Source of the DNA: Haliotis cracherodii
Lineage: Eukaryota
Assembly: GCF_022045235.1 (NCBI RefSeq)
Contig: NW_027266297.1
Coordinates: 66,588,001-66,652,000, forward strand
Reading direction: 5' to 3'
Length of the DNA stretch: 64,000 nucleotides
Shown here piece by piece: positions 1-64,000 of this stretch. The translations under genes and the position numbers were made by a program. Every line of letters starts with the position of its first letter. The first letter of the stretch is position 1. The notes under the pieces were generated by a model, which ran no database searches, was not told the DNA's origin, and saw nothing but the letters and a program-made list of their open reading frames with translations.

Positions 1-784
1 GTATTATGAGATACCATAGTATTAATATATTCTTTATATAAGCTACTTGTGATATGAATGTATAACTGATATAATGTATGGCCGTTTCTATACTGTTGTA
101 ATTGTTTCAGGGCCATTTTCTCCATTTTCTCCCTTTCTCCATTCCGTCATTTCAACGTTTCTTCATCTGAATAAAAACCGATCACAACCCCACAGCGAGT
201 CATATATTGGCGTCAAACCAGCTGTAACATCAAGAATTGAAGAAAGTGTCTGGGCTCCTTTTTAATATATTTTATTACTATAATGTAACAACTGTTCCTT
301 TTCTGCAAAATATGTTAGTCTACCCAAACTGCACCTCAACATTTTAGAATTTGGCCCAGCTATCTATCCATATGAGCGCTTTAACAAATTCCCCGCCCAT
401 TGAGACATTAAGAGCAGGGGAAACTGCTACAGCTAAACGCGGACTTAAAGATGACTAAATGGATCACGTGACCCGAAGTCCATGTTGCTGTGTGGACAAT
501 ATACACACACTGAGCGCCTAGATCTATTCTGTCAACAAACTGTAGCCGGAATTAACTTAGCTGTGTCGCTAAATAAGTCGGATTACCTGTTTACCAAGGC
601 TGTATATAGCCCGAGTAGGATGGGACTGTAGGAGAGTTGGTTGTAACACTTACTCCACGTTCAGCGTTGTACTGGCAGTAGAGCAGATTCACTGCTGTGG
701 TTGACAATATTCTTTCGTTTTATTTCTCGTTATTACCTACGTCATTTCCATCCAGCGCATCGCATCGTTTATCATACACGATCG

Positions 785-977
785 GGGATGAAGTCCTGGT
801 TTGAGACGCAAAATGAGGGCTTTTACAAGCGAGGTCGCCATAGTTGCAGAAAACGATGGGAGAAGTGTGTAACTCTTGGTGGTTCCTATGTGGAGAAAGA
901 CTAATACCTATGCCAAGTTTCATTCCACTAGGTCCATCGGAAGTGGATCAGGGGAAATCTTTAATGAACGCCCCTCG
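785..977 (+). mobile_element. Mariner-family transposon 3' remnant
   Basis: KSWFETQNEGFYKRG...RWEKCVTLGGSYVEKD* matches the mariner transposase C-terminus; ends in ...AATGAACGCCCCTCG followed by TA. Confidence 0.75.
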
Positions 978-1002
978 TATATCTCTGCCAGTTGAACAAA
1001 AA

Positions 1003-1235
1003 TAGTCCAGCTGTATGGCGGCGGTCTGTAAATATTCGAGTCTTGACCAGACAATCCAGTTACTGATATCATGAGCATCAGTCCACGCAATTGGGATACG
1101 ATGACATGCATCAAACAAGTCAGGAATCCTGGCCACCCAATCCCGTTAGTCGAATCAGGATACGGCAAGTATAATGGCCTTTTACGGCAAGCATTGGTTG
1201 CTGAAGACCTATTCTGTCTCGGATCTTAACGGGTC
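1003..1235 (-). mobile_element. Short retroposon family C copy (non-tRNA head)
   Basis: Reverse complement of the copies at 2399, 36916, 38432 and 61256. Confidence 0.85.
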
Positions 1236-1247
1236 TGACATGTATAA

Positions 1248-1895
1248 CAAGAGACCATATACTGATGTGCGTATATGGTCCCTGGTACAACTTTCTTCAG
1301 TAGTTTGTGACGTCACTGTCGGTACACGTTATCAATTTAAGGGGACGTAACTGGCAGGGTGTAGTGTGATCGCCTGGGCGACGAACGAAAACTGAACTAC
1401 TGGTCCACCCCATCTCCCCGAGACAGTGTCCCGAGTTATGTCCCTTCTATGTCCCTCCAACTGACCAATCAGATTCCACCTCTCATAATCATTTGCTTCA
1501 AACAAAATGGCGGCGCCCAGTCAAGACGATCTGATCGATAATTAATATCTATATTATAATAAAACAGGTCTTACTTCGCGAAGTGCGTCAAATCACGTGA
1601 GCACATTGATTAAAAACATGAACAAATTTGGAAAATATCTGTTGACGCTACACTTTCTTTGCAAATACTGTAATCGACCGAAATCTGCAAGGCAGTTTAC
1701 GAACCGGATGTCGATTTCGTTACGCAATTTTGATTGCACTATGCATAGACTCGTTAGTCCAGCCAAAATATAACTCCATAATTCCAGCCTAGTTCGGCAA
1801 GGATTGAAACTGGACTTTTATAGACAGTTATTTCCCTTGCCTCTGGAACATGGGTCAACCCAACCGCCCCATAGGTTCGGAGAAGGGTCTCTTTA
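1248..1895. mobile_element. Unclassified non-autonomous DNA element; internal part repeated inverted at about 7258-7420
   Basis: Short terminal IR AAGAGACC...GGTCTCTT; about 160 bp of 1690-1848 recurs as reverse complement at 7258-7420. Confidence 0.5.
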
Positions 1896-2398
1896 TATAT
1901 CGCAGTATGCGTGCACAGACATCAAGTGTAATACCCAGTGACATGGCCACCAGTTCACAATGAAAATGAATATCGGCTTTATATTCAAAAGCAATAATCA
2001 CGTATGAGTGTTGCATGTTTGTGCTGTGATTGCCATTGCATGCTAATGCACATCAAGCGGCACAGCGCGACCTGGGACACACAGTCGCCTACATCTAGTG
2101 CCGCTGCACGACAACAGTGGCCCGACGTTCCTTCCTGTCATGTCATGCTGCACTCGCTGTCACTGTCGTTGTCGTCAGGGGGGTTTCCTGGGGGACAGTG
2201 ATCCATCACAGACCCACGCATCCCGCCCGGGACAAAGTGATTGATGATGCAACAGGCACAATACTTAGCCTATGGACATGTATTTCAGTCCGGTTCTCCA
2301 TGCACGGCATTCAACACTTTGTTTAAGGACAATGCAAGCAATCTGTAAATTATACTTAATGCATCATACCGTGCCACTACCGATATACCGATCTTGAC

Positions 2399-2643
2399 GA
2401 CCCTTGAGGATCCGGGGTAGAATAGGTCTTCAGCAACCCATGCTTGTCGTAAAAGGCGACCATGCTTGTTGTAAGAGGCGACTAACAGGATCGGGTGATC
2501 AGCCTCGCTGACTTGGTTGATGCATGTCATCATATCTCAATTGTGTGGATCGATGCTCATGATGTCAATCACTGGATTGTCTGACTCGATTATTTACAGA
2601 CCGCCGTCATATAGCTTGAATGTTGCTGAGTGCAGCGTTAAAG
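2399..2643 (+). mobile_element. Short retroposon family C copy
   Basis: GACCC.TGA.GATCCGGGGTAGAATAGGTCTTCAGCAACCC head through ...GCTGAGTGCAGCGTTAAA tail. Confidence 0.88.
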
Positions 2644-4145
2644 AAAAAAAAAGAAAAACACAAGGATCCCCTTGGCTTCTCCATTGCCTATCACTGGCGG
2701 ATTCAGGGTGGGTGGGTGCAGAGTGCAGGGTGCGCAGGGTGTCGGTGCGCACCCGACATGTCCAAAGTGCAACTGCCACTACAAGTTGTAGTGGTATCAC
2801 TCGGGGTGCATGTTGTTCCATGCATCTCTCATTAGGTTTTTTACCGCTCGCTCCAACCTTACGGTGGACATAAAAAACCACATTTATCCCGACTGATACT
2901 GCTGCAAGGAATTTATCTGACTGACATGTTTTAATCTGCCATTGTAAAGTATTAAAACAAATTGAAAATTGATCGAAAACAGCTGTTCTATTGAGCTCAG
3001 GTTAACAGGAAAGAAATTGCGGCTTGTTGCTTCGAAGCGGGGTATAAAGGATTTATTCTCCCTCTCAGAAATCAACGTGCAGTCTGTTTTGTTCGTGGCG
3101 GGGTATAAGGGATTTATTCTTCCGTTGAGAACTGAACCTCCAAGGCGGCATACATAATATTTTATCAAAATCACATGAACCAATCAGATCTCATCATTCT
3201 GACATGGAGGTATGATAAATGTTTTTATCTGAACAGTTAGTTGGGTATTATACGTAAGCCCCTTTGTAGAGGAGAATGTTCGAGTAACATTCCATTACTT
3301 AAAAATAATGGAGCCGAGGCCCATAATTCTTAATAATATAAATAAATGCCACAAACCGTCCATATTCATAAGAAATCTCTGACCAAAACAGACTCAATGG
3401 TACGATACCGTCTACGATACCGTACGATATCACCAGCAAGTGTTTATAAATCATTATCAAATATTAATAATAAATCCAGGTATCCTGTCCCATCGGTGGC
3501 ACCCGTCACAAACACCTGCAAGTCAGTTGTAAGGAATGGAGAGTTAGTCGGACATTACCCAACTTAAAACACACCCTTACTTTTAGAAAACTGACATAAC
3601 ATTCTCGAAAGTATTTGAAAAATAAACCAGGAATCTTCGAATATAGCCTGTATTTTTACAGTATGAGTCGTATACAGAATGGGCAAATGCATGGTGCATG
3701 GCTCATTACTACTTCGTGGGGCCCTAAACATTTATTTTATCAATCGCTCGCACGTTTTTTAAACATGCTTAAGGGACTATAGGAAATATAGAGCCCAGAA
3801 CAAGGATACATATGTTGACCTGATTTTTTTATTTTTTTTTCTCGTCAAAGGTTTATGTAATTGCTTCAAAAAGAAACATCGTAAGTAGGTAGCATACATG
3901 TTGTACATACACCATTAAACAAATAATGATCTGATCTTTTAAGGATTACAATTAAATGAAAATATCTAATAGTTAATTTCACACTGCACTGTGTCAATGT
4001 AATTGATGAGGGACGCTATTAGATATCCCTAAATCATAAGATGCAGGTTCGAACCCCTCTGGCGACACATGTTTTCCGACAAAATTTAAAATGAATCACT
4101 TGTCAAAATATAAAATGATCTATTCCAAGTGTAAATTGATAAAAT

Positions 4146-4315
4146 NNNNNNNNNNNNNNNNNNNNNNNNNNNNNNNNNNNNNNNNNNNNNNNNNNNNNNN
4201 NNNNNNNNNNNNNNNNNNNNNNNNNNNNNNNNNNNNNNNNNNNNNNNNNNNNNNNNNNNNNNNNNNNNNNNNNNNNNNNNNNNNNNNNNNNNNNNNNNNN
4301 NNNNNNNNNNNNNNN
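4146..4315. other. Assembly gap
   Basis: Run of N. Confidence 1.
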
Positions 4316-4984
4316 ATAAACGCAGAAAATAGGGTTTTGGTGACCGGCAGGGCACAGTCAGGCTGGTTAGGCTCATCACTTTTCAGGTATGTTTAACAGC
4401 ATCCTGCTGTGGGTTATGTTAACTTGACCGAGCTACTTGCCACAATCCAAGGGAGGCGAGGCATCCTATCAGGTGTCATATCAAACATGACACATACACA
4501 CTGGGGTTCAGTTTAAACATTTTATTACAACCAACAGTCATGCGCACAAAGAGCCCCGGGTGGGCCCCATAAACCAGAATCAGTCTCACATTCTGGGTGT
4601 CTTATAACTGAAAGGACAGCCATCCTTGATACATAGATATACGGTTCAGCTAGCGGGCAGACCAGCCTCGGAACAACCACTGACAATCAACAATAAAGTG
4701 GTGGTATACCGCCAAGAAAGGCTGGGACGGGTAACCCGGGTACTCCGGTCGGGTGGGTATTGAGTAGGACCCGGATACCGACATGATACCCGTGGTTAGT
4801 CACGTGATTATATTTTTAAATGGCAAAAATTATCTAGAACTATATGGCTACACTATAAGTGGCAAATGTTCACATTCCTTTCTGACTATGCACAGATTCC
4901 TTCTGACTTTATATTTTTGCATAAAGATAAACCTTCAGTCAACTTCAGTGTATGCATGACCAGAATGGTCTAAATACATTTTGA

Positions 4985-5450
4985 GTGAGTGAGTGAGTTG
5001 GGTTTAACGCCGCTTTTAACAGTATTCCAGTTATATCACGGCGTGTCAGCTTAATGTGGGAGGAGGGGCGGTCGGGTAGCCTAGTGATTAAAGCGTTCGA
5101 TCGTCACGCCGAAGACCCGGGTTCGATTCCCGATATGGGTACAATGTGTGAAGCCCATTTCTGGTGTCCCCCGCCGTGATATTGCTGGAATATTGCTAAA
5201 AGCGGCGTAAAACCAAACTCACTCACTCACTCACTCACTCATGTGGGAGGAAAGCCCGAAGTGATGCAGGTCTCAGACGTTTACCACTTTGGTGAAACAC
5301 ACGAGCACGTGTATGGTGCTGACAAACCTAGAAACATAATCGGGGCGAACCGGGATTCGAACCCACAATCATAGGTTTCTGGCGTGCCCAAGGGACGCAA
5401 CTCTGCATGGCGAATCGCGGCGCCTTAGACGACTGGGCCACCCGTGCCCT
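4985..5450 (-). mobile_element. SINE family B (tRNA-Leu-like head), interrupted by SINE A
   Basis: Matches copies at 26999, 37615 and 48051; TSD TACATTTTGA; (ACTC)n tail. Confidence 0.9.
5065..5240 (+). mobile_element. SINE family A (tRNA-Asp-like head)
   Basis: A box TAGCCTAGTG, GTCAC anticodon-like loop, B box GGTTCGATTCC, (ACTC)n tail, 11-bp TSD ATGTGGGAGGA. Confidence 0.93.
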
Positions 5451-6260
5451 AATTACATTTTGACAGGAGTACGGTCAAACGTTTTCCAATCGCACATTTT
5501 GTACCTGTCTCTTGAGACCTACAGCGGGTACCCGGGTAGAGTCGGGTAATAGGGGGTGGGTACCCAGGGAATAAATTTGGACTCGTCCGAGCACTAACCG
5601 CCAGTGCTATACTCGTGGTGTAGTAATAGTGTTGTCTCCCCTTAGGAAGTCAAAGATTTGAATACAAACACTCGCAGTTAAACATAACAGACACTACAAA
5701 GTATCAAATAAATAGCTGTTGTCCAGGTGCATTAATGAATTCGCTTGATACTCCATCCTAAGTCCGGATACGGTTTGTGTTTCCATGGTGACGGAGTCTT
5801 CCCTGCGGTGAAGTTGCAGCTGTCGCGGACATCCACCTGTATTCTCCTCCGCCTGCCGCTCCATGAAAGGTCGAAGTAATTTCTTACCGGATGTATAGCG
5901 GATGCAATTTCTAGTATTTATTTCAAGCAGCCATCTAACGCTTGTCGCACAGGCGACGCATTAGCAGACCTGTTGTCAGTAAATTGGTTTTGATTAAGTT
6001 TGTATGCTAATGTCTCCATGCGAAAGAGGCCACCCAAGCTAAACAGCCAGACATGACATGCTCCACTGAAGTTTAAACACAATGTGCTTTATCCCAGGCA
6101 AGCCTTTTTGACTACAAACCGGTGTTAGATAATCATTATTAGCTTGGAGGACAGGGTGATAACTGTATATAACAGATAGGTAAACAGATGACGTGATTAC
6201 TCTGTATGAATAAAAGGCAGTTGAACATATGCATTGTCCGTATGTATAGGAGATATTCTC

Positions 6261-6530
6261 TTTGTTTGTTTTGTTTGTTTGTTCTTAAACGCCGCACTCA
6301 GCGATAGTTCAGCTATATGACAGCGGTCTGTAAATTATCGAGTCTGGACCAGACAATCCAGTGATTGATATCATGAGCATCGATCCGGGCTTTTGGGATA
6401 CGATGACATGCATCAACCAAGTCAGCGAGCCTGACCATCCTGTCCCGTAAGTCGTCTCTCACGACAAGCATAGTTGCCTCTCATGACAAGCATGTTGTTG
6501 AAGACATATTCAACCCCGTGTCTTCAAGCA
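6261..6530 (-). mobile_element. Short retroposon family C copy
   Basis: Family match with (AAAC)n tail; further head fragments at about 6555 and 7230. Confidence 0.85.
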
Positions 6531-6614
6531 CAGTCGCATGTTACGGCGAGCGTTGGTTGCTGAAGACCTATTCCCCGTGATAGTGCATTCCCATGGTGGC
6601 GTTGCTGTTGCTGT

Positions 6615-7045
6615 GATAGTTCATGTTCCTAATGTTGGTGTAGTCCCTAGTATAGGGCATGTTCCTGATGTTGGTGTTGTTCCTGGTACAGGGCTTGTTC
6701 TTAGTGATGGTGTTGTCCCTGATACAGGGCATGTCCTCAGTGATGGTGTTGTCCCTGGTACAGGGCATGTTCTCAGTGATGGTGTTGTCCCTGATACAGG
6801 GCATGTCCTTAGTGATGGTGTTGTCCCTGATACAGGGAATGTTCTCAGTGATGGTGTTGTCCCTGGTACAGGGCATGTTCTTACTGATGGTGTTGTCCCT
6901 GGTACAGGGCATGTTCTCAGTGATGGTGTTGTCCCTGGTACAGGACATGTTCTCAGTGATGGTGTTGTCCCTGGTACAGGGCATGTTCTTACTGATGATG
7001 TTGTCCCTCGTACAGGGCATGTTCTTACTGATGGTGTTGTCCCTG
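6615..7045. repeat. 36-bp minisatellite, about 12 units
   Basis: Unit GGTGTTGTCCCTGGTACAGGGCATGTTCTCAGTGAT. Confidence 0.95.
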
Positions 7046-7420
7046 CAGAGGCCTGGGTTGGGTACATGACATATAAAGTGGTGTAAACATTATTGAAAAG
7101 TACAACATAATTGTCGGTCATTCATTGGTCATGTTTTATCATAACAAATTGATTGTCAAAACCCATACTTAGTAGCAGGACATAGGGCGACACGCCCTTA
7201 AAGAGGGGTGGTGTAACAGCTCAATCATGGGTTGCTGAAGACCTATTCTTCGCCATCTTCCAGAGGCAAGGGAGTTAACTGACTCTAAAAGTCCAGTTTT
7301 CATCCTTGTCGAGCTCGGCTGGTATTATGGAGTTACAATTTGGCTGTACTAACTGTTCTATGCATAGTCCAAACAAAACTGCGCAATGAAATCGAAATCC
7401 GGTTCGTAAAATGTCGCGCA

Positions 7421-7750
7421 TTGGTTGGCCCGCGGGGTAACCTCAAGACAAATGTTGGTTGGTCTGCGGGGTAACCTCAAGACAAATGTTGGTTGGTCCG
7501 CGGGGTAACCTCAAGACAAGTGTTGGTTGGTCTGCGGGGTAACCTCAAGACAAATGTTGGTTGGTCTGCAGGGTAACCTCAAGACAAATATTGGTTGGCC
7601 CGCGGGGTAACCTCAAGACAAGTGTCGGTTGGCCCGCGGTATAACCTCAAGACAAATGTTGGTTGGCCTGCGGGGTAACCTCGAGAATAGCGTTAGTTGG
7701 TCCACTGGGCAACCGCAAGACACATGTTAATTTTGCTGCATGGGGCAACC
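7421..7750. repeat. 34-bp minisatellite, about 9 units, plus one further unit after a SINE A fragment (about 7755-7822)
   Basis: Unit TTGGTTGGCCCGCGGGGTAACCTCAAGACAAATG. Confidence 0.93.
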
Positions 7751-8035
7751 TTAAGTGAGTGAATAGGGTTTTATGCCGCTTTTAGTAATATTCCAGCAAT
7801 ATCACGGCGGGGGACACCAGAAGGCCATCTCAGGACAAATGTCGGTTGGCCAACGGGGTAACCTCGAGACAAGATTAAGTCAATGGACCTGTTTCTTTAA
7901 AAGACTATAAGATGACCTTGACATGTACTTGTGCAAACTGACGCATTGAAAAGCATTGCTTCCCAATCAATTCATCAACACTATACATGTTCACACTCAT
8001 AGCTACAAGGCAACATATTGCGGTGCAGCTGTTTG

Positions 8036-8235
8036 TACCCTTTGAACATCCGGGTTAGAATAGGTCTTCAGAAACCATGCATGTCGTAAGAGGCGACTAA
8101 CGGGATAGGATGGTCAGGCTCGCTGACTTGGTTGATGCATGTCATCGATCCCAATTGCGTGGATTGATGGTCCAGACTCGATTCTTTAAATGCCGCGGTC
8201 ATACAGCTAAATATGGCCTTAGACAAAAACAAGCA
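8036..8235 (+). mobile_element. Short retroposon family C copy, internally deleted
   Basis: Family match with a single GTCGTAAGAGGCGAC module. Confidence 0.8.
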
Positions 8236-9114
8236 GTTGTTCGTCATTATGCTTTCGCTTGTTGCAGTAACAATATCGTTATACTTAGACGTGAATGTGT
8301 CTGTGATATCACGTTCTGCACTAAATATGTTCTTAAATCGTATAACTTTTGCATAAAGAAGTAAAGACGATGCATACAGTGCATTCCTGATCCGGATGTT
8401 GAATACAACGCAACATTCTGCTTTCAAGGCTGAAAATTATCACGCTAGAGCTTTCAGCGCGAAACTCCTTTACATATTATGTATTCTTGGTCAGCAATTG
8501 AGAGTCTACGGTTGAGTACCGACGATACAGCATTCACCGGTCCGGCCTGCTCGCTGAGCTGTGATAACAACCCGCCACCGACACCTGTTCCCACGCTCAG
8601 CCTTATCTAGCAGGGGACACAACTCTTACATCATACGCGACAAGGCTCGTGCATCTGCCACACACAAAGCGGACAGACGAACCGGCGTGCACTTGCGCAG
8701 TCAGACGTGCTGGAACGCAGGTTGATTCATAGTCCAGACTCAGCGGGCATTTTTATGTAATGGTGTCAGACGTGTTTGTTCTTTAAATGTACGCCCGGTG
8801 TACACGGCAAGTGGTTTTCGTTTCTTTTTATTAATAAACATTGTGAGTTACGAGTATGGCTCAACACTGATGATTCATCGTTTTGCCGATATCAAACAGT
8901 CGTGTGGTTTAACGACAAACACTTCAACTGCAAGCAAATATTCAACTCATTATGCATATAATTTGACAACAATCTTTGCCAGTAATGTAAATAACCAGTT
9001 TGAAAGGGGCTCACTGAAACGTTGCCATTTTAGTTTTTTTGGCCTCACTTCGTTACACTGACTGTTATTGTTGAATGATGGATAGTTTCAGCTGAACGCA
9101 CCACAGTCGTTTTA

Positions 9115-9952
9115 CCGCATCTGCCATACGACCAGTCGCATCATCCAGACCACCAGTCGCATCTTCCATTCTCCTACTCGTATCGTCAATACCATCAGTT
9201 GCATCATCCATACCATTCGGTGCATCATGCATACCATTCGTCGCATCATGCATAGCATCAGTCACATCATGCATACCACAAGTCGCATCATGCATACCTC
9301 AAGTCGCGTCATCTATACCATCAATCAAATCATGCCTATCTTTCGTCGCACCATGCATACCACAAGTTGTATCATCCTTACCACAAGTCGAATCATCCAT
9401 ACCATCAGTCGCATCATGAATACCACAAGTCGCATGATCCATACCACAGTCGCATCAATACCACCAGTCGCACCATCCATACCATCAATCGCATCATGCA
9501 TACCATCAGTCGCATCACCCATACCATCAGTCGCATCATGCATGCCACAAGTCGCGTCATCCATACCATTCGGTGAATCATGCACACCATTCGTCGAATC
9601 ATGCATACCATTCGTCGCATCATGCATACCACTCGTCGCATCATGCATACCACGAGTCGCACCATCCATACCATCAATCGCATCATGCATACCATAATCG
9701 CATCAATACCAACAGTCGCACCATCCATACCATCAATCGCATTATTCATACCATTCGTCGCATCATCCATACCACAGTCGCATCAATACCATCAGGCGCA
9801 TCAATACCACCAGCCGCACCATCCATACCATCAATCGCATCATGCAAACCACAAATCGCATCATCTATACCATCAATCGCATCATGCATACCATCAGTCG
9901 CATCATGATTACCACAAGTCGCATCATCCACACCACAGTCGCATCATCCACA
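9115..9952. repeat. 21-bp minisatellite with shorter variant units
   Basis: Unit CATCATGCATACCATCAGTCG; produces the MHDATDG-type pseudo-ORFs. Confidence 0.93.
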
Positions 9953-9986
9953 CACAGCGAGACATAACGTCACGTGGGCACCTGCC

Positions 9987-10250
9987 GGGTACCCATGTTA
10001 CAACAACGGAGTTAAGTATGTTCACAACGGGTACCCATGTTACAACGGGGTAAACTGAAGAAGTATAGGGTTAATTGTGTGGACAACTGGTACCCATGTT
10101 ACAACGGGGTAAACTGAAGGAGTATAGGGTTAATTGTGTGGACAACGGGTACCCATGTTACAACGGGGTAAACTGAAGGAGTATAGGGTTAATTGTGTGG
10201 ACAACGGGTACCCATGTTACAACGGGGTGAACTGAAACAGTGGAGGGTTA
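9987..10250. repeat. 59-bp tandem repeat, about 4 units
   Basis: GGGTACCCATGTTACAACGGGGTAAACTGAAGGAGTATAGGGTTAATTGTGTGGACAAC. Confidence 0.9.
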
Positions 10251-10252
10251 TG

Positions 10253-10410
10253 AGCGGTGGGGTAGCCTCGTGGTTAAAGCGTTCACTCGTCACACCAAAG
10301 ACCCGGGTTCGATTCCCAAAATGGGTACAATGTGTGAAGCCCATCACTAGTGTCCCCCGCCGTGACATAGCTGGAATATTGTTAAAAGTGGCGTAAAACC
10401 ATACTCACTC
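10253..10410 (+). mobile_element. SINE family A copy
   Basis: A and B boxes, family tail. Confidence 0.88.
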
Positions 10411-10895
10411 TGTAGGGTTAGGTGTTTCGATATTCTCCCAAGACAACCAGATACATTCCAAGGGGTTGTCCTTGAATATTGAAATTAATATCGTTCTGAT
10501 GTCTAGGTTTAATGATTATCTTGAACAGTGCAATGATATTTTACAATGTATTCATTGAATAATTTCAAAATATTGGAAACAAACCACAAAATGGTTAATG
10601 ATTTTATGGTATCTGTCAGCAGGCATGGGACAGACGGCTGCGATGTAAGGGGCATAACTCTTCCTGCACTAAGCCTCAGACATTATAATATTCAACGTAT
10701 ACGGTCGTTGGCCCGCTGTAGTAGGTACAAATCAATCTAGAGTGATTTGAGACTAGGTTGAGATGACTCTAGGCTTAGATCACTTCGCGTTGGGCTCAAA
10801 TCAAAGCCCTACATGTTTACAGTGTTCAACCTTAATGTTTTGTTTTGACAGTCAGCTCTGAAGCTTTAAGATGTTCATGTGACTTTTTTTCCAAT

Positions 10896-10961
10896 CTCAT
10901 TAAAATCAGACCTTAGTTCTCGCTACCGCTAAACAGAGAACTAAGGTCTGATTTTAATGAG
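10896..10961. repeat. Perfect 26-bp inverted repeat with 14-nt spacer (probable tiny MITE)
   Basis: CTCATTAAAATCAGACCTTAGTTCTC...GAGAACTAAGGTCTGATTTTAATGAG. Confidence 0.85.
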
Positions 10962-11675
10962 CCTGGCCTTTTTCTGACCTGAAAAAGTAGCAATATTTAT
11001 TTAATGTACCATTTCGAATAGCACTTGAAAGATTCAGATATAGATATATGGCGATAAGAAGCGAACACAGATATTGTCAGTTTTGTGATTTAAACATTGT
11101 AGAAAATGAACATCATTGTACATTGGCCATGCTCTCAAACCCCAATGAGATCCTGCCTCCATGGTCGAACCCTGTAATTGTTTTAAGATAACACATCCTA
11201 TCTACAGTCAGACAACATCTCAGTTTGTTCATTTCCAATACGCCCTTTGTGGTAAATGTAAGAAAAACACTTTCTGAAAAGAGTCTGCCACCAACCCTAC
11301 TCTTGTTAATTCTTACAAAAGTGGAATGTGTGGAAATGTCCTACCTTTGAGTAGTACTATCCTCTAGTTCGAATAGAACATTCGGGGTTAAGGTATTCCT
11401 AATGTAAATCAATTCGTTTTTTCGCCAGTTTGTACATAGTGGACAAATAAATATGAATGGATACACATGTACAGAGCGTCTCAGGGTGTATGTGTCTGAG
11501 AAAGCAAAACTATTCCATTTATAGCACAGATAAATACGTCTAAAGATATTATAATATTTTAATGAATGAGAAAGAGCAACAATTATTAGAATCAAAATCG
11601 GACATTTTAAGTAGTATAGGGGGAGTGATTTGGGCCTACGAGGGCGGAGTGCTCTAAGCTAATGCTCAAAACACT

Positions 11676-14600
11676 CAAGAGTGATCTCAGCCCACCCCAT
11701 GTCACTCTAAAGTGATCTCAGCCCAGGCCCATGTCACTCTGGAGTGATCTCAGCCCAGGCCCATGTCACTCGAGAGTGATCTCACCCCAGGCCCATGCCA
11801 CTCAAGAGTGATCTCAGCCCATGCCTTGTCACTCTAGAGTGATCTCAGCCCAGGCCCATGTCACTCTAGAGTGATCTCAGCCCAGGTCCATGTCACTCTA
11901 GAGTGATCTCAGCCCATCCCTTGTCACTCTAGAGTGATCTCAGCCCAGGCCCATGTCACTCTAGAGTGATCTCAGCCCAGGCCCATGTCACTCTAGAGTG
12001 ATCCCAGCCCAGGCCCATGTCACTCTAGAGTGATCTCAGCCCAGGTCCATGTCACTCTAGAGTGATCTCAGCCCATCCCTTGTCACTCTAGGGTGATCTC
12101 AGCCCAGGCCCATGTCACTCTAGAGTGATCTCAGCCCAGGTCAATGTCACTCTAGAGATATATCAGCCTAGGACTACGTCACTCTAGAGATATCTCAGCC
12201 CAGGTCCATGTAACTCAAGAGTGATCTCAGCCCAGGCCCATGTCACTCTAGAGATATCTCAGCCTAGGACTACGTCACTGTAGAGATATCTCAGCCCAGG
12301 TCCATGTAACTCAAGAGTGATCTCAGCCCATTCCTTGTCACACTAGAGTGATCTCAGCCCAGGTCCATGTCACACTAGAGTGATCTCAGCCCAGGCCCAT
12401 GTCACTCTAGAGATATCTCAGCCTAGGACTACGTCACTCTAGAGATATCTCAGCCCAGGCCCATGTCACTCTAAAGTGATCTCAGCCCATCCCTTGTCAC
12501 TCTAGAGTGATCTCAGCCCAGGTCCATGTCACACTAGAGATATCTCAGCCCAGGCCCATGTCACTCTAGAGATATCTCAGCCCAGGCCCATGTCACTCTA
12601 GAGTGATCTCAGCCCATCCCTTGTCACTCTAGAGTGATCTCAGCCAAGGTCCGTGTCACTCTAGAGTGATCTCAGCCCATCCCTTGTCACTCTAGGGTGA
12701 TCTCAGCCCAGGCCCATGTCACTCTAGAGTGATCTCAGCCCAGGCCCATGTCACTCTAGAGTGATCTCAACCCAGGTCCATGTCACTCTAGAGTGTTCTC
12801 AGCCCAGGTCCATGTCACACTAGAGTGTTCTCAGCCCAGGCCCATGTCACTCTAGAGTGATCTCAGCCCAGGTCCATGTCACACTAGAGTGATCTCAGCC
12901 CAGGTCCATGTCACACTAGAGTGATCTCAGCCCAGGTCCATGTCACACTAGAGTGATCTCAGCCCATTCCTTGTCACTCTAGAGTGATCTCAGCCCATTC
13001 CTTGTCACACTAGAGTGATCTCAGTCCATGCCCATGTCACACTAGAGTGATCTCAGCCCAGGTCCATGTCACACTAGAGTGTTCTCAGCCCAGGCCCATG
13101 TCACTCTAGTGATCTCAGCCCATTCCTTGTCACACTAGAGTGATCTCAGTCCATGCCCATGTCACACTAGAGTGATCTCAGCCCAGGTCCATGTCACTCT
13201 AGAGTGATCTCAGCCCATCCCTTGTCACTCTAGGGTGATCTCAGCCCAGGCCCATGTCACTCTAGAGTGATCTCAGCCCAGGTCAATGTCACTCTAGAGA
13301 TATATCAGCCTAGGACTACGTCACTCTAGAGATATCTCAGCCCAGGTCCATGTAACTCAAGAGTGATCTCAGCCCAGGCCCATGTCACTCTAGAGATATC
13401 TCAGCCTAGGACTACGTCACTGTAGAGATATCTCAGCCCAGGTCCATGTAACTCAAGAGTGATCTCAGCCCATTCCTTGTCACACTAGAGTGATCTCAGC
13501 CCAGGTCCATGTCACACTAGAGTGATCTCAGCCCAGGCCCATGTCACTCTAGAGATATCTCAGCCTAGGACTACGTCACTCTAGAGATATCTCAGCCCAG
13601 GCCCATGTCACTCTAAAGTGATCTCAGCCCATCCCTTGTCACTCTAGAGTGATCTCAGCCCAGGTCCATGTCACACTAGAGATATCTCAGCCCAGGCCCA
13701 TGTCACTCTAGAGATATCTCAGCCCAGGCCCATGTCACTCTAGAGTGATCTCAGCCCATCCCTTGTCACTCTAGAGTGATCTCAGCCAAGGTCCGTGTCA
13801 CTCTAGAGTGATCTCAGCCCATCCCTTGTCACTCTAGGGTGATCTCAGCCCAGGCCCATGTCACTCTAGAGTGATCTCAGCCCAGGCCCATGTCACTCTA
13901 GAGTGATCTCAACCCAGGTCCATGTCACTCTAGAGTGTTCTCAGCCCAGGTCCATGTCACACTAGAGTGTTCTCAGCCCAGGCCCATGTCACTCTAGAGT
14001 GATCTCAGCCCAGGTCCATGTCACACTAGAGTGATCTCAGCCCAGGTCCATGTCACACTAGAGTGATCTCAGCCCAGGTCCATGTCACACTAGAGTGATC
14101 TCAGCCCATTCCTTGTCACTCTAGAGTGATCTCAGCCCATTCCTTGTCACACTAGAGTGATCTCAGTCCATGCCCATGTCACACTAGAGTGATCTCAGCC
14201 CAGGTCCATGTCACACTAGAGTGTTCTCAGCCCAGGCCCATGTCACTCTAGTGATCTCAGCCCATTCCTTGTCACACTAGAGTGATCTCAGTCCATGCCC
14301 ATGTCACACTAGAGTGATCTCAGCCCAGGTCCATGTCACACTAGAGTGTTCTCAGCCCAGGCCCATGTCACTCTAGAGTGATCTCAGCCCAGGTCCATGT
14401 CACACTAGAGTGTTCTCAGCCCAGGCCCATGTAACTCAAGAGTGATCTCAGCCCATCCCTTGTCACTCTAGAGTGATCTCAGCCCATGTCCATGTCACTC
14501 TGGAGTGATCTCAACCCAGGTCCATGTCACTCTAGAGTGATCTCAGCCCAGGTCCATGTCACTCTGGAGTGATCTCAGCCCAGGTCCATGTCACACTAGA

Positions 14601-15236
14601 GTGATCTCAGCCCAGGTCCATGTCACACTAGAGTGATCTCAGCCCAGGTCCATGTCACACTAGAGTGATCTCAGCCCAGGCCCATGTCACTCAAGAGTGA
14701 TCTCAGCCCAGGTCCATGTCACTCTAGAGTGATCTCAGCCCATCCCTTGTCACTCTAGAGTGATCTCAGCCTAGGCCCATGTCACTCTAGAGTGATCTCA
14801 GCCCAGGTCCATGTCACTCTGGAGTGATCTCAGCCCAGGCCCATGTCACTCGAGAGTGATCTCAGCCTAGGACTACGTCACTCTAGAGATATCTCAGCCC
14901 AGGTCCATGTAACTCAAGAGTGATCTCAGCCCATTCCTTGTCACACTAGAGTGATCTCAGCCCAGGTCCATGTCACACTAGAGTGATCTCAGCCCAGGCC
15001 CATGTCACTCTAGAGATATCTCAGCCTAGGACTACGTCACTCTAGAGATATCTCAGCCCAGGCCCATGTCACTCTAGAGTGATCTCAGCCCATCCCTTGT
15101 CACTAGAGTGATCTCAGCCCAGGTCCATGTCACACTAGAGTGATCTCAGCCCAGGCCCATGTCACTCTAGAGTGATCTCAGCCCATCCCTTGTCACTCTA
15201 GAGTGATCTCAGCCCATGTCCATGTCACACTTGAGT
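11676..15236. repeat. 31/32-bp satellite, about 110 units, with an internal higher-order duplication
   Basis: Unit CTAGAGTGATCTCAGCCCAGGCCCATGTCACT. Confidence 0.97.
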
Positions 15237-15248
15237 GTCACTAAAATG

Positions 15249-17435
15249 TAACACCATTACATGGCCCTACGGGGGTCTAACACCATTACATGGCCCTACA
15301 GGAGGTTTAACACCATTACATGGCCTAACAGGGGTCTAACACCATAACATGGCCCTACGGGGGTCTAACCTACAGGAGGTTTAACACCATTACATGGCCC
15401 CACAGGAGGTTTAACACCATTCCATGGCCCTACACGAGGCTTAACACAATTACATGGCCCTACACGAGGAGTAACACCATTACATGACACTACACGAGGC
15501 CTAACACCATTGCATGGCAATACACGAGGTATAACACCATTACATGGCCCTACACGAGGCCTAGCACCATTACATGGCCCTACACGAGGAATAACACCAT
15601 TGCATGGCAATACACGAGGAGTAACACCATTACATGACACTACACGAGGCCTAACACCATTACATAGCCCTACGTGAGGTCTAACACCATTACATGGCCC
15701 TACACGAGGTATAACACCATTACATGACCCTACACGAGGCCTAACAACATTGCATGTCAATACACGAGGTATAACACCATTGCGTGGCCCTACAGGAGGT
15801 CTAACACCATTACAGGGCCCTACATGAGGTCTAACACCATTACATGGCCCTACATGAGGTCTAACACAATTACATGGCCCTACGTGAGGTCTCACATCAT
15901 TACATGGCCCTAAACGAGGTCTAACACCAGTACATGGCCCTGCATGAGGTTTAACACAATTACATGGCCCTACGTGAGGTTTAACATAATTACATGGCCC
16001 TACGTGAGGTGTAACACAATTACATTGCCCTGCATGAGGTCTAACACAATTATATGGCCCTGTGCGAGGTCTAACACCATTACATGGCTCTGCGCGAGGT
16101 CTATCACCATTACATGGCCCTAAACGAGGTCTAACACAATTACGTGGCCCTACATGAGGTATAACACAATTGCATGGCCCTACATGAGGTCTAACACAAT
16201 TACATGGCCCTATGTGAGGTCTAACACCATTACATGGCCCTAAACGAGGTCTAACACCATTACATGGCCTTACGTGAGGTTTAACACCATTACATGGCCC
16301 TACGTGAGGTTTAACACAATTACATGGCCCTACACGAGGAATAACACAATTATATGGCCCTGCATGAGGTCTAACACCATTACATGGCCCTGCGCGAGGT
16401 CTAACAACATTACATGGCCCTAAACGAGGTATAACACAATTACATGGCCCTACATGAGGTCTAACACAATTACATGGCCCTATGTGAGGTCTAACACCAT
16501 TACATGGCCCTAAACGAGGTCTAACACCATTACAGGGCCTTACATGAGGTTTAACACCATTACATGGCCCTACGTGAGGTTTAACACAATTACATGGCCC
16601 TACGTGAGGTCTAACACAATTATATGGCCCAGCGCGAGGTCTAACACCATTACATGGCCCTGCACGAGGTCTCACACCATTACATGGCCCTAAACGAGGT
16701 CTAACACCATTACAGGGCCCTACGTGAAGTCTAACACCATTACATGGCCCTACACGAGGTATAACACCATTACATGACCCTACACGAGGCCTAACACCAT
16801 TGCATGTCAATACACGAGGTATAACACCATTGCGTGGACCTACATGAGGTCTAACACCATTGCATGTCAATACACGAGGTATAACACCATTACGTGGACC
16901 TACATGAGGTCTAACACCATTACGTGGCCCTACATGAGGTCTAACATCATTACATGGCCCTGCGCGAGGTCTAACACCATTATATGGCCCTGCGCGAGGT
17001 CTAACACCATTACATGGCCCTACACGAGGCCTTACACCATTGCATGGCAATACACGAGGTATAACACCATTACATGGCCCTAAACGAGGATTAACACCAT
17101 AACATGGCCCTACACGAGGCCTCACACCCTTACATGGCCCTACATGATGTCTAACACAATCACATGGCCCTACAGGAGGTCTAACACCACTACATGGCCC
17201 TATAGGAGGTCTAACACCATAACATGGCCCTACACGAAGTCTAACAACATTATATGACAATACAATAGGTCTAACATCATTACATGACCCTACACGAGGC
17301 CTAACGCGATTACATGGCCCTACACGAGGTCAAATACCATTACAGGGCTCTGCGCGAGATCTAATACCGTTACATGGCCCTACACGAGGTCTAACACCAT
17401 AACCTGACCCTAAGCGAGGTCTAACCTCATTATGT
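15249..17435. repeat. 30-bp satellite, about 72 units
   Basis: Unit AACACCATTACATGGCCCTACACGAGGTCT; source of the 631-aa minus-strand ORF. Confidence 0.97.
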
Positions 17436-18304
17436 GCACTCGCAGTAAACACTTGTAAGGCATTGCTCTGCCAGTATAGGCTCAGTATCTGTGTCTCACA
17501 AAACCAACCGGATACCACCGCCTTGATATCACGTGACACGTTGCGTGACAAGTGCTCGTTGTCGTCACGAGTGCGACGTCTGGCACGGAACCAGGACAAA
17601 CCAGTGGACATCAGCGTGTCGCAGTGTTGTGTCTCCCTACGTGGTTGTCATGACCTGCCGGAAGTATGACGTCATGACTCTTCCTGGAACAGAGTGTGGA
17701 GATCAAGGAACCATGGAATATGAACACACTTTGAATAGAAACAGCCACACAAATTACAACAAGACACAACGCCATAAAGTTTTCATCGTAATGATTAAAA
17801 CCCCCGCCACATTTTCACTGGGACCAAACAGTAAACCACGCAGACGGCAATAATCCGAATGCGCGCGCATTCGGTTTGTTGCGGCCTCCATTCAAAATGT
17901 GGCTGGGTTGGTCTTTGGGCTGTTTCATATTTTGCTGACCGCCATTCTATATAACATTTTACCATGCCCCTCCCCCCAATACATGTAACATTTTCTTATG
18001 ATCTCCTACCCCAACTATGATATATGACCACACCATAAAAATATTCAAATTTATATTTGTGTATACGATCAACTAGAACTGCATAAGTAAGTAATAATGT
18101 TTCTGATGTTTCAGTGAAAGTGACGATCTCACTGATGGAGAGGTTGTCTAAGATGAGGTGACGATGTTAATGTTAGTGGCGTTTCACAGATGAAGGTAAC
18201 GCTCTGAATGACACTGACGTTTCCCATTCTAAGGTGACAATCTGAATGTCAATGGCATCACATAGTTGACTTCAATATTCAGAAACGAATAGGAGGGCGA
18301 CGCG

Positions 18305-18541
18305 TTTGGCTGTGCAGAGTTGCGTCCCTTCGGGCGCGCCAGAAACCTATATTGTGGGTTCGAATCCTTATTCCCCCCGATAATGTTTCTAGGTTTGTCA
18401 GCACCATATCCGTGCTCGTGGGTTTCACCGAAGTGGTAAACGTCTGAGACCTGCATCACTTCAGGATTTCCTTCCACATTAAGCTGACACGCTGTGATAT
18501 AACTGTAATACTGTTGAAGGCGATGTTAAACCCAACTCACT
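18305..18541 (+). mobile_element. SINE family B copy, 5' truncated
   Basis: Family match. Confidence 0.85.
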
Positions 18542-19512
18542 AACAGAAACGAATATGTGAACGTCAATGACATTTCAACAGTTCAAAATGTAAGTGACGT
18601 TTCCGAATTGCCGATCTGAATGATAGCAATGTTTCCCAGATAACAGTGGAGATCTCAATGTGTACGTGACAGTTCCCTGTTAAAGGTGACGTTTCTTAAA
18701 TGAGGGTGACACTCATAATGTTCAAGCAAGTGGTTTAACGTCTTGGTGGTGTCTAGAATTGAAGGTAATGCTGATTATAGTAATACAATTTTCGTGCAAT
18801 GCTGCTACTTAATCTCCTACTCTTTGGGCATAAGCTAAAACAGTCCAAATAGTTAACAACACGATGAAGTGTGTGATGTGATAAACAGTCCAAGTTATTG
18901 ACAAAAGGCTGAATGTTTGATGTGATAAACACAGTTTTGTCGAATGAAGAAATACTATTTACAAGTAAAATGCCGGGCTAAAGAGAGTATACACTTGCAA
19001 ATTGGATTTACCAAAGCCTTGCTAGGCTGAAAACAGTCGCTGAAACTCTGCAAACGTAAAGTTCAAAGCACAACTACATCACTATCGAAAAAGAATTTGT
19101 TTCATGTTTAGACACCAGGGTGTAGACTTTCTTTTGCCCAGTAGTTTACCTCCACAACAGTCTTCTTATATATGCATACCGTGCACCTATATACAAATAC
19201 TCATAAAAAACTAATTACATGTTTGTTTTTCAAAACGTCTATCCTAAATAATATGGTTATTTTCACTGGATCCTTACAACATTGATGCGACCTTTTTACC
19301 CCAACTGGGCTAAATGTGAGACGTCTTCGATCCCTTTTCGTTTGGTGATTATTTTGGTGATTTTACGAGTGCTTACGGAGGGACAGTTTTCGCACTCTCA
19401 TTCAATCTCATTAAGGACCAGTGCTTGATAGCAAGTTCACATTAGGAGGATGAAGAGTGACAGAATTGCTCCCACTGTTAAGGGAGGCTGACAGTAAATG
19501 TACAAAACAATA

Positions 19513-19551
19513 GAAGAAGAAGAAGAAGAAGAAGAAGAAGAAGAAGAAGAA
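19513..19551. repeat. (GAA)n microsatellite
   Basis: About 13 GAA units. Confidence 0.95.
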
Positions 19552-20709
19552 AATTGTTTATTTTTGTCTCACCCATGGTCACAAAATACATTACACCACA
19601 AGATAAAACATGGCCACTCATTCAGGGTTATGAGAGACATTTAACATATATGTTTTTAAATATGTGATATAATTTATAATTTGTTTATATGTTAAATGTC
19701 TCTCATACTTATATGTTTTTAAATATGTGATATAATTTATAATTTGTTTATAAGTATCGGGTCACACGAGCAACCTGCACTTACAATATCAAATATTACC
19801 CACAATAAAATATCTAAATATAACCTGCAATACAATGCTTGAAGACGACCCGCAGTGTAATATTTAGATACAGACCGCTGGAAACAGTGCTGTGTACAAA
19901 TAATAAATTGATATCATATTATTATGATATATTTACATCCATACGTCGTCAAAACATCAGGGACACTGTTGCAGCTAGGCAATGTTATACATGTATCGCC
20001 TCGTTTTGCATAAGGTAAACAAACTTATTATTTTTGGCTAAACTGAGAAAATTATTGTCGGTGGTGTGAGCATCCATCAGTAAGTTACAACGGATATCTG
20101 AGTATAGTCTGCAGTTCATTAGGAAATGAAATTTGTCTTCTACGATATTTTGATTACAAAAGTTACATGTTCTTTCCTCTAGCTGGTCGACTAAATCTTC
20201 CTAATTCAATTTGAAGAGGTAGAGTGCCACATCTCAATTTAGCGAGATTACCTCTATGTTGTCTGCTTCTGATTAATTTAACGTATGGTTCTGTGCAGGA
20301 ATTAACTTTTTAAATTTCCTATAGGTACGAAGCTTATTACCGTTGGCTAGTCCCCGGTCATTCCACAGGTCGTTAAACCACGTAAAAGAGTCCATATGGA
20401 TGGGGATTATCGATTAGCAATCAGCCATGTGGGGATAACATCTTGCGGGTCTTCCCACTCATTTAACTGGTATTGTCAATGTCCGTTGTCAATCAAGACT
20501 TAATTAGTAACATTGTAAAGAATATATACATTAGGTGGAGGATTAACAGTAACAACAATTGCACACATGAGTGGGAAAACAGGAGTAAGTAGTGACAATA
20601 GAAGGACAATACTGTCAGAACGTGACAGAGAACACATAGGTGGAAGCCAATAGGACATGAATCCAAATAAACAGGATAAGTTTGCCAAAGTGTGGTGATT
20701 ATTGTTTAA

Positions 20710-20778
20710 TGAATATTAAAGAAGTTGTTATCCATAAATCGTGTCATCCGTCAACTTCTAAGTAATGCCTATCAAAAA
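20710..20778 (+). mobile_element. Fragment of the hammerhead-associated (Penelope-like) repeat seen at 39744-40073
   Basis: Shares TATTAAAGAAGTTGTTATCCATAAA...CAACTTCTAAGTAATGCCTATCAAA. Confidence 0.7.
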
Positions 20779-21057
20779 ACAAAAGGTATCCCCTGTATTT
20801 TGCTACCCGTGGGGTGTCCACCCACCAAAACCCCCAGCCTCCACTTTCCCCACTTGGTAGGGGCATAACAACGTAGAGATTAAGTGGCGGGTGTAGTCCA
20901 CTACATCATTAGGGGGTCTTCATTCAATCAATGTATTTTCATCGCAAAAGCTTGTCTATCATGGAAAAGGCAACCTTTCAGTTCTGTGGGGAAAGGTAAT
21001 CTGGGGGCATTCTGTGCATCCAGCGGTGACAAGGTTATCTTGACATTTTCACGTCAT

Positions 21058-21452
21058 TCGTCACCACTCGCCCCTTTCCGTAATTCGTCCCCCTCATTCG
21101 TGACCAACTCGTGTTATTCCGGGACTTGCGGGTTACGGAAAGTGGCGAGTGGTGACGAATGTCGTCCCCCTATGGACGACAGTTATGTGAGAAAATACGA
21201 CCAACCAGTCAGAATGCGTGTATGACATGAAGTACTTCGATCAAAGAATCCCTCTGGAATAATTTTTCATATTACCCATGTCTTGCATCTAAAAATATAC
21301 CCATGGTACAGTTAAATGTGTCCCGATGTGTTTTAAATAACATCCGGAATATATATCACATATATACGTGAATCATTATGCAATGTCATTTGAGCTTAGA
21401 CGAAACCAAGCCGCTATTCGGCTTGTCCCGGAATAACACGAGTTGGTCACGT
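21058..21452. mobile_element. Palindromic repeat element (IR TCGTCACCACTCGCCCCTTTCCGTAA), second copy at 61021-61094
   Basis: Internal inverted repeats and a dispersed second copy. Confidence 0.55.
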
Positions 21453-23294
21453 TATACACGATAATTAGCCTTTTTATTACTATTTTTATTTATCCAAAGG
21501 CTGTCAAGAATAGGTTGCTTTAACACACGCTTATATACATGTACAAACCGATATAAGTATAGTCACATACAGTTACCTATACACAGCGTGACAGTCCACT
21601 TGTCAGTGTGTGAATACACACTGATTACATTGTTGTGCTGCTGTGAAAAACAGGGCACCCTTTTGGTAGCCTGGGAGTACCCAGGATATATATTACATTC
21701 GTCCGCTTGAAAACTAACAGTTGCAACACTTGCAACAGTAGCTGCCGGACACGATAACCAATCCAAGGATTCTCTTTAACCAAGGTTGCTTTAATTTCAC
21801 CTGATCTGTGACCTGTACACATAGCTGCTGATGGTTCAAGTCGAATTCCATATAGTGAAACCACGAACATTCGAACTCGATATATCGTTTAACATAAGGG
21901 ACGTCTGTACGTCGTTTGTCTCTGTCTCGAACAACGGATAACTCGACAACTATTCGGTGACCCCAGAACTTAATTCGGTGATATCTCATAATATTATTAA
22001 CAAGAACTCTTTTACGTTATGGAACCATCGGGAGCATTTGCATATATTGGGTGGGTTGTGTGTGTGTGTGAAGGGGGTGGGGGGTGGGGGTGGGGAGTGG
22101 GGGGGTGGGGGGGGGGGTGGGGGGGGGTGGTTGAATGTATGTCTGGTCAGGGTGGGGCGTGGGCGCAGGGTAATTGTATGTATGTTTTGTGTAGGTAAAT
22201 AAATGTTATGAATGCTTGCTGTGGAGTGGTGGTATGTAACTATGAGTGTAAATTATGTTCGCTTTTATGTATTTTGGTTAGTTCAAGACGTGTTTTAATA
22301 TATATATAACTGTTATGTAACTTATTGTATTTTATTGTGTCTCATGGGCTCTTCTGGTCGGACATTTAATACAATTGTACCCCACCAAGACTTAAACTAT
22401 GCAGGTACTAAATGTACATTAATACAATATTTTTCTCTCTTATGAATCTGGTTATTTTCAAATATTATACACCTTGATGCTATTGATCTGTACATTTTGT
22501 TCTGTCTGCAACGAGGCACTCCCGACTTAATCGTAATGGTTATTTTAACCTCTCTCGTAACATGTTTAGACGATACCAATGAAAATAGGGACATAAAGAG
22601 AAAGGTCAGGTATCTAGTGTACGCCTTAGAAGAGGCATGCTGTGTTTGAAGCAACGTCTAATAGGTATCAATACCTATCTGAGCTTGCCAAGAATCTGTT
22701 TGTTTACATTTATTTGAATTCACAGTGAGTGTTAGGCCAAATTATTCCGACATCAGTTACGCCCATTAAACAATTATATGAAGCTGTCATAAGTTCTGTA
22801 GGTCTCAGGCCTACTTGAATTGTTTGTAGGCTTCATTTCTCACTGAACACGGCCCGACATGTCACACAACGGTGTTTGTCCAACAGTCTGTATATACAAA
22901 GTTAAATATCTGAGACCTGCTCACCAATTAGCATGACGCAGATTGACATTGAATCCCAACGTAATATCCACAAACGAATCTACTAACGACATTGCCCTTG
23001 TTAAACGCTAACGATAAAGCTATACAAATATATTCAACTTAGCCGGACAAAAGTGGCATTCGACGGCTGTGCTTACATGTCGTGTGTGTCTCTAGTCATG
23101 TATAGCGCTACAATAGAGGGATCGAGGCCGCCGTGTCTCAATCGGCGCGAAAACAGAGTCGAGACCTCTCATTATCGCGCTACCGAGATAGTACCGATAT
23201 ATGCTGGCACTGGACTCGCGCATGCGCGGAGAGTATACAGCCGCTGATCACGACATTACCTGGGATTTCATATGGTAGTTGGTGGGATATTATC

Positions 23295-23351
23295 ATGGCG
23301 GCGTCAGGATGTGTGCGACCATGCTTCATCGTATTCAATCTGCTGTTTTGG
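23295..23351 (+). CDS. Tetraspanin 1 exon 1 (MAASGCVRPCFIVFNLLFW)
   Basis: ATCATGG start context, 19 codons, GTAAGT donor, paralogous to the exon at 62257. Confidence 0.88.
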
Positions 23352-26300
23352 GTAAGTCTCATATTCCTGTATGAAATTATACAAATGTAATTCAATATAG
23401 TTTTATTTCCAAGGTTCATGTCAAACGACTTAATAACAAAAACGTTAAAACAGTAACTTCAGGTCAAATTACACATATCATGGTACATCTCAAAATGGCA
23501 CAGTTCTATCGCTTGATATCGTATTGTTCTAATCCGTAGTTCAACGCATGGAATTTGAAATAAATTTTGATGAAACATTTGACAATAACACATTCCATGC
23601 GTGGCATCTGTGATGCGATATTCTGTCGTTGATGGTCACTTTATCGTCGACGATGTGCTGGGTGTTGTTGGTGATGTCCCGTGGAGACGCTCACCTGACA
23701 GGGGCACCACAGGGACATCACCTTGCTCATCACGAATGGATTCCTTTTCGTTTCGTTATTTGATCCCTATTGTTCTTACTCATGTATAATTCACAACAAA
23801 GCGTCATTTCCACCTTAAATCACCACGACGGAATTGCTGGGATAAGAACTCTTAGGGTCAGAACACTCTACCTTTAGTTATGACCCATGGCTGTGATTAC
23901 TTGACATTATCAGTTGAAGAAACACGTAACGGTTAATATGTTTTGCAGCCGACTTTGACAGATGCCGACATGGACAGACGGGACATTTTGTCACGGGGCT
24001 ACACTGTACTCCCCGGTTAAATCACCATCCTCTGTTGATGATGATGTCTCCACATACTGCTGTGGAATAAGCGCACATTTTGTTCATGTCAATGTCCTCC
24101 CTACAATGATCTAGACTTGCGTATATGCACCAGTCGTGTGGCCTGAATTTATGTAGTGGCTGTTTAAAAGTAATACATAATTGATAATGTAACTGAGGTT
24201 TGATTTTGACAGGGCGAAAGGTCAGTACCATATACAGTAAAGTATGGTTATAACGAACTCAAAGGGACTGCTAATTTTAGTTCGTTATAACCGTAGTTCG
24301 TTGTAAGCACATATACAGCATAACTACAGCAAATAGTCGGGACCAAAAAGGAAAGTTCGTTATATCCGTCAGTTCGTTATAAGCATGTTCGTTATAACCG
24401 TAGTTTACTGTACATATTGACGCTTGTCTACACCAGNNNNNNNNNNNNNNNNNNNNNNNNNNNNNNNNNNNNNNNNNNNNNNNNNNNNNNNNNNNNNNNN
24501 NNNNNNNNNNNNNNNNNNNNNNNNNNNNNNNNNNNNNNNNNNNNNNNNNNNNNNNNNNNNNNNNNNNNNATGTGTAGATGTTTCATTTCTTGTAATTTAA
24601 TATGACCACATCGGCAGTCGTAACGGTTAGGATCATGTTTCATTAGTGCGTACCCGCCACATCTCGCGAGCCGATCGTTTTAAAAAAACACGGGAATGGT
24701 AAAAGAAGGGGAAAAGTATCAAGTCTTAGAAAGTAAAGAACATGGTCTGTACATGGCCGTTGGTCGAGTCGTAGAAGCCACTATAATAAGGACAATGGTG
24801 TAACAATATATGCGCTGACATGTCACTGCTTGTTTCTCTGACTCAATTATTTAAAGACCCCCACAAAACAATATTCACCCATCAATGGTGAAGGTGAAAT
24901 ACATAACACTCAGCTGAAATTCGACCACATCGTATACAAACCTACTGTTCTGCATCACGAGGTTCAAACCGATATAAAACTTACTTCCGCATGTTTTACT
25001 GGACGTCAACAATTTAACCACAATACCGATGTGATACCAATACCTTGTCATTGTTGAATGAAGACACACTGTGGTTTAAGTTTACATGTGAAGAGATACA
25101 CATCTGCTTTGAAATAGCTCAAGAGAAAACACAGCCGCCTTATCTCCTACCTACGTCTTTCCGGTCAATGACAGCGTGTCACATTAACCGTTAGTCGACC
25201 TTAGACAAGGCGTAACGCTTACCCCTGCAACGACAGCAACCCGGTCCACGAGTAGGGGGTATACAAGTCATCCGCCGTAATGCAGGATGAAGTTGTTTGG
25301 TATATAACTCCGAACTCAACATGACGTATTTGCCACACCTTATATCAAAACCCCTGTGGTGACCATGGCCAGAGCGGAGTTACCCACGCCCTAAACCATC
25401 AGGGGAGATTACTCTAAAGACGTCCGACAACTTCAGTTGAAAAACATTTCTGTGTAATTTATGATTCTAGGATATTATCAGTTATTTAAACACTTTTTCA
25501 AAAGGAGGTTTAATAGAATTAAATATCCTCATGACCCGGATTCGATTCTCGACATGGGTACAGTGTGCGAAGCCCATTTCTGGTGTCCCCCCGCCGTGAT
25601 ATTGCCGGAATATTGCTTAAAACGGCGTAAAACCTTACTCACTCACTCGTATAACATGATATGCGTTTTTAAAGAAACCCTTTTCATGGTTAATATAAAT
25701 TAAGTTACCATTCGATACCAACTCTTATTCATATTAAAATGTTGTGTAATGTGATAGTCACGTGAACTAGCGAAACTAGTTTATCCATTTCGAATAATGA
25801 TTCCTCCCAATGCTGCCCATTCGGTTGAGGCAAGTCGAATGCAAAGTAGACCTGAGACACTTTGTGCCATTCTACTTTGTTTTGGAACACTAGGATAAAG
25901 AAGACATATCTATTTGTCGCAGCAGCATAGCAATGTAGTGACAGTTGGGAGTGAGTGTTTGAGGTTTGGGAGAAGGCGTTGGGGTTGGTCAATGCGAAAT
26001 CAGATGGGGGGAAAACCTCATATGACAAGCAAACAATTTGACCACCAGGATACCCAACCACCAGTAAACACTGATGAGTTAATGTCTTCACGTCACCCAA
26101 GTCCACAATACCCACCCGCCCAAATTTCAAATGAATAAATGATTATTTATTCAATTGCATTGTTAAATATATATAATTTCAGCATATATCATTTAACGTT
26201 TGAAACACAACGTGTCAACTATCATCACCCAATAGTTATCTTCTTCTTTTTCACTTCATTTTTACTAAACTAGAAACTGGGACTTCAACTGCAGCAGCAC

Positions 26301-29300
26301 CATCCGAGTTCTGTCTTCATCCTAACCAGAGGCACTGATAGAGACAGCCTGTCAATAATTGATTATATGCCAACATTTGACGATAAGGAATTAATAGTCC
26401 AGTCCTATATTACCCCAAGAAACAAGTTTATTGATTTCATAATTTTGCGCGTGGGGTGTGATCCTCTCAGTACGGGATCTTAGTTCACCTTGACCTCAAC
26501 AATGTGACCTTTGACCTTGAGTCGTCCTCCGACGTTAATCCGGTCATTCACCCACATGGGACCTTATGTCCGTCGGTAAAGACTATTCTCCAAGTTACTG
26601 ATTACATAAAACGCAAGTTTATATACATAAAACCACCGTATGTTTTAATCAGTGAACCTTAAACTAAATCGTCTTACGTTATGATCAGCGTACCGTGTTG
26701 TAATATGTACTCCGATTTGCGTTAACATTTCAGACATATTGGCAGCGTGGAGTATTATGTGTGGTGAAAATTGTTGAGGTTGTGTGATAATCTCAGTGGC
26801 TAATTCAGCTTTAATAACGATGTCGCCTCTGTTACCTAGGAATATCTGTTTCAGAGACGATAACTTTACATCAGTGGAAAGTTTCGTTCTTAAACTTCAA
26901 ATGACATTCACAAGAAATAATGTCATTACTCAAGTCAAGTTTATTTCGTAATTCAAGCCACATGGACCACAGGACATTTGTAATATAAATTATATCTAGT
27001 GAGGGAGTGAGTTGGGTTTAACGCCGCTTTTAACAGTATTCCAGTTATATCACGGCGTGTCAGCTTAATGTGGGAGGAAAGCCCGAAGTGATGCAGGTCT
27101 CAGACGTTTACCACTTCGGTGAAACCCACGAGTACGGGTATGGTGCTGACAAACCTAGAAACATAATCGGGGCGAACCGGGATTCGAACCCACATTCATA
27201 GGTTTCTGGCGTGCCCAAGGGACGCAACTCTGCACAGCGAATCGCGGCGCCTTAGACGACTGGGCCACCCGTGCCCCCTAAATTATATCTAAGGTCGATC
27301 TCATCATAAATAATTTTCATGAATATAAAGCTATCAAGCGTAGTACATTAATATCACAGGAGTTAAATAAATTTGCAAACGTAATATTTCCCTTTTAATA
27401 TTTCTGTAATAAAGTAAAACATCATTTTTCAAGTGAAAACATTTCTTACATACAAAAAAGACATGGTAGTCATCCTCTACTAAATGAAGGTCACATTCTT
27501 TACATATAGATTCTGTATGAGGTATATTTAACAATGACCTTTTACGAATAATGTGGACTCGAAAGTTGTGAAGAGATATTCGAAAGTTATACATTGCTCT
27601 ATTTGTTTGAGTACCGTTATTTTTTATTCGAGTTGCAGAAGAGATGTTATATTAGTATAATGCACTAAAAGGTTGACGACTCTAAACTGTGGTACCATCA
27701 TTAGAAATAGATATCTCTTAAGCGTATTCTAAATGTAGATAAAACATGTTGTTTATCGCAAACATCTTGGAATAACCACACATACGCAAAACCGCTATCA
27801 AATAACATTTGTCTCACATACGAGGCCCAATTGACTTTTCCATTCTCATCTAACGCTTCGAGCATAACATAACCTTAGAAGGGGTATCGACTTGCCTATC
27901 ATATCACCAACGGGAGATATCGCTTGGGTTCGTAGAAATCATGTGTGTACTAGTATAAATATCACTTCTCGCGTACCAGTGTATTGTTTCAGTCATCAGA
28001 ACGACATTGATGACATCATTTGAATCTTATTGTGACGTAAGGTCGGAATGACGTCACACTAGAAATGACGTCATAGCCAAAGATTGTTGACGTCATTCCA
28101 CAATGTGGTTTTCTAGGACAGCGGTAGTGATCGGCGCCTTTTCTCTAAACGGAGCTCAAAAGAATTAGGATATAATGTGCAAATAAAGAAATTATTACAC
28201 TTGCATGTGTGCCACATTGATTTTACGAAACTCTTGTAAGAATGCATGTATTACAAGAATTCAGACACTCGTTTCGTAACATCAGAATGACACATATGCT
28301 CGTACAATAATCTCTATGTATCTGCAAATCTTTGTCTAATCGTTGATTGACAAATCAAAATTCCGAGTTTCGTGAAGGTAATTCTAAAGATGATCCATTG
28401 TAAATTTAAGAAAGGAAACCAAGATAAATCATGTGGTAAATGTCAACTATTAAATACACTAATTTTATCAGTTTGTGCCTTCATGAAGGAAACGGTTGGC
28501 GTCTTGTTCTGATAATCGTCTGATAATCGCTAAAACTACCTGTGCAGATATTAACAAGTTATGCTAAACCCCATTCCAAGAGTATGAGTAATATGGACCC
28601 AGTGAATGATTGTGTTAGTCGTGTTGGGCATGTTGAGTCGCCGTCAGTCACTAGAACCAAGTGCAGTATATGGCCATGTTGCAGGTAATTATGTGCTCAA
28701 CATACCCGTCCTCGAGGCCATTATTATGCCACCCGAACTTAAATAAAACTGCCACATAAAATGTACGTGCAGTACTACAGGCAGGTGGTGTTTACGTCTT
28801 GTCATACATATAACGTCATCTACCGAACAATAGACACACACTACCAAGCTCCTTCCCAGCGCGTGACACCTTTGTTATAGAGGGCTCCGCGAACGGGCTA
28901 TCGCTGTGAGGAGCCTGGCAATTAAATCAAATGCATAAACATGCCTCCTCGACGGACTATTCTGATAAGGACAATACATCCTGGTGCATTTCAATAAAAC
29001 TTTGAACTATAGATGTGTCGTCTTACCACGGAACAAAACAACACGTTATGGCTTGTTGTATGAATTGACGTCGGTTGTTTGCGTTGTGTCTTGCTATATA
29101 GACAGCCTGAGACAATATTGGTAATAATTTAGCAGCAAACTACATAAAACCCGTGTATAGAAATCTCAGTATTGTTTTTCCTGAATTAATTTATGTACCA
29201 ATTCCAGCCATTATTTCATTATACTTTGAATTAACCTTGACGAGAACCCCCTTGTCTTGATTTGGACAGGGGTAGTCGGGTAGTGGTTAAAGCGTTCGCT

Positions 29301-32300
29301 CGCCACGCCGAAGACCCGGGTTCGATTCCCCACATGGGTACAATGTGTGAAGGTTTCTGGTGTCCCCCGCCGTGGTATTGCTGGAATATTGCTAAAAGAG
29401 GCTTAAAACATACTCACTGATTTAGACAGACACCTACTTATTCATTGTGCCAATTTAACGTGGTATTTCAACGAAAGCCAGGGTCAAAGTGGCTGGATCA
29501 GTGTATATACACTCACGTCAAAACGCAGCAATTGTCGATTTGCAATGTCTCAGACGGCATTGCTTTCACACCTGTTCAAAAATGTCAAGGAGGAAAACCG
29601 TAAAACGAAATGCACGTGCAAGTTATGGCATTCGTAACTCGTGGTAGTGGCTATAAAAAGCTAATAATTTGTCATTCAATTGTCAACATTTTTCAAGTTC
29701 GAAAATGCCGACACTCAGTGCTGCCGTTTCGGAACATCACCAAAGGACGTATCCAAATATGGGAATCGCAGTCTTCTGTTGCACGCCACTTCAAACAGCA
29801 CCCTTTGCCGCCTTTGTGACTGATACACACAGTTCAATTCTACTACAGACCGCCCGAGAACCGACCGACCAAGAGTTACCACACCTGCACAGGATCGCTA
29901 CATTCGACTGTTCCACCAACGTCATCGCACTGCCACAGCTACACCACGAGATCAGACTTGGTTGTGGTTTCAGGGAAATTTGACAGCAAATCGCTACATA
30001 AATCAAATTCTTCAGCATCACCTTCTTTCAATCATTGACCGCCAGAGGGAGCTGTTTCAACAGGACAACGCTCCACCGCACACAGCTCGTGTCAAGGTAG
30101 ATTACCTTCATAATGCCATCATCAACGCCTTGCCCTGGCCGTCGAGATCTCCAGTTCTAAACCTAATCGAACACCTCTGGGATGAACTCGATCGACGTGG
30201 ACGTCAACGTCAGAACACGCCACATACACTCCCACAACAGACCAACGCGTTACAATGAGAATGGCGCAGAATTCCGCTGGACAGAATTCCTACACTTATC
30301 CAGTCAAAGCAGAAGAGATGCAGAGCCACGACTGCTGCCCGGGGCTGTCACACGACACATAAAATACTGATTTCAGCCACTCCTTGTGACATAATAGTGA
30401 ACAGTTTTCAATGCCTTTGTACAACGACAACATGTGACTATCGAGCTCAAATATGTCGACTTTATTAGGTACAATACCTTTACAAATATCTACCGGTGCG
30501 TTTCTTTTTTTGAAGAGTGTGCGATTCAGGATCAGTTACGTGTTTAGTTGATCATTGTGCCACATTAACGTAGTATGTCAACAAAAACCGGGGTCACCGT
30601 GATCGGATCAGTAGCTATATGATTCAGGACCAATTACGCGTTCAGTTTAATCCGAGGTTTTATCTTCCAGGTCGTATGTGCGGATATATAATTGCAGTCG
30701 GATTGCAGATACTGTTTGATGGCAATTCTGGCTTATGGCAATTTTTGTTTCACATGTACGTTTCATTACATGGGTGGGTGATCCTGTTAATGAGGAATGG
30801 ATGTGTTCATTGTGTTTGAGTCGCTTCACATTTCATTGAGGTACTAGTATTATTTTATACCCTATCTTAACTCTTGTCGTCTCACGTTCCGGGGAAACGC
30901 CAAATTCACCCTCCCCTCACACTCCCATGTCAACGTGACCTCGACGGCATTTCATGGTTTCAACACAGGGGTGAGATAAACAACGTGAAACTGACACCTG
31001 CAGGTAGTGGTTGTGTCCCTTTGTTACCGACACGCAATTGAACAAGTACAGCTTGGTACATTTTTGTTGATCTCAAATGCCTGGTCTATAGCTGATGACA
31101 TTGGATATACTGACTGTGTAACACACCCTGGTCTATAGTTGACAACATGGGCTATACTGACAGTGCATCACACCCTGGTCTATAGTTAACAACATGGGCT
31201 ATACTGACGGTGTATAACACCTGGTCTATAGCTGATAACTTTGGATATACTGCAGTGTATAACACCCTGGTCTATAGTTGACAACATAGGCTATACTGAC
31301 AGCGCATAACACCCTGGTCTATTGTTGACAACATGGGCTATGCTGACTGTGTATAACACCCTGGTCTAAAGTTATCAACATGGGCTATACTGATAGTGTA
31401 TAACACCCTGGTCTGTATATAACACCATGGGCTATACTGACAGTGCATAACACTCTTGTCTATAGTTAACAAAATAGGCTATACTGACAGTGGATAACAC
31501 CTGGTCTATAGTTGGCAACATGATCTATACTAACAATGTAGGACACACTGGTTTATAGTTAACAACATGGGCTATACTGACAATGCAGGTCACCCTGGTT
31601 TATAGTTAACAACATGATCTATACTGACAATGCAGGTCACCCTGGTTTATAGTTAACAACATGATCTATACTGACAATGTAGGAGACCCTGGTTTATAGT
31701 TAACAACATGGGCTATACTGACAATGCAGGTCACCCTGGTTTATAGTTAACAACATGATCTATACTGACAATGAAGGAGACCCTGGTTTATAGTTAACAA
31801 CATGATCTATACTGACAATGTAGGAGACCCTGGTTTATAGTTAACAACATGGGCTATACTGACAATGCAGGTCACCCTGGTTTATAGTTAACAACATGAT
31901 CTATACTGACAATGAACGAGACCCTGGTTTATAGTTAACAACATGGGCTATACTGACAATGTAGGACACACTGGTTTATAGTTAACAACATGATCTATAC
32001 TGACAATGTAGGAGACCCTGGTTTATAGTTAACAACATGATCTATACTAACAATGTAGGACACACTGGTTTATAGTTAACAACATGATCTATACTGACAA
32101 TGTAGGACACACTGGTCTATGATTAACAACATGATCTATACTGACAATGTAGGAGACCCTGGTTTATAGTTAACAACATGATCTATACTGACAATGCAGG
32201 TCACCCTGGTTTATAGTTAACAACATGATCTATACAGACAATGTAGGTCACCCTGGTTTATAGTTAACAACATGATCTATACTGACAATGTAGGTCACCC

Positions 32301-35300
32301 TGGTTTATAGTTAACAACATGATCTATACTGACAATGAAGGAGACCCTGGTTTATAGTTAACAACATGATCTATACTGACAATGTAGGAGACCCTGTTTA
32401 TAGTTAACAACATGATCTATACAGACAATGTAGGAGACCCTGTTTATAGTTAACAACATGATCTATACAGACAATGTAGGTCACCCTGGTTTATAGTTAA
32501 CAACATGATCTATACTGACAATGCAGGTCACCCTGGTTTATAGTTAACAACATGATCTATACTGACAATGTAGGAGACCCTGGTTTATAGTTAACAACAT
32601 GGGCTATACTGACAATGCAGGTCACCCTGGTTTATAGTTAACAACATGATCTATACTGACAATGAAGGAGACCCTGGTTTATAGTTAACAACATGATCTA
32701 TACTGACAATGCAGGTCACCCTGGTTTATAGTTAACAACATGATCTATACTGACAATGTAGGACACACTGGTTTATAGTTAACAACATGGGCTATACTGA
32801 CAATGTAGGACGCACTGGTTTATAGTTAACAACATGATCTATACTGACAATGTATAACACCTGGTCTATAGTTAACAACATGATCTATACTGACAATGTA
32901 GGACACCCTGGTTTATAGTTAACAACATGGGCTATACTGACAATGTAGGACGCACTGGTTTATAGTTAACAACATGATCTATACTGACAATGCAGGTCAC
33001 CCTGGTTTATAGTTAACAACATGGGCTATACAGACAATGTAGGACACACTGGTTTATAGTTAACAACATGGGCTACACTGATCTTATGTTAAAGCACAGG
33101 GTGCCTTGTGTTGCTCCATTGCCCATCGTCATTCAATTGTTTTGTGTTGAGGCAAGGCCAACAAACTGGTATATGAATAGTTGATCTAGAGCATGACAAT
33201 GCCTATATTCATCTTGATATTCTCTTTTGCTTTCACCAACCTGGCTATCCCAATGGGGAAAACACTGGGCTCATTTCGGATACGGTTTATCTGGTATAGA
33301 GCTGTAATGAAATTGACAAAGGTGTTTACTGAAGAAAGCCAAGATAAGTTTGACACAAAGAATTGACAGTGTAGTGTTTGTATGAGCATATCCACTTTAG
33401 TTCCACGTGTACTTGTCGCAGTTTCAGATCTGTCCGCGATTTGATATAAGCATTTCGGTGTAAGTGTTTTGATATTCGGATCTACATTTCAAACACGTAC
33501 ACACTTTAACGTTCAAACAAATGTACATATCCGCTTTTTAAACATGTGTGCTCTATATGTCGCCATATCAACCTTTGAGTACTTCGTACATATCAATGTT
33601 TCAAACACATGTAATTATCAACATTACAAAGACACTTAGATATCAACATTACAAACGTATGTGTGAATTCAGCGTTACAAACACGCTTACGTATCAACGT
33701 TTCAAACACGGGTACATATCAACGTTACAAGCACGTGTAGATGTCAACGTTACAAACACTTGTGGATGTCAACGTTAAACAATCGAGTACATATCAACGT
33801 TACAAACACATGTACATATCAACGTTACAAACACGTGTGGATGTCAACGTTACAAAATCGGGTACATAGCTACGTTAAAAACATGTGTGAATGTCAACGT
33901 TACAAAATCGGGTAGATATCACCGTTACAAACACGTGTACATATCAACGTTACAAACACGTGTGGATGTCAACGTTACACAATCGGGTAGATATCAACGT
34001 TACAAACACGTGTACATATCACCGTTACAAACACGTGTACATATCAACGTTACAAACACATGTGGATGTCAAAGTTACAAAATCGGGTAGATATCAACGT
34101 TACAAACACGTGTGAATGTCAACGTTACAAAATCGGGTACATATCAACGTTACAAACACGTGTACATATATGCATTACAAACACGTTCCGTATCGACGTT
34201 ACGTGTACATATCAACGTTACACACAAGTTTTTATATCAACGTTACAAACACGTGTTCAAATATACGTTATAACACATGTACGTTATCATTTATTAAATG
34301 CATGATGTCATGGCGCTAAATGTCACATTATATCAAAACCCTCCCTGGCTAGGTGGAAGACCCGACAGCAGGGGCACCAACAGACCGACATCTACATCAA
34401 CGTCGCCAGGGGTAAGGGGATACATCAAATCCCTACTGGCATTCGTAGCACTGTCCTACTTTAGGGGATCTGTCTGCCAATCAGCGTTATCGATCTCAGA
34501 ATGTTATTGATTTCTTCCGTCTTCATCTTTTGTCATTGTGTGGAAACTATTGGGGGAGTTTTTGGACAAAGCCAACGGCAAAAGCTTCATGTTTTGTTAA
34601 TGGTTATCATTTCCTGAATGCTAAAACAGACAGAGCATATATATTTTATTAAAAAGCACATGCATGCCGTAAGATGATTTATCATCCAAAACTGGCTCCC
34701 ACGGGAGATATCGCTTGGGTGAGATCAAGCGATATCTAAATTGTAGATATCGCTGCAATGAAATTGCTTCATAATGCTTTTCAGACCATTGTGACGTCAT
34801 TGTTACCATGACGTCACAATCAAATGACATCACTTATGGCTCTGCTACTGAAGCTGTTAGCAATATCTTTTACACTTAAGACACTGGGTGAGATTCTCCA
34901 TATATTTACTTTGGTTTAATGAAGGTCATTTCAAAGCGGAATCGGATATGACACACTGGATGTTTTCAAATTATGAATAATCAGAAAGAGTTTTCTCAGA
35001 ACAGAATGCGTGTTTTGTAGCAGTGACGGGTCTGTTTCGGCAGATAATCAAAATTAATTATTTTTTAGAGTTGACATTTCATATTTCACAAAAATCAAGC
35101 AACACCCCCCACACCCCCCCCCCACACACCCCCCCACACCCCACCCACCCCCACCCCCTCCAACACACACACAAGAATGTTAAATGGTAGGTTCCTCAAG
35201 GACATTGCCCCTATCCCCCTTTCTTTGGTTTTCATGAACGATATGTGTTCTACAGCGTCGCGTGCTTATTTGTAATTGTTACCTTGGCATTCTGATCGAC

Positions 35301-38300
35301 TAACTCACGTGTACGTCTCATGTTTCTTCCCGTATATCACGGTCGGAGGTCAGATGGAACATTGAACACAATAGCAATGTGACTCGTACCAGTTCCCACA
35401 ATTCAGACTCCAATAAAAATGTTGCAATGACGTCTGTATTAGCTGAGTTGTGTACCTGAGAATGGGCATAGGTGCTGCAGGCGTGTCCTGTCGCCATCAA
35501 CGCCTGGCGTACGGCGATACACTGATTCTATCAGTAATATAAAATAACCAGATATACATCTGGATATAACACCTAGCTTTTGCCACAACACTTTGGTTGA
35601 AGTGATAGACCGGCAATAAATATATACATCGGAAGGTACTATACGTAAAATGGTCATGAAGCTTGTCTCATTATATAAACAGCAAAATCTCTGCATTTGT
35701 AATTCAAAGATAGCATACATGGCATATCGTTCACAGTTTCAACAAAACGGTAAAAAACAGTATCGTGTCACTGGATTGTCTGTCAAGACTCGATTATGTA
35801 CAGGCCACCGTCGTATAGCAGGAGTATTGGTGTGTGGCGTTAGGAAACAGAAAAAATACTTTTTAAATGTAAATTTTGTGTTGGGGTAATTTCCGTTAGA
35901 ACAGGACATGCTTAACCTTTTCGAGAAACCTGCATTTTCGCTAAGTTCCAGTGATCCATTCACAGAATAATTTTTATTTTCACCGCTATTTTAGCCTTAA
36001 CACCCAATGGAATCGGCAGAAAATCGATGCTGGTTATCCTCTGACGTTGTCAGTTCATACATATAAGGAATGGACCCGTCACAGTTGGAGTTTTGTGTGC
36101 CAAAAGCTAATTTGAATCCCAGTTGCTACCATGTCAATCGAAGGCTACTTTCGACTCCACATCACCAACACGATTACATAATATTGTCAATAAGGAAGAT
36201 AATATACAAGTTGACAATATTTCAACGTACAGTAAACTACGGTTATAACGAACACGGTTATAACGAACTGACAGATATAACGAACTTACTTTTTGGTCCC
36301 GACTATTTGCTGTAGTTATGCTGTATATATGCTTATAACGAACTACGGTTATAACGAACTTAGTAGTCCCTTTGAGTTCGTTATAACCGTAGTTTACTGT
36401 AATATCAAGCGTAAATTTACATGTTGCTCGATGAATAATCTTCCAGTTTAAAGTAATTCACTATCATGTATGTTCCGTTTATTTTGCAGCTGATGGGCCT
36501 TTTCCTCGTGGGCTTCATGGCCTGGACAATGGCCACCAACCCGGCTCTGATCACCGGTTTCATCTCCGGCTCTAGGGTGAGTGAGGGACTTATCTGGACG
36601 TGGTCTCGACATATGTTAGCGTCTGCTACCTAGATCAATATCAATATGTTACACAGGGCACAACATAGTTCCCTGATATAAATTGCTGGGCAAAAAAGCA
36701 TGCACCCATGTTTGATGGTGGCTAAATAATAAACCAACAAAATGGCTATTCGATGGTACGTATTTGACACAGGTATTGTTTTGGAGATAAAGTTTGCACT
36801 GTTTCGGTGGCTGTAACGTTTGTAGTTTTTCGGTCAAATTCAAGTTTCAAGGGCATGTAAGTGGGAGTTCATGATTTCATATCATACACCTGTCACAGGG
36901 GGCGGTTTGGTAGCCGACCCGTGAAGATCCGTTGTAGAATAGGTCCTCAGTAACCCATGCTTGCATTAAAAGGCGACTAGGCTTGTCGTAAGAGACGACT
37001 AACGGGATCGGGTGGTTAGGCTCGTTGACTTGGTTGACGCATGTCTTCGTATCCCATTTGCGTGGATCGATGCTCATGATGTCAATCACTGGACTGTCTG
37101 GTTCAGACTTCAGATTTACAAACGGTCGCCATATGGCTTGAATATTACTGACTTCGGCTTTAAACAACAAACAAACATTTGAGTAGCCTAGTGGTTAAAG
37201 CGTCCACTCGATGCCGAAGACCCGGGTAATTGGCCTGTTAAATTATGTTGACCTTGATTTATGTGGGAAATTATGGCCTCCAGCAAATCTGAATTTCACA
37301 TTTGTTCTTTTTCGTGAGTTACCATGTAGCTAGTTATATAATCATTTATAGATTATGAATAATTCCGGGGCGGTCGGGTAGTGGTTCGCTCGTCACGCCG
37401 AAGACCCGGGTTCGATTCCCGACTAAGTACAATGTGTGAAGCCCATTTCTAGCATCCAACGCTGGAATAGCGCTAAAAGCGGCGTGAAACCATACTCATT
37501 TATCAATACTTTTCTTTCAGTATTTTACCTACTCCATACTGGGTGCAGGCGTACTCATCGTCTTGGCAGGTAAGGCCATATATTTCGTTATATTACTTAT
37601 GTTCACACATTACAGGGGGCACGGGTGGCCCAGTTGTGTAAGGCGCTGCGATTCGCTGTGCAGAGTTGCGTCCCTTGGGCACGCCAGAAACCTATGATTG
37701 TGGGTTCGAATCCCGGTTCGCCCCGATTATGTTTCTAGGTTTGTCAGCACCATACCCGTGCTCGTTGGTTTCACCGAAGTGGTAAACGTCTGAGACATGC
37801 ATCACTTCGGGCTTTCCTCTCACATTAAGCTGACACGCCTTGATATAACTGGAATAATGTTAAAAGCGGCGTTAAACCCAACTCACTCACTCACTCACAC
37901 ATTACAATGGCGTCAAGAAACACGGGGAACGCTCAAGATCAAGATATCAAGATCTGTGTAGATAGTCGTACCATTATAAAAAGCGGCAGGACCTTTACTT
38001 GCGTCGTATATAGTTCGAACCATTGCTCGATGCCATCTAGTCTCCGGTCTTATCTTCATCTCTTGGATACCGGATACTGATGCCGTCACAGGTGACTGAT
38101 CAAATACATTAGCATAAATGTTACATCCTGTCAGCAAAATAGGGTTGCTGAATTATTTATTCTGTGAACATATCTGATGCAAATATTATTGGTTTTGTTT
38201 GCAGGTCTGTTTGGGTGCATCGGCGGACTGAAGGAAGGGACATGTCTCTTGAAGACGGTATGTCCATAGGGTGTCACGGTAGACCGGTTGATCCACCCGG

Positions 38301-41300
38301 GAGCTTCCTGTTATTCCTATTGTGTTCTGTCAGGGTACTTGTATTGTTGTATATCTTGGGTTGATTGAACATATTGTGTCTTGTCAGACGTGTAAACAAA
38401 GGTTTAGTGTGTCAGTCTCAAAACATTAAGCACCGTGAAGATTCGGGTAGAATAGGTCTTCAGTAACCCATGCTTGCCCTAAAAGGCAACTATGCTTGTC
38501 GTAAGAAGCGACTAACAGGATCGGGTGGTCAGGCTCTCTGACTTGGTTGATGCATGTCATCGGATCCCAATTGCGTGGATCGATGCTCATGATGTCAATC
38601 ACTGGATTGTCTGGTACAGACTCGATTACTTACAGATCGCCGTTATATAGCTTGAATATTGCTGAGTGCGGCGTTAAACAACGAACAAAGAAACAAAATA
38701 AAATATGTCCGAGTTTCATCACAAGCTCAGTATAATTTATCAGTTATGAGTCAACTACGAAAGAAATGTTTGTGCCGAGACGTTAAAACCTCCCGCACTG
38801 TGATGCAAAACGAATGTATGTCTTAAACATTATTGTACTTATAATCAACGGAATTATATACACAGCAGACGTAATTCTATATGTGAACTTGGTTGATGCA
38901 TGTCATCGTATCACAATTCCGTGGATCGATGCTCATGATGTCAATCAGTGGATTGTCTGGTCCAGACTCGATTATTTACAGACCGTTGTCATATCACTTG
39001 AATATTGATGATTGCGGCGTTAAACAACAAACAAACAAACATTAAGTTCATGTCAGTTTGTTTGAGGACGAAAAACAGGTTTATGAAGACCTCGTTGTGG
39101 AATGCACCCACATACAACAGTGAGTGAGTGAGTGAGTTTAATTTTAAGTCACATCATAGAATAGTACAACGTAACGGAATTAATATAGTCTTAAGTATTG
39201 TCATCTTTAAAGGGAACTATAATCCGGTATGTACACAAACACTTTATATCTCGTTTCTATGGATACCTATACCAACAGTTCAATAAAAATAACCAAGGGT
39301 GTTTGTGCACGCTACGCTATTGCATTTCTGGATGTTAGATATTGGCTTCGACTGACATGGTTGCAAACGCATCTGAACCAATATACTGGCCCTATAGAAA
39401 TAAATATCAACAGAGAAAATATAAGAACGATGGAACCCCCTGATAGTTGTGTCGGACCTGTAAGAATGACAGAAGACTTTCAACTTATTCTTATTCTTGG
39501 TGTTTATATATAAATGTGTCTTTCTTGCATACAAATTATACTTACATACGACGTCGTCTGAGATCCACATATAACTTCCTTGGATATCCAACACCCAACA
39601 AGGCATTCACTATACATTGTTTTCGTCCAATGTGTTGAGTAGGATGAAAGCTCATTGAAGATGTTCTGCATCATGGACCTAAATATGTTGTTGTTTGGGC
39701 CTGTGTCTGCACATAAAGATTAACAAGTAACAGAATCGTTATGACTTGCTTGACAACGGTATAAGGATCTATACCGAAACGTCGCCTTTTTACAGTATTA
39801 AAGAAGTTGTTATCCATAAAATTGTGTCTATCTTGACTTGTTTGATAGGCATTACTTAGAAGTTGGCGATTGACAAGATAGACACAATTTTATGGATAAC
39901 AACTTCTTTAATACTGTAAAAAGCGACGTTTCGGTATAGATCCTTATACCGTTGTCAAGCGCTTGACAACGGTATAAGGATCAAGCGCTTGACAACGGTA
40001 TAAGGATCTATACCGAAACGTCGCTTTTTACAGTATTAGAGAAGTTGTTATCCATAAAATTGTGTCTATTTTGAGAATCGTTATGGTCCTGTGACCTGTG
40101 TCCACTAAAATGGGTTGAGGACCCCGATTTCGATGTAATTTTCGAAAATGAGCTCCATTTCCCAACTCTTTTTTTGCTCAGTTTATGATAACAAAGACAG
40201 CGTTCAACAAACATGGCGACGGTTAACCCTTTTTGCTTCGACACAATAATGGGAGACTGGTACGAGTATATTCATTTTAAAACAGTGCCTTTCAACTGTG
40301 ACCATCGCATTCCGCGTGAATTGAGTGTAATCGTTTTGTTTCCTAAACATACGTAAATACGATAAACTTTCACATGAGCCGGGTTCAAAAGAGAAACTCC
40401 AGAATAGACACTTGGGTAATGAATTGCTTGTTCTTCCACTGAAAAAAAACATCATTCGTGTGTTGTTGTTTGCAGTTTATCGCCTTCGCCATCATCATCT
40501 TGTTGATAGAGATCGGCGGTGCTGTGACGGCTTACATGATGCAGGGTGAGGTAAGTTTCTCAACATCTACATGATGCTGTCAGGATAGCACCGTGGAATA
40601 TGCGGTCGCTTTGCACAGGGAAGAGTTCAGTTCCTCTCGGGTACTGCTGCGTGTAGACTAGCATCTAGTCTCTGAAATGAACATATCGTACAGAAAAAAC
40701 AGTTGTTCAGTTATCTTAATAAAAATATAATAAAAAGGGAGCCCAGTGATTCTCTTCATTTTCAGAAGATACTGATACAGCAGTAATCTAGACTTGCCAA
40801 ACATTATAGACTTGCATGGGCTGTATTTGATATATATTTGTATCAGGGTCTGTAAGACATACTATGCTGCATGTATCCCTACACACCCCTCTCTCGCGTC
40901 CTTGTGTGTGCCTCATCATCCTTCCCGGGATACATGTCAATCTTCTCAATAGTTTAAAAAAGCGGGCGTGTTCTTCTTAGCGCTTTGTCGCCCTTTACCA
41001 TCGGTAACACCCGGACTGCTTTATAATGAAGTCCAACCAGAAACGTGTATCTTTAAACATGGGAGGCAACATGCTATAGCGTCGCCGAGAAATATACACA
41101 GCAATTGGTGGTAAAGGGTCAAGTGAGTGAGTTAGGGTTAACGCCGCTTTTAACAGTATTTTAGTTATATTACGGCGTGTCAGTTTAATGTGGGAGGAAA
41201 ACCCGTGATGTTGTCCACTTTGGTGAAACCCATTAGCATGGGTATGGTGCTGACAAACCTAGAAACATACTCGGGGCGAACCGGGATTCGAGTTTCTGGC

Positions 41301-44300
41301 AAGGGACGTAACTCCACAATGCGAATTGCCGCGCCTTGGGCGACTGGGCAAGGGTGTCCCCTTTAAGGGTCCAACGTTATCATGATTATCAAAACTGTGC
41401 CAATATTGCTGTAACGTTTTTAATATCCCTTTTTTATAAACCTGAGAAATAAAAGTTGCAAGAATGCACAGTTGTATACCGTAATTGTACATCGCGGATG
41501 AATGTTCTAATATTGATTATTCATTATTGTTCAACATTTCAGTTACAAGTGTATCGGGATTCCGGATGGACTGACTTCAACACAGATACCAAGAACTTCC
41601 TGCAGACGGAGGTAGACCCGCCTTTGAACTACACTGGTGTTGCAATATCTGTCTTTTCTTGTCAAATAACATGCTTATGTCTTTGAGTGACCTACGAAGT
41701 TAATATGTTTATTTGTAGCGCAACACGAGTGAAAATGTCAACTGTGCAGGTCACGAGATATTTTTGGTGTTATTTTGCTGTTTAGAGCCGCACTCAGCAA
41801 ATTGACGGCGGCATGTAAATAATCGAGGCTTAACCAAACAATCCAGTGATTGATATCATGAGCAGATATCCACGCCGTCAGGGTATGATGACACACCGAG
41901 TCAGACCACCAGATCCATTAATTAAGTCGCCTCTTACGACCAGCATAGGTCTTTGGAGGTCATTCTGACTCGGACTCTCCGAGATGAGATTAACATGATA
42001 TTTGACAAAACGACATTTGTCCTATTTATATTGCTATTTGAAAACAATAGTGTCATTGCGGTAAACAGGAAGTACTGACACCTGCATTAAGTGTTCTCTC
42101 ACTCGAGTGATATATCGATGGGTTAGTTGGAGATATAGCATTTCAATGCTAAATATATAATATAACGTTGAATACTATATTCATATACAACATTAAATGA
42201 TGATATTGACGACGATGCAACAAAAATAATTATTTATTGATGAATATGAAAAAACAATGATGTTTGAGTCAAATTGCCTTACATAGCAGCTGTATGTGGC
42301 GTTGTGTGTGTTCCAGTTGAAGTGCTGCGGGTTCAACAGCGCCTCGGAGTACGGCTCCACCGTGGCCGACTACCCCGACAGCTGCTTCTCAGACCCGTCA
42401 TCCAAAACTGTGGCCAATCAACACAATGTAGGTCTGGGTTGTTTTTTCAAAGGCCTTTTTTGTTTCAGGCTTTAGTTGTCATCGATTATTATTTCATTCT
42501 ATTAATAAATAGAATTTTTTTTAATTTTTGAAATTAAAATTAAACGAAACAAGGATGTTGGTACATTTATATCCGTAGGGAAAGTATCCGATTCTTGAGC
42601 CAGCGAACTTGTATTGGGATAACCTTGAGGCAAAGGATGAGGGGATGTAGCTTCATCTGCAACATGCTTGCTGATGCACATGTACGTGCCCCCACCCCAC
42701 CCCCGGTACCTGTAAATATTAAACGTCAATGCATGAGAATAACCAGTCTTGATTATACGCAGAAACAGAATCCATATGACGTAAAGGGCAAACACAGTGA
42801 ATTGAACCACACACCCTCTCCTGTTAAAGCATCGTGGATGGTTACGTTGTTGCAATGTGTTGTTTCTCCAATTAATATCTCATTAAGCTGTTGGCTTTCT
42901 GCTCCAGGCTGTATGTTGGACTAAGATCAACGAATGGCTGGACAGCAACATGGCGATATGGGCGGGCACACTAGGGGGCGTGGCGCTTGTCCAGGTATGT
43001 ACGATGGTAGCTGATAGATGATGGCCATGTTTGGCTCCGAGCTTCCTGTTGCAGGATCCTCGACAATGTGCGATGATATATGTGGAACAGTACATTGATG
43101 AGATTTCTGTGAACTAAAGTATCAACTTGTTAGACGTCTTTATGGTACACTTCAAAAGACGCATGGAGTTAAAATAACTGCCGAGGAGACTTGTAGGAAA
43201 TAATGTCATTAAATTGATAGGTTTCAATTATTATTATGTTATTATTTGTCGGACACTCTCAACACAATAAATTGTACACAATGCATACATATATCGCGAT
43301 GATTAATTAAGGAAGAATGTGTGCTAATACTTTTAAGTGAAAATATGAGTTACTGTAATTACAAGAAATGCAAAAAATGCGATAAACATCATCATTTAGC
43401 TTTGATCTGTCGACCCGTCCAATATTTTCCACCTCTGTGTCGACACTCCAACATGTTCCACCTCTGTGTCGACACTCCAACATGTTCCACCTCTGTGTCG
43501 ACACTCCAACCTTTTCCACCTCTGTGTCGACACTCCAACATTTTCCACCTCTGTGTCGACGCTCCAACATTTTCCACCTCTGTGTCACACCGCGGTGAAA
43601 ATACTTTTCTGTATTTCCATTTTAGTTTTTGACATTTTCGCTGTTGTTTTTGACATTTTCGTTTTTGTTTTTGACATTTTCATTTTAGTGTTTGACCTTT
43701 TCGTTTTTGTTTTGGACATTTTCATTTTAGTGTTTGACATTTTCGTTTTACATTTCAGAGACTCAATAGCTACTTGAAAGTTCATTTTCAATGTTTTCGG
43801 TTGTTGTTATACATGATTTATCACATATTTGTATGACAAATTGTGTTAATTTGCAAAAGGTTACGATAAAAGTAAGTGAAACATCAAACTATTGAAAAAC
43901 AGACTCCATGTCCCTTATGGGCCACCCAAGTCCAACACTTTCCATCTCTGTGTCGACTGTCCAATACTTTCCACCTCTGTGTCGACTGTCCAACACTTTC
44001 CATCTCTGTGTCGACTGTCCAACACTTTCCATCTCTGTGTCGACTGTCCAATACTTTCCACCTCTGTGTCAACTGTCCAACACTTTCCATCTCTGTGTCG
44101 ACTGTCCAACACTTTCCACCTCTGTGTCGACTGTCCATTACTTTCCACCTCTGTGTCAATTGTCCAACACTTTCCATCTCTGTGTCGACTGTCCAACACT
44201 TTCCACCTCTGTGTCGACTGTCCAACATTTTCCGCCTGTGTCGACTGTCCAACATTTTCCACCTCTGTGTCGCCTGTCCAACACTTTCCACCCCTGTGTC

Positions 44301-44661
44301 GACTGTCCAACACTTTCCACCCCTGTGTCGACTGTCCAACATTTTCCACCTCTGTGTCGCCTGTCCAACACTTTCCACCCCTGTGTCGACTGTCCAACAC
44401 TTTCCACCTCTGTGTCGACTGTCCAACATAATCCACCCCTGTGTTGACTTTCCAACATTATCCACCCTTCTGTCACCTGTCCAACATTTTCTTCCCATGT
44501 GTTCCATCCAGATCGTGAGCCTCATCCTCGCTATAGTGATGCTGTCCAAGGTGAAGAAATCCCGCAAGGTGTCGTCCACATCCTCCAATGGCCAGGCATG
44601 GGATGCTCGTCACGTCGGGGGACGACATGCCGGACGCAGGGATGGTGGTCGGCAGTATTAG
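23295..44661 (+). CDS. Tetraspanin gene 1, complete spliced CDS of 9 exons, 245 aa: join(23295-23351,36490-36576,37521-37569,38205-38257,40476-40550,41543-41611,42317-42427,42908-42994,44512-44661)
   Basis: Hand-assembled exons with GT-AG introns and compatible phases give MAASGCVRPCFIVFNLLFW/LMGLFLVGFMAWTMATNPALITGFISGSR/YFTYSILGAGVLIVLAG/LFGCIGGLKEGTCLLKT/FIAFAIIILLIEIGGAVTAYMMQGE/LQVYRDSGWTDFNTDTKNFLQTE/LKCCGFNSASEYGSTVADYPDSCFSDPSSKTVANQHN/AVCWTKINEWLDSNMAIWAGTLGGVALVQ/IVSLILAIVMLSKVKKSRK...GRQY*. Tetraspanin hallmarks: FN..FW in TM1, GCIG..KE..CLL, polar E in TM3 and Q in TM4, CCG, PDSC and a final Cys in EC2. Intron 1 contains an N gap. Confidence 0.93.
24235..24410. mobile_element. Tc1/mariner-superfamily (pogo/Tigger-type) MITE
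   Basis: TIR CAGTAAA(C/G)TA(C/T)GGTTATAACGAAC, TA TSD, copies at 36230 and 47020. Confidence 0.88.
24437..24569. other. Assembly gap within tetraspanin 1 intron 1
   Basis: Run of N. Confidence 1.
25533..25648 (+). mobile_element. SINE family A, 5' truncated
   Basis: B box and tail match. Confidence 0.8.
26999..27278 (-). mobile_element. SINE family B, full length
   Basis: 13-bp TSD TAAATTATATCTA, A/B boxes, (ACTC)n tail. Confidence 0.93.
27340..27895 (-). mobile_element. Degenerate non-LTR retrotransposon ORF2 C-terminus
   Basis: ICKECDLHLVEDDYHVFFVC zinc-knuckle-like motif and VNWASYVRQMLFDSGFAYVW segment typical of the ends of invertebrate LINE ORF2. Confidence 0.65.
29268..29418 (+). 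mobile_element. SINE family A copy
   Basis: Family match. Confidence 0.85.
29510..30519 (+). mobile_element. Tc1 (DD34E) transposon, internally deleted and frameshifted
   Basis: FQQDNAPPHTA...LPWPSRSPVLNLIEHLWDEL with 34 residues between D and E; N-terminal MPTLSAA...ESQSSVARHF; degenerate CACTC...GAGTG termini. Confidence 0.9.
31078..33081. repeat. 47-bp minisatellite, about 42 units (intron 1)
   Basis: Unit CTGGTTTATAGTTAACAACATGATCTATACTGACAATGTAGGAGACC. Confidence 0.96.
33480..34285. repeat. 25-bp minisatellite (intron 1)
   Basis: Unit ACATATCAACGTTACAAACACGTGT with degenerate edges. Confidence 0.92.
36230..36399. mobile_element. pogo/Tigger-type MITE, opposite orientation to the 24235 copy
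   Basis: Same TIR and TA TSD. Confidence 0.9.
36490..36576 (+). CDS. Tetraspanin 1 exon 2 (end of TM1, EC1)
   Basis: TTTTGCAG acceptor, GTGAGT donor, 29 codons LMGLFLVGFMAW... Confidence 0.9.
36916..37176 (+). mobile_element. Short retroposon family C, full length
   Basis: GACCCGTGAAGATCC head to (AAAC)n tail. Confidence 0.9.
37367..37500 (+). mobile_element. SINE family A, ending about 20 nt upstream of the exon 3 acceptor
   Basis: Family match. Confidence 0.8.
37521..37569 (+). CDS. Tetraspanin 1 exon 3 (TM2 start)
   Basis: TTTCTTTCAG acceptor, GTAAGG donor, phase 1, YFTYSILGAGVLIVLA. Confidence 0.9.
37615..37894 (+). mobile_element. SINE family B, full length
   Basis: 12-bp TSD TCACACATTACA. 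Confidence 0.93.
38205..38257 (+). CDS. Tetraspanin 1 exon 4 (GLFGCIGGLKEGTCLLKT)
   Basis: TTTGCAG acceptor, GTATGT donor, canonical GCxG..KE..CLL motif. Confidence 0.93.
38432..38695 (+). mobile_element. Short retroposon family C (further 3' partial copy at 38885-39040)
   Basis: Family match. Confidence 0.88.
39744..40073. mobile_element. Penelope-like non-autonomous insertion made of inverted hammerhead-like repeats
   Basis: 12-bp TSD AGAATCGTTATG; three full copies (+,-,+) and one partial copy of TTGACAA-C-GGTATA-aggatc-TATACC-GAAACGTC. Confidence 0.75.
40476..40550 (+). CDS. Tetraspanin 1 exon 5 (TM3)
   Basis: TTTGCAG acceptor, GTAAGT donor, FIAFAIIILLIEIGGAVTAY. Confidence 0.93.
41122..41360 (-). 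mobile_element. SINE family B, degenerate
   Basis: Family match with deletions. Confidence 0.75.
41543..41611 (+). CDS. Tetraspanin 1 exon 6 (EC2 start)
   Basis: TTTCAG acceptor, GTAGAC donor, ends in LQTE just before CCG. Confidence 0.88.
41765..41983 (-). mobile_element. Divergent family C copy
   Basis: Retains GTCGTAAGAGGCGAC and the tail; head is diverged. Confidence 0.75.
42317..42427 (+). CDS. Tetraspanin 1 exon 7 (CCG and PDSC)
   Basis: TTCCAG acceptor, GTAGGT donor, LKCCGFNS...YPDSCF. Confidence 0.93.
42908..42994 (+). CDS. Tetraspanin 1 exon 8 (last EC2 Cys, TM4 start)
   Basis: CTCCAG acceptor, GTATGT donor, AVCWTKINEWL...GVALVQ. Confidence 0.92.
43408..44500. repeat. 29-bp minisatellite in two blocks (43408-43588 and 43931-44500) separated by an insert containing a 21-bp repeat (43615-43755)
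   Basis: Unit GTCGACTGTCCAACACTTTCCACCTCTGT; insert unit TTTTGACATTTTCGTTTTTGT. Confidence 0.93.
44512..44661 (+). CDS. Tetraspanin 1 exon 9 (end of TM4, basic cytoplasmic tail, stop)
   Basis: CCATCCAG acceptor, IVSLILAIVMLSKVKKSRK...QY TAG. Confidence 0.88.
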   Translation: MVSLILAIVMLSKVKKSRKVSSTSSNGQAWDARHVGGRHAGRRDGGRQY

Positions 44662-46530
44662 GCTGCATGTGTCCTACAGGGGAACAAAACAGTTGTCTTT
44701 ATGTTAAAGTTACCTCGGGCGAAATTAGGGTGGGCGTAAAGGTCAAATATTTTGGATAGTTGCATCACTGGGGTCTATTTCAGGAACCATAAGGGGCGAG
44801 GAAGTGGGTGGGGGGTTGGGTGGGGTGGGTTGGGGGGTGGGGGGAGACAGACACAGAGTTGACGCATACTACCGGTTGTGCCTGAAACAATGGCTGGCCG
44901 TTTTGTTGTAAATTCGGTGAGCAACTATTATATTGTGTGATTTAGATGTACTCAGTCCATTTATTGACTTTGTTATTGTATATGATCTTAGTTTATACTG
45001 TCGCTGTGTTTTTTATTGGAATTTTTTTTATTGTGTTATATTTTCAACAGAAGATTTTTATTATTGTGCCAAAGTTTTCCGTCTATCTGGTGACTATTTA
45101 CATCTGTAATTGCAAAATCTCTACATATTTGACGATATTGTATTAAGGCACAGAAGAACATTCAGACTGATGAAAGCTATTTTCATTACAGTGTATTATC
45201 TGTCATCTCCTATTAAAGACGTACTTTTGCCAAATTTCTATAACGATATATCCGTCCATTTGTGTACATATTTTCGATACCTATATATTTCTGTATTTTA
45301 TCGGTTTGTCTATATTTTGGAGAAATGTAGACTGTTCAGTAAATGTCTTGATGTTCGGTTATGTCAGGGCATGGGTGGGGTGGGCGTGGCCTAATCAGCT
45401 CCTACCTATATCTGCACCGAGTCACACACACTATGAATGAGCTAGCTCACTGGTATAAGAATTTACTCAACAAGCTAAAGAATTTGGTTCGATCAAAACA
45501 TCCTAGCTATAATCTTACCCTTCATAGTTTTCGTATTTGCATTCACAGAAAAAGTACTTAGACAAATGACAAAGAACAATATATAGTCCACCTTTCTTTT
45601 TGAACAAATTTGTATTTTTCTCTGTGAGGAATCCGACTAAGATCAATGTCTTTACATGAAAAGAAGACAATCAAAAATATTAGTGATAATAAACATGAAT
45701 AACATATATGTGTATGTTGTTCTGAAATGGTTAACTGGCTTCACAAATGTATTGTTCTCTGGTTTTGAATATGTCATTATATATTATTCATTGCCGACAT
45801 AAATAGGCAAGAGAAATACTGTTTGACACCCGCAGAGACCATATACCGTACGGGCTTCTGACGCAAGTGACAGCAGAACCAGTTAGTACGCCAAGGTTAT
45901 CTCCCTTGCCTTGGTGGTCGTTGCCTGGGATGTTGTTACCTCCCTTGCCCTGACGGGTGTTGAATGTGATGTTGTTATTTCGTACTAGGGCTGGGACGGG
46001 TAACTCGGGTAGTCGGGTCGGGTGGGTACTGAGTAGGACCCGGGTACCCACAGGACTACTCGGACCCGTGACCCTGACTTTATAGGTATGAATAAAGATA
46101 AAACTTCAGTCAACTTCAGTTTATGCATGACATGTATCTAAATAAACGTCCAGGGTTACGGTCAAACTATTCCCAGTCGGACATTTGGACCTATCTCTTG
46201 AGACCTACAGTGGGTACACGGGTAGGGTCGGGTAATAGAGGGGTGGGTACCCGGGTAGTATATTTGGTCTCGTCCCAGCCCTTTTTCGTGATCTTGTTAT
46301 ACTCAGACGGTGGTTTGAGCTGGCGATACAATCATTCATGTTTGTGATAATGTAGTAAAACTTATCTATTTTTGTCTTTTTATTAGATGTTGTTTGTTTG
46401 TCGCAGATTGTCAATCGCCACAATAAATGTAATTCCATGTGTATGTGAACTGATTTTGAAAATGTCCACGATGAGAAATATCAACAACTCTTCCACAACT
46501 TAAATGGTTTGAATAAATTATTTTGTCACT
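44662..46530 (+). other. Probable 3' UTR of tetraspanin 1 with candidate polyA signals (AATAAA near 45688, 46422, 46512)
   Basis: U-rich sequence after the stop; AATAAA hexamers followed by GU/U-rich tracts. The true end is not determinable. Confidence 0.45.
45986..46283. mobile_element. hAT-like MITE
   Basis: TIR AGGGCTGGGACG/CGTCCCAGCCCT, degenerate 8-bp TSD TTTCGT(AC/GA). Confidence 0.78.
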
Positions 46531-46589
46531 GAATGTGTGCTGAAGTTTGTTTTTATTGCTTGTTCATAACATAATATTCGTAATGCCTT

Positions 46590-46838
46590 ACCAGTCTTCT
46601 GAGGCGACGCACTTTACTGCTGCACAGTTGCGTCCCTTTGACGCGCCGGAAAGCTAAGATTGTGGGTTCGAATCCCTGTTTGTCCCATTTATGTTTCTAT
46701 GTTTGTCAACACAATACCCGTGCTCGTGGCAAATGTCTGAGACCTGCATCACTTCGGGCTTTCATTAAGCTGACACGCGTGATATAACTGAAATACTGTT
46801 AAACGTGGCGTTAAACCGAACTCACTCACAGACTCACT
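46590..46838 (+). mobile_element. SINE family B, degenerate
   Basis: Family match. Confidence 0.78.
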
Positions 46839-47019
46839 TACTCCAGATGTAAAACTATATTACCTCGAGGTTTCTGGACTGGACATTGTCCGAACCGTTA
46901 ACCTTGACCAATACACAGCGACCTTACTGTACTACTTCTGACCACCCATACAATCTCAGACGAAATGATGAAGAAGCGACTTGACACAAATACCGTTCAC
47001 TAAAACATCAAATTAAATA

Positions 47020-47194
47020 CAGTAAACTACGGTTGTAACGAACTCAAAGGAACTACTAATTTTAGTTCGTTATAACCGTAGTTCGTTATAAGTACATATA
47101 CAGCATGACTACAGCAAATAGTCGGAACCAAAAAGTAAGTTCGTTATATCCGCCAGTTCGTTATAAGCGTGTTCGTTATAACCGTAGTTTACTG
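47020..47194. mobile_element. pogo/Tigger-type MITE
   Basis: TIR and TA TSD as at 24235. Confidence 0.9.
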
Positions 47195-47233
47195 TAACTG
47201 ATGGACAGTTCGGTGGACGTGTGAGTACACGGA

Positions 47234-47399
47234 TGAGTGAGTGAGTTTGGCTTTACTATGCTTTTAGCAATATTCCAGCAAAAATCACGACGGGGGACAC
47301 CAGAAATGGACTTGAAACATTGTACCCATGTGGGGAATCAAACCCGGGCCTTCGGCGTGACGATCGAACGCTTTAACCACTTGGCTACACCATTGCCCC
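47234..47399 (-). mobile_element. SINE family A
   Basis: Family match. Confidence 0.85.
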
Positions 47400-47776
47400 A
47401 CATGGACGAAGGAACAGGTGATATAACTAACGTTAGAAGCCGATCCTCGTGACTCACATGTAGAACATAGAGCCCTTATAAGGATTGATGTTTGAAAGGT
47501 CATTTACAAAATGCATAATTAAACAGTAGAGTAAATATACATAAATACATAGCTTCTGTGATATATTTAGCTATTTTTGTCATAAGTGGGCTTGTTAGTA
47601 AATTACGCTAGGCGCATATGTTGTTTTTTTCTTTTGATATTTATAGAAAAACTGATGTAATATGAGGTTTCTAAAGTATGAAAGACTTGGGCATTCGAGC
47701 AGAAAGTGATACTCGTTGCCCACAGCTAAATTACATGATGTTGACATTTTTGTGCATGGCTGTCTATAATTAGTTA

Positions 47777-47915
47777 AAGATCCGGGGAAGAACAGGTCTT
47801 CAGCAAACCATACCCGTCGTCAGAGGCGACGAACGGGATCGAGTGGTCAGGCTCGCTGACTTGGTTGATGCATGTCATCGTATCCCAATCGCGTGGGTCG
47901 ATGCTCATGATGTCA
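47777..47915 (+). mobile_element. Family C copy, 3' truncated
   Basis: Family match. Confidence 0.8.
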
Positions 47916-48050
47916 GTTTCTCAGTTTATAGTATTGACCTACTGACCTTTTGAAATATTTTCAACTGGTCAATAAGGACACGTGTGCCAGATTATGTAAA
48001 CCAACATTGGTCATGGACGCTCTGTTACCCCTGAAATCTATATTACTGAG

Positions 48051-48306
48051 TGAGTGAGTTGGGTTTAACGCCACTTTTAACAGTATTCCAGTTATATCAC
48101 GGCGTGTCAGCTTAATGTGGGAGGAAAGCCCGAAGTGATGCAGGTCTCAGACGTTTACCACTTCGGTGAAACCCACGAGCCCGGGTATGGTACATAATTT
48201 GGGCGAACCGGGATTCGAACCCACAATCAGGTTTCTGGCGTGCCCAAGGGACGCAACTCTGCACAGCGAATCGCGGCGCCTTAGACGACTTGGCCACCCG
48301 TGACCC
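48051..48306 (-). mobile_element. SINE family B
   Basis: TSD CTATATTACTGAG. Confidence 0.9.
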
Positions 48307-48857
48307 CTATATTACTGAGGGTACGGTTGACATGATTAACGGTGACATGGAGTCAGTATCTACTGTACGCAAATATACATTACCGGCTTCTGCTGAGAGC
48401 CACAAAATATACCATTAATTGCATATAGGAATAACATAGACATACGCACCTGGCATCATCCCCGGTCAGACTGAGGTACAGCCTTCACTAAAACATGTAT
48501 GCCTTCCAAACATGCACAAATGGGCTTCACACATTGTACCCATGTCGGGAATCGAACCCGGATCTTCGGCGTGACGAGCAAACGCTTTAACCACTTGGCT
48601 CCCCGATCGCCCGCATATATATCTGTAAGCACAGCTGTTGTGATATTGAGGATATATTGTAAACTGTACTTAGTTTATGGTCATTCCAAAATGTTAGAAT
48701 GAATTGATCACTAGGAAGTTCAAGAAATCTTCAATTAAGTTAAAAGGATAAATTAGTTTGGATATCAATGCAATTGACATTTCATTATGTAGGAATTGTT
48801 GGGATAAATGCAAATGTAACGTTCTAAGTTTTGTGTCTGTGTGAACGCGCGCGTGCA

Positions 48858-48889
<32 letters not shown>

Positions 48890-48941
48890 TGTGTGTGTGT
48901 GTTGGGGTGTGTGTGTGTGTGGGGGGGAATAAATGCTGCAT

Positions 48942-49082
48942 NNNNNNNNNNNNNNNNNNNNNNNNNNNNNNNNNNNNNNNNNNNNNNNNNNNNNNNNNNN
49001 NNNNNNNNNNNNNNNNNNNNNNNNNNNNNNNNNNNNNNNNNNNNNNNNNNNNNNNNNNNNNNNNNNNNNNNNNNNNNNNNNN
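48942..49082. other. Assembly gap, preceded by a (GCGT)n(GT)n microsatellite at about 48855-48920
   Basis: Run of N. Confidence 1.
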
Positions 49083-49182
49083 ACTGAAAACATGAGCTTG
49101 ACGTTTGAGTTTTCTTGATGGAAACCTTTATAAAGCAGACCCTATCCCAAAGAAGATATTACCACATTTAATGAATAACAAT

Positions 49183-49605
49183 GTTCGAATCTCGGACGGG
49201 ACTCATCCCCCCAAAGTACGAGTATCAGTACTTTACTAAGAAAGTCTTATCCCCAATATAACATTTGTTCCATTTGACCACTTTCTAAATGACATTGTGA
49301 ATTCATATCTTCCGGCCACGTGAGCCGTGTTAATTTACACTTGTCAGAGGGGTACACAAAGTACGTGATCTAGACTACCAGTTGTTGGACTTTCATTTTT
49401 GTGGAAGCCCCGGTGCTGAGTGGGTTAGCTCGCTGACTTTGTGTGCTGATGATTAGGTTTCTCACTCTGGCAGTGTGGGTTCGAATCCCGGACGGGACTC
49501 AACCCAAAAAAGTACGAGAATCTGTACTTTACTAAGAACGTGTTATCCCAAATATAACATTTGTTACATTTGACCACTTTCTAAATGGCAGTGTGAATTC
49601 AATGA
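49183..49605 (+). mobile_element. Fourth tRNA-related repeat (family D), partial copy 49183-49287 plus fuller copy 49407-49605
   Basis: B box GGTTCGAATCCC followed by about 120 bp duplicated in both copies. Confidence 0.6.
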
Positions 49606-50542
49606 TAAATGGGTTAATAATTTCTTGCTGTTTGTATGTATATATCTCGTTACCTTGACCTTGACCTTGACCTTGACCTTCTCATGCATATGGCATATGT
49701 CAAACGACTTCCCGACAAGAAGTCGATAGAAAAAATAAGTTGATGTCAATAATCTTTACGTAGCAGAATTGAGAACAAAACTTACTTGTGGTTTACACGG
49801 CCTATTTCTGCCATCTAGGCGGCTATTAGAATATCATTTAAAGGCATGCTTCGTTGTAAAGAGGTAGCATTCTCAAGACATTTGAAAGCAATGAACTGGA
49901 TACATAATTCGCGGACAGATGATTTCGTGACAATGGCAAATAAGGCAACCAGAAATTTTACATTTTTGTTCCTGATAGACACCCCTTCACCACCGTGACC
50001 AGTCATGTTGTACTCAGAAGTGATCGGAGTACCTTGCTGACACACTCCTAGACGTTCGTGAAGCAGGCGATCGTTGCCACTGTCGATTTAGTTCAGTTTA
50101 ACCTGCGACGTACACATTTACCGAACTATGAATTATTTATTTCGCATATGACGTAGTGTAACACTTCCTGGACATACATGGCGGCACCTGACAGTACAGC
50201 TGTCTCGATGTATCCGGCACTGGATGCTGGTCAATATCAGCTGACGTCACCAAAGCTATATTTGCGTCGTATTCGGGATATTTCCGTTTGCTCTATAAAT
50301 GTAGAACACAGATAAATCAGTCGGTGTGACATTATTCGACATGCAGACAGTTCATTCGTATGTATTGGTCATAGTGCAATAGCATGAGAAACATCACTTG
50401 TGTATGTGTGCTATTTTATCTTAGACTATTAAATTAGATAGTCATGTCTCAGCAAATACATGTCATTGATGTGATGCACATTATTGGGAATTCGTTTGTC
50501 ATTAATGTTTGTTTTTACACTTGCTCTTTGCGAACTGTCGAT

Positions 50543-50762
50543 TTTGTTTTGTTTGTTTGTTGTTTAACGCGGCACTCAGCACTCCATCCAAATGACGGCG
50601 ATCTGTAAATAATCGAGTCTGGACAAGCAAATCAAGTGTTTGATATGATGAGCATCGATCTGAAAAATTGGGATACGATGACATTCGTCAACCAAATCAG
50701 CGAGCCTGACCACCCGATCCCGTTAATCGCCGCTTACGAGAAGCACAGCATCTTCACGGGTC
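50543..50762 (-). mobile_element. Family C copy
   Basis: Family match with head deletion. Confidence 0.82.
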
Positions 50763-52042
50763 GTAAACTGTAGATACATGTAGTTAGCCTATGCCTGTGA
50801 TTATTACACATGAATAAAATATAGTATTCATCTTCATACTATTAGTATACTTATAAGCTTCAATTATATGACCCGAGTGAAACTTTTTTTTTTACCTCTC
50901 CCAGATTTAGAGAGGGGCCATAGTTGGTCACTGGTTGACAGTGAGCCAGACTCAAGTCGGGGCTGTTCAATGAGTGAGCTTGTGTGAAAAATCCTATACA
51001 TTTGTGCAAGCATATTCAAGAAAAAGTTCTACTCGTGAATAAGCATCCCCAGTGTCAGTCTTTATCACTTGACGGATTTCATATTTGTAGATCGGATTAT
51101 GGCGACGTTTGGCCATATGAAAGCCATATGAACGTAAGATTCAAATGTTGAGTTGGGCAGGTCATTTGGAACCACAGTCTCATCAGCATCGATAAGTTAA
51201 CGGGGCTTGGAGGGATGAGCATCATTGAGTCAGTTTCATTTCCTGCCCGAGCCCCAGACAACCTTCATAATTCAATCTGTTCACATCTACTCGAGCTCGT
51301 CCCTTCCCCATACAAAGCACAGTTGGTCAGTATTCGTCAATTTTCACTTTGTATCCATGAATTTTCAAAGGGGTGACTGATTCTATGTGATCGGCCATTT
51401 TGTCGCCGTTGATCAGAGAACAGGTGACTACAAATTGAATTTGATTGACATCTATCTCAACCTTGACACATTAAATATGATATCAAACGTGTATGTCATT
51501 TATGATACATTTATGTATCTATACAAATGCATCATGTATACAATTTTGTTTCATTGAGTAATTCTGTATCAAAACGTATCTATTCTTTGAATACACAATG
51601 CTTGTTGAATTTATTCTTGTTTACGGTTGTAATCAAATTTATCAATGGATGAATGAATATATCAAAAGTGTTACAAGAAAGGTCAAAGGGGGCGTATCAA
51701 CTTATCAAATTGAATGCAAGTGTTATGTTATGACAGTTTGTTAAACCTGTCTACGTAGAACCACGTGCATCACTTCGGGCTTTCCTCCCACATTAAGCTG
51801 AAACGCCGTGATATAACTGTAATACTGTTAAAAGCGACGTTAAACCCAACTCACTCACACACGAAGAACATATGTCCACAGATCTATCACGCATAGATTT
51901 TAATAGAAATGTCAGAAATTACCTCCCTGGAATACTCAATGACGTCAGACATCGATCGAGAAACCACAGCATGGCCCATTTAGCGTGATCACACACTCGC
52001 TGAAATGCAACTTGGAGTATCGAGCGGTCTACCAGGTCAAAC

Positions 52043-52208
52043 GGGGCGGTCGGGTAGCCTAGTCGTTAAAGCGTTCGCTCGTCATGCCGAAGACCCGGGT
52101 TCGATTACCGACATGGGTACATTGTGCGAAGCCCATTTCTGGTGTCCCCCGCCGTGATATTGCTAGAATATTGCTAAAAGCGGCGTAAAACCATACTCAT
52201 TCACTCAT
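52043..52208 (+). mobile_element. SINE family A
   Basis: Full family match. Confidence 0.9.
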
Positions 52209-52439
52209 TACTAGCTCAAACAAGGTATATGAGTATTGGCGATTATATTCATATGATGTATTCCTTGCAAAACTGGATAAAACATCCTAAAATTATTCCT
52301 TAAAGTTGATGTATGCTGGACTAGTATATATCCGATATTGTATTGAACAATGTGTAACCCGTGAATTCTGTCAAATTTAAAATTAATGTATTTGTGAGTA
52401 GGCCTTAGGCCCATATACAAGAAATGCAATGCCAATCAT

Positions 52440-52830
52440 ACAATGTTAAACACATTACATGGAAGCGCCCGTAAATTTATTCTTTCTCATACATTCGGCT
52501 GCTTTTAAAACAACCTGGACAAATGATTCGAGAGCGCGATCAATGCTTATATCAACGAGCTGTGTTGCTTCTAACAAAGATGATTGCGAGGCACATTGGA
52601 TATTTTCAATATATACATTAGCTAGAGTTGGATTCCAGGTGTATTTGTAATTATCACCACATATATCTGAATGTTGCTGATTATACATTTTCAGTGGCTT
52701 TATTGATGTATGAGAGACATTTATAATGTTCAACCCTGTCGTTTACAGGCGTCAACTCCAGCGATAAAATAATCGTTTACACTTGCCCCTGCGGAGATAT
52801 ACAGGTAAATTCTCCGTTGTGTTATGCATT
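52440..52830 (-). mobile_element. Degenerate LINE fragment (APE endonuclease end)
   Basis: GEFTCIS..GASVNDYFI resembles the FT...G.S..DY motif of APE domains; frameshifted. Confidence 0.5.
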
Positions 52831-53455
52831 TGAGAACGTACTGCTCAGGCTTTCTGCCCGAGGGTACATTTATGGATAGCAATGGTCACCTGAACCGCAT
52901 CACAACGACAAAAGAAAATATTAAAAAAAAGAGTTAAGGCTGTTGTCAACTTTCGGACGTCAAAGAAAGAACATATAGATTTCATGAAGCTGAACAATTT
53001 AGGTTCCGTTTAGGTTAAATATAATTTTCACTAGGATTCCGTTACTGCTGCAAAAAAATTGACGTCACAAGAAATGAAGTATTTCTAAATGACAGTGTTA
53101 ACCAGATGAAAGGTCAAAATCAACGTCATCACTATACGTGGATTGGTGTCATGAAGTGGCTATTTGCAATCTGGTATTCATCGGTCACTGAAGTAAAATG
53201 AAATAAATAGTTATATATATTATATATTTACGTTATAAATAAGGGTGACTGAAGTATTAACGTGCCACAATCATTTTGTCTACAGTTATTGTTAGATAGA
53301 GTTTGCAAACACGTGTGTTGAACATGCACGTTGGTATGGTAATAAAACAGTATTGGAAGGTTGGATGTGATATATTGAGTGATAAAGTGATTTATATATG
53401 TACTGTATATATACTGGAAATTTTACTAAGGGGGACTATATTTGAACTATACACT

Positions 53456-53619
53456 NNNNNNNNNNNNNNNNNNNNNNNNNNNNNNNNNNNNNNNNNNNNN
53501 NNNNNNNNNNNNNNNNNNNNNNNNNNNNNNNNNNNNNNNNNNNNNNNNNNNNNNNNNNNNNNNNNNNNNNNNNNNNNNNNNNNNNNNNNNNNNNNNNNNN
53601 NNNNNNNNNNNNNNNNNNN
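53456..53619. other. Assembly gap
   Basis: Run of N. Confidence 1.
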
Positions 53620-53859
53620 AAAGGTGCTTTTAAGTATAACTATCAACTAGAAATAATTATGATGCATTTATTGTCGTTGAGATTTTAACATAGCCTACGC
53701 CATATTAATCTGCTCGTAGACGTGTTCATTTGACATGTATTTAACGTACATTGGCTATTTAACCGTGCAGCGCTGAAGGGTTGATATGCCAGATTTATTG
53801 TAGACTTCTAAAATCTGTAAAGTGTTTGTTGCATAGACCTTCCGTATAGTAACAATTTC

Positions 53860-56790
53860 TTTAAAAGTAGAGGTGTGGCCATATTTTGTTCAAACTTCTT
53901 GGACTTTGTTTTTCCAAGCATGAAAACCGACGAGGAAGTAAACCTGATTGCTGTTGAACTCTCTATAGACAAGTACAAACTTTCTATCATTACTATCTAT
54001 GGCCCGAACGCCGATGAACCGCTTTTTAAAACTGAAAATCTCGATATACTGTTTCGTTCACTTAATAGCGATCATGTGGTAGTGTGTGGGGACTGGAGTG
54101 TAATACAAGACTATGCTATAGATACCTACACTTATAAGAACACAAATAATCCAAAGTCAAGAGAGAGAACCAGAAAGCTTAAGAACGAACAGGATTTTAT
54201 TGACCCGTGAAGTGAAACGTATTTGAAAGACCATACACCTGGCGATAACCCAACCCCTTAAAACAACCTCCTTTGGATTTTTTTCTAGTTTCTCATAATA
54301 TACTCCCATCCACCACGGAAACTATATAATTGAACCTTATTTTATATCAGATCACTCACCAACATGTATTACTTTCAACTTATCAGATTTACAACATTGG
54401 AAAGGCCTCTGGAAATTTAATAACTCTCTTTTGAGAGACACAAAATATGTTGAACTAGAATTGATTAAAAATGTAATTTCAAATACCAAAGAACAATATA
54501 AAATTCAAATATATACCATATAAAAAATTACAATTAAACGGAATTCAGTATTGATGATCAATTATTCTTCGAACGATGATTTTAAAGATAAGAGGAGAAA
54601 CGATTAAATATTCATCATATAAGAAAAAGAAAGAGAACAAATATTTTCCGAAAGATAAAAAACAATAGAAGTGCTCCTAGATGTGACAAACGTCCAATGC
54701 ACAAAAACAGAAATAGATATTAACAAATTATGAATACATTAATGAAATAGATAACATAAAATGACTTGGAAGCTATTAATAAAGGTCTCATTGTACGATA
54801 CAAAGCAACCTGGATAGAAAAATTGGAAAACCCAAGTAAATTCTTTCTTGGACTTGAATCTATTACCAGATAATTGGATAGCAATGGCACATTACTTGAT
54901 TCACAAGAAAATATACAGAAATATGTTTTATCAAAAACTGTATGCAAAACACGAAGTAACAAATATCAACTTGAATGAACTCCTAAATAATTATTCTGTA
55001 CCAAAACTAAACGATGATGTAACTTCGACAATGGAAGGTGAACTAGAATATAGTGAAGTCCTTGACGCTCTGAAATGCTTGAAAAATGACAAGAATCCCG
55101 GTCTTGGTGGTTTCACCGCCGAATTTCGTAAATTCATTTGGATAGACATTGGAAAATATTTAGAATATTTAATCAAATCTCTTTCGAGAACTTGACATTC
55201 TTCACGCTTCTCTGGACTAAAGGTAAACATTGTTAAAACACATCTGTGACGTCATTCTATTGTTTGAACGCTCCATTATTTTTCAGGAATGGAGAGTTGC
55301 TTGTCAACTGTACATTATCTTGAAGCAGCATTTGAATTTTTCAAATATTTTCAACTACAGAATATTTTGTCAAAGTGTAAAAGTAGGGATGAGTTTTAAG
55401 TAGGGGAAAATCCTCGTAACTCTCCATTCCTTAAAAATAATGGGCCTCGGCCCCTTCTGGGGCCTCTGCTCCATTATTTTTAAGGAATGGAGAGTTACTC
55501 GGACATTCCCCTCTACATAAGACACGGCTTATTTGGATGGAGTCGAAAAAAACATCAACTATCCACAGTCGAAACTAAACTGGGCCCAAGGTCCCTTTAA
55601 CCTCCTTGGAATATCCTGTTGTCTTGAGTTAGAAGAAATGATTGATTTAAATTATGAAGCGCGTTTTAGAAATTGTGAAACTGTAATGTCAATTTGGTCA
55701 GCCTGTCACCTTACTTCTCTCGGCAGAAATATAATTGTGATTTGTGAGAAAATAAGGACAGTGATTTTATGGTTCCGAGAGTAAGAGAAATAATATTGCC
55801 CCTAAAACTACCAATTATTAGAAGATTCTTCAATAAGCAACACAATTGGGTACTCTTTTTCAAATGAACATACCGAAAGTCGGACAATGGTCCTCATTTG
55901 AATACAACTGTCAGTATTTGAGAAACAATATGGTCAAAACCAAATTACGTTTACAAAGCTCTTCTCACTTCTTGGGGGATTTTATTACATCTATTCATTC
56001 CACAGAACTACAAGAAATAGACCTACTTAGGAATAATGTTTTGTTAAATAAAAACATCCAGAATAATGGAAAAGGTGTATTGAAAATTGGCACAGAAAAG
56101 GCAACGGTAACTTATTGGAAGAGAAAGGCAAATTTCTATCCTTTGAATCTTTTGTTAAGAATTTAATTTACAGACAAATTTCTTGATATACATGGGCATA
56201 GTAAACTCCATAACACAATACTGCAGAAAAAAGCATCAAGTAGATGAATGAATTTGAGACCCCTCTTAAATCCCATTAGATCCTTTAGTATCCAACACGT
56301 ACAGAAATGTGAAGAAAGGCACTCAATACTTTTACAAATGTTTAGTAAAAACATTTTGCAAAAAATCAACACTCCACAAAGAGGAAAACTATTTTATCTT
56401 CAGAGGACTGGACAAACTATAACAGCATACCCTTTAGGTGCACTGTAAATACTAAACTCCAATGGTTTCAAAACAAAATTCTACACCACTTCCTACCTAC
56501 TTAATGTATATTATTCAAAATAGGAAACGCAGACAATAATACATGTAGCCTTTGTGAAACGACTGAACATTTGTTTTGGGATTGCAGCAAAGTAAAACGA
56601 TCTGGACAGCACTGGAACTTTGGCTAAATACCAGCCCTCAATTTCAAGCAAATATCACCAAACGACACGTTTTGCTTGGATATCAATTCCAAAGTAATGA
56701 CCAGTTTAAATCTTATAATGATTCTTTGCACAAATCTTATTTTCTCACGTAAAGACACAAGGCATATTCCATCCTTCCAGACCTTCCAGA
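53860..56790 (+). mobile_element. L1/Tx1-clade LINE ORF2 remnant, RT core largely deleted
   Basis: SRGVAIF, IYGPN, VVCGDW, SDHS, GLWKFNNSLL, KIRGETIKYS, KNDKNPGLGGFTAEF, and C-terminal QWFQNKILH...CSLC..TEHLFWDC; many stops and frameshifts. Confidence 0.9.
55243..55518. mobile_element. Palindromic non-autonomous element inserted in the L1; related sequence at about 3265-3330 and 3530-3560
   Basis: IR GTAACTCTCCATTCCTTAAAAATAATGG...CCATTATTTTTAAGGAATGGAGAGTTAC. Confidence 0.65.
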
Positions 56791-57619
56791 ATGAACTTCA
56801 TCTCCCAATATACAGCATCTATGAGTGGGAATTTAGACAGATTCTATATATTGGTCATCATGTCATACAATTTTTTTGTAACATGGAAGTCATTGTTTAC
56901 TGTTTTGCAAAATACTATATGAAATGCAAAGCATAAAAATAATAGTAATCTGCATGTGTATCGATTGACCTAAACATGTCTTAATCTGTATGTATATTTA
57001 AGCTACACCTGTACCGCACGTCTACATGGGGTGACCTCAACATATGGCAATCTGTATGTATAGTTCAGTACACCTGTACCGCACGTCTACATGGGGTGAC
57101 CTCAACATATGGCAATCTGTATGTTTATTTCAGCTACACCTGTACCGCACGTCTACATGGACTGACCTCAACATATGGCAATCTGTATGTATATTTCAGC
57201 TACACGTGTACCGCACGTCTATATGGAGTGACCTCAATATGTCTTAATCTGTATGTATATTTCACTCGAAAGTCGAATCACGTTTAGCAGAAATCGGATA
57301 ACTAGAAAAACCGGATAAGTATGTGTAGATACTTGTGTTAGGTCCAGGCCGATTCTTTCTCATTAATCATCATTTGAAACCAGTTAATTGAAATCCTGTG
57401 AGTTGAAAAAAGCATGCAAGTAGAACATCTCCTTGGCCCCTCAGCAATTCTATGTAACATAGGTGAATGGATAGTTTAATAAGGAAAGTCTTGCAATTTC
57501 TCTTGTGTTGGATGTCAGATCCCAGCAACTAATTCTAAACATTTGAATGCATTTTCAAACATGTACTGCGGCTATGCACACATTCTTGTCATTTTGCCTG
57601 TGTATGAAGATGGAAATAG

Positions 57620-57757
57620 AGTGAGTGAGTATGGTGTTACCCCGCTTTTAGCAATATTCCAGCAATATCGAGCGGGGGACACCAGAAATGGGCTTCGTGT
57701 GAATGATCGAACCCGGGTCTTCGGCGTTACGAGCGAACGTCTTAACCCCACCGCCCC
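57620..57757 (-). mobile_element. SINE family A, degenerate
   Basis: Family match. Confidence 0.8.
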
Positions 57758-58107
57758 TGGTGATAAAAGTAGTGCAATAAGTGATAGCAAAAGTTCACCA
57801 GCCAACCGGACGTAGACACGTCAACTCAGTCCCTTTATTTTCTATCTAAAGAGTCGACACTATTTGTACAACAGTACAGTACAATATATGTTCTCGACAG
57901 TCAGCCCTGATGTGAACACATGCCTATATTACTGCTGACGTGTTGTGGGCTGACCGGCTTCACCGACTACAGCGAGACGATATCCAGCTCCAGACGCTTG
58001 CTTTGCACCCGGGACAGTTAAATCTTCAATCAATATGTACATAGTCAGTACGCCTGTCTTCGCGGAGATAGGCTAGTTACGTTAGACATATTAAAAAGAT
58101 GTCGAAT

Positions 58108-58347
58108 ATGTGAGTAGGGTGTAACGCTGTGAAGAGTGTGCCAGTTACATCACGACTTGTCAGCTGGGAGGAAAGCCCTAGTGTCTAAGGCCGTAGATGT
58201 TTGCCACTTAGCTGAATCTATAGGGTAGGCTCTGTCAGATCAAGGGTATAAACTTGAATGCGGAATTCGAAAGAACGACAGCATGACCTGGCAACTAAGG
58301 GACGCAACTCTTCATAGAGCATTAGGGGACCGTGGACCAGTGGCCAA
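58108..58347 (-). mobile_element. Old family B-related SINE
   Basis: GGGAGGAAAGCCC and AAGGGACGCAACTC anchors; highly diverged. Confidence 0.6.
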
Positions 58348-59282
58348 CCTAATATGTATTTTTTATTATCCTTGTTACCAAATAATTAACACTAATGTTT
58401 TAGGTTCTGATAACCACAATATCTCCAGTCTGGGTGTTGGGGAAAGAGTAGCGGGTGGCTACAGCAGAACGTGTCGACGTGAACGTGTACGACATGGACG
58501 TGTACGACAGCAGCAGTAGTCGTGTTGTAGGTCAGGATCGGGCATGGTATGTATACAAAACACACTTATGTATCAGCCACTGACTATTTAGGAAGGACAT
58601 CAACATACAACAATTGCCTTTCTACCGACGTACCTCTTCTCACCTTTTTTTCTTAAGGCCAACCATGCTGGAAATATGTAAAACATTAAACACAATTACA
58701 TCTCAATTTGAACAATACCGAGCTCCTATGTGAACTCAATTTCTTCCGAATCATCGATAAAAATTGAAATTGATATGTTATTTTTTCAGTCATGTCGCAA
58801 ATGATTTTCCTCCTAATTCTTCAGAGTGTTATACCGGAGTAGACAGCTGAAATAGCTGACTGTCTCACGTAAATTTTAGACCTGGCAATGTCACTGTTCC
58901 AGCTCCTGTGTCTCGTCCTGGCTGTTCTTATCCTGGTAAAAAGCTCCATGTCGAGAGGGAGCCAGTGAAGGAGCCTACGAAGACAATAGGGTGGAGCCAA
59001 TAGGGTTGGTACAGCTTCTGTTTGTTCTTGCCTTCAGTGTCGCCTCCTGCCTTAGTAATTTCAGCAGATATGTCCTTTTTTGGGACTCATGTGTGTGTGT
59101 ACAAATATCTATTGTGATTTTTAGTATTCATAAAATTTCTATTTTGTATGATATGTTTTCTATTTTCGTACATTGAAATAATTTCATTTTTATCTTTGGC
59201 TGCTGTTTTTTACGTTCGAGTGGTTGTCCATACCTCAGAAATAGAGTTACTTTGGCCGTCGCTATTGTGTCTCTTGGCTTTA

Positions 59283-59448
59283 GGGGGGCGGTCGGGTAGC
59301 CTAGTGGTTAAAGCGTTCGCTCGTCACGCCGAAGACCCGGGTTCAATTCCCGACATGGGCTAAATGTGTGAAGCCCATTTCTGGTGTCCCCCGCCGTGAT
59401 ATTGCTAGAATATTGCTAAAAGCGGCGTAAAACCATACTCACCCACTC
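59283..59448 (+). mobile_element. SINE family A
   Basis: Full length, TSD CTCTTGGCTT. Confidence 0.92.
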
Positions 59449-60040
59449 ACTCTTGGCTTAAGGAGATCTACGACAGATAGCGGACCAAACTGCAATCATT
59501 GTTTTAACCGAGCCCGGGTCGGGCCATTGTCTTGGCATTCCAGTAACAAGTATAGTACATTGGTACACAGCGACCCTCACCGCTGTGTTATATGCTGCTA
59601 AACCGGAAGCCCAGCTCGCCAGTACGCCCCCTGGCGTCACAATGACGGTGGATGAAGGGTACAACAGCGACACTGGTCCCAGGAAAACACGTTCTACGAT
59701 CCAAGACACGAGGACAGAGAGACGAAACGGTTGTTGGTGGCAGGACTAGAGTTGTTCACGTGGAGACCAGTGGTTCCGGTTTGATGAGAAGGAGTGAGAG
59801 AACAACACCCACTCACACCCACATCCCTTCGTATACCGACAGTTCAAACCAGTCAACTACTCTCTGTTGCAGTAGCAAATCTATGCGCTGAGTTTGTGTG
59901 GGTTTGAATCCCAGGTTCGATCCGATTATGAACCTTGGTTTGGCATCACTGTACCAAAGTGATAACGTTCAACACCGCCCACATAGACGAAACTCTGTGT
60001 TACAAAGTACTCTCTGTGGTGTACTCCACCATCATATGTA

Positions 60041-60200
60041 GTGAGTGAGTATGGTTTTACGCTTTTAGTATTATTCCAGCAATATCACGGCGGGGGACAC
60101 CACAAATGGGCTTCACACATTGTACTCATGTCGGAAATCGAACCCGGGTCTTCGGCGTGACGAGCGAACGCTTTAACCACTAGGCTATCCGACCGCCCCC
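60041..60200 (-). mobile_element. SINE family A
   Basis: 11-bp TSD CATCATATGTA. Confidence 0.92.
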
Positions 60201-60275
60201 CATCATATGTAACATGTTGGTCATGTCGTGTGTGGTGTCACAGTATCGGATGACGTCACAAATATGGTTGCATGC

Positions 60276-60306
<31 letters not shown>

Positions 60307-60395
60307 AATCGTCATTTACCATCCGCATGTACATGATCATTAAAAGTGTACCCGGATTAACGGAATACAAGCAGAAAATCAATGGTATTTTCAGT

Positions 60396-60642
60396 AATAA
60401 TAATTTTAATATTTATATAGCGCCGAGTACCAGCTAGGCTGCTCACATCCGCTCCACATTATTATTACCCCGATCTATGGATCAGTGTGAACTCGATTGT
60501 GATTCTCAGCTCCTTGGGGAGTATACAACCCAATCTTTCTCGGTGGCAATGGAAAGTTAACAGTCACATCTCATCTTACCGGGTACCCATTCACTGCTGG
60601 GTGAACTTAGGCATATTTCGAACAAAGTCACTTGCCTAAGGA
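60396..60642 (-). mobile_element. CORE-type SINE remnant with L2-like tail
   Basis: Reverse complement reads CCTTAGGCAAGTGACTT...TTCACCCAGCAGTGAATGGGTACC and ends GCGCTATATAAAT. Confidence 0.55.
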
Positions 60643-60651
60643 AACGTCAAA

Positions 60652-60914
60652 TGTGTGGGTTCGATCCCCGGCCGCATCATACCAACAGACGTTGAAAGAC
60701 GTTACCCTGTCTGGCGCTCGGCATTAAGGAGTCAGTATACTGTGTCTGAGTAGGGTATTCATGTTAAACTGCGGCATGGTATCTCAGTGGGCTAGCACTA
60801 TAAAATCGGCATCAATCCGGACTAATACAAGCAGCCACACACTCATGTGCATGCACGTTGCTCTATAAGAGCAATATTCTTAGACGCGAGGTAAAACCCC
60901 ATTTCACCTCACCT
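60652..60914 (+). mobile_element. V-domain-like SINE remnant
   Basis: B box GGTTCGATCCC followed by CATACCAACAGAC...CCCTGTCTGGCGCTCGGCATTAAGG, which resembles the V-SINE central domain. Confidence 0.5.
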
Positions 60915-61255
60915 ATAATAAACCACCAACATGACGGGGGAAGACACCGGGGTTCACATAGAGTACCTCCATGGGGCATCGGACTCGGGTGTTCTCGTGA
61001 AAGGTTAACGACATCATGTCATTCGTGACCAACTCGTGTTATTCCGGGACAAGCCGAATTGCAGGTTACGGAAAGGGGCGAGTGGTGACGAATGGACATC
61101 ATGTGTCTCATCGATCCTTTTGTTATGCATTGTCTTCTATTCTACTGCCGGATCACCAGCATCTTTAACGAGACGTCTCACTGAACCTGAAGTTGAAGCC
61201 TGCTCTATTTTAATTGTTACAACAGCTTACAACTGCCACTTTGCATTGTCCTATC

Positions 61256-61506
61256 AAGATCTCGGGGTAGAATAGGTCTTCAGCGATCCATGCTTGCCGT
61301 AAAAGGCGACTATGTTTGTTGTAAGAGGCGACTAACGGGATCGGGTGGTCAGACTCGCTGACTTCGTTGATGCATGTCATCGTATCCCAAATGCGTGGAT
61401 CGATGATCATGAGATCAATCAATGGATTGTCTGGTCCAGACTCGATGATTTACACAGCGCCGTCATATAGCTGGAGTTCGGCGTTAAACAACAGACAAAC
61501 AAACAG
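61256..61506 (+). mobile_element. Family C copy
   Basis: Family match. Confidence 0.88.
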
Positions 61507-62256
61507 ACATTGCCCTCTCGTGGCCTCGGTATATTGTGGGTGTTGATCGTGTGGACCTGGTTCGAACCCGACCTGATACACCGGTATTGGTCATCTGTCA
61601 AATTGACAATACTGTTGAATAAGGGTAAATATCTAACGCACCCACTCAATCCCAAGGTCGCAATACGTCGTGTGTCATGCACAGGATAAACCCGTTTAAC
61701 ATGCTCACCAACACTGGCATGACACAGCACAGTTCAATACCCGCAGTGCTCATATCAAACATTTGCTCAATCATAAAAATAACTATAAGCGTTTTAACAA
61801 CACCCACACGATCTCTACATAAACATTTGACAACAACATGCAAATGCTTCACAATTCGTCGCACTGTACGTACGTATGCAGTATTGAACAAAACTGGTTT
61901 AGCAGTGTGAGTGAATAGATTCTATACAAAATCACCTTCATTATACAGCTCGTAGCTGTGTCCCGTTCAACCGGTCTCCCGCAGCGGTGTCGACGACAAT
62001 CACCCCCCGACTTGGCATGTCGTCCCGAGTCAAGATGTAGCCCTGTCATTGAGATACAGGTGCGGTAATGTAGGCCTGCATAACACGGGCGTTGATACAT
62101 TGGCATAGAGGACAGGTGTACACACTGGGACAACTCTTGGGTCCTGGGACAATCACGACACACGGTGCTTGGAGCTCTGCGACAACTTAAAGCGCTTGGA
62201 GCTCGGTCTGGGACAACGAGACAGTGTTTGGAGCTAGCTATGCGAGGTAGACCGCC

Positions 62257-62313
62257 ATGGCGGCCACAGGATGTCTCAAGCCATGGTTCATACTTTTCAA
62301 CTGTATATTTTGG
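62257..62313 (+). CDS. Tetraspanin paralog, exon 1 (MAATGCLKPWFILFNCIFW); gene continues beyond the window
   Basis: GCCATGG Kozak, same 57-nt length and phase-0 donor (GTGAGT) as gene 1 exon 1, clear sequence similarity. Confidence 0.87.
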
Positions 62314-63794
62314 GTGAGTTAAGCAACGTACGTTCTCTGGAGAAGACTAGTTCGTGCAGGTTGAGGTTCCCTGTCGGTAAATTAGATTAATCGCGGTCGT
62401 CATGCATGAACACGTTTATCACAGGGCATGGGAATATTTCCTGTAATTTTCAACCTTTCACGCCTGAATGAAAAACGTCTTATTGCAAACGATCAATGAA
62501 CGTTAAATTGGACCGTAATATTTTCGGTTGACGTGTTACAAGATGCTTTGTGTTATGGGTCTCCGAATAAGGATTATCTTGTATATGTAAACTTGTGTCT
62601 CAATCATGTTTCCGCCCAGGTGAGTTCTAGCATGGGCTGGTGCCCTCCCCGTATCACAAATAGATCGAAGCACCATGCTTGTCGAATTTCATAATATTTT
62701 AATGAAGTTTTTCAACAGTCGTAGAACCAGATGGCTTGTGAAGCAGATCCTTGTAATCTTTGTTCTAAAAATATAGCCCTGGTGTAGAGATCATCAAGCT
62801 GTCCTCAGCCCGTCTCTTTCAATTAAATCATTACATTGTGTGTTTTATATTTAATGACGAAATAGTACACTAGTACATAATATAGTACGAAAATCAGCTC
62901 AATTTTCTATTTTAAGGAGTAATGAAAACGTCTTTATACATTTACCAGTGGTATACCATGTAAACCCTCGTGAATCCGGACGATACACGTCTCAGTCTCA
63001 ATGTCCAGTTTAACAAGTGTCCGGTTTAACGTGTTATTGTTATTGTTACGGAGTTATATCGTTTTATATATGAAGATATTCCTGATAATAACCGTCCGGA
63101 AAACAGTTTTTTCATTATAAGGGTATCCGGGCTAATGGGTGTCACTGTATTCGAGAGGGGCTCTGTTCCCCTGTCATATAGCTGATTACTTTGAGCGACG
63201 AGTCGACATACAGAGTTCTATTGGACAGTAATGTTGACGGGATCTTACATAAGCACATGACTCAGACTTGACATCCACCTGAGTACGGACTAAAACGCGC
63301 GAGTTGTGTTGCCTCACTAAATGTCATGTTTGTTGTTGCCAGTGTTAAAATACGAAGCTGTGTTTACAGCCCATTTACTCTCGCACGTTAGCTAATGTCA
63401 CCCGACAGCTCGGCATGCTGGACTGAATACATTTTAAAGATTTTTCGTGATGTGAACACAAATAGATTATGAAACATATTTTTACAACCCATCAATTGTC
63501 TGGCGATATCTGGAACAGGTATTGTCTCCCTCTAGAAAATCAATTTTCCTTTAGCTCCGGAAATACACAGTAAGGTCCTTATGACATTTACAAATATTGT
63601 AGATAATACGAATATTGTAGATATCATTATTATATATTAGATATCATTATTATATTATAGATATCGTTATTATGTTATATTATACATATCATTATTATAT
63701 TATAGATATCGTTATTTTGTTGTATTATAGATATCTTATTATATCATAGATATCATTATTATATTATACATTATGACATAATATTTTTATAGTA

Positions 63795-63995
63795 TGTTTG
63801 TTTGTTTGTTTGTTTGTCGTTCAACGCCGCACTCAGCAATATTCAAGCTACCTGACGGCGGTCTGTAAATAATCGAGTCTAAACCATACAATCCAGTGAT
63901 TGATATCATGAGCAACGATCAAACACTTGGAATACGATGACATGCATCAATCAATTCAGCGAGCCCGACCACCCGAACCCGTTAGTCGCCTCTTA
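63795..63995 (-). mobile_element. Family C copy, preceded by an AT-rich degenerate repeat at about 63615-63790
   Basis: (AAAC)n tail and body match. Confidence 0.85.
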
Positions 63996-64000
63996 TTTTT

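Follow-up and report, generated by a model that had tools for sequence, protein, structure and literature searches.

The analyzed window, a 64,000-nucleotide stretch of DNA, carries on its plus strand a tetraspanin gene of which eight exons were placed (23295-23351, 36490-36576, 37521-37569, 38205-38257, 40476-40550, 41543-41611, 42317-42427, and 42908-42994), the last exon or exons falling outside this list. The eight have AG/GT borders and join in frame to give a tetraspanin-like protein with a CCG motif. Exon 7 matches the Pfam Tetraspanin family (PF00335) with E values of 2.5e-4 to 4.9e-4, below the whole-protein cut-off, and three exons searched singly against Pfam gave no match. A contig from run X17 of organism A, whose RNA label is a guess, covers 40475-40550 and joins 38257 to 40476; of its loose ends, one matches the exon that stops at 38257 and the other matches the exon beginning at 41543 with a single difference. 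Exon joins, this RNA-labeled contig, and Pfam define a plus-strand intron at 38258-40475, the fourth counted from the ATG exon, and a 330-bp insert lies within it at 39744-40073, where an earlier reading made from the letters alone (the sequence-only reading) had placed it. The gene also contains other repeats. Very high-copy short interspersed repeats are present at 38880-39170 in the host intron and at 40650-40870 in the next one, with maximum raw-read depths of about 3,150 and 185, respectively, and a DDE_3 transposase fragment of the Tc1/mariner type (Pfam E value, 3.8e-8) lies at 29824-30255 on the plus strand of intron 1. Minisatellite arrays at 6500-7120, 9090-10050, 15370-17330, and 43880-44660 contain long open frames, with no Pfam support in those that were scanned. 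A scan for sigma-70 promoters and terminators, the model of which is not applicable to an animal, returned nothing.

The insert is bounded by a 12-bp target site duplication (TSD), AGAATCGTTATG, which is exact at 39732-39743 on the left and 40074-40085 on the right (both on the plus strand) and does not extend further on either side. The 12-mer occurs only twice within the 64-kb window and is the sole exact 12-mer pair there with a spacing of 342. An empty site was recovered from run X11 of organism B, a related species, in which a 786-nucleotide contig aligns over 40074-40286 and continues at its 5' side into letters that match 39702-39731 at 26 of 30 positions when compared by eye. Since the right flank is thus followed back into the left one, this contig carries one copy of the TSD and no insert; the empty site is represented by this one contig from one run of another species, and the contigs listed for the two compared DNA runs of organism A include no such allele. 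Contigs of organism A from two studies (X1 in one; X5 and X6 in the other) cross both junctions: the left within 39465-39770 (X1) and 39445-39770 (X5), and the right in contigs starting at 40042 (X1) and 40044 (X5) and in one from X6 that runs over 40060. The 330 bp are confirmed as a true insertion that is absent from the related species, and the perfect duplication described by the sequence-only reading was found, as was, in organism B, an empty site of the kind that it had suggested looking for. In another X5 contig, 39509 is directly followed by 40356 (by eye), an 846-bp deletion (39510-40355) that takes in the insert and its flanks, and a haplotype without the whole insert region is segregating in organism A. 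The same contig has a 13-bp deletion at 39475-39487.

The 330 bp can be divided exactly into copies of one unit and their junctions. Copy A (39744-39835, plus strand, 92 bp) is a 5'-truncated sense unit resembling a pseudo-LTR (pLTR). It is followed by a 38-bp extension (39836-39873, minus strand) which belongs to copy B and is lacking in A and D, in the manner of the "tail" of a Penelope-like element (PLE). Copy B itself (39874-39960, minus strand, 87 bp) is an antisense unit with a hammerhead motif (U3 at 39958 and predicted C17 at 39925). A 26-bp tandem duplication (39961-39986, plus strand) occupies the head-to-head junction, and copy D (39987-40073, plus strand, 87 bp) is a sense unit with a hammerhead (U3 at 39989, predicted cut after C40022) and two private substitutions. 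Each copy consists of a 34-nucleotide core and about 51 nucleotides downstream of it, with B running 38 nucleotides further, so the insert is not composed solely of hammerhead-like repeats as had been proposed. Just one indel and two substitutions separate the three copies. A and D share their end position within the unit, and a 7-nucleotide direct repeat, TGACTTG, flanks copy A at 39742-39748 and 39834-39840; neither this repeat nor the shared 3' end had been noticed earlier. The head-to-head junction at 39960/39961 is the center of a perfect 22-bp palindrome, in agreement with the palindromic junction reported there from the letters, and the inverted arms formed by B and D are 100 nucleotides long at 96%. 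The "partial copy" reported beside them is a repeated segment that is indeed present, but it is one half of the exact 26-bp tandem duplication (39957-39982/39983-40008). With all 330 bp accounted for by copies of the unit, the earlier statement that the insert holds no coding sequence stands.

The three copies contain a motif with hammerhead grammar, UUGACAA-C-GGUAUA[aggauc]UAUACC-GAAA-CGUC, with U3 at 39750 (plus), 39989 (plus), and 39958 (minus). A strict form of this grammar matched three times in the window and in none of 200 dinucleotide shuffles, which upholds the two sense copies and one antisense copy first described. In copy A the minimal type I motif spans 39748-39785 on the plus strand and comprises the strands of a 2-bp helix I, U3, A8, an extra C, a 6-bp helix II (39758-39775), GAAA, and a palindromic ACGU, with a predicted cut after C39783; this position and C40022 are the same predicted cleavage sites that had been derived from the sequence before. 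The truncated copies have a helix I of 2 bp, against 3 bp in the consensus. Among the 40 of 238 variant rows that were listed, none falls on a core position. An Rfam scan of 38500-41500 gave 13 matches and no hammerhead family, so that of the covariance model search once proposed as a check the Rfam part was negative, and the custom grammar found the three motifs. The best Rfam matches, to microRNA precursors, were far below gathering scores and were caused by the long hairpins, and a microRNA precursor was rejected.

The motifs fit the minimal hammerheads of PLEs, having the core (C/U)UGAN(G/A)A, an extra nucleotide separating position 9 from 10.1, a G10.1-C11.1 pair, GAAA, a palindromic 15.2-16.2 segment, and an NUH site. 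In the minimal hammerheads described for metazoan PLEs, helix II is long, one nucleotide separating 9 from 10.1 is left unpaired, and the 15.2-16.2 segment is palindromic; Schistosoma has a U3-A8 variant, and helix I of Drosophila virilis Penelope is 2 bp (PMC4209133). The extra nucleotide after A9 and the short helix I, which the sequence-only reading had entered as caveats, are therefore published traits of PLE ribozymes, and its interpretation of the motifs as minimal PLE hammerheads agrees with that source in U3-A8, the unpaired nucleotide, G10.1-C11.1, and the palindrome. The closest comparison is with the Cercyon hammerhead of Schistosoma mansoni (PMC4209133), which shares U3-A8, the unpaired nucleotide before helix II, G10.1-C11.1, a long helix II, and a palindromic ACGU in place of helix III. 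It differs in helix I, which is 3 to 5 bp in Cercyon-type hammerheads and 2 bp in the putative hammerheads here, as in D. virilis. The supplement of the same paper gives Schistosoma PLE and gastropod hammerhead examples, and its text describes PLE hammerhead pairs 100 to 700 bp apart on opposite strands.

The unit of about 125 bp is a dispersed multicopy repeat found genome-wide. Raw reads of run X18 were sampled at about 1 in 100 (1,938 million letters), and their depth was 82 to 117 over 39762-39909 versus 0 to 0.7 in flanking bins. A variant in the tail at 39869 was carried by 96 contigs of X1, 99 of X5, and 70 of X7. The repetition of the roughly 125-nucleotide unit, for which a genome-wide search had been proposed, is thus established, and the unit is abundant in both organisms. 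The composite is not. Raw-read depth in X18 fell from 137 at 39887 to 0 at 39963, just past the fold-back, and was 5 at 40039, and a composite-recurrence test in X1 gave a summed contig depth of 314 versus 282,918, contig depths being sums and single-copy depth being near 0 in the raw run. The fold-back junction and the 330-bp composite are not repeated across the genome, and with no raw reads at 39963 against 137 at 39887, mobility of the proposed mini-element as a 330-bp unit is not supported. A second, diverged fragment of the same family lies in the window at 20714-20779 on the plus strand, some 2.5 kb upstream of the exon that holds the tetraspanin ATG; it consists of the 3' part of the unit plus the tail, shares the 38-bp extension of copy B, and has no hammerhead. 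In X1, 205 contigs continue upstream of 39745 with other letters. Their consensus, with a weak agreement of 0.43, has a pyrimidine-rich stretch and then CAG 6 nucleotides before U3, and it resembles a splice acceptor of the kind that D. virilis Penelope is described as having at helix I.

We interpret the 330 bp as the heavily 5'-truncated, ORF-less product of an endonuclease-bearing PLE, consisting of three short copies of the ribozyme-bearing pLTR end, and put the probability of this reading at roughly 85%. PLE insertions are described as having inverted 5'-truncated pLTRs, palindromes at the junction, a tail of 30 to 40 bp at one end, and TSDs of 8 to 10 bp (PMC3846280, PMC8557442). The insert has the features of a stub of an endonuclease-bearing element, namely, a TSD with an empty site, inverted 5'-truncated pLTRs with a palindrome, a tail in the 30- to 40-bp range at one end, and membership in a multicopy family; the match of its inverted layout, one-sided tail, palindrome, and TSD with published PLE insertions supports a Penelope-type origin, and the part of the sequence-only reading that named such an origin is supported by the inverted pLTRs, the 38-bp tail, the TSD, and the U3-A8 minimal hammerheads. 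Insertions of endonuclease-bearing elements in Adineta, Pen2a_Av and a Pen2_Av derivative (PMC3846280), show the same head-to-head inverted ends, junction palindrome, and recoverable empty site. The tail, on one end only in both, is 38 bp here and 31 bp in Pen2a_Av (PMC3846280), and the TSD is 12 bp here versus 8 to 10 bp in PLEs of the Pen2a_Av/Pen2_Av type. Unlike those elements, the insert has no ORF between its ends, its copies are only 87 to 125 bp, a third copy is present at the tail end, and a 26-bp duplication occupies the center. Two of its features speak against the simplest forms of the model: the third copy (A) lies outside the inverted pair, contrary to the simplest PLE layout, and the GC|GC junction is blunt and without overlap, contrary to simple microhomology. 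None of the 69 open stretches scanned in the window matched a reverse transcriptase or GIY-YIG domain, and no autonomous PLE copy with both was found there; these were drawn from 90 open stretches of at least 85 codons, the other 21 being tandem-repeat or overlapping frames. Pattern scans for relatives in metagenome, viral, and prokaryote contigs gave no hit and carry no weight, as these collections are not expected to contain this animal.

Two other classes of element were rejected. A DNA transposon or miniature inverted-repeat element does not fit outer ends that are not mutually inverted repeats, since A begins with a 5' end of the unit and D finishes with a 3' end. Retrozymes, the other name offered by the sequence-only reading, are described as head-to-tail tandems of 150- to 450-bp monomers with canonical ribozymes that make circular RNAs (PMC7229834; bioRxiv 10.64898/2026.07.22.740005). 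The insert has neither such a tandem nor a canonical ribozyme, and its inverted layout, its 87- to 125-bp pieces, and the lack of a helix III loop led us to reject that assignment. It does share with the non-LTR retrozymes of metazoans a noncoding nature, low GC content, a type I hammerhead, a TSD of more than 4 bp, and a relation to PLEs; unlike them, it is inverted and contains minimal ribozymes in pieces of 87 to 125 bp.

A plausible route for a PLE to this product can be outlined, in which the sequence of steps and the blunt join are conjectural. The PLE protein would nick the two target strands at points offset by 12 bp. From one of these nicks, reverse transcription would be primed at a far start site, giving the tail and copy B, and the other would prime at a near start site, 38 nucleotides upstream on the RNA, giving copy D. 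Both cDNAs would stop at the same base, 2 nucleotides upstream of the ribozyme core (U3), and then join head to head. Copy A would be another, third cDNA that began at the near start site, at the pLTR end, and probably became attached at the tail junction through CTTG/TGACTTG microhomology, during that event or shortly afterward, and the 26-bp duplication is probably a later slippage at the center of the palindrome. The hammerheads would be passengers from the parent element. A comparable biochemistry is described for Poseidon of Anolis carolinensis (PAc), a PLE that cuts and extends both target strands and whose reverse transcription starts at two sites, downstream of the hammerhead, that delimit the tail (PMC11167929), as we suggest here. 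From the cut site to the end of the tail, the distance is 89 nucleotides in the insert and about 85 to 92 in PAc (cut at +26, start at +111 to +118, PMC11167929 leaving it unstated which of the two sites this is), and an AC-rich tail end is common to PAc (PMC11167929) and the unit of the insert. Unlike PAc, the insert has no start codon at helix II.

As an alternative source of the same insertion, the unit itself could be a short nonautonomous PLE derivative, pLTR only and SINE-like, that is mobilized in trans, in which case the insertion would derive from such an RNA and not from a full-length element. Nonautonomous PLE derivatives have been published (Chlamys/MRC1 in PMC8557442; bioRxiv 10.64898/2026.07.22.740005), the window showed no ORF in the neighborhood of either copy, and the abundance of the unit in both organisms would suit such a family. 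However, the 205 X1 contigs that run upstream of 39745 indicate that at least some copies are longer than the unit, most genomic minimal hammerheads are described as truncated PLE ends (PMC4209133), and the 330-bp composite is not multicopy. We regard this derivation as decidedly unlikely. Still less probable is an origin of the inner structure (the 26-bp duplication, copy A, or both) as an assembly artifact of the palindrome. Inverted PLE structures are known to trouble assemblers (PMC8557442), and the whole insert is spanned by none of the contigs or reads listed; against this, the outer junctions occur in independent contigs of two studies, from the left flank into A as far as 39770 and from D into the right flank, and A, B, and D each have private differences.

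The sequence-only reading had also proposed that the two sense copies form a dimeric ribozyme in the tetraspanin pre-mRNA, in competition with hairpins against the antisense copy. For 39732-40085, the best ViennaRNA fold (MFE, −190.9 kcal/mol) paired B with D, and in folds of the growing transcript A was already paired to B before D was made. In the full transcript helix II of A was free (P, 0.99), the probability of helix II of D was about 0, and that of a cis helix III was less than 1e-15. The double hammerhead of A and D lay 60 to 63 kcal/mol above the best fold, and a single active center lay 33 or 59 kcal/mol above it. A two-copy dimer in trans had −12.7 kcal/mol compared with −25.0 for the best cofold, and on the minus strand B was likewise sequestered. 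These energies ignore tertiary contacts and help from proteins, and protein help is needed by the PLE ribozyme of the anole. In the pre-mRNA, B is predicted to pair with A or D, which would leave hardly any transcript with both sense motifs free at once.

The idea that A and D cut the tetraspanin pre-mRNA as a cis dimer and tune its expression is, on these models, the least likely of the readings considered. It has in its favor that a nested A/D double hammerhead is topologically possible, that PLE minimal ribozymes cut weakly in vitro as dimers (PMC4209133), and that the helix II of A predicted to be free once D is made would make a partner in trans conceivable. Against it stand the cost of 33 to 63 kcal/mol, the early pairing of A with B, the poor energy of the trans dimer relative to the cofold, and published activities that are low or protein dependent: the PLE minimal monomer is described as inactive with low dimer activity (PMC4209133), and the anole hammerhead as protein assisted and dispensable for insertion in vitro (PMC11167929). 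An intron cut by a hammerhead has furthermore been reported to be spliced all the same, while splicing was blocked by a fast HDV ribozyme (PMC2995048); organism B lacks the insert, and one haplotype of organism A has it deleted. The folding cost thus speaks against a working cis dimer as first proposed, as does the segregating haplotype, and the insert is probably near neutral in the tetraspanin gene.

Understood as a PLE product, the insert is a clean, empty-site-verified example of an already known footprint and a data point for the unresolved mechanism of PLE integration, in which two reverse transcription start sites are used and both strands are extended. Somewhat out of the ordinary are its third copy, whose 3' end is identical, and the way in which the 5' ends gather at the edge of the ribozyme. 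It is tempting, if rather unlikely, to suppose that three reverse transcription starts of a mollusc PLE have been recorded in this one insertion, two at the same base and one 38 nucleotides further out, with all three cDNAs stopping 2 to 5 nucleotides upstream of the core. Were this pattern general in the family, the hammerhead's 5' edge would be a fixed RNA boundary or a reverse transcription stop, for instance a splice junction like that of D. virilis Penelope or the ribozyme in its folded form. The PLE hammerhead would then serve to terminate cDNA synthesis and to join the inverted halves instead of cleaving itself, and the insertion would represent twin priming from two start sites in vivo. 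The import of the insert would be greater if family 5' ends cluster at that edge or if the motifs cut host pre-mRNA, and the present evidence argues against the latter.

Two minor features of the unit concern short motifs. Segments of 21 to 25 bp resembling its CGCTTTTTACAGTATT segment occur at 5006-5026, 27020-27040, 41140-41160, and 51817-51841 (weak BLAST matches) within another repeat family, and their likeness is probably due to chance. Just past the predicted cut site in each sense copy, at 39787-39795 and 40025-40033, lies TTTTTACAG, which by its letters may be a cryptic splice acceptor inside the host intron.
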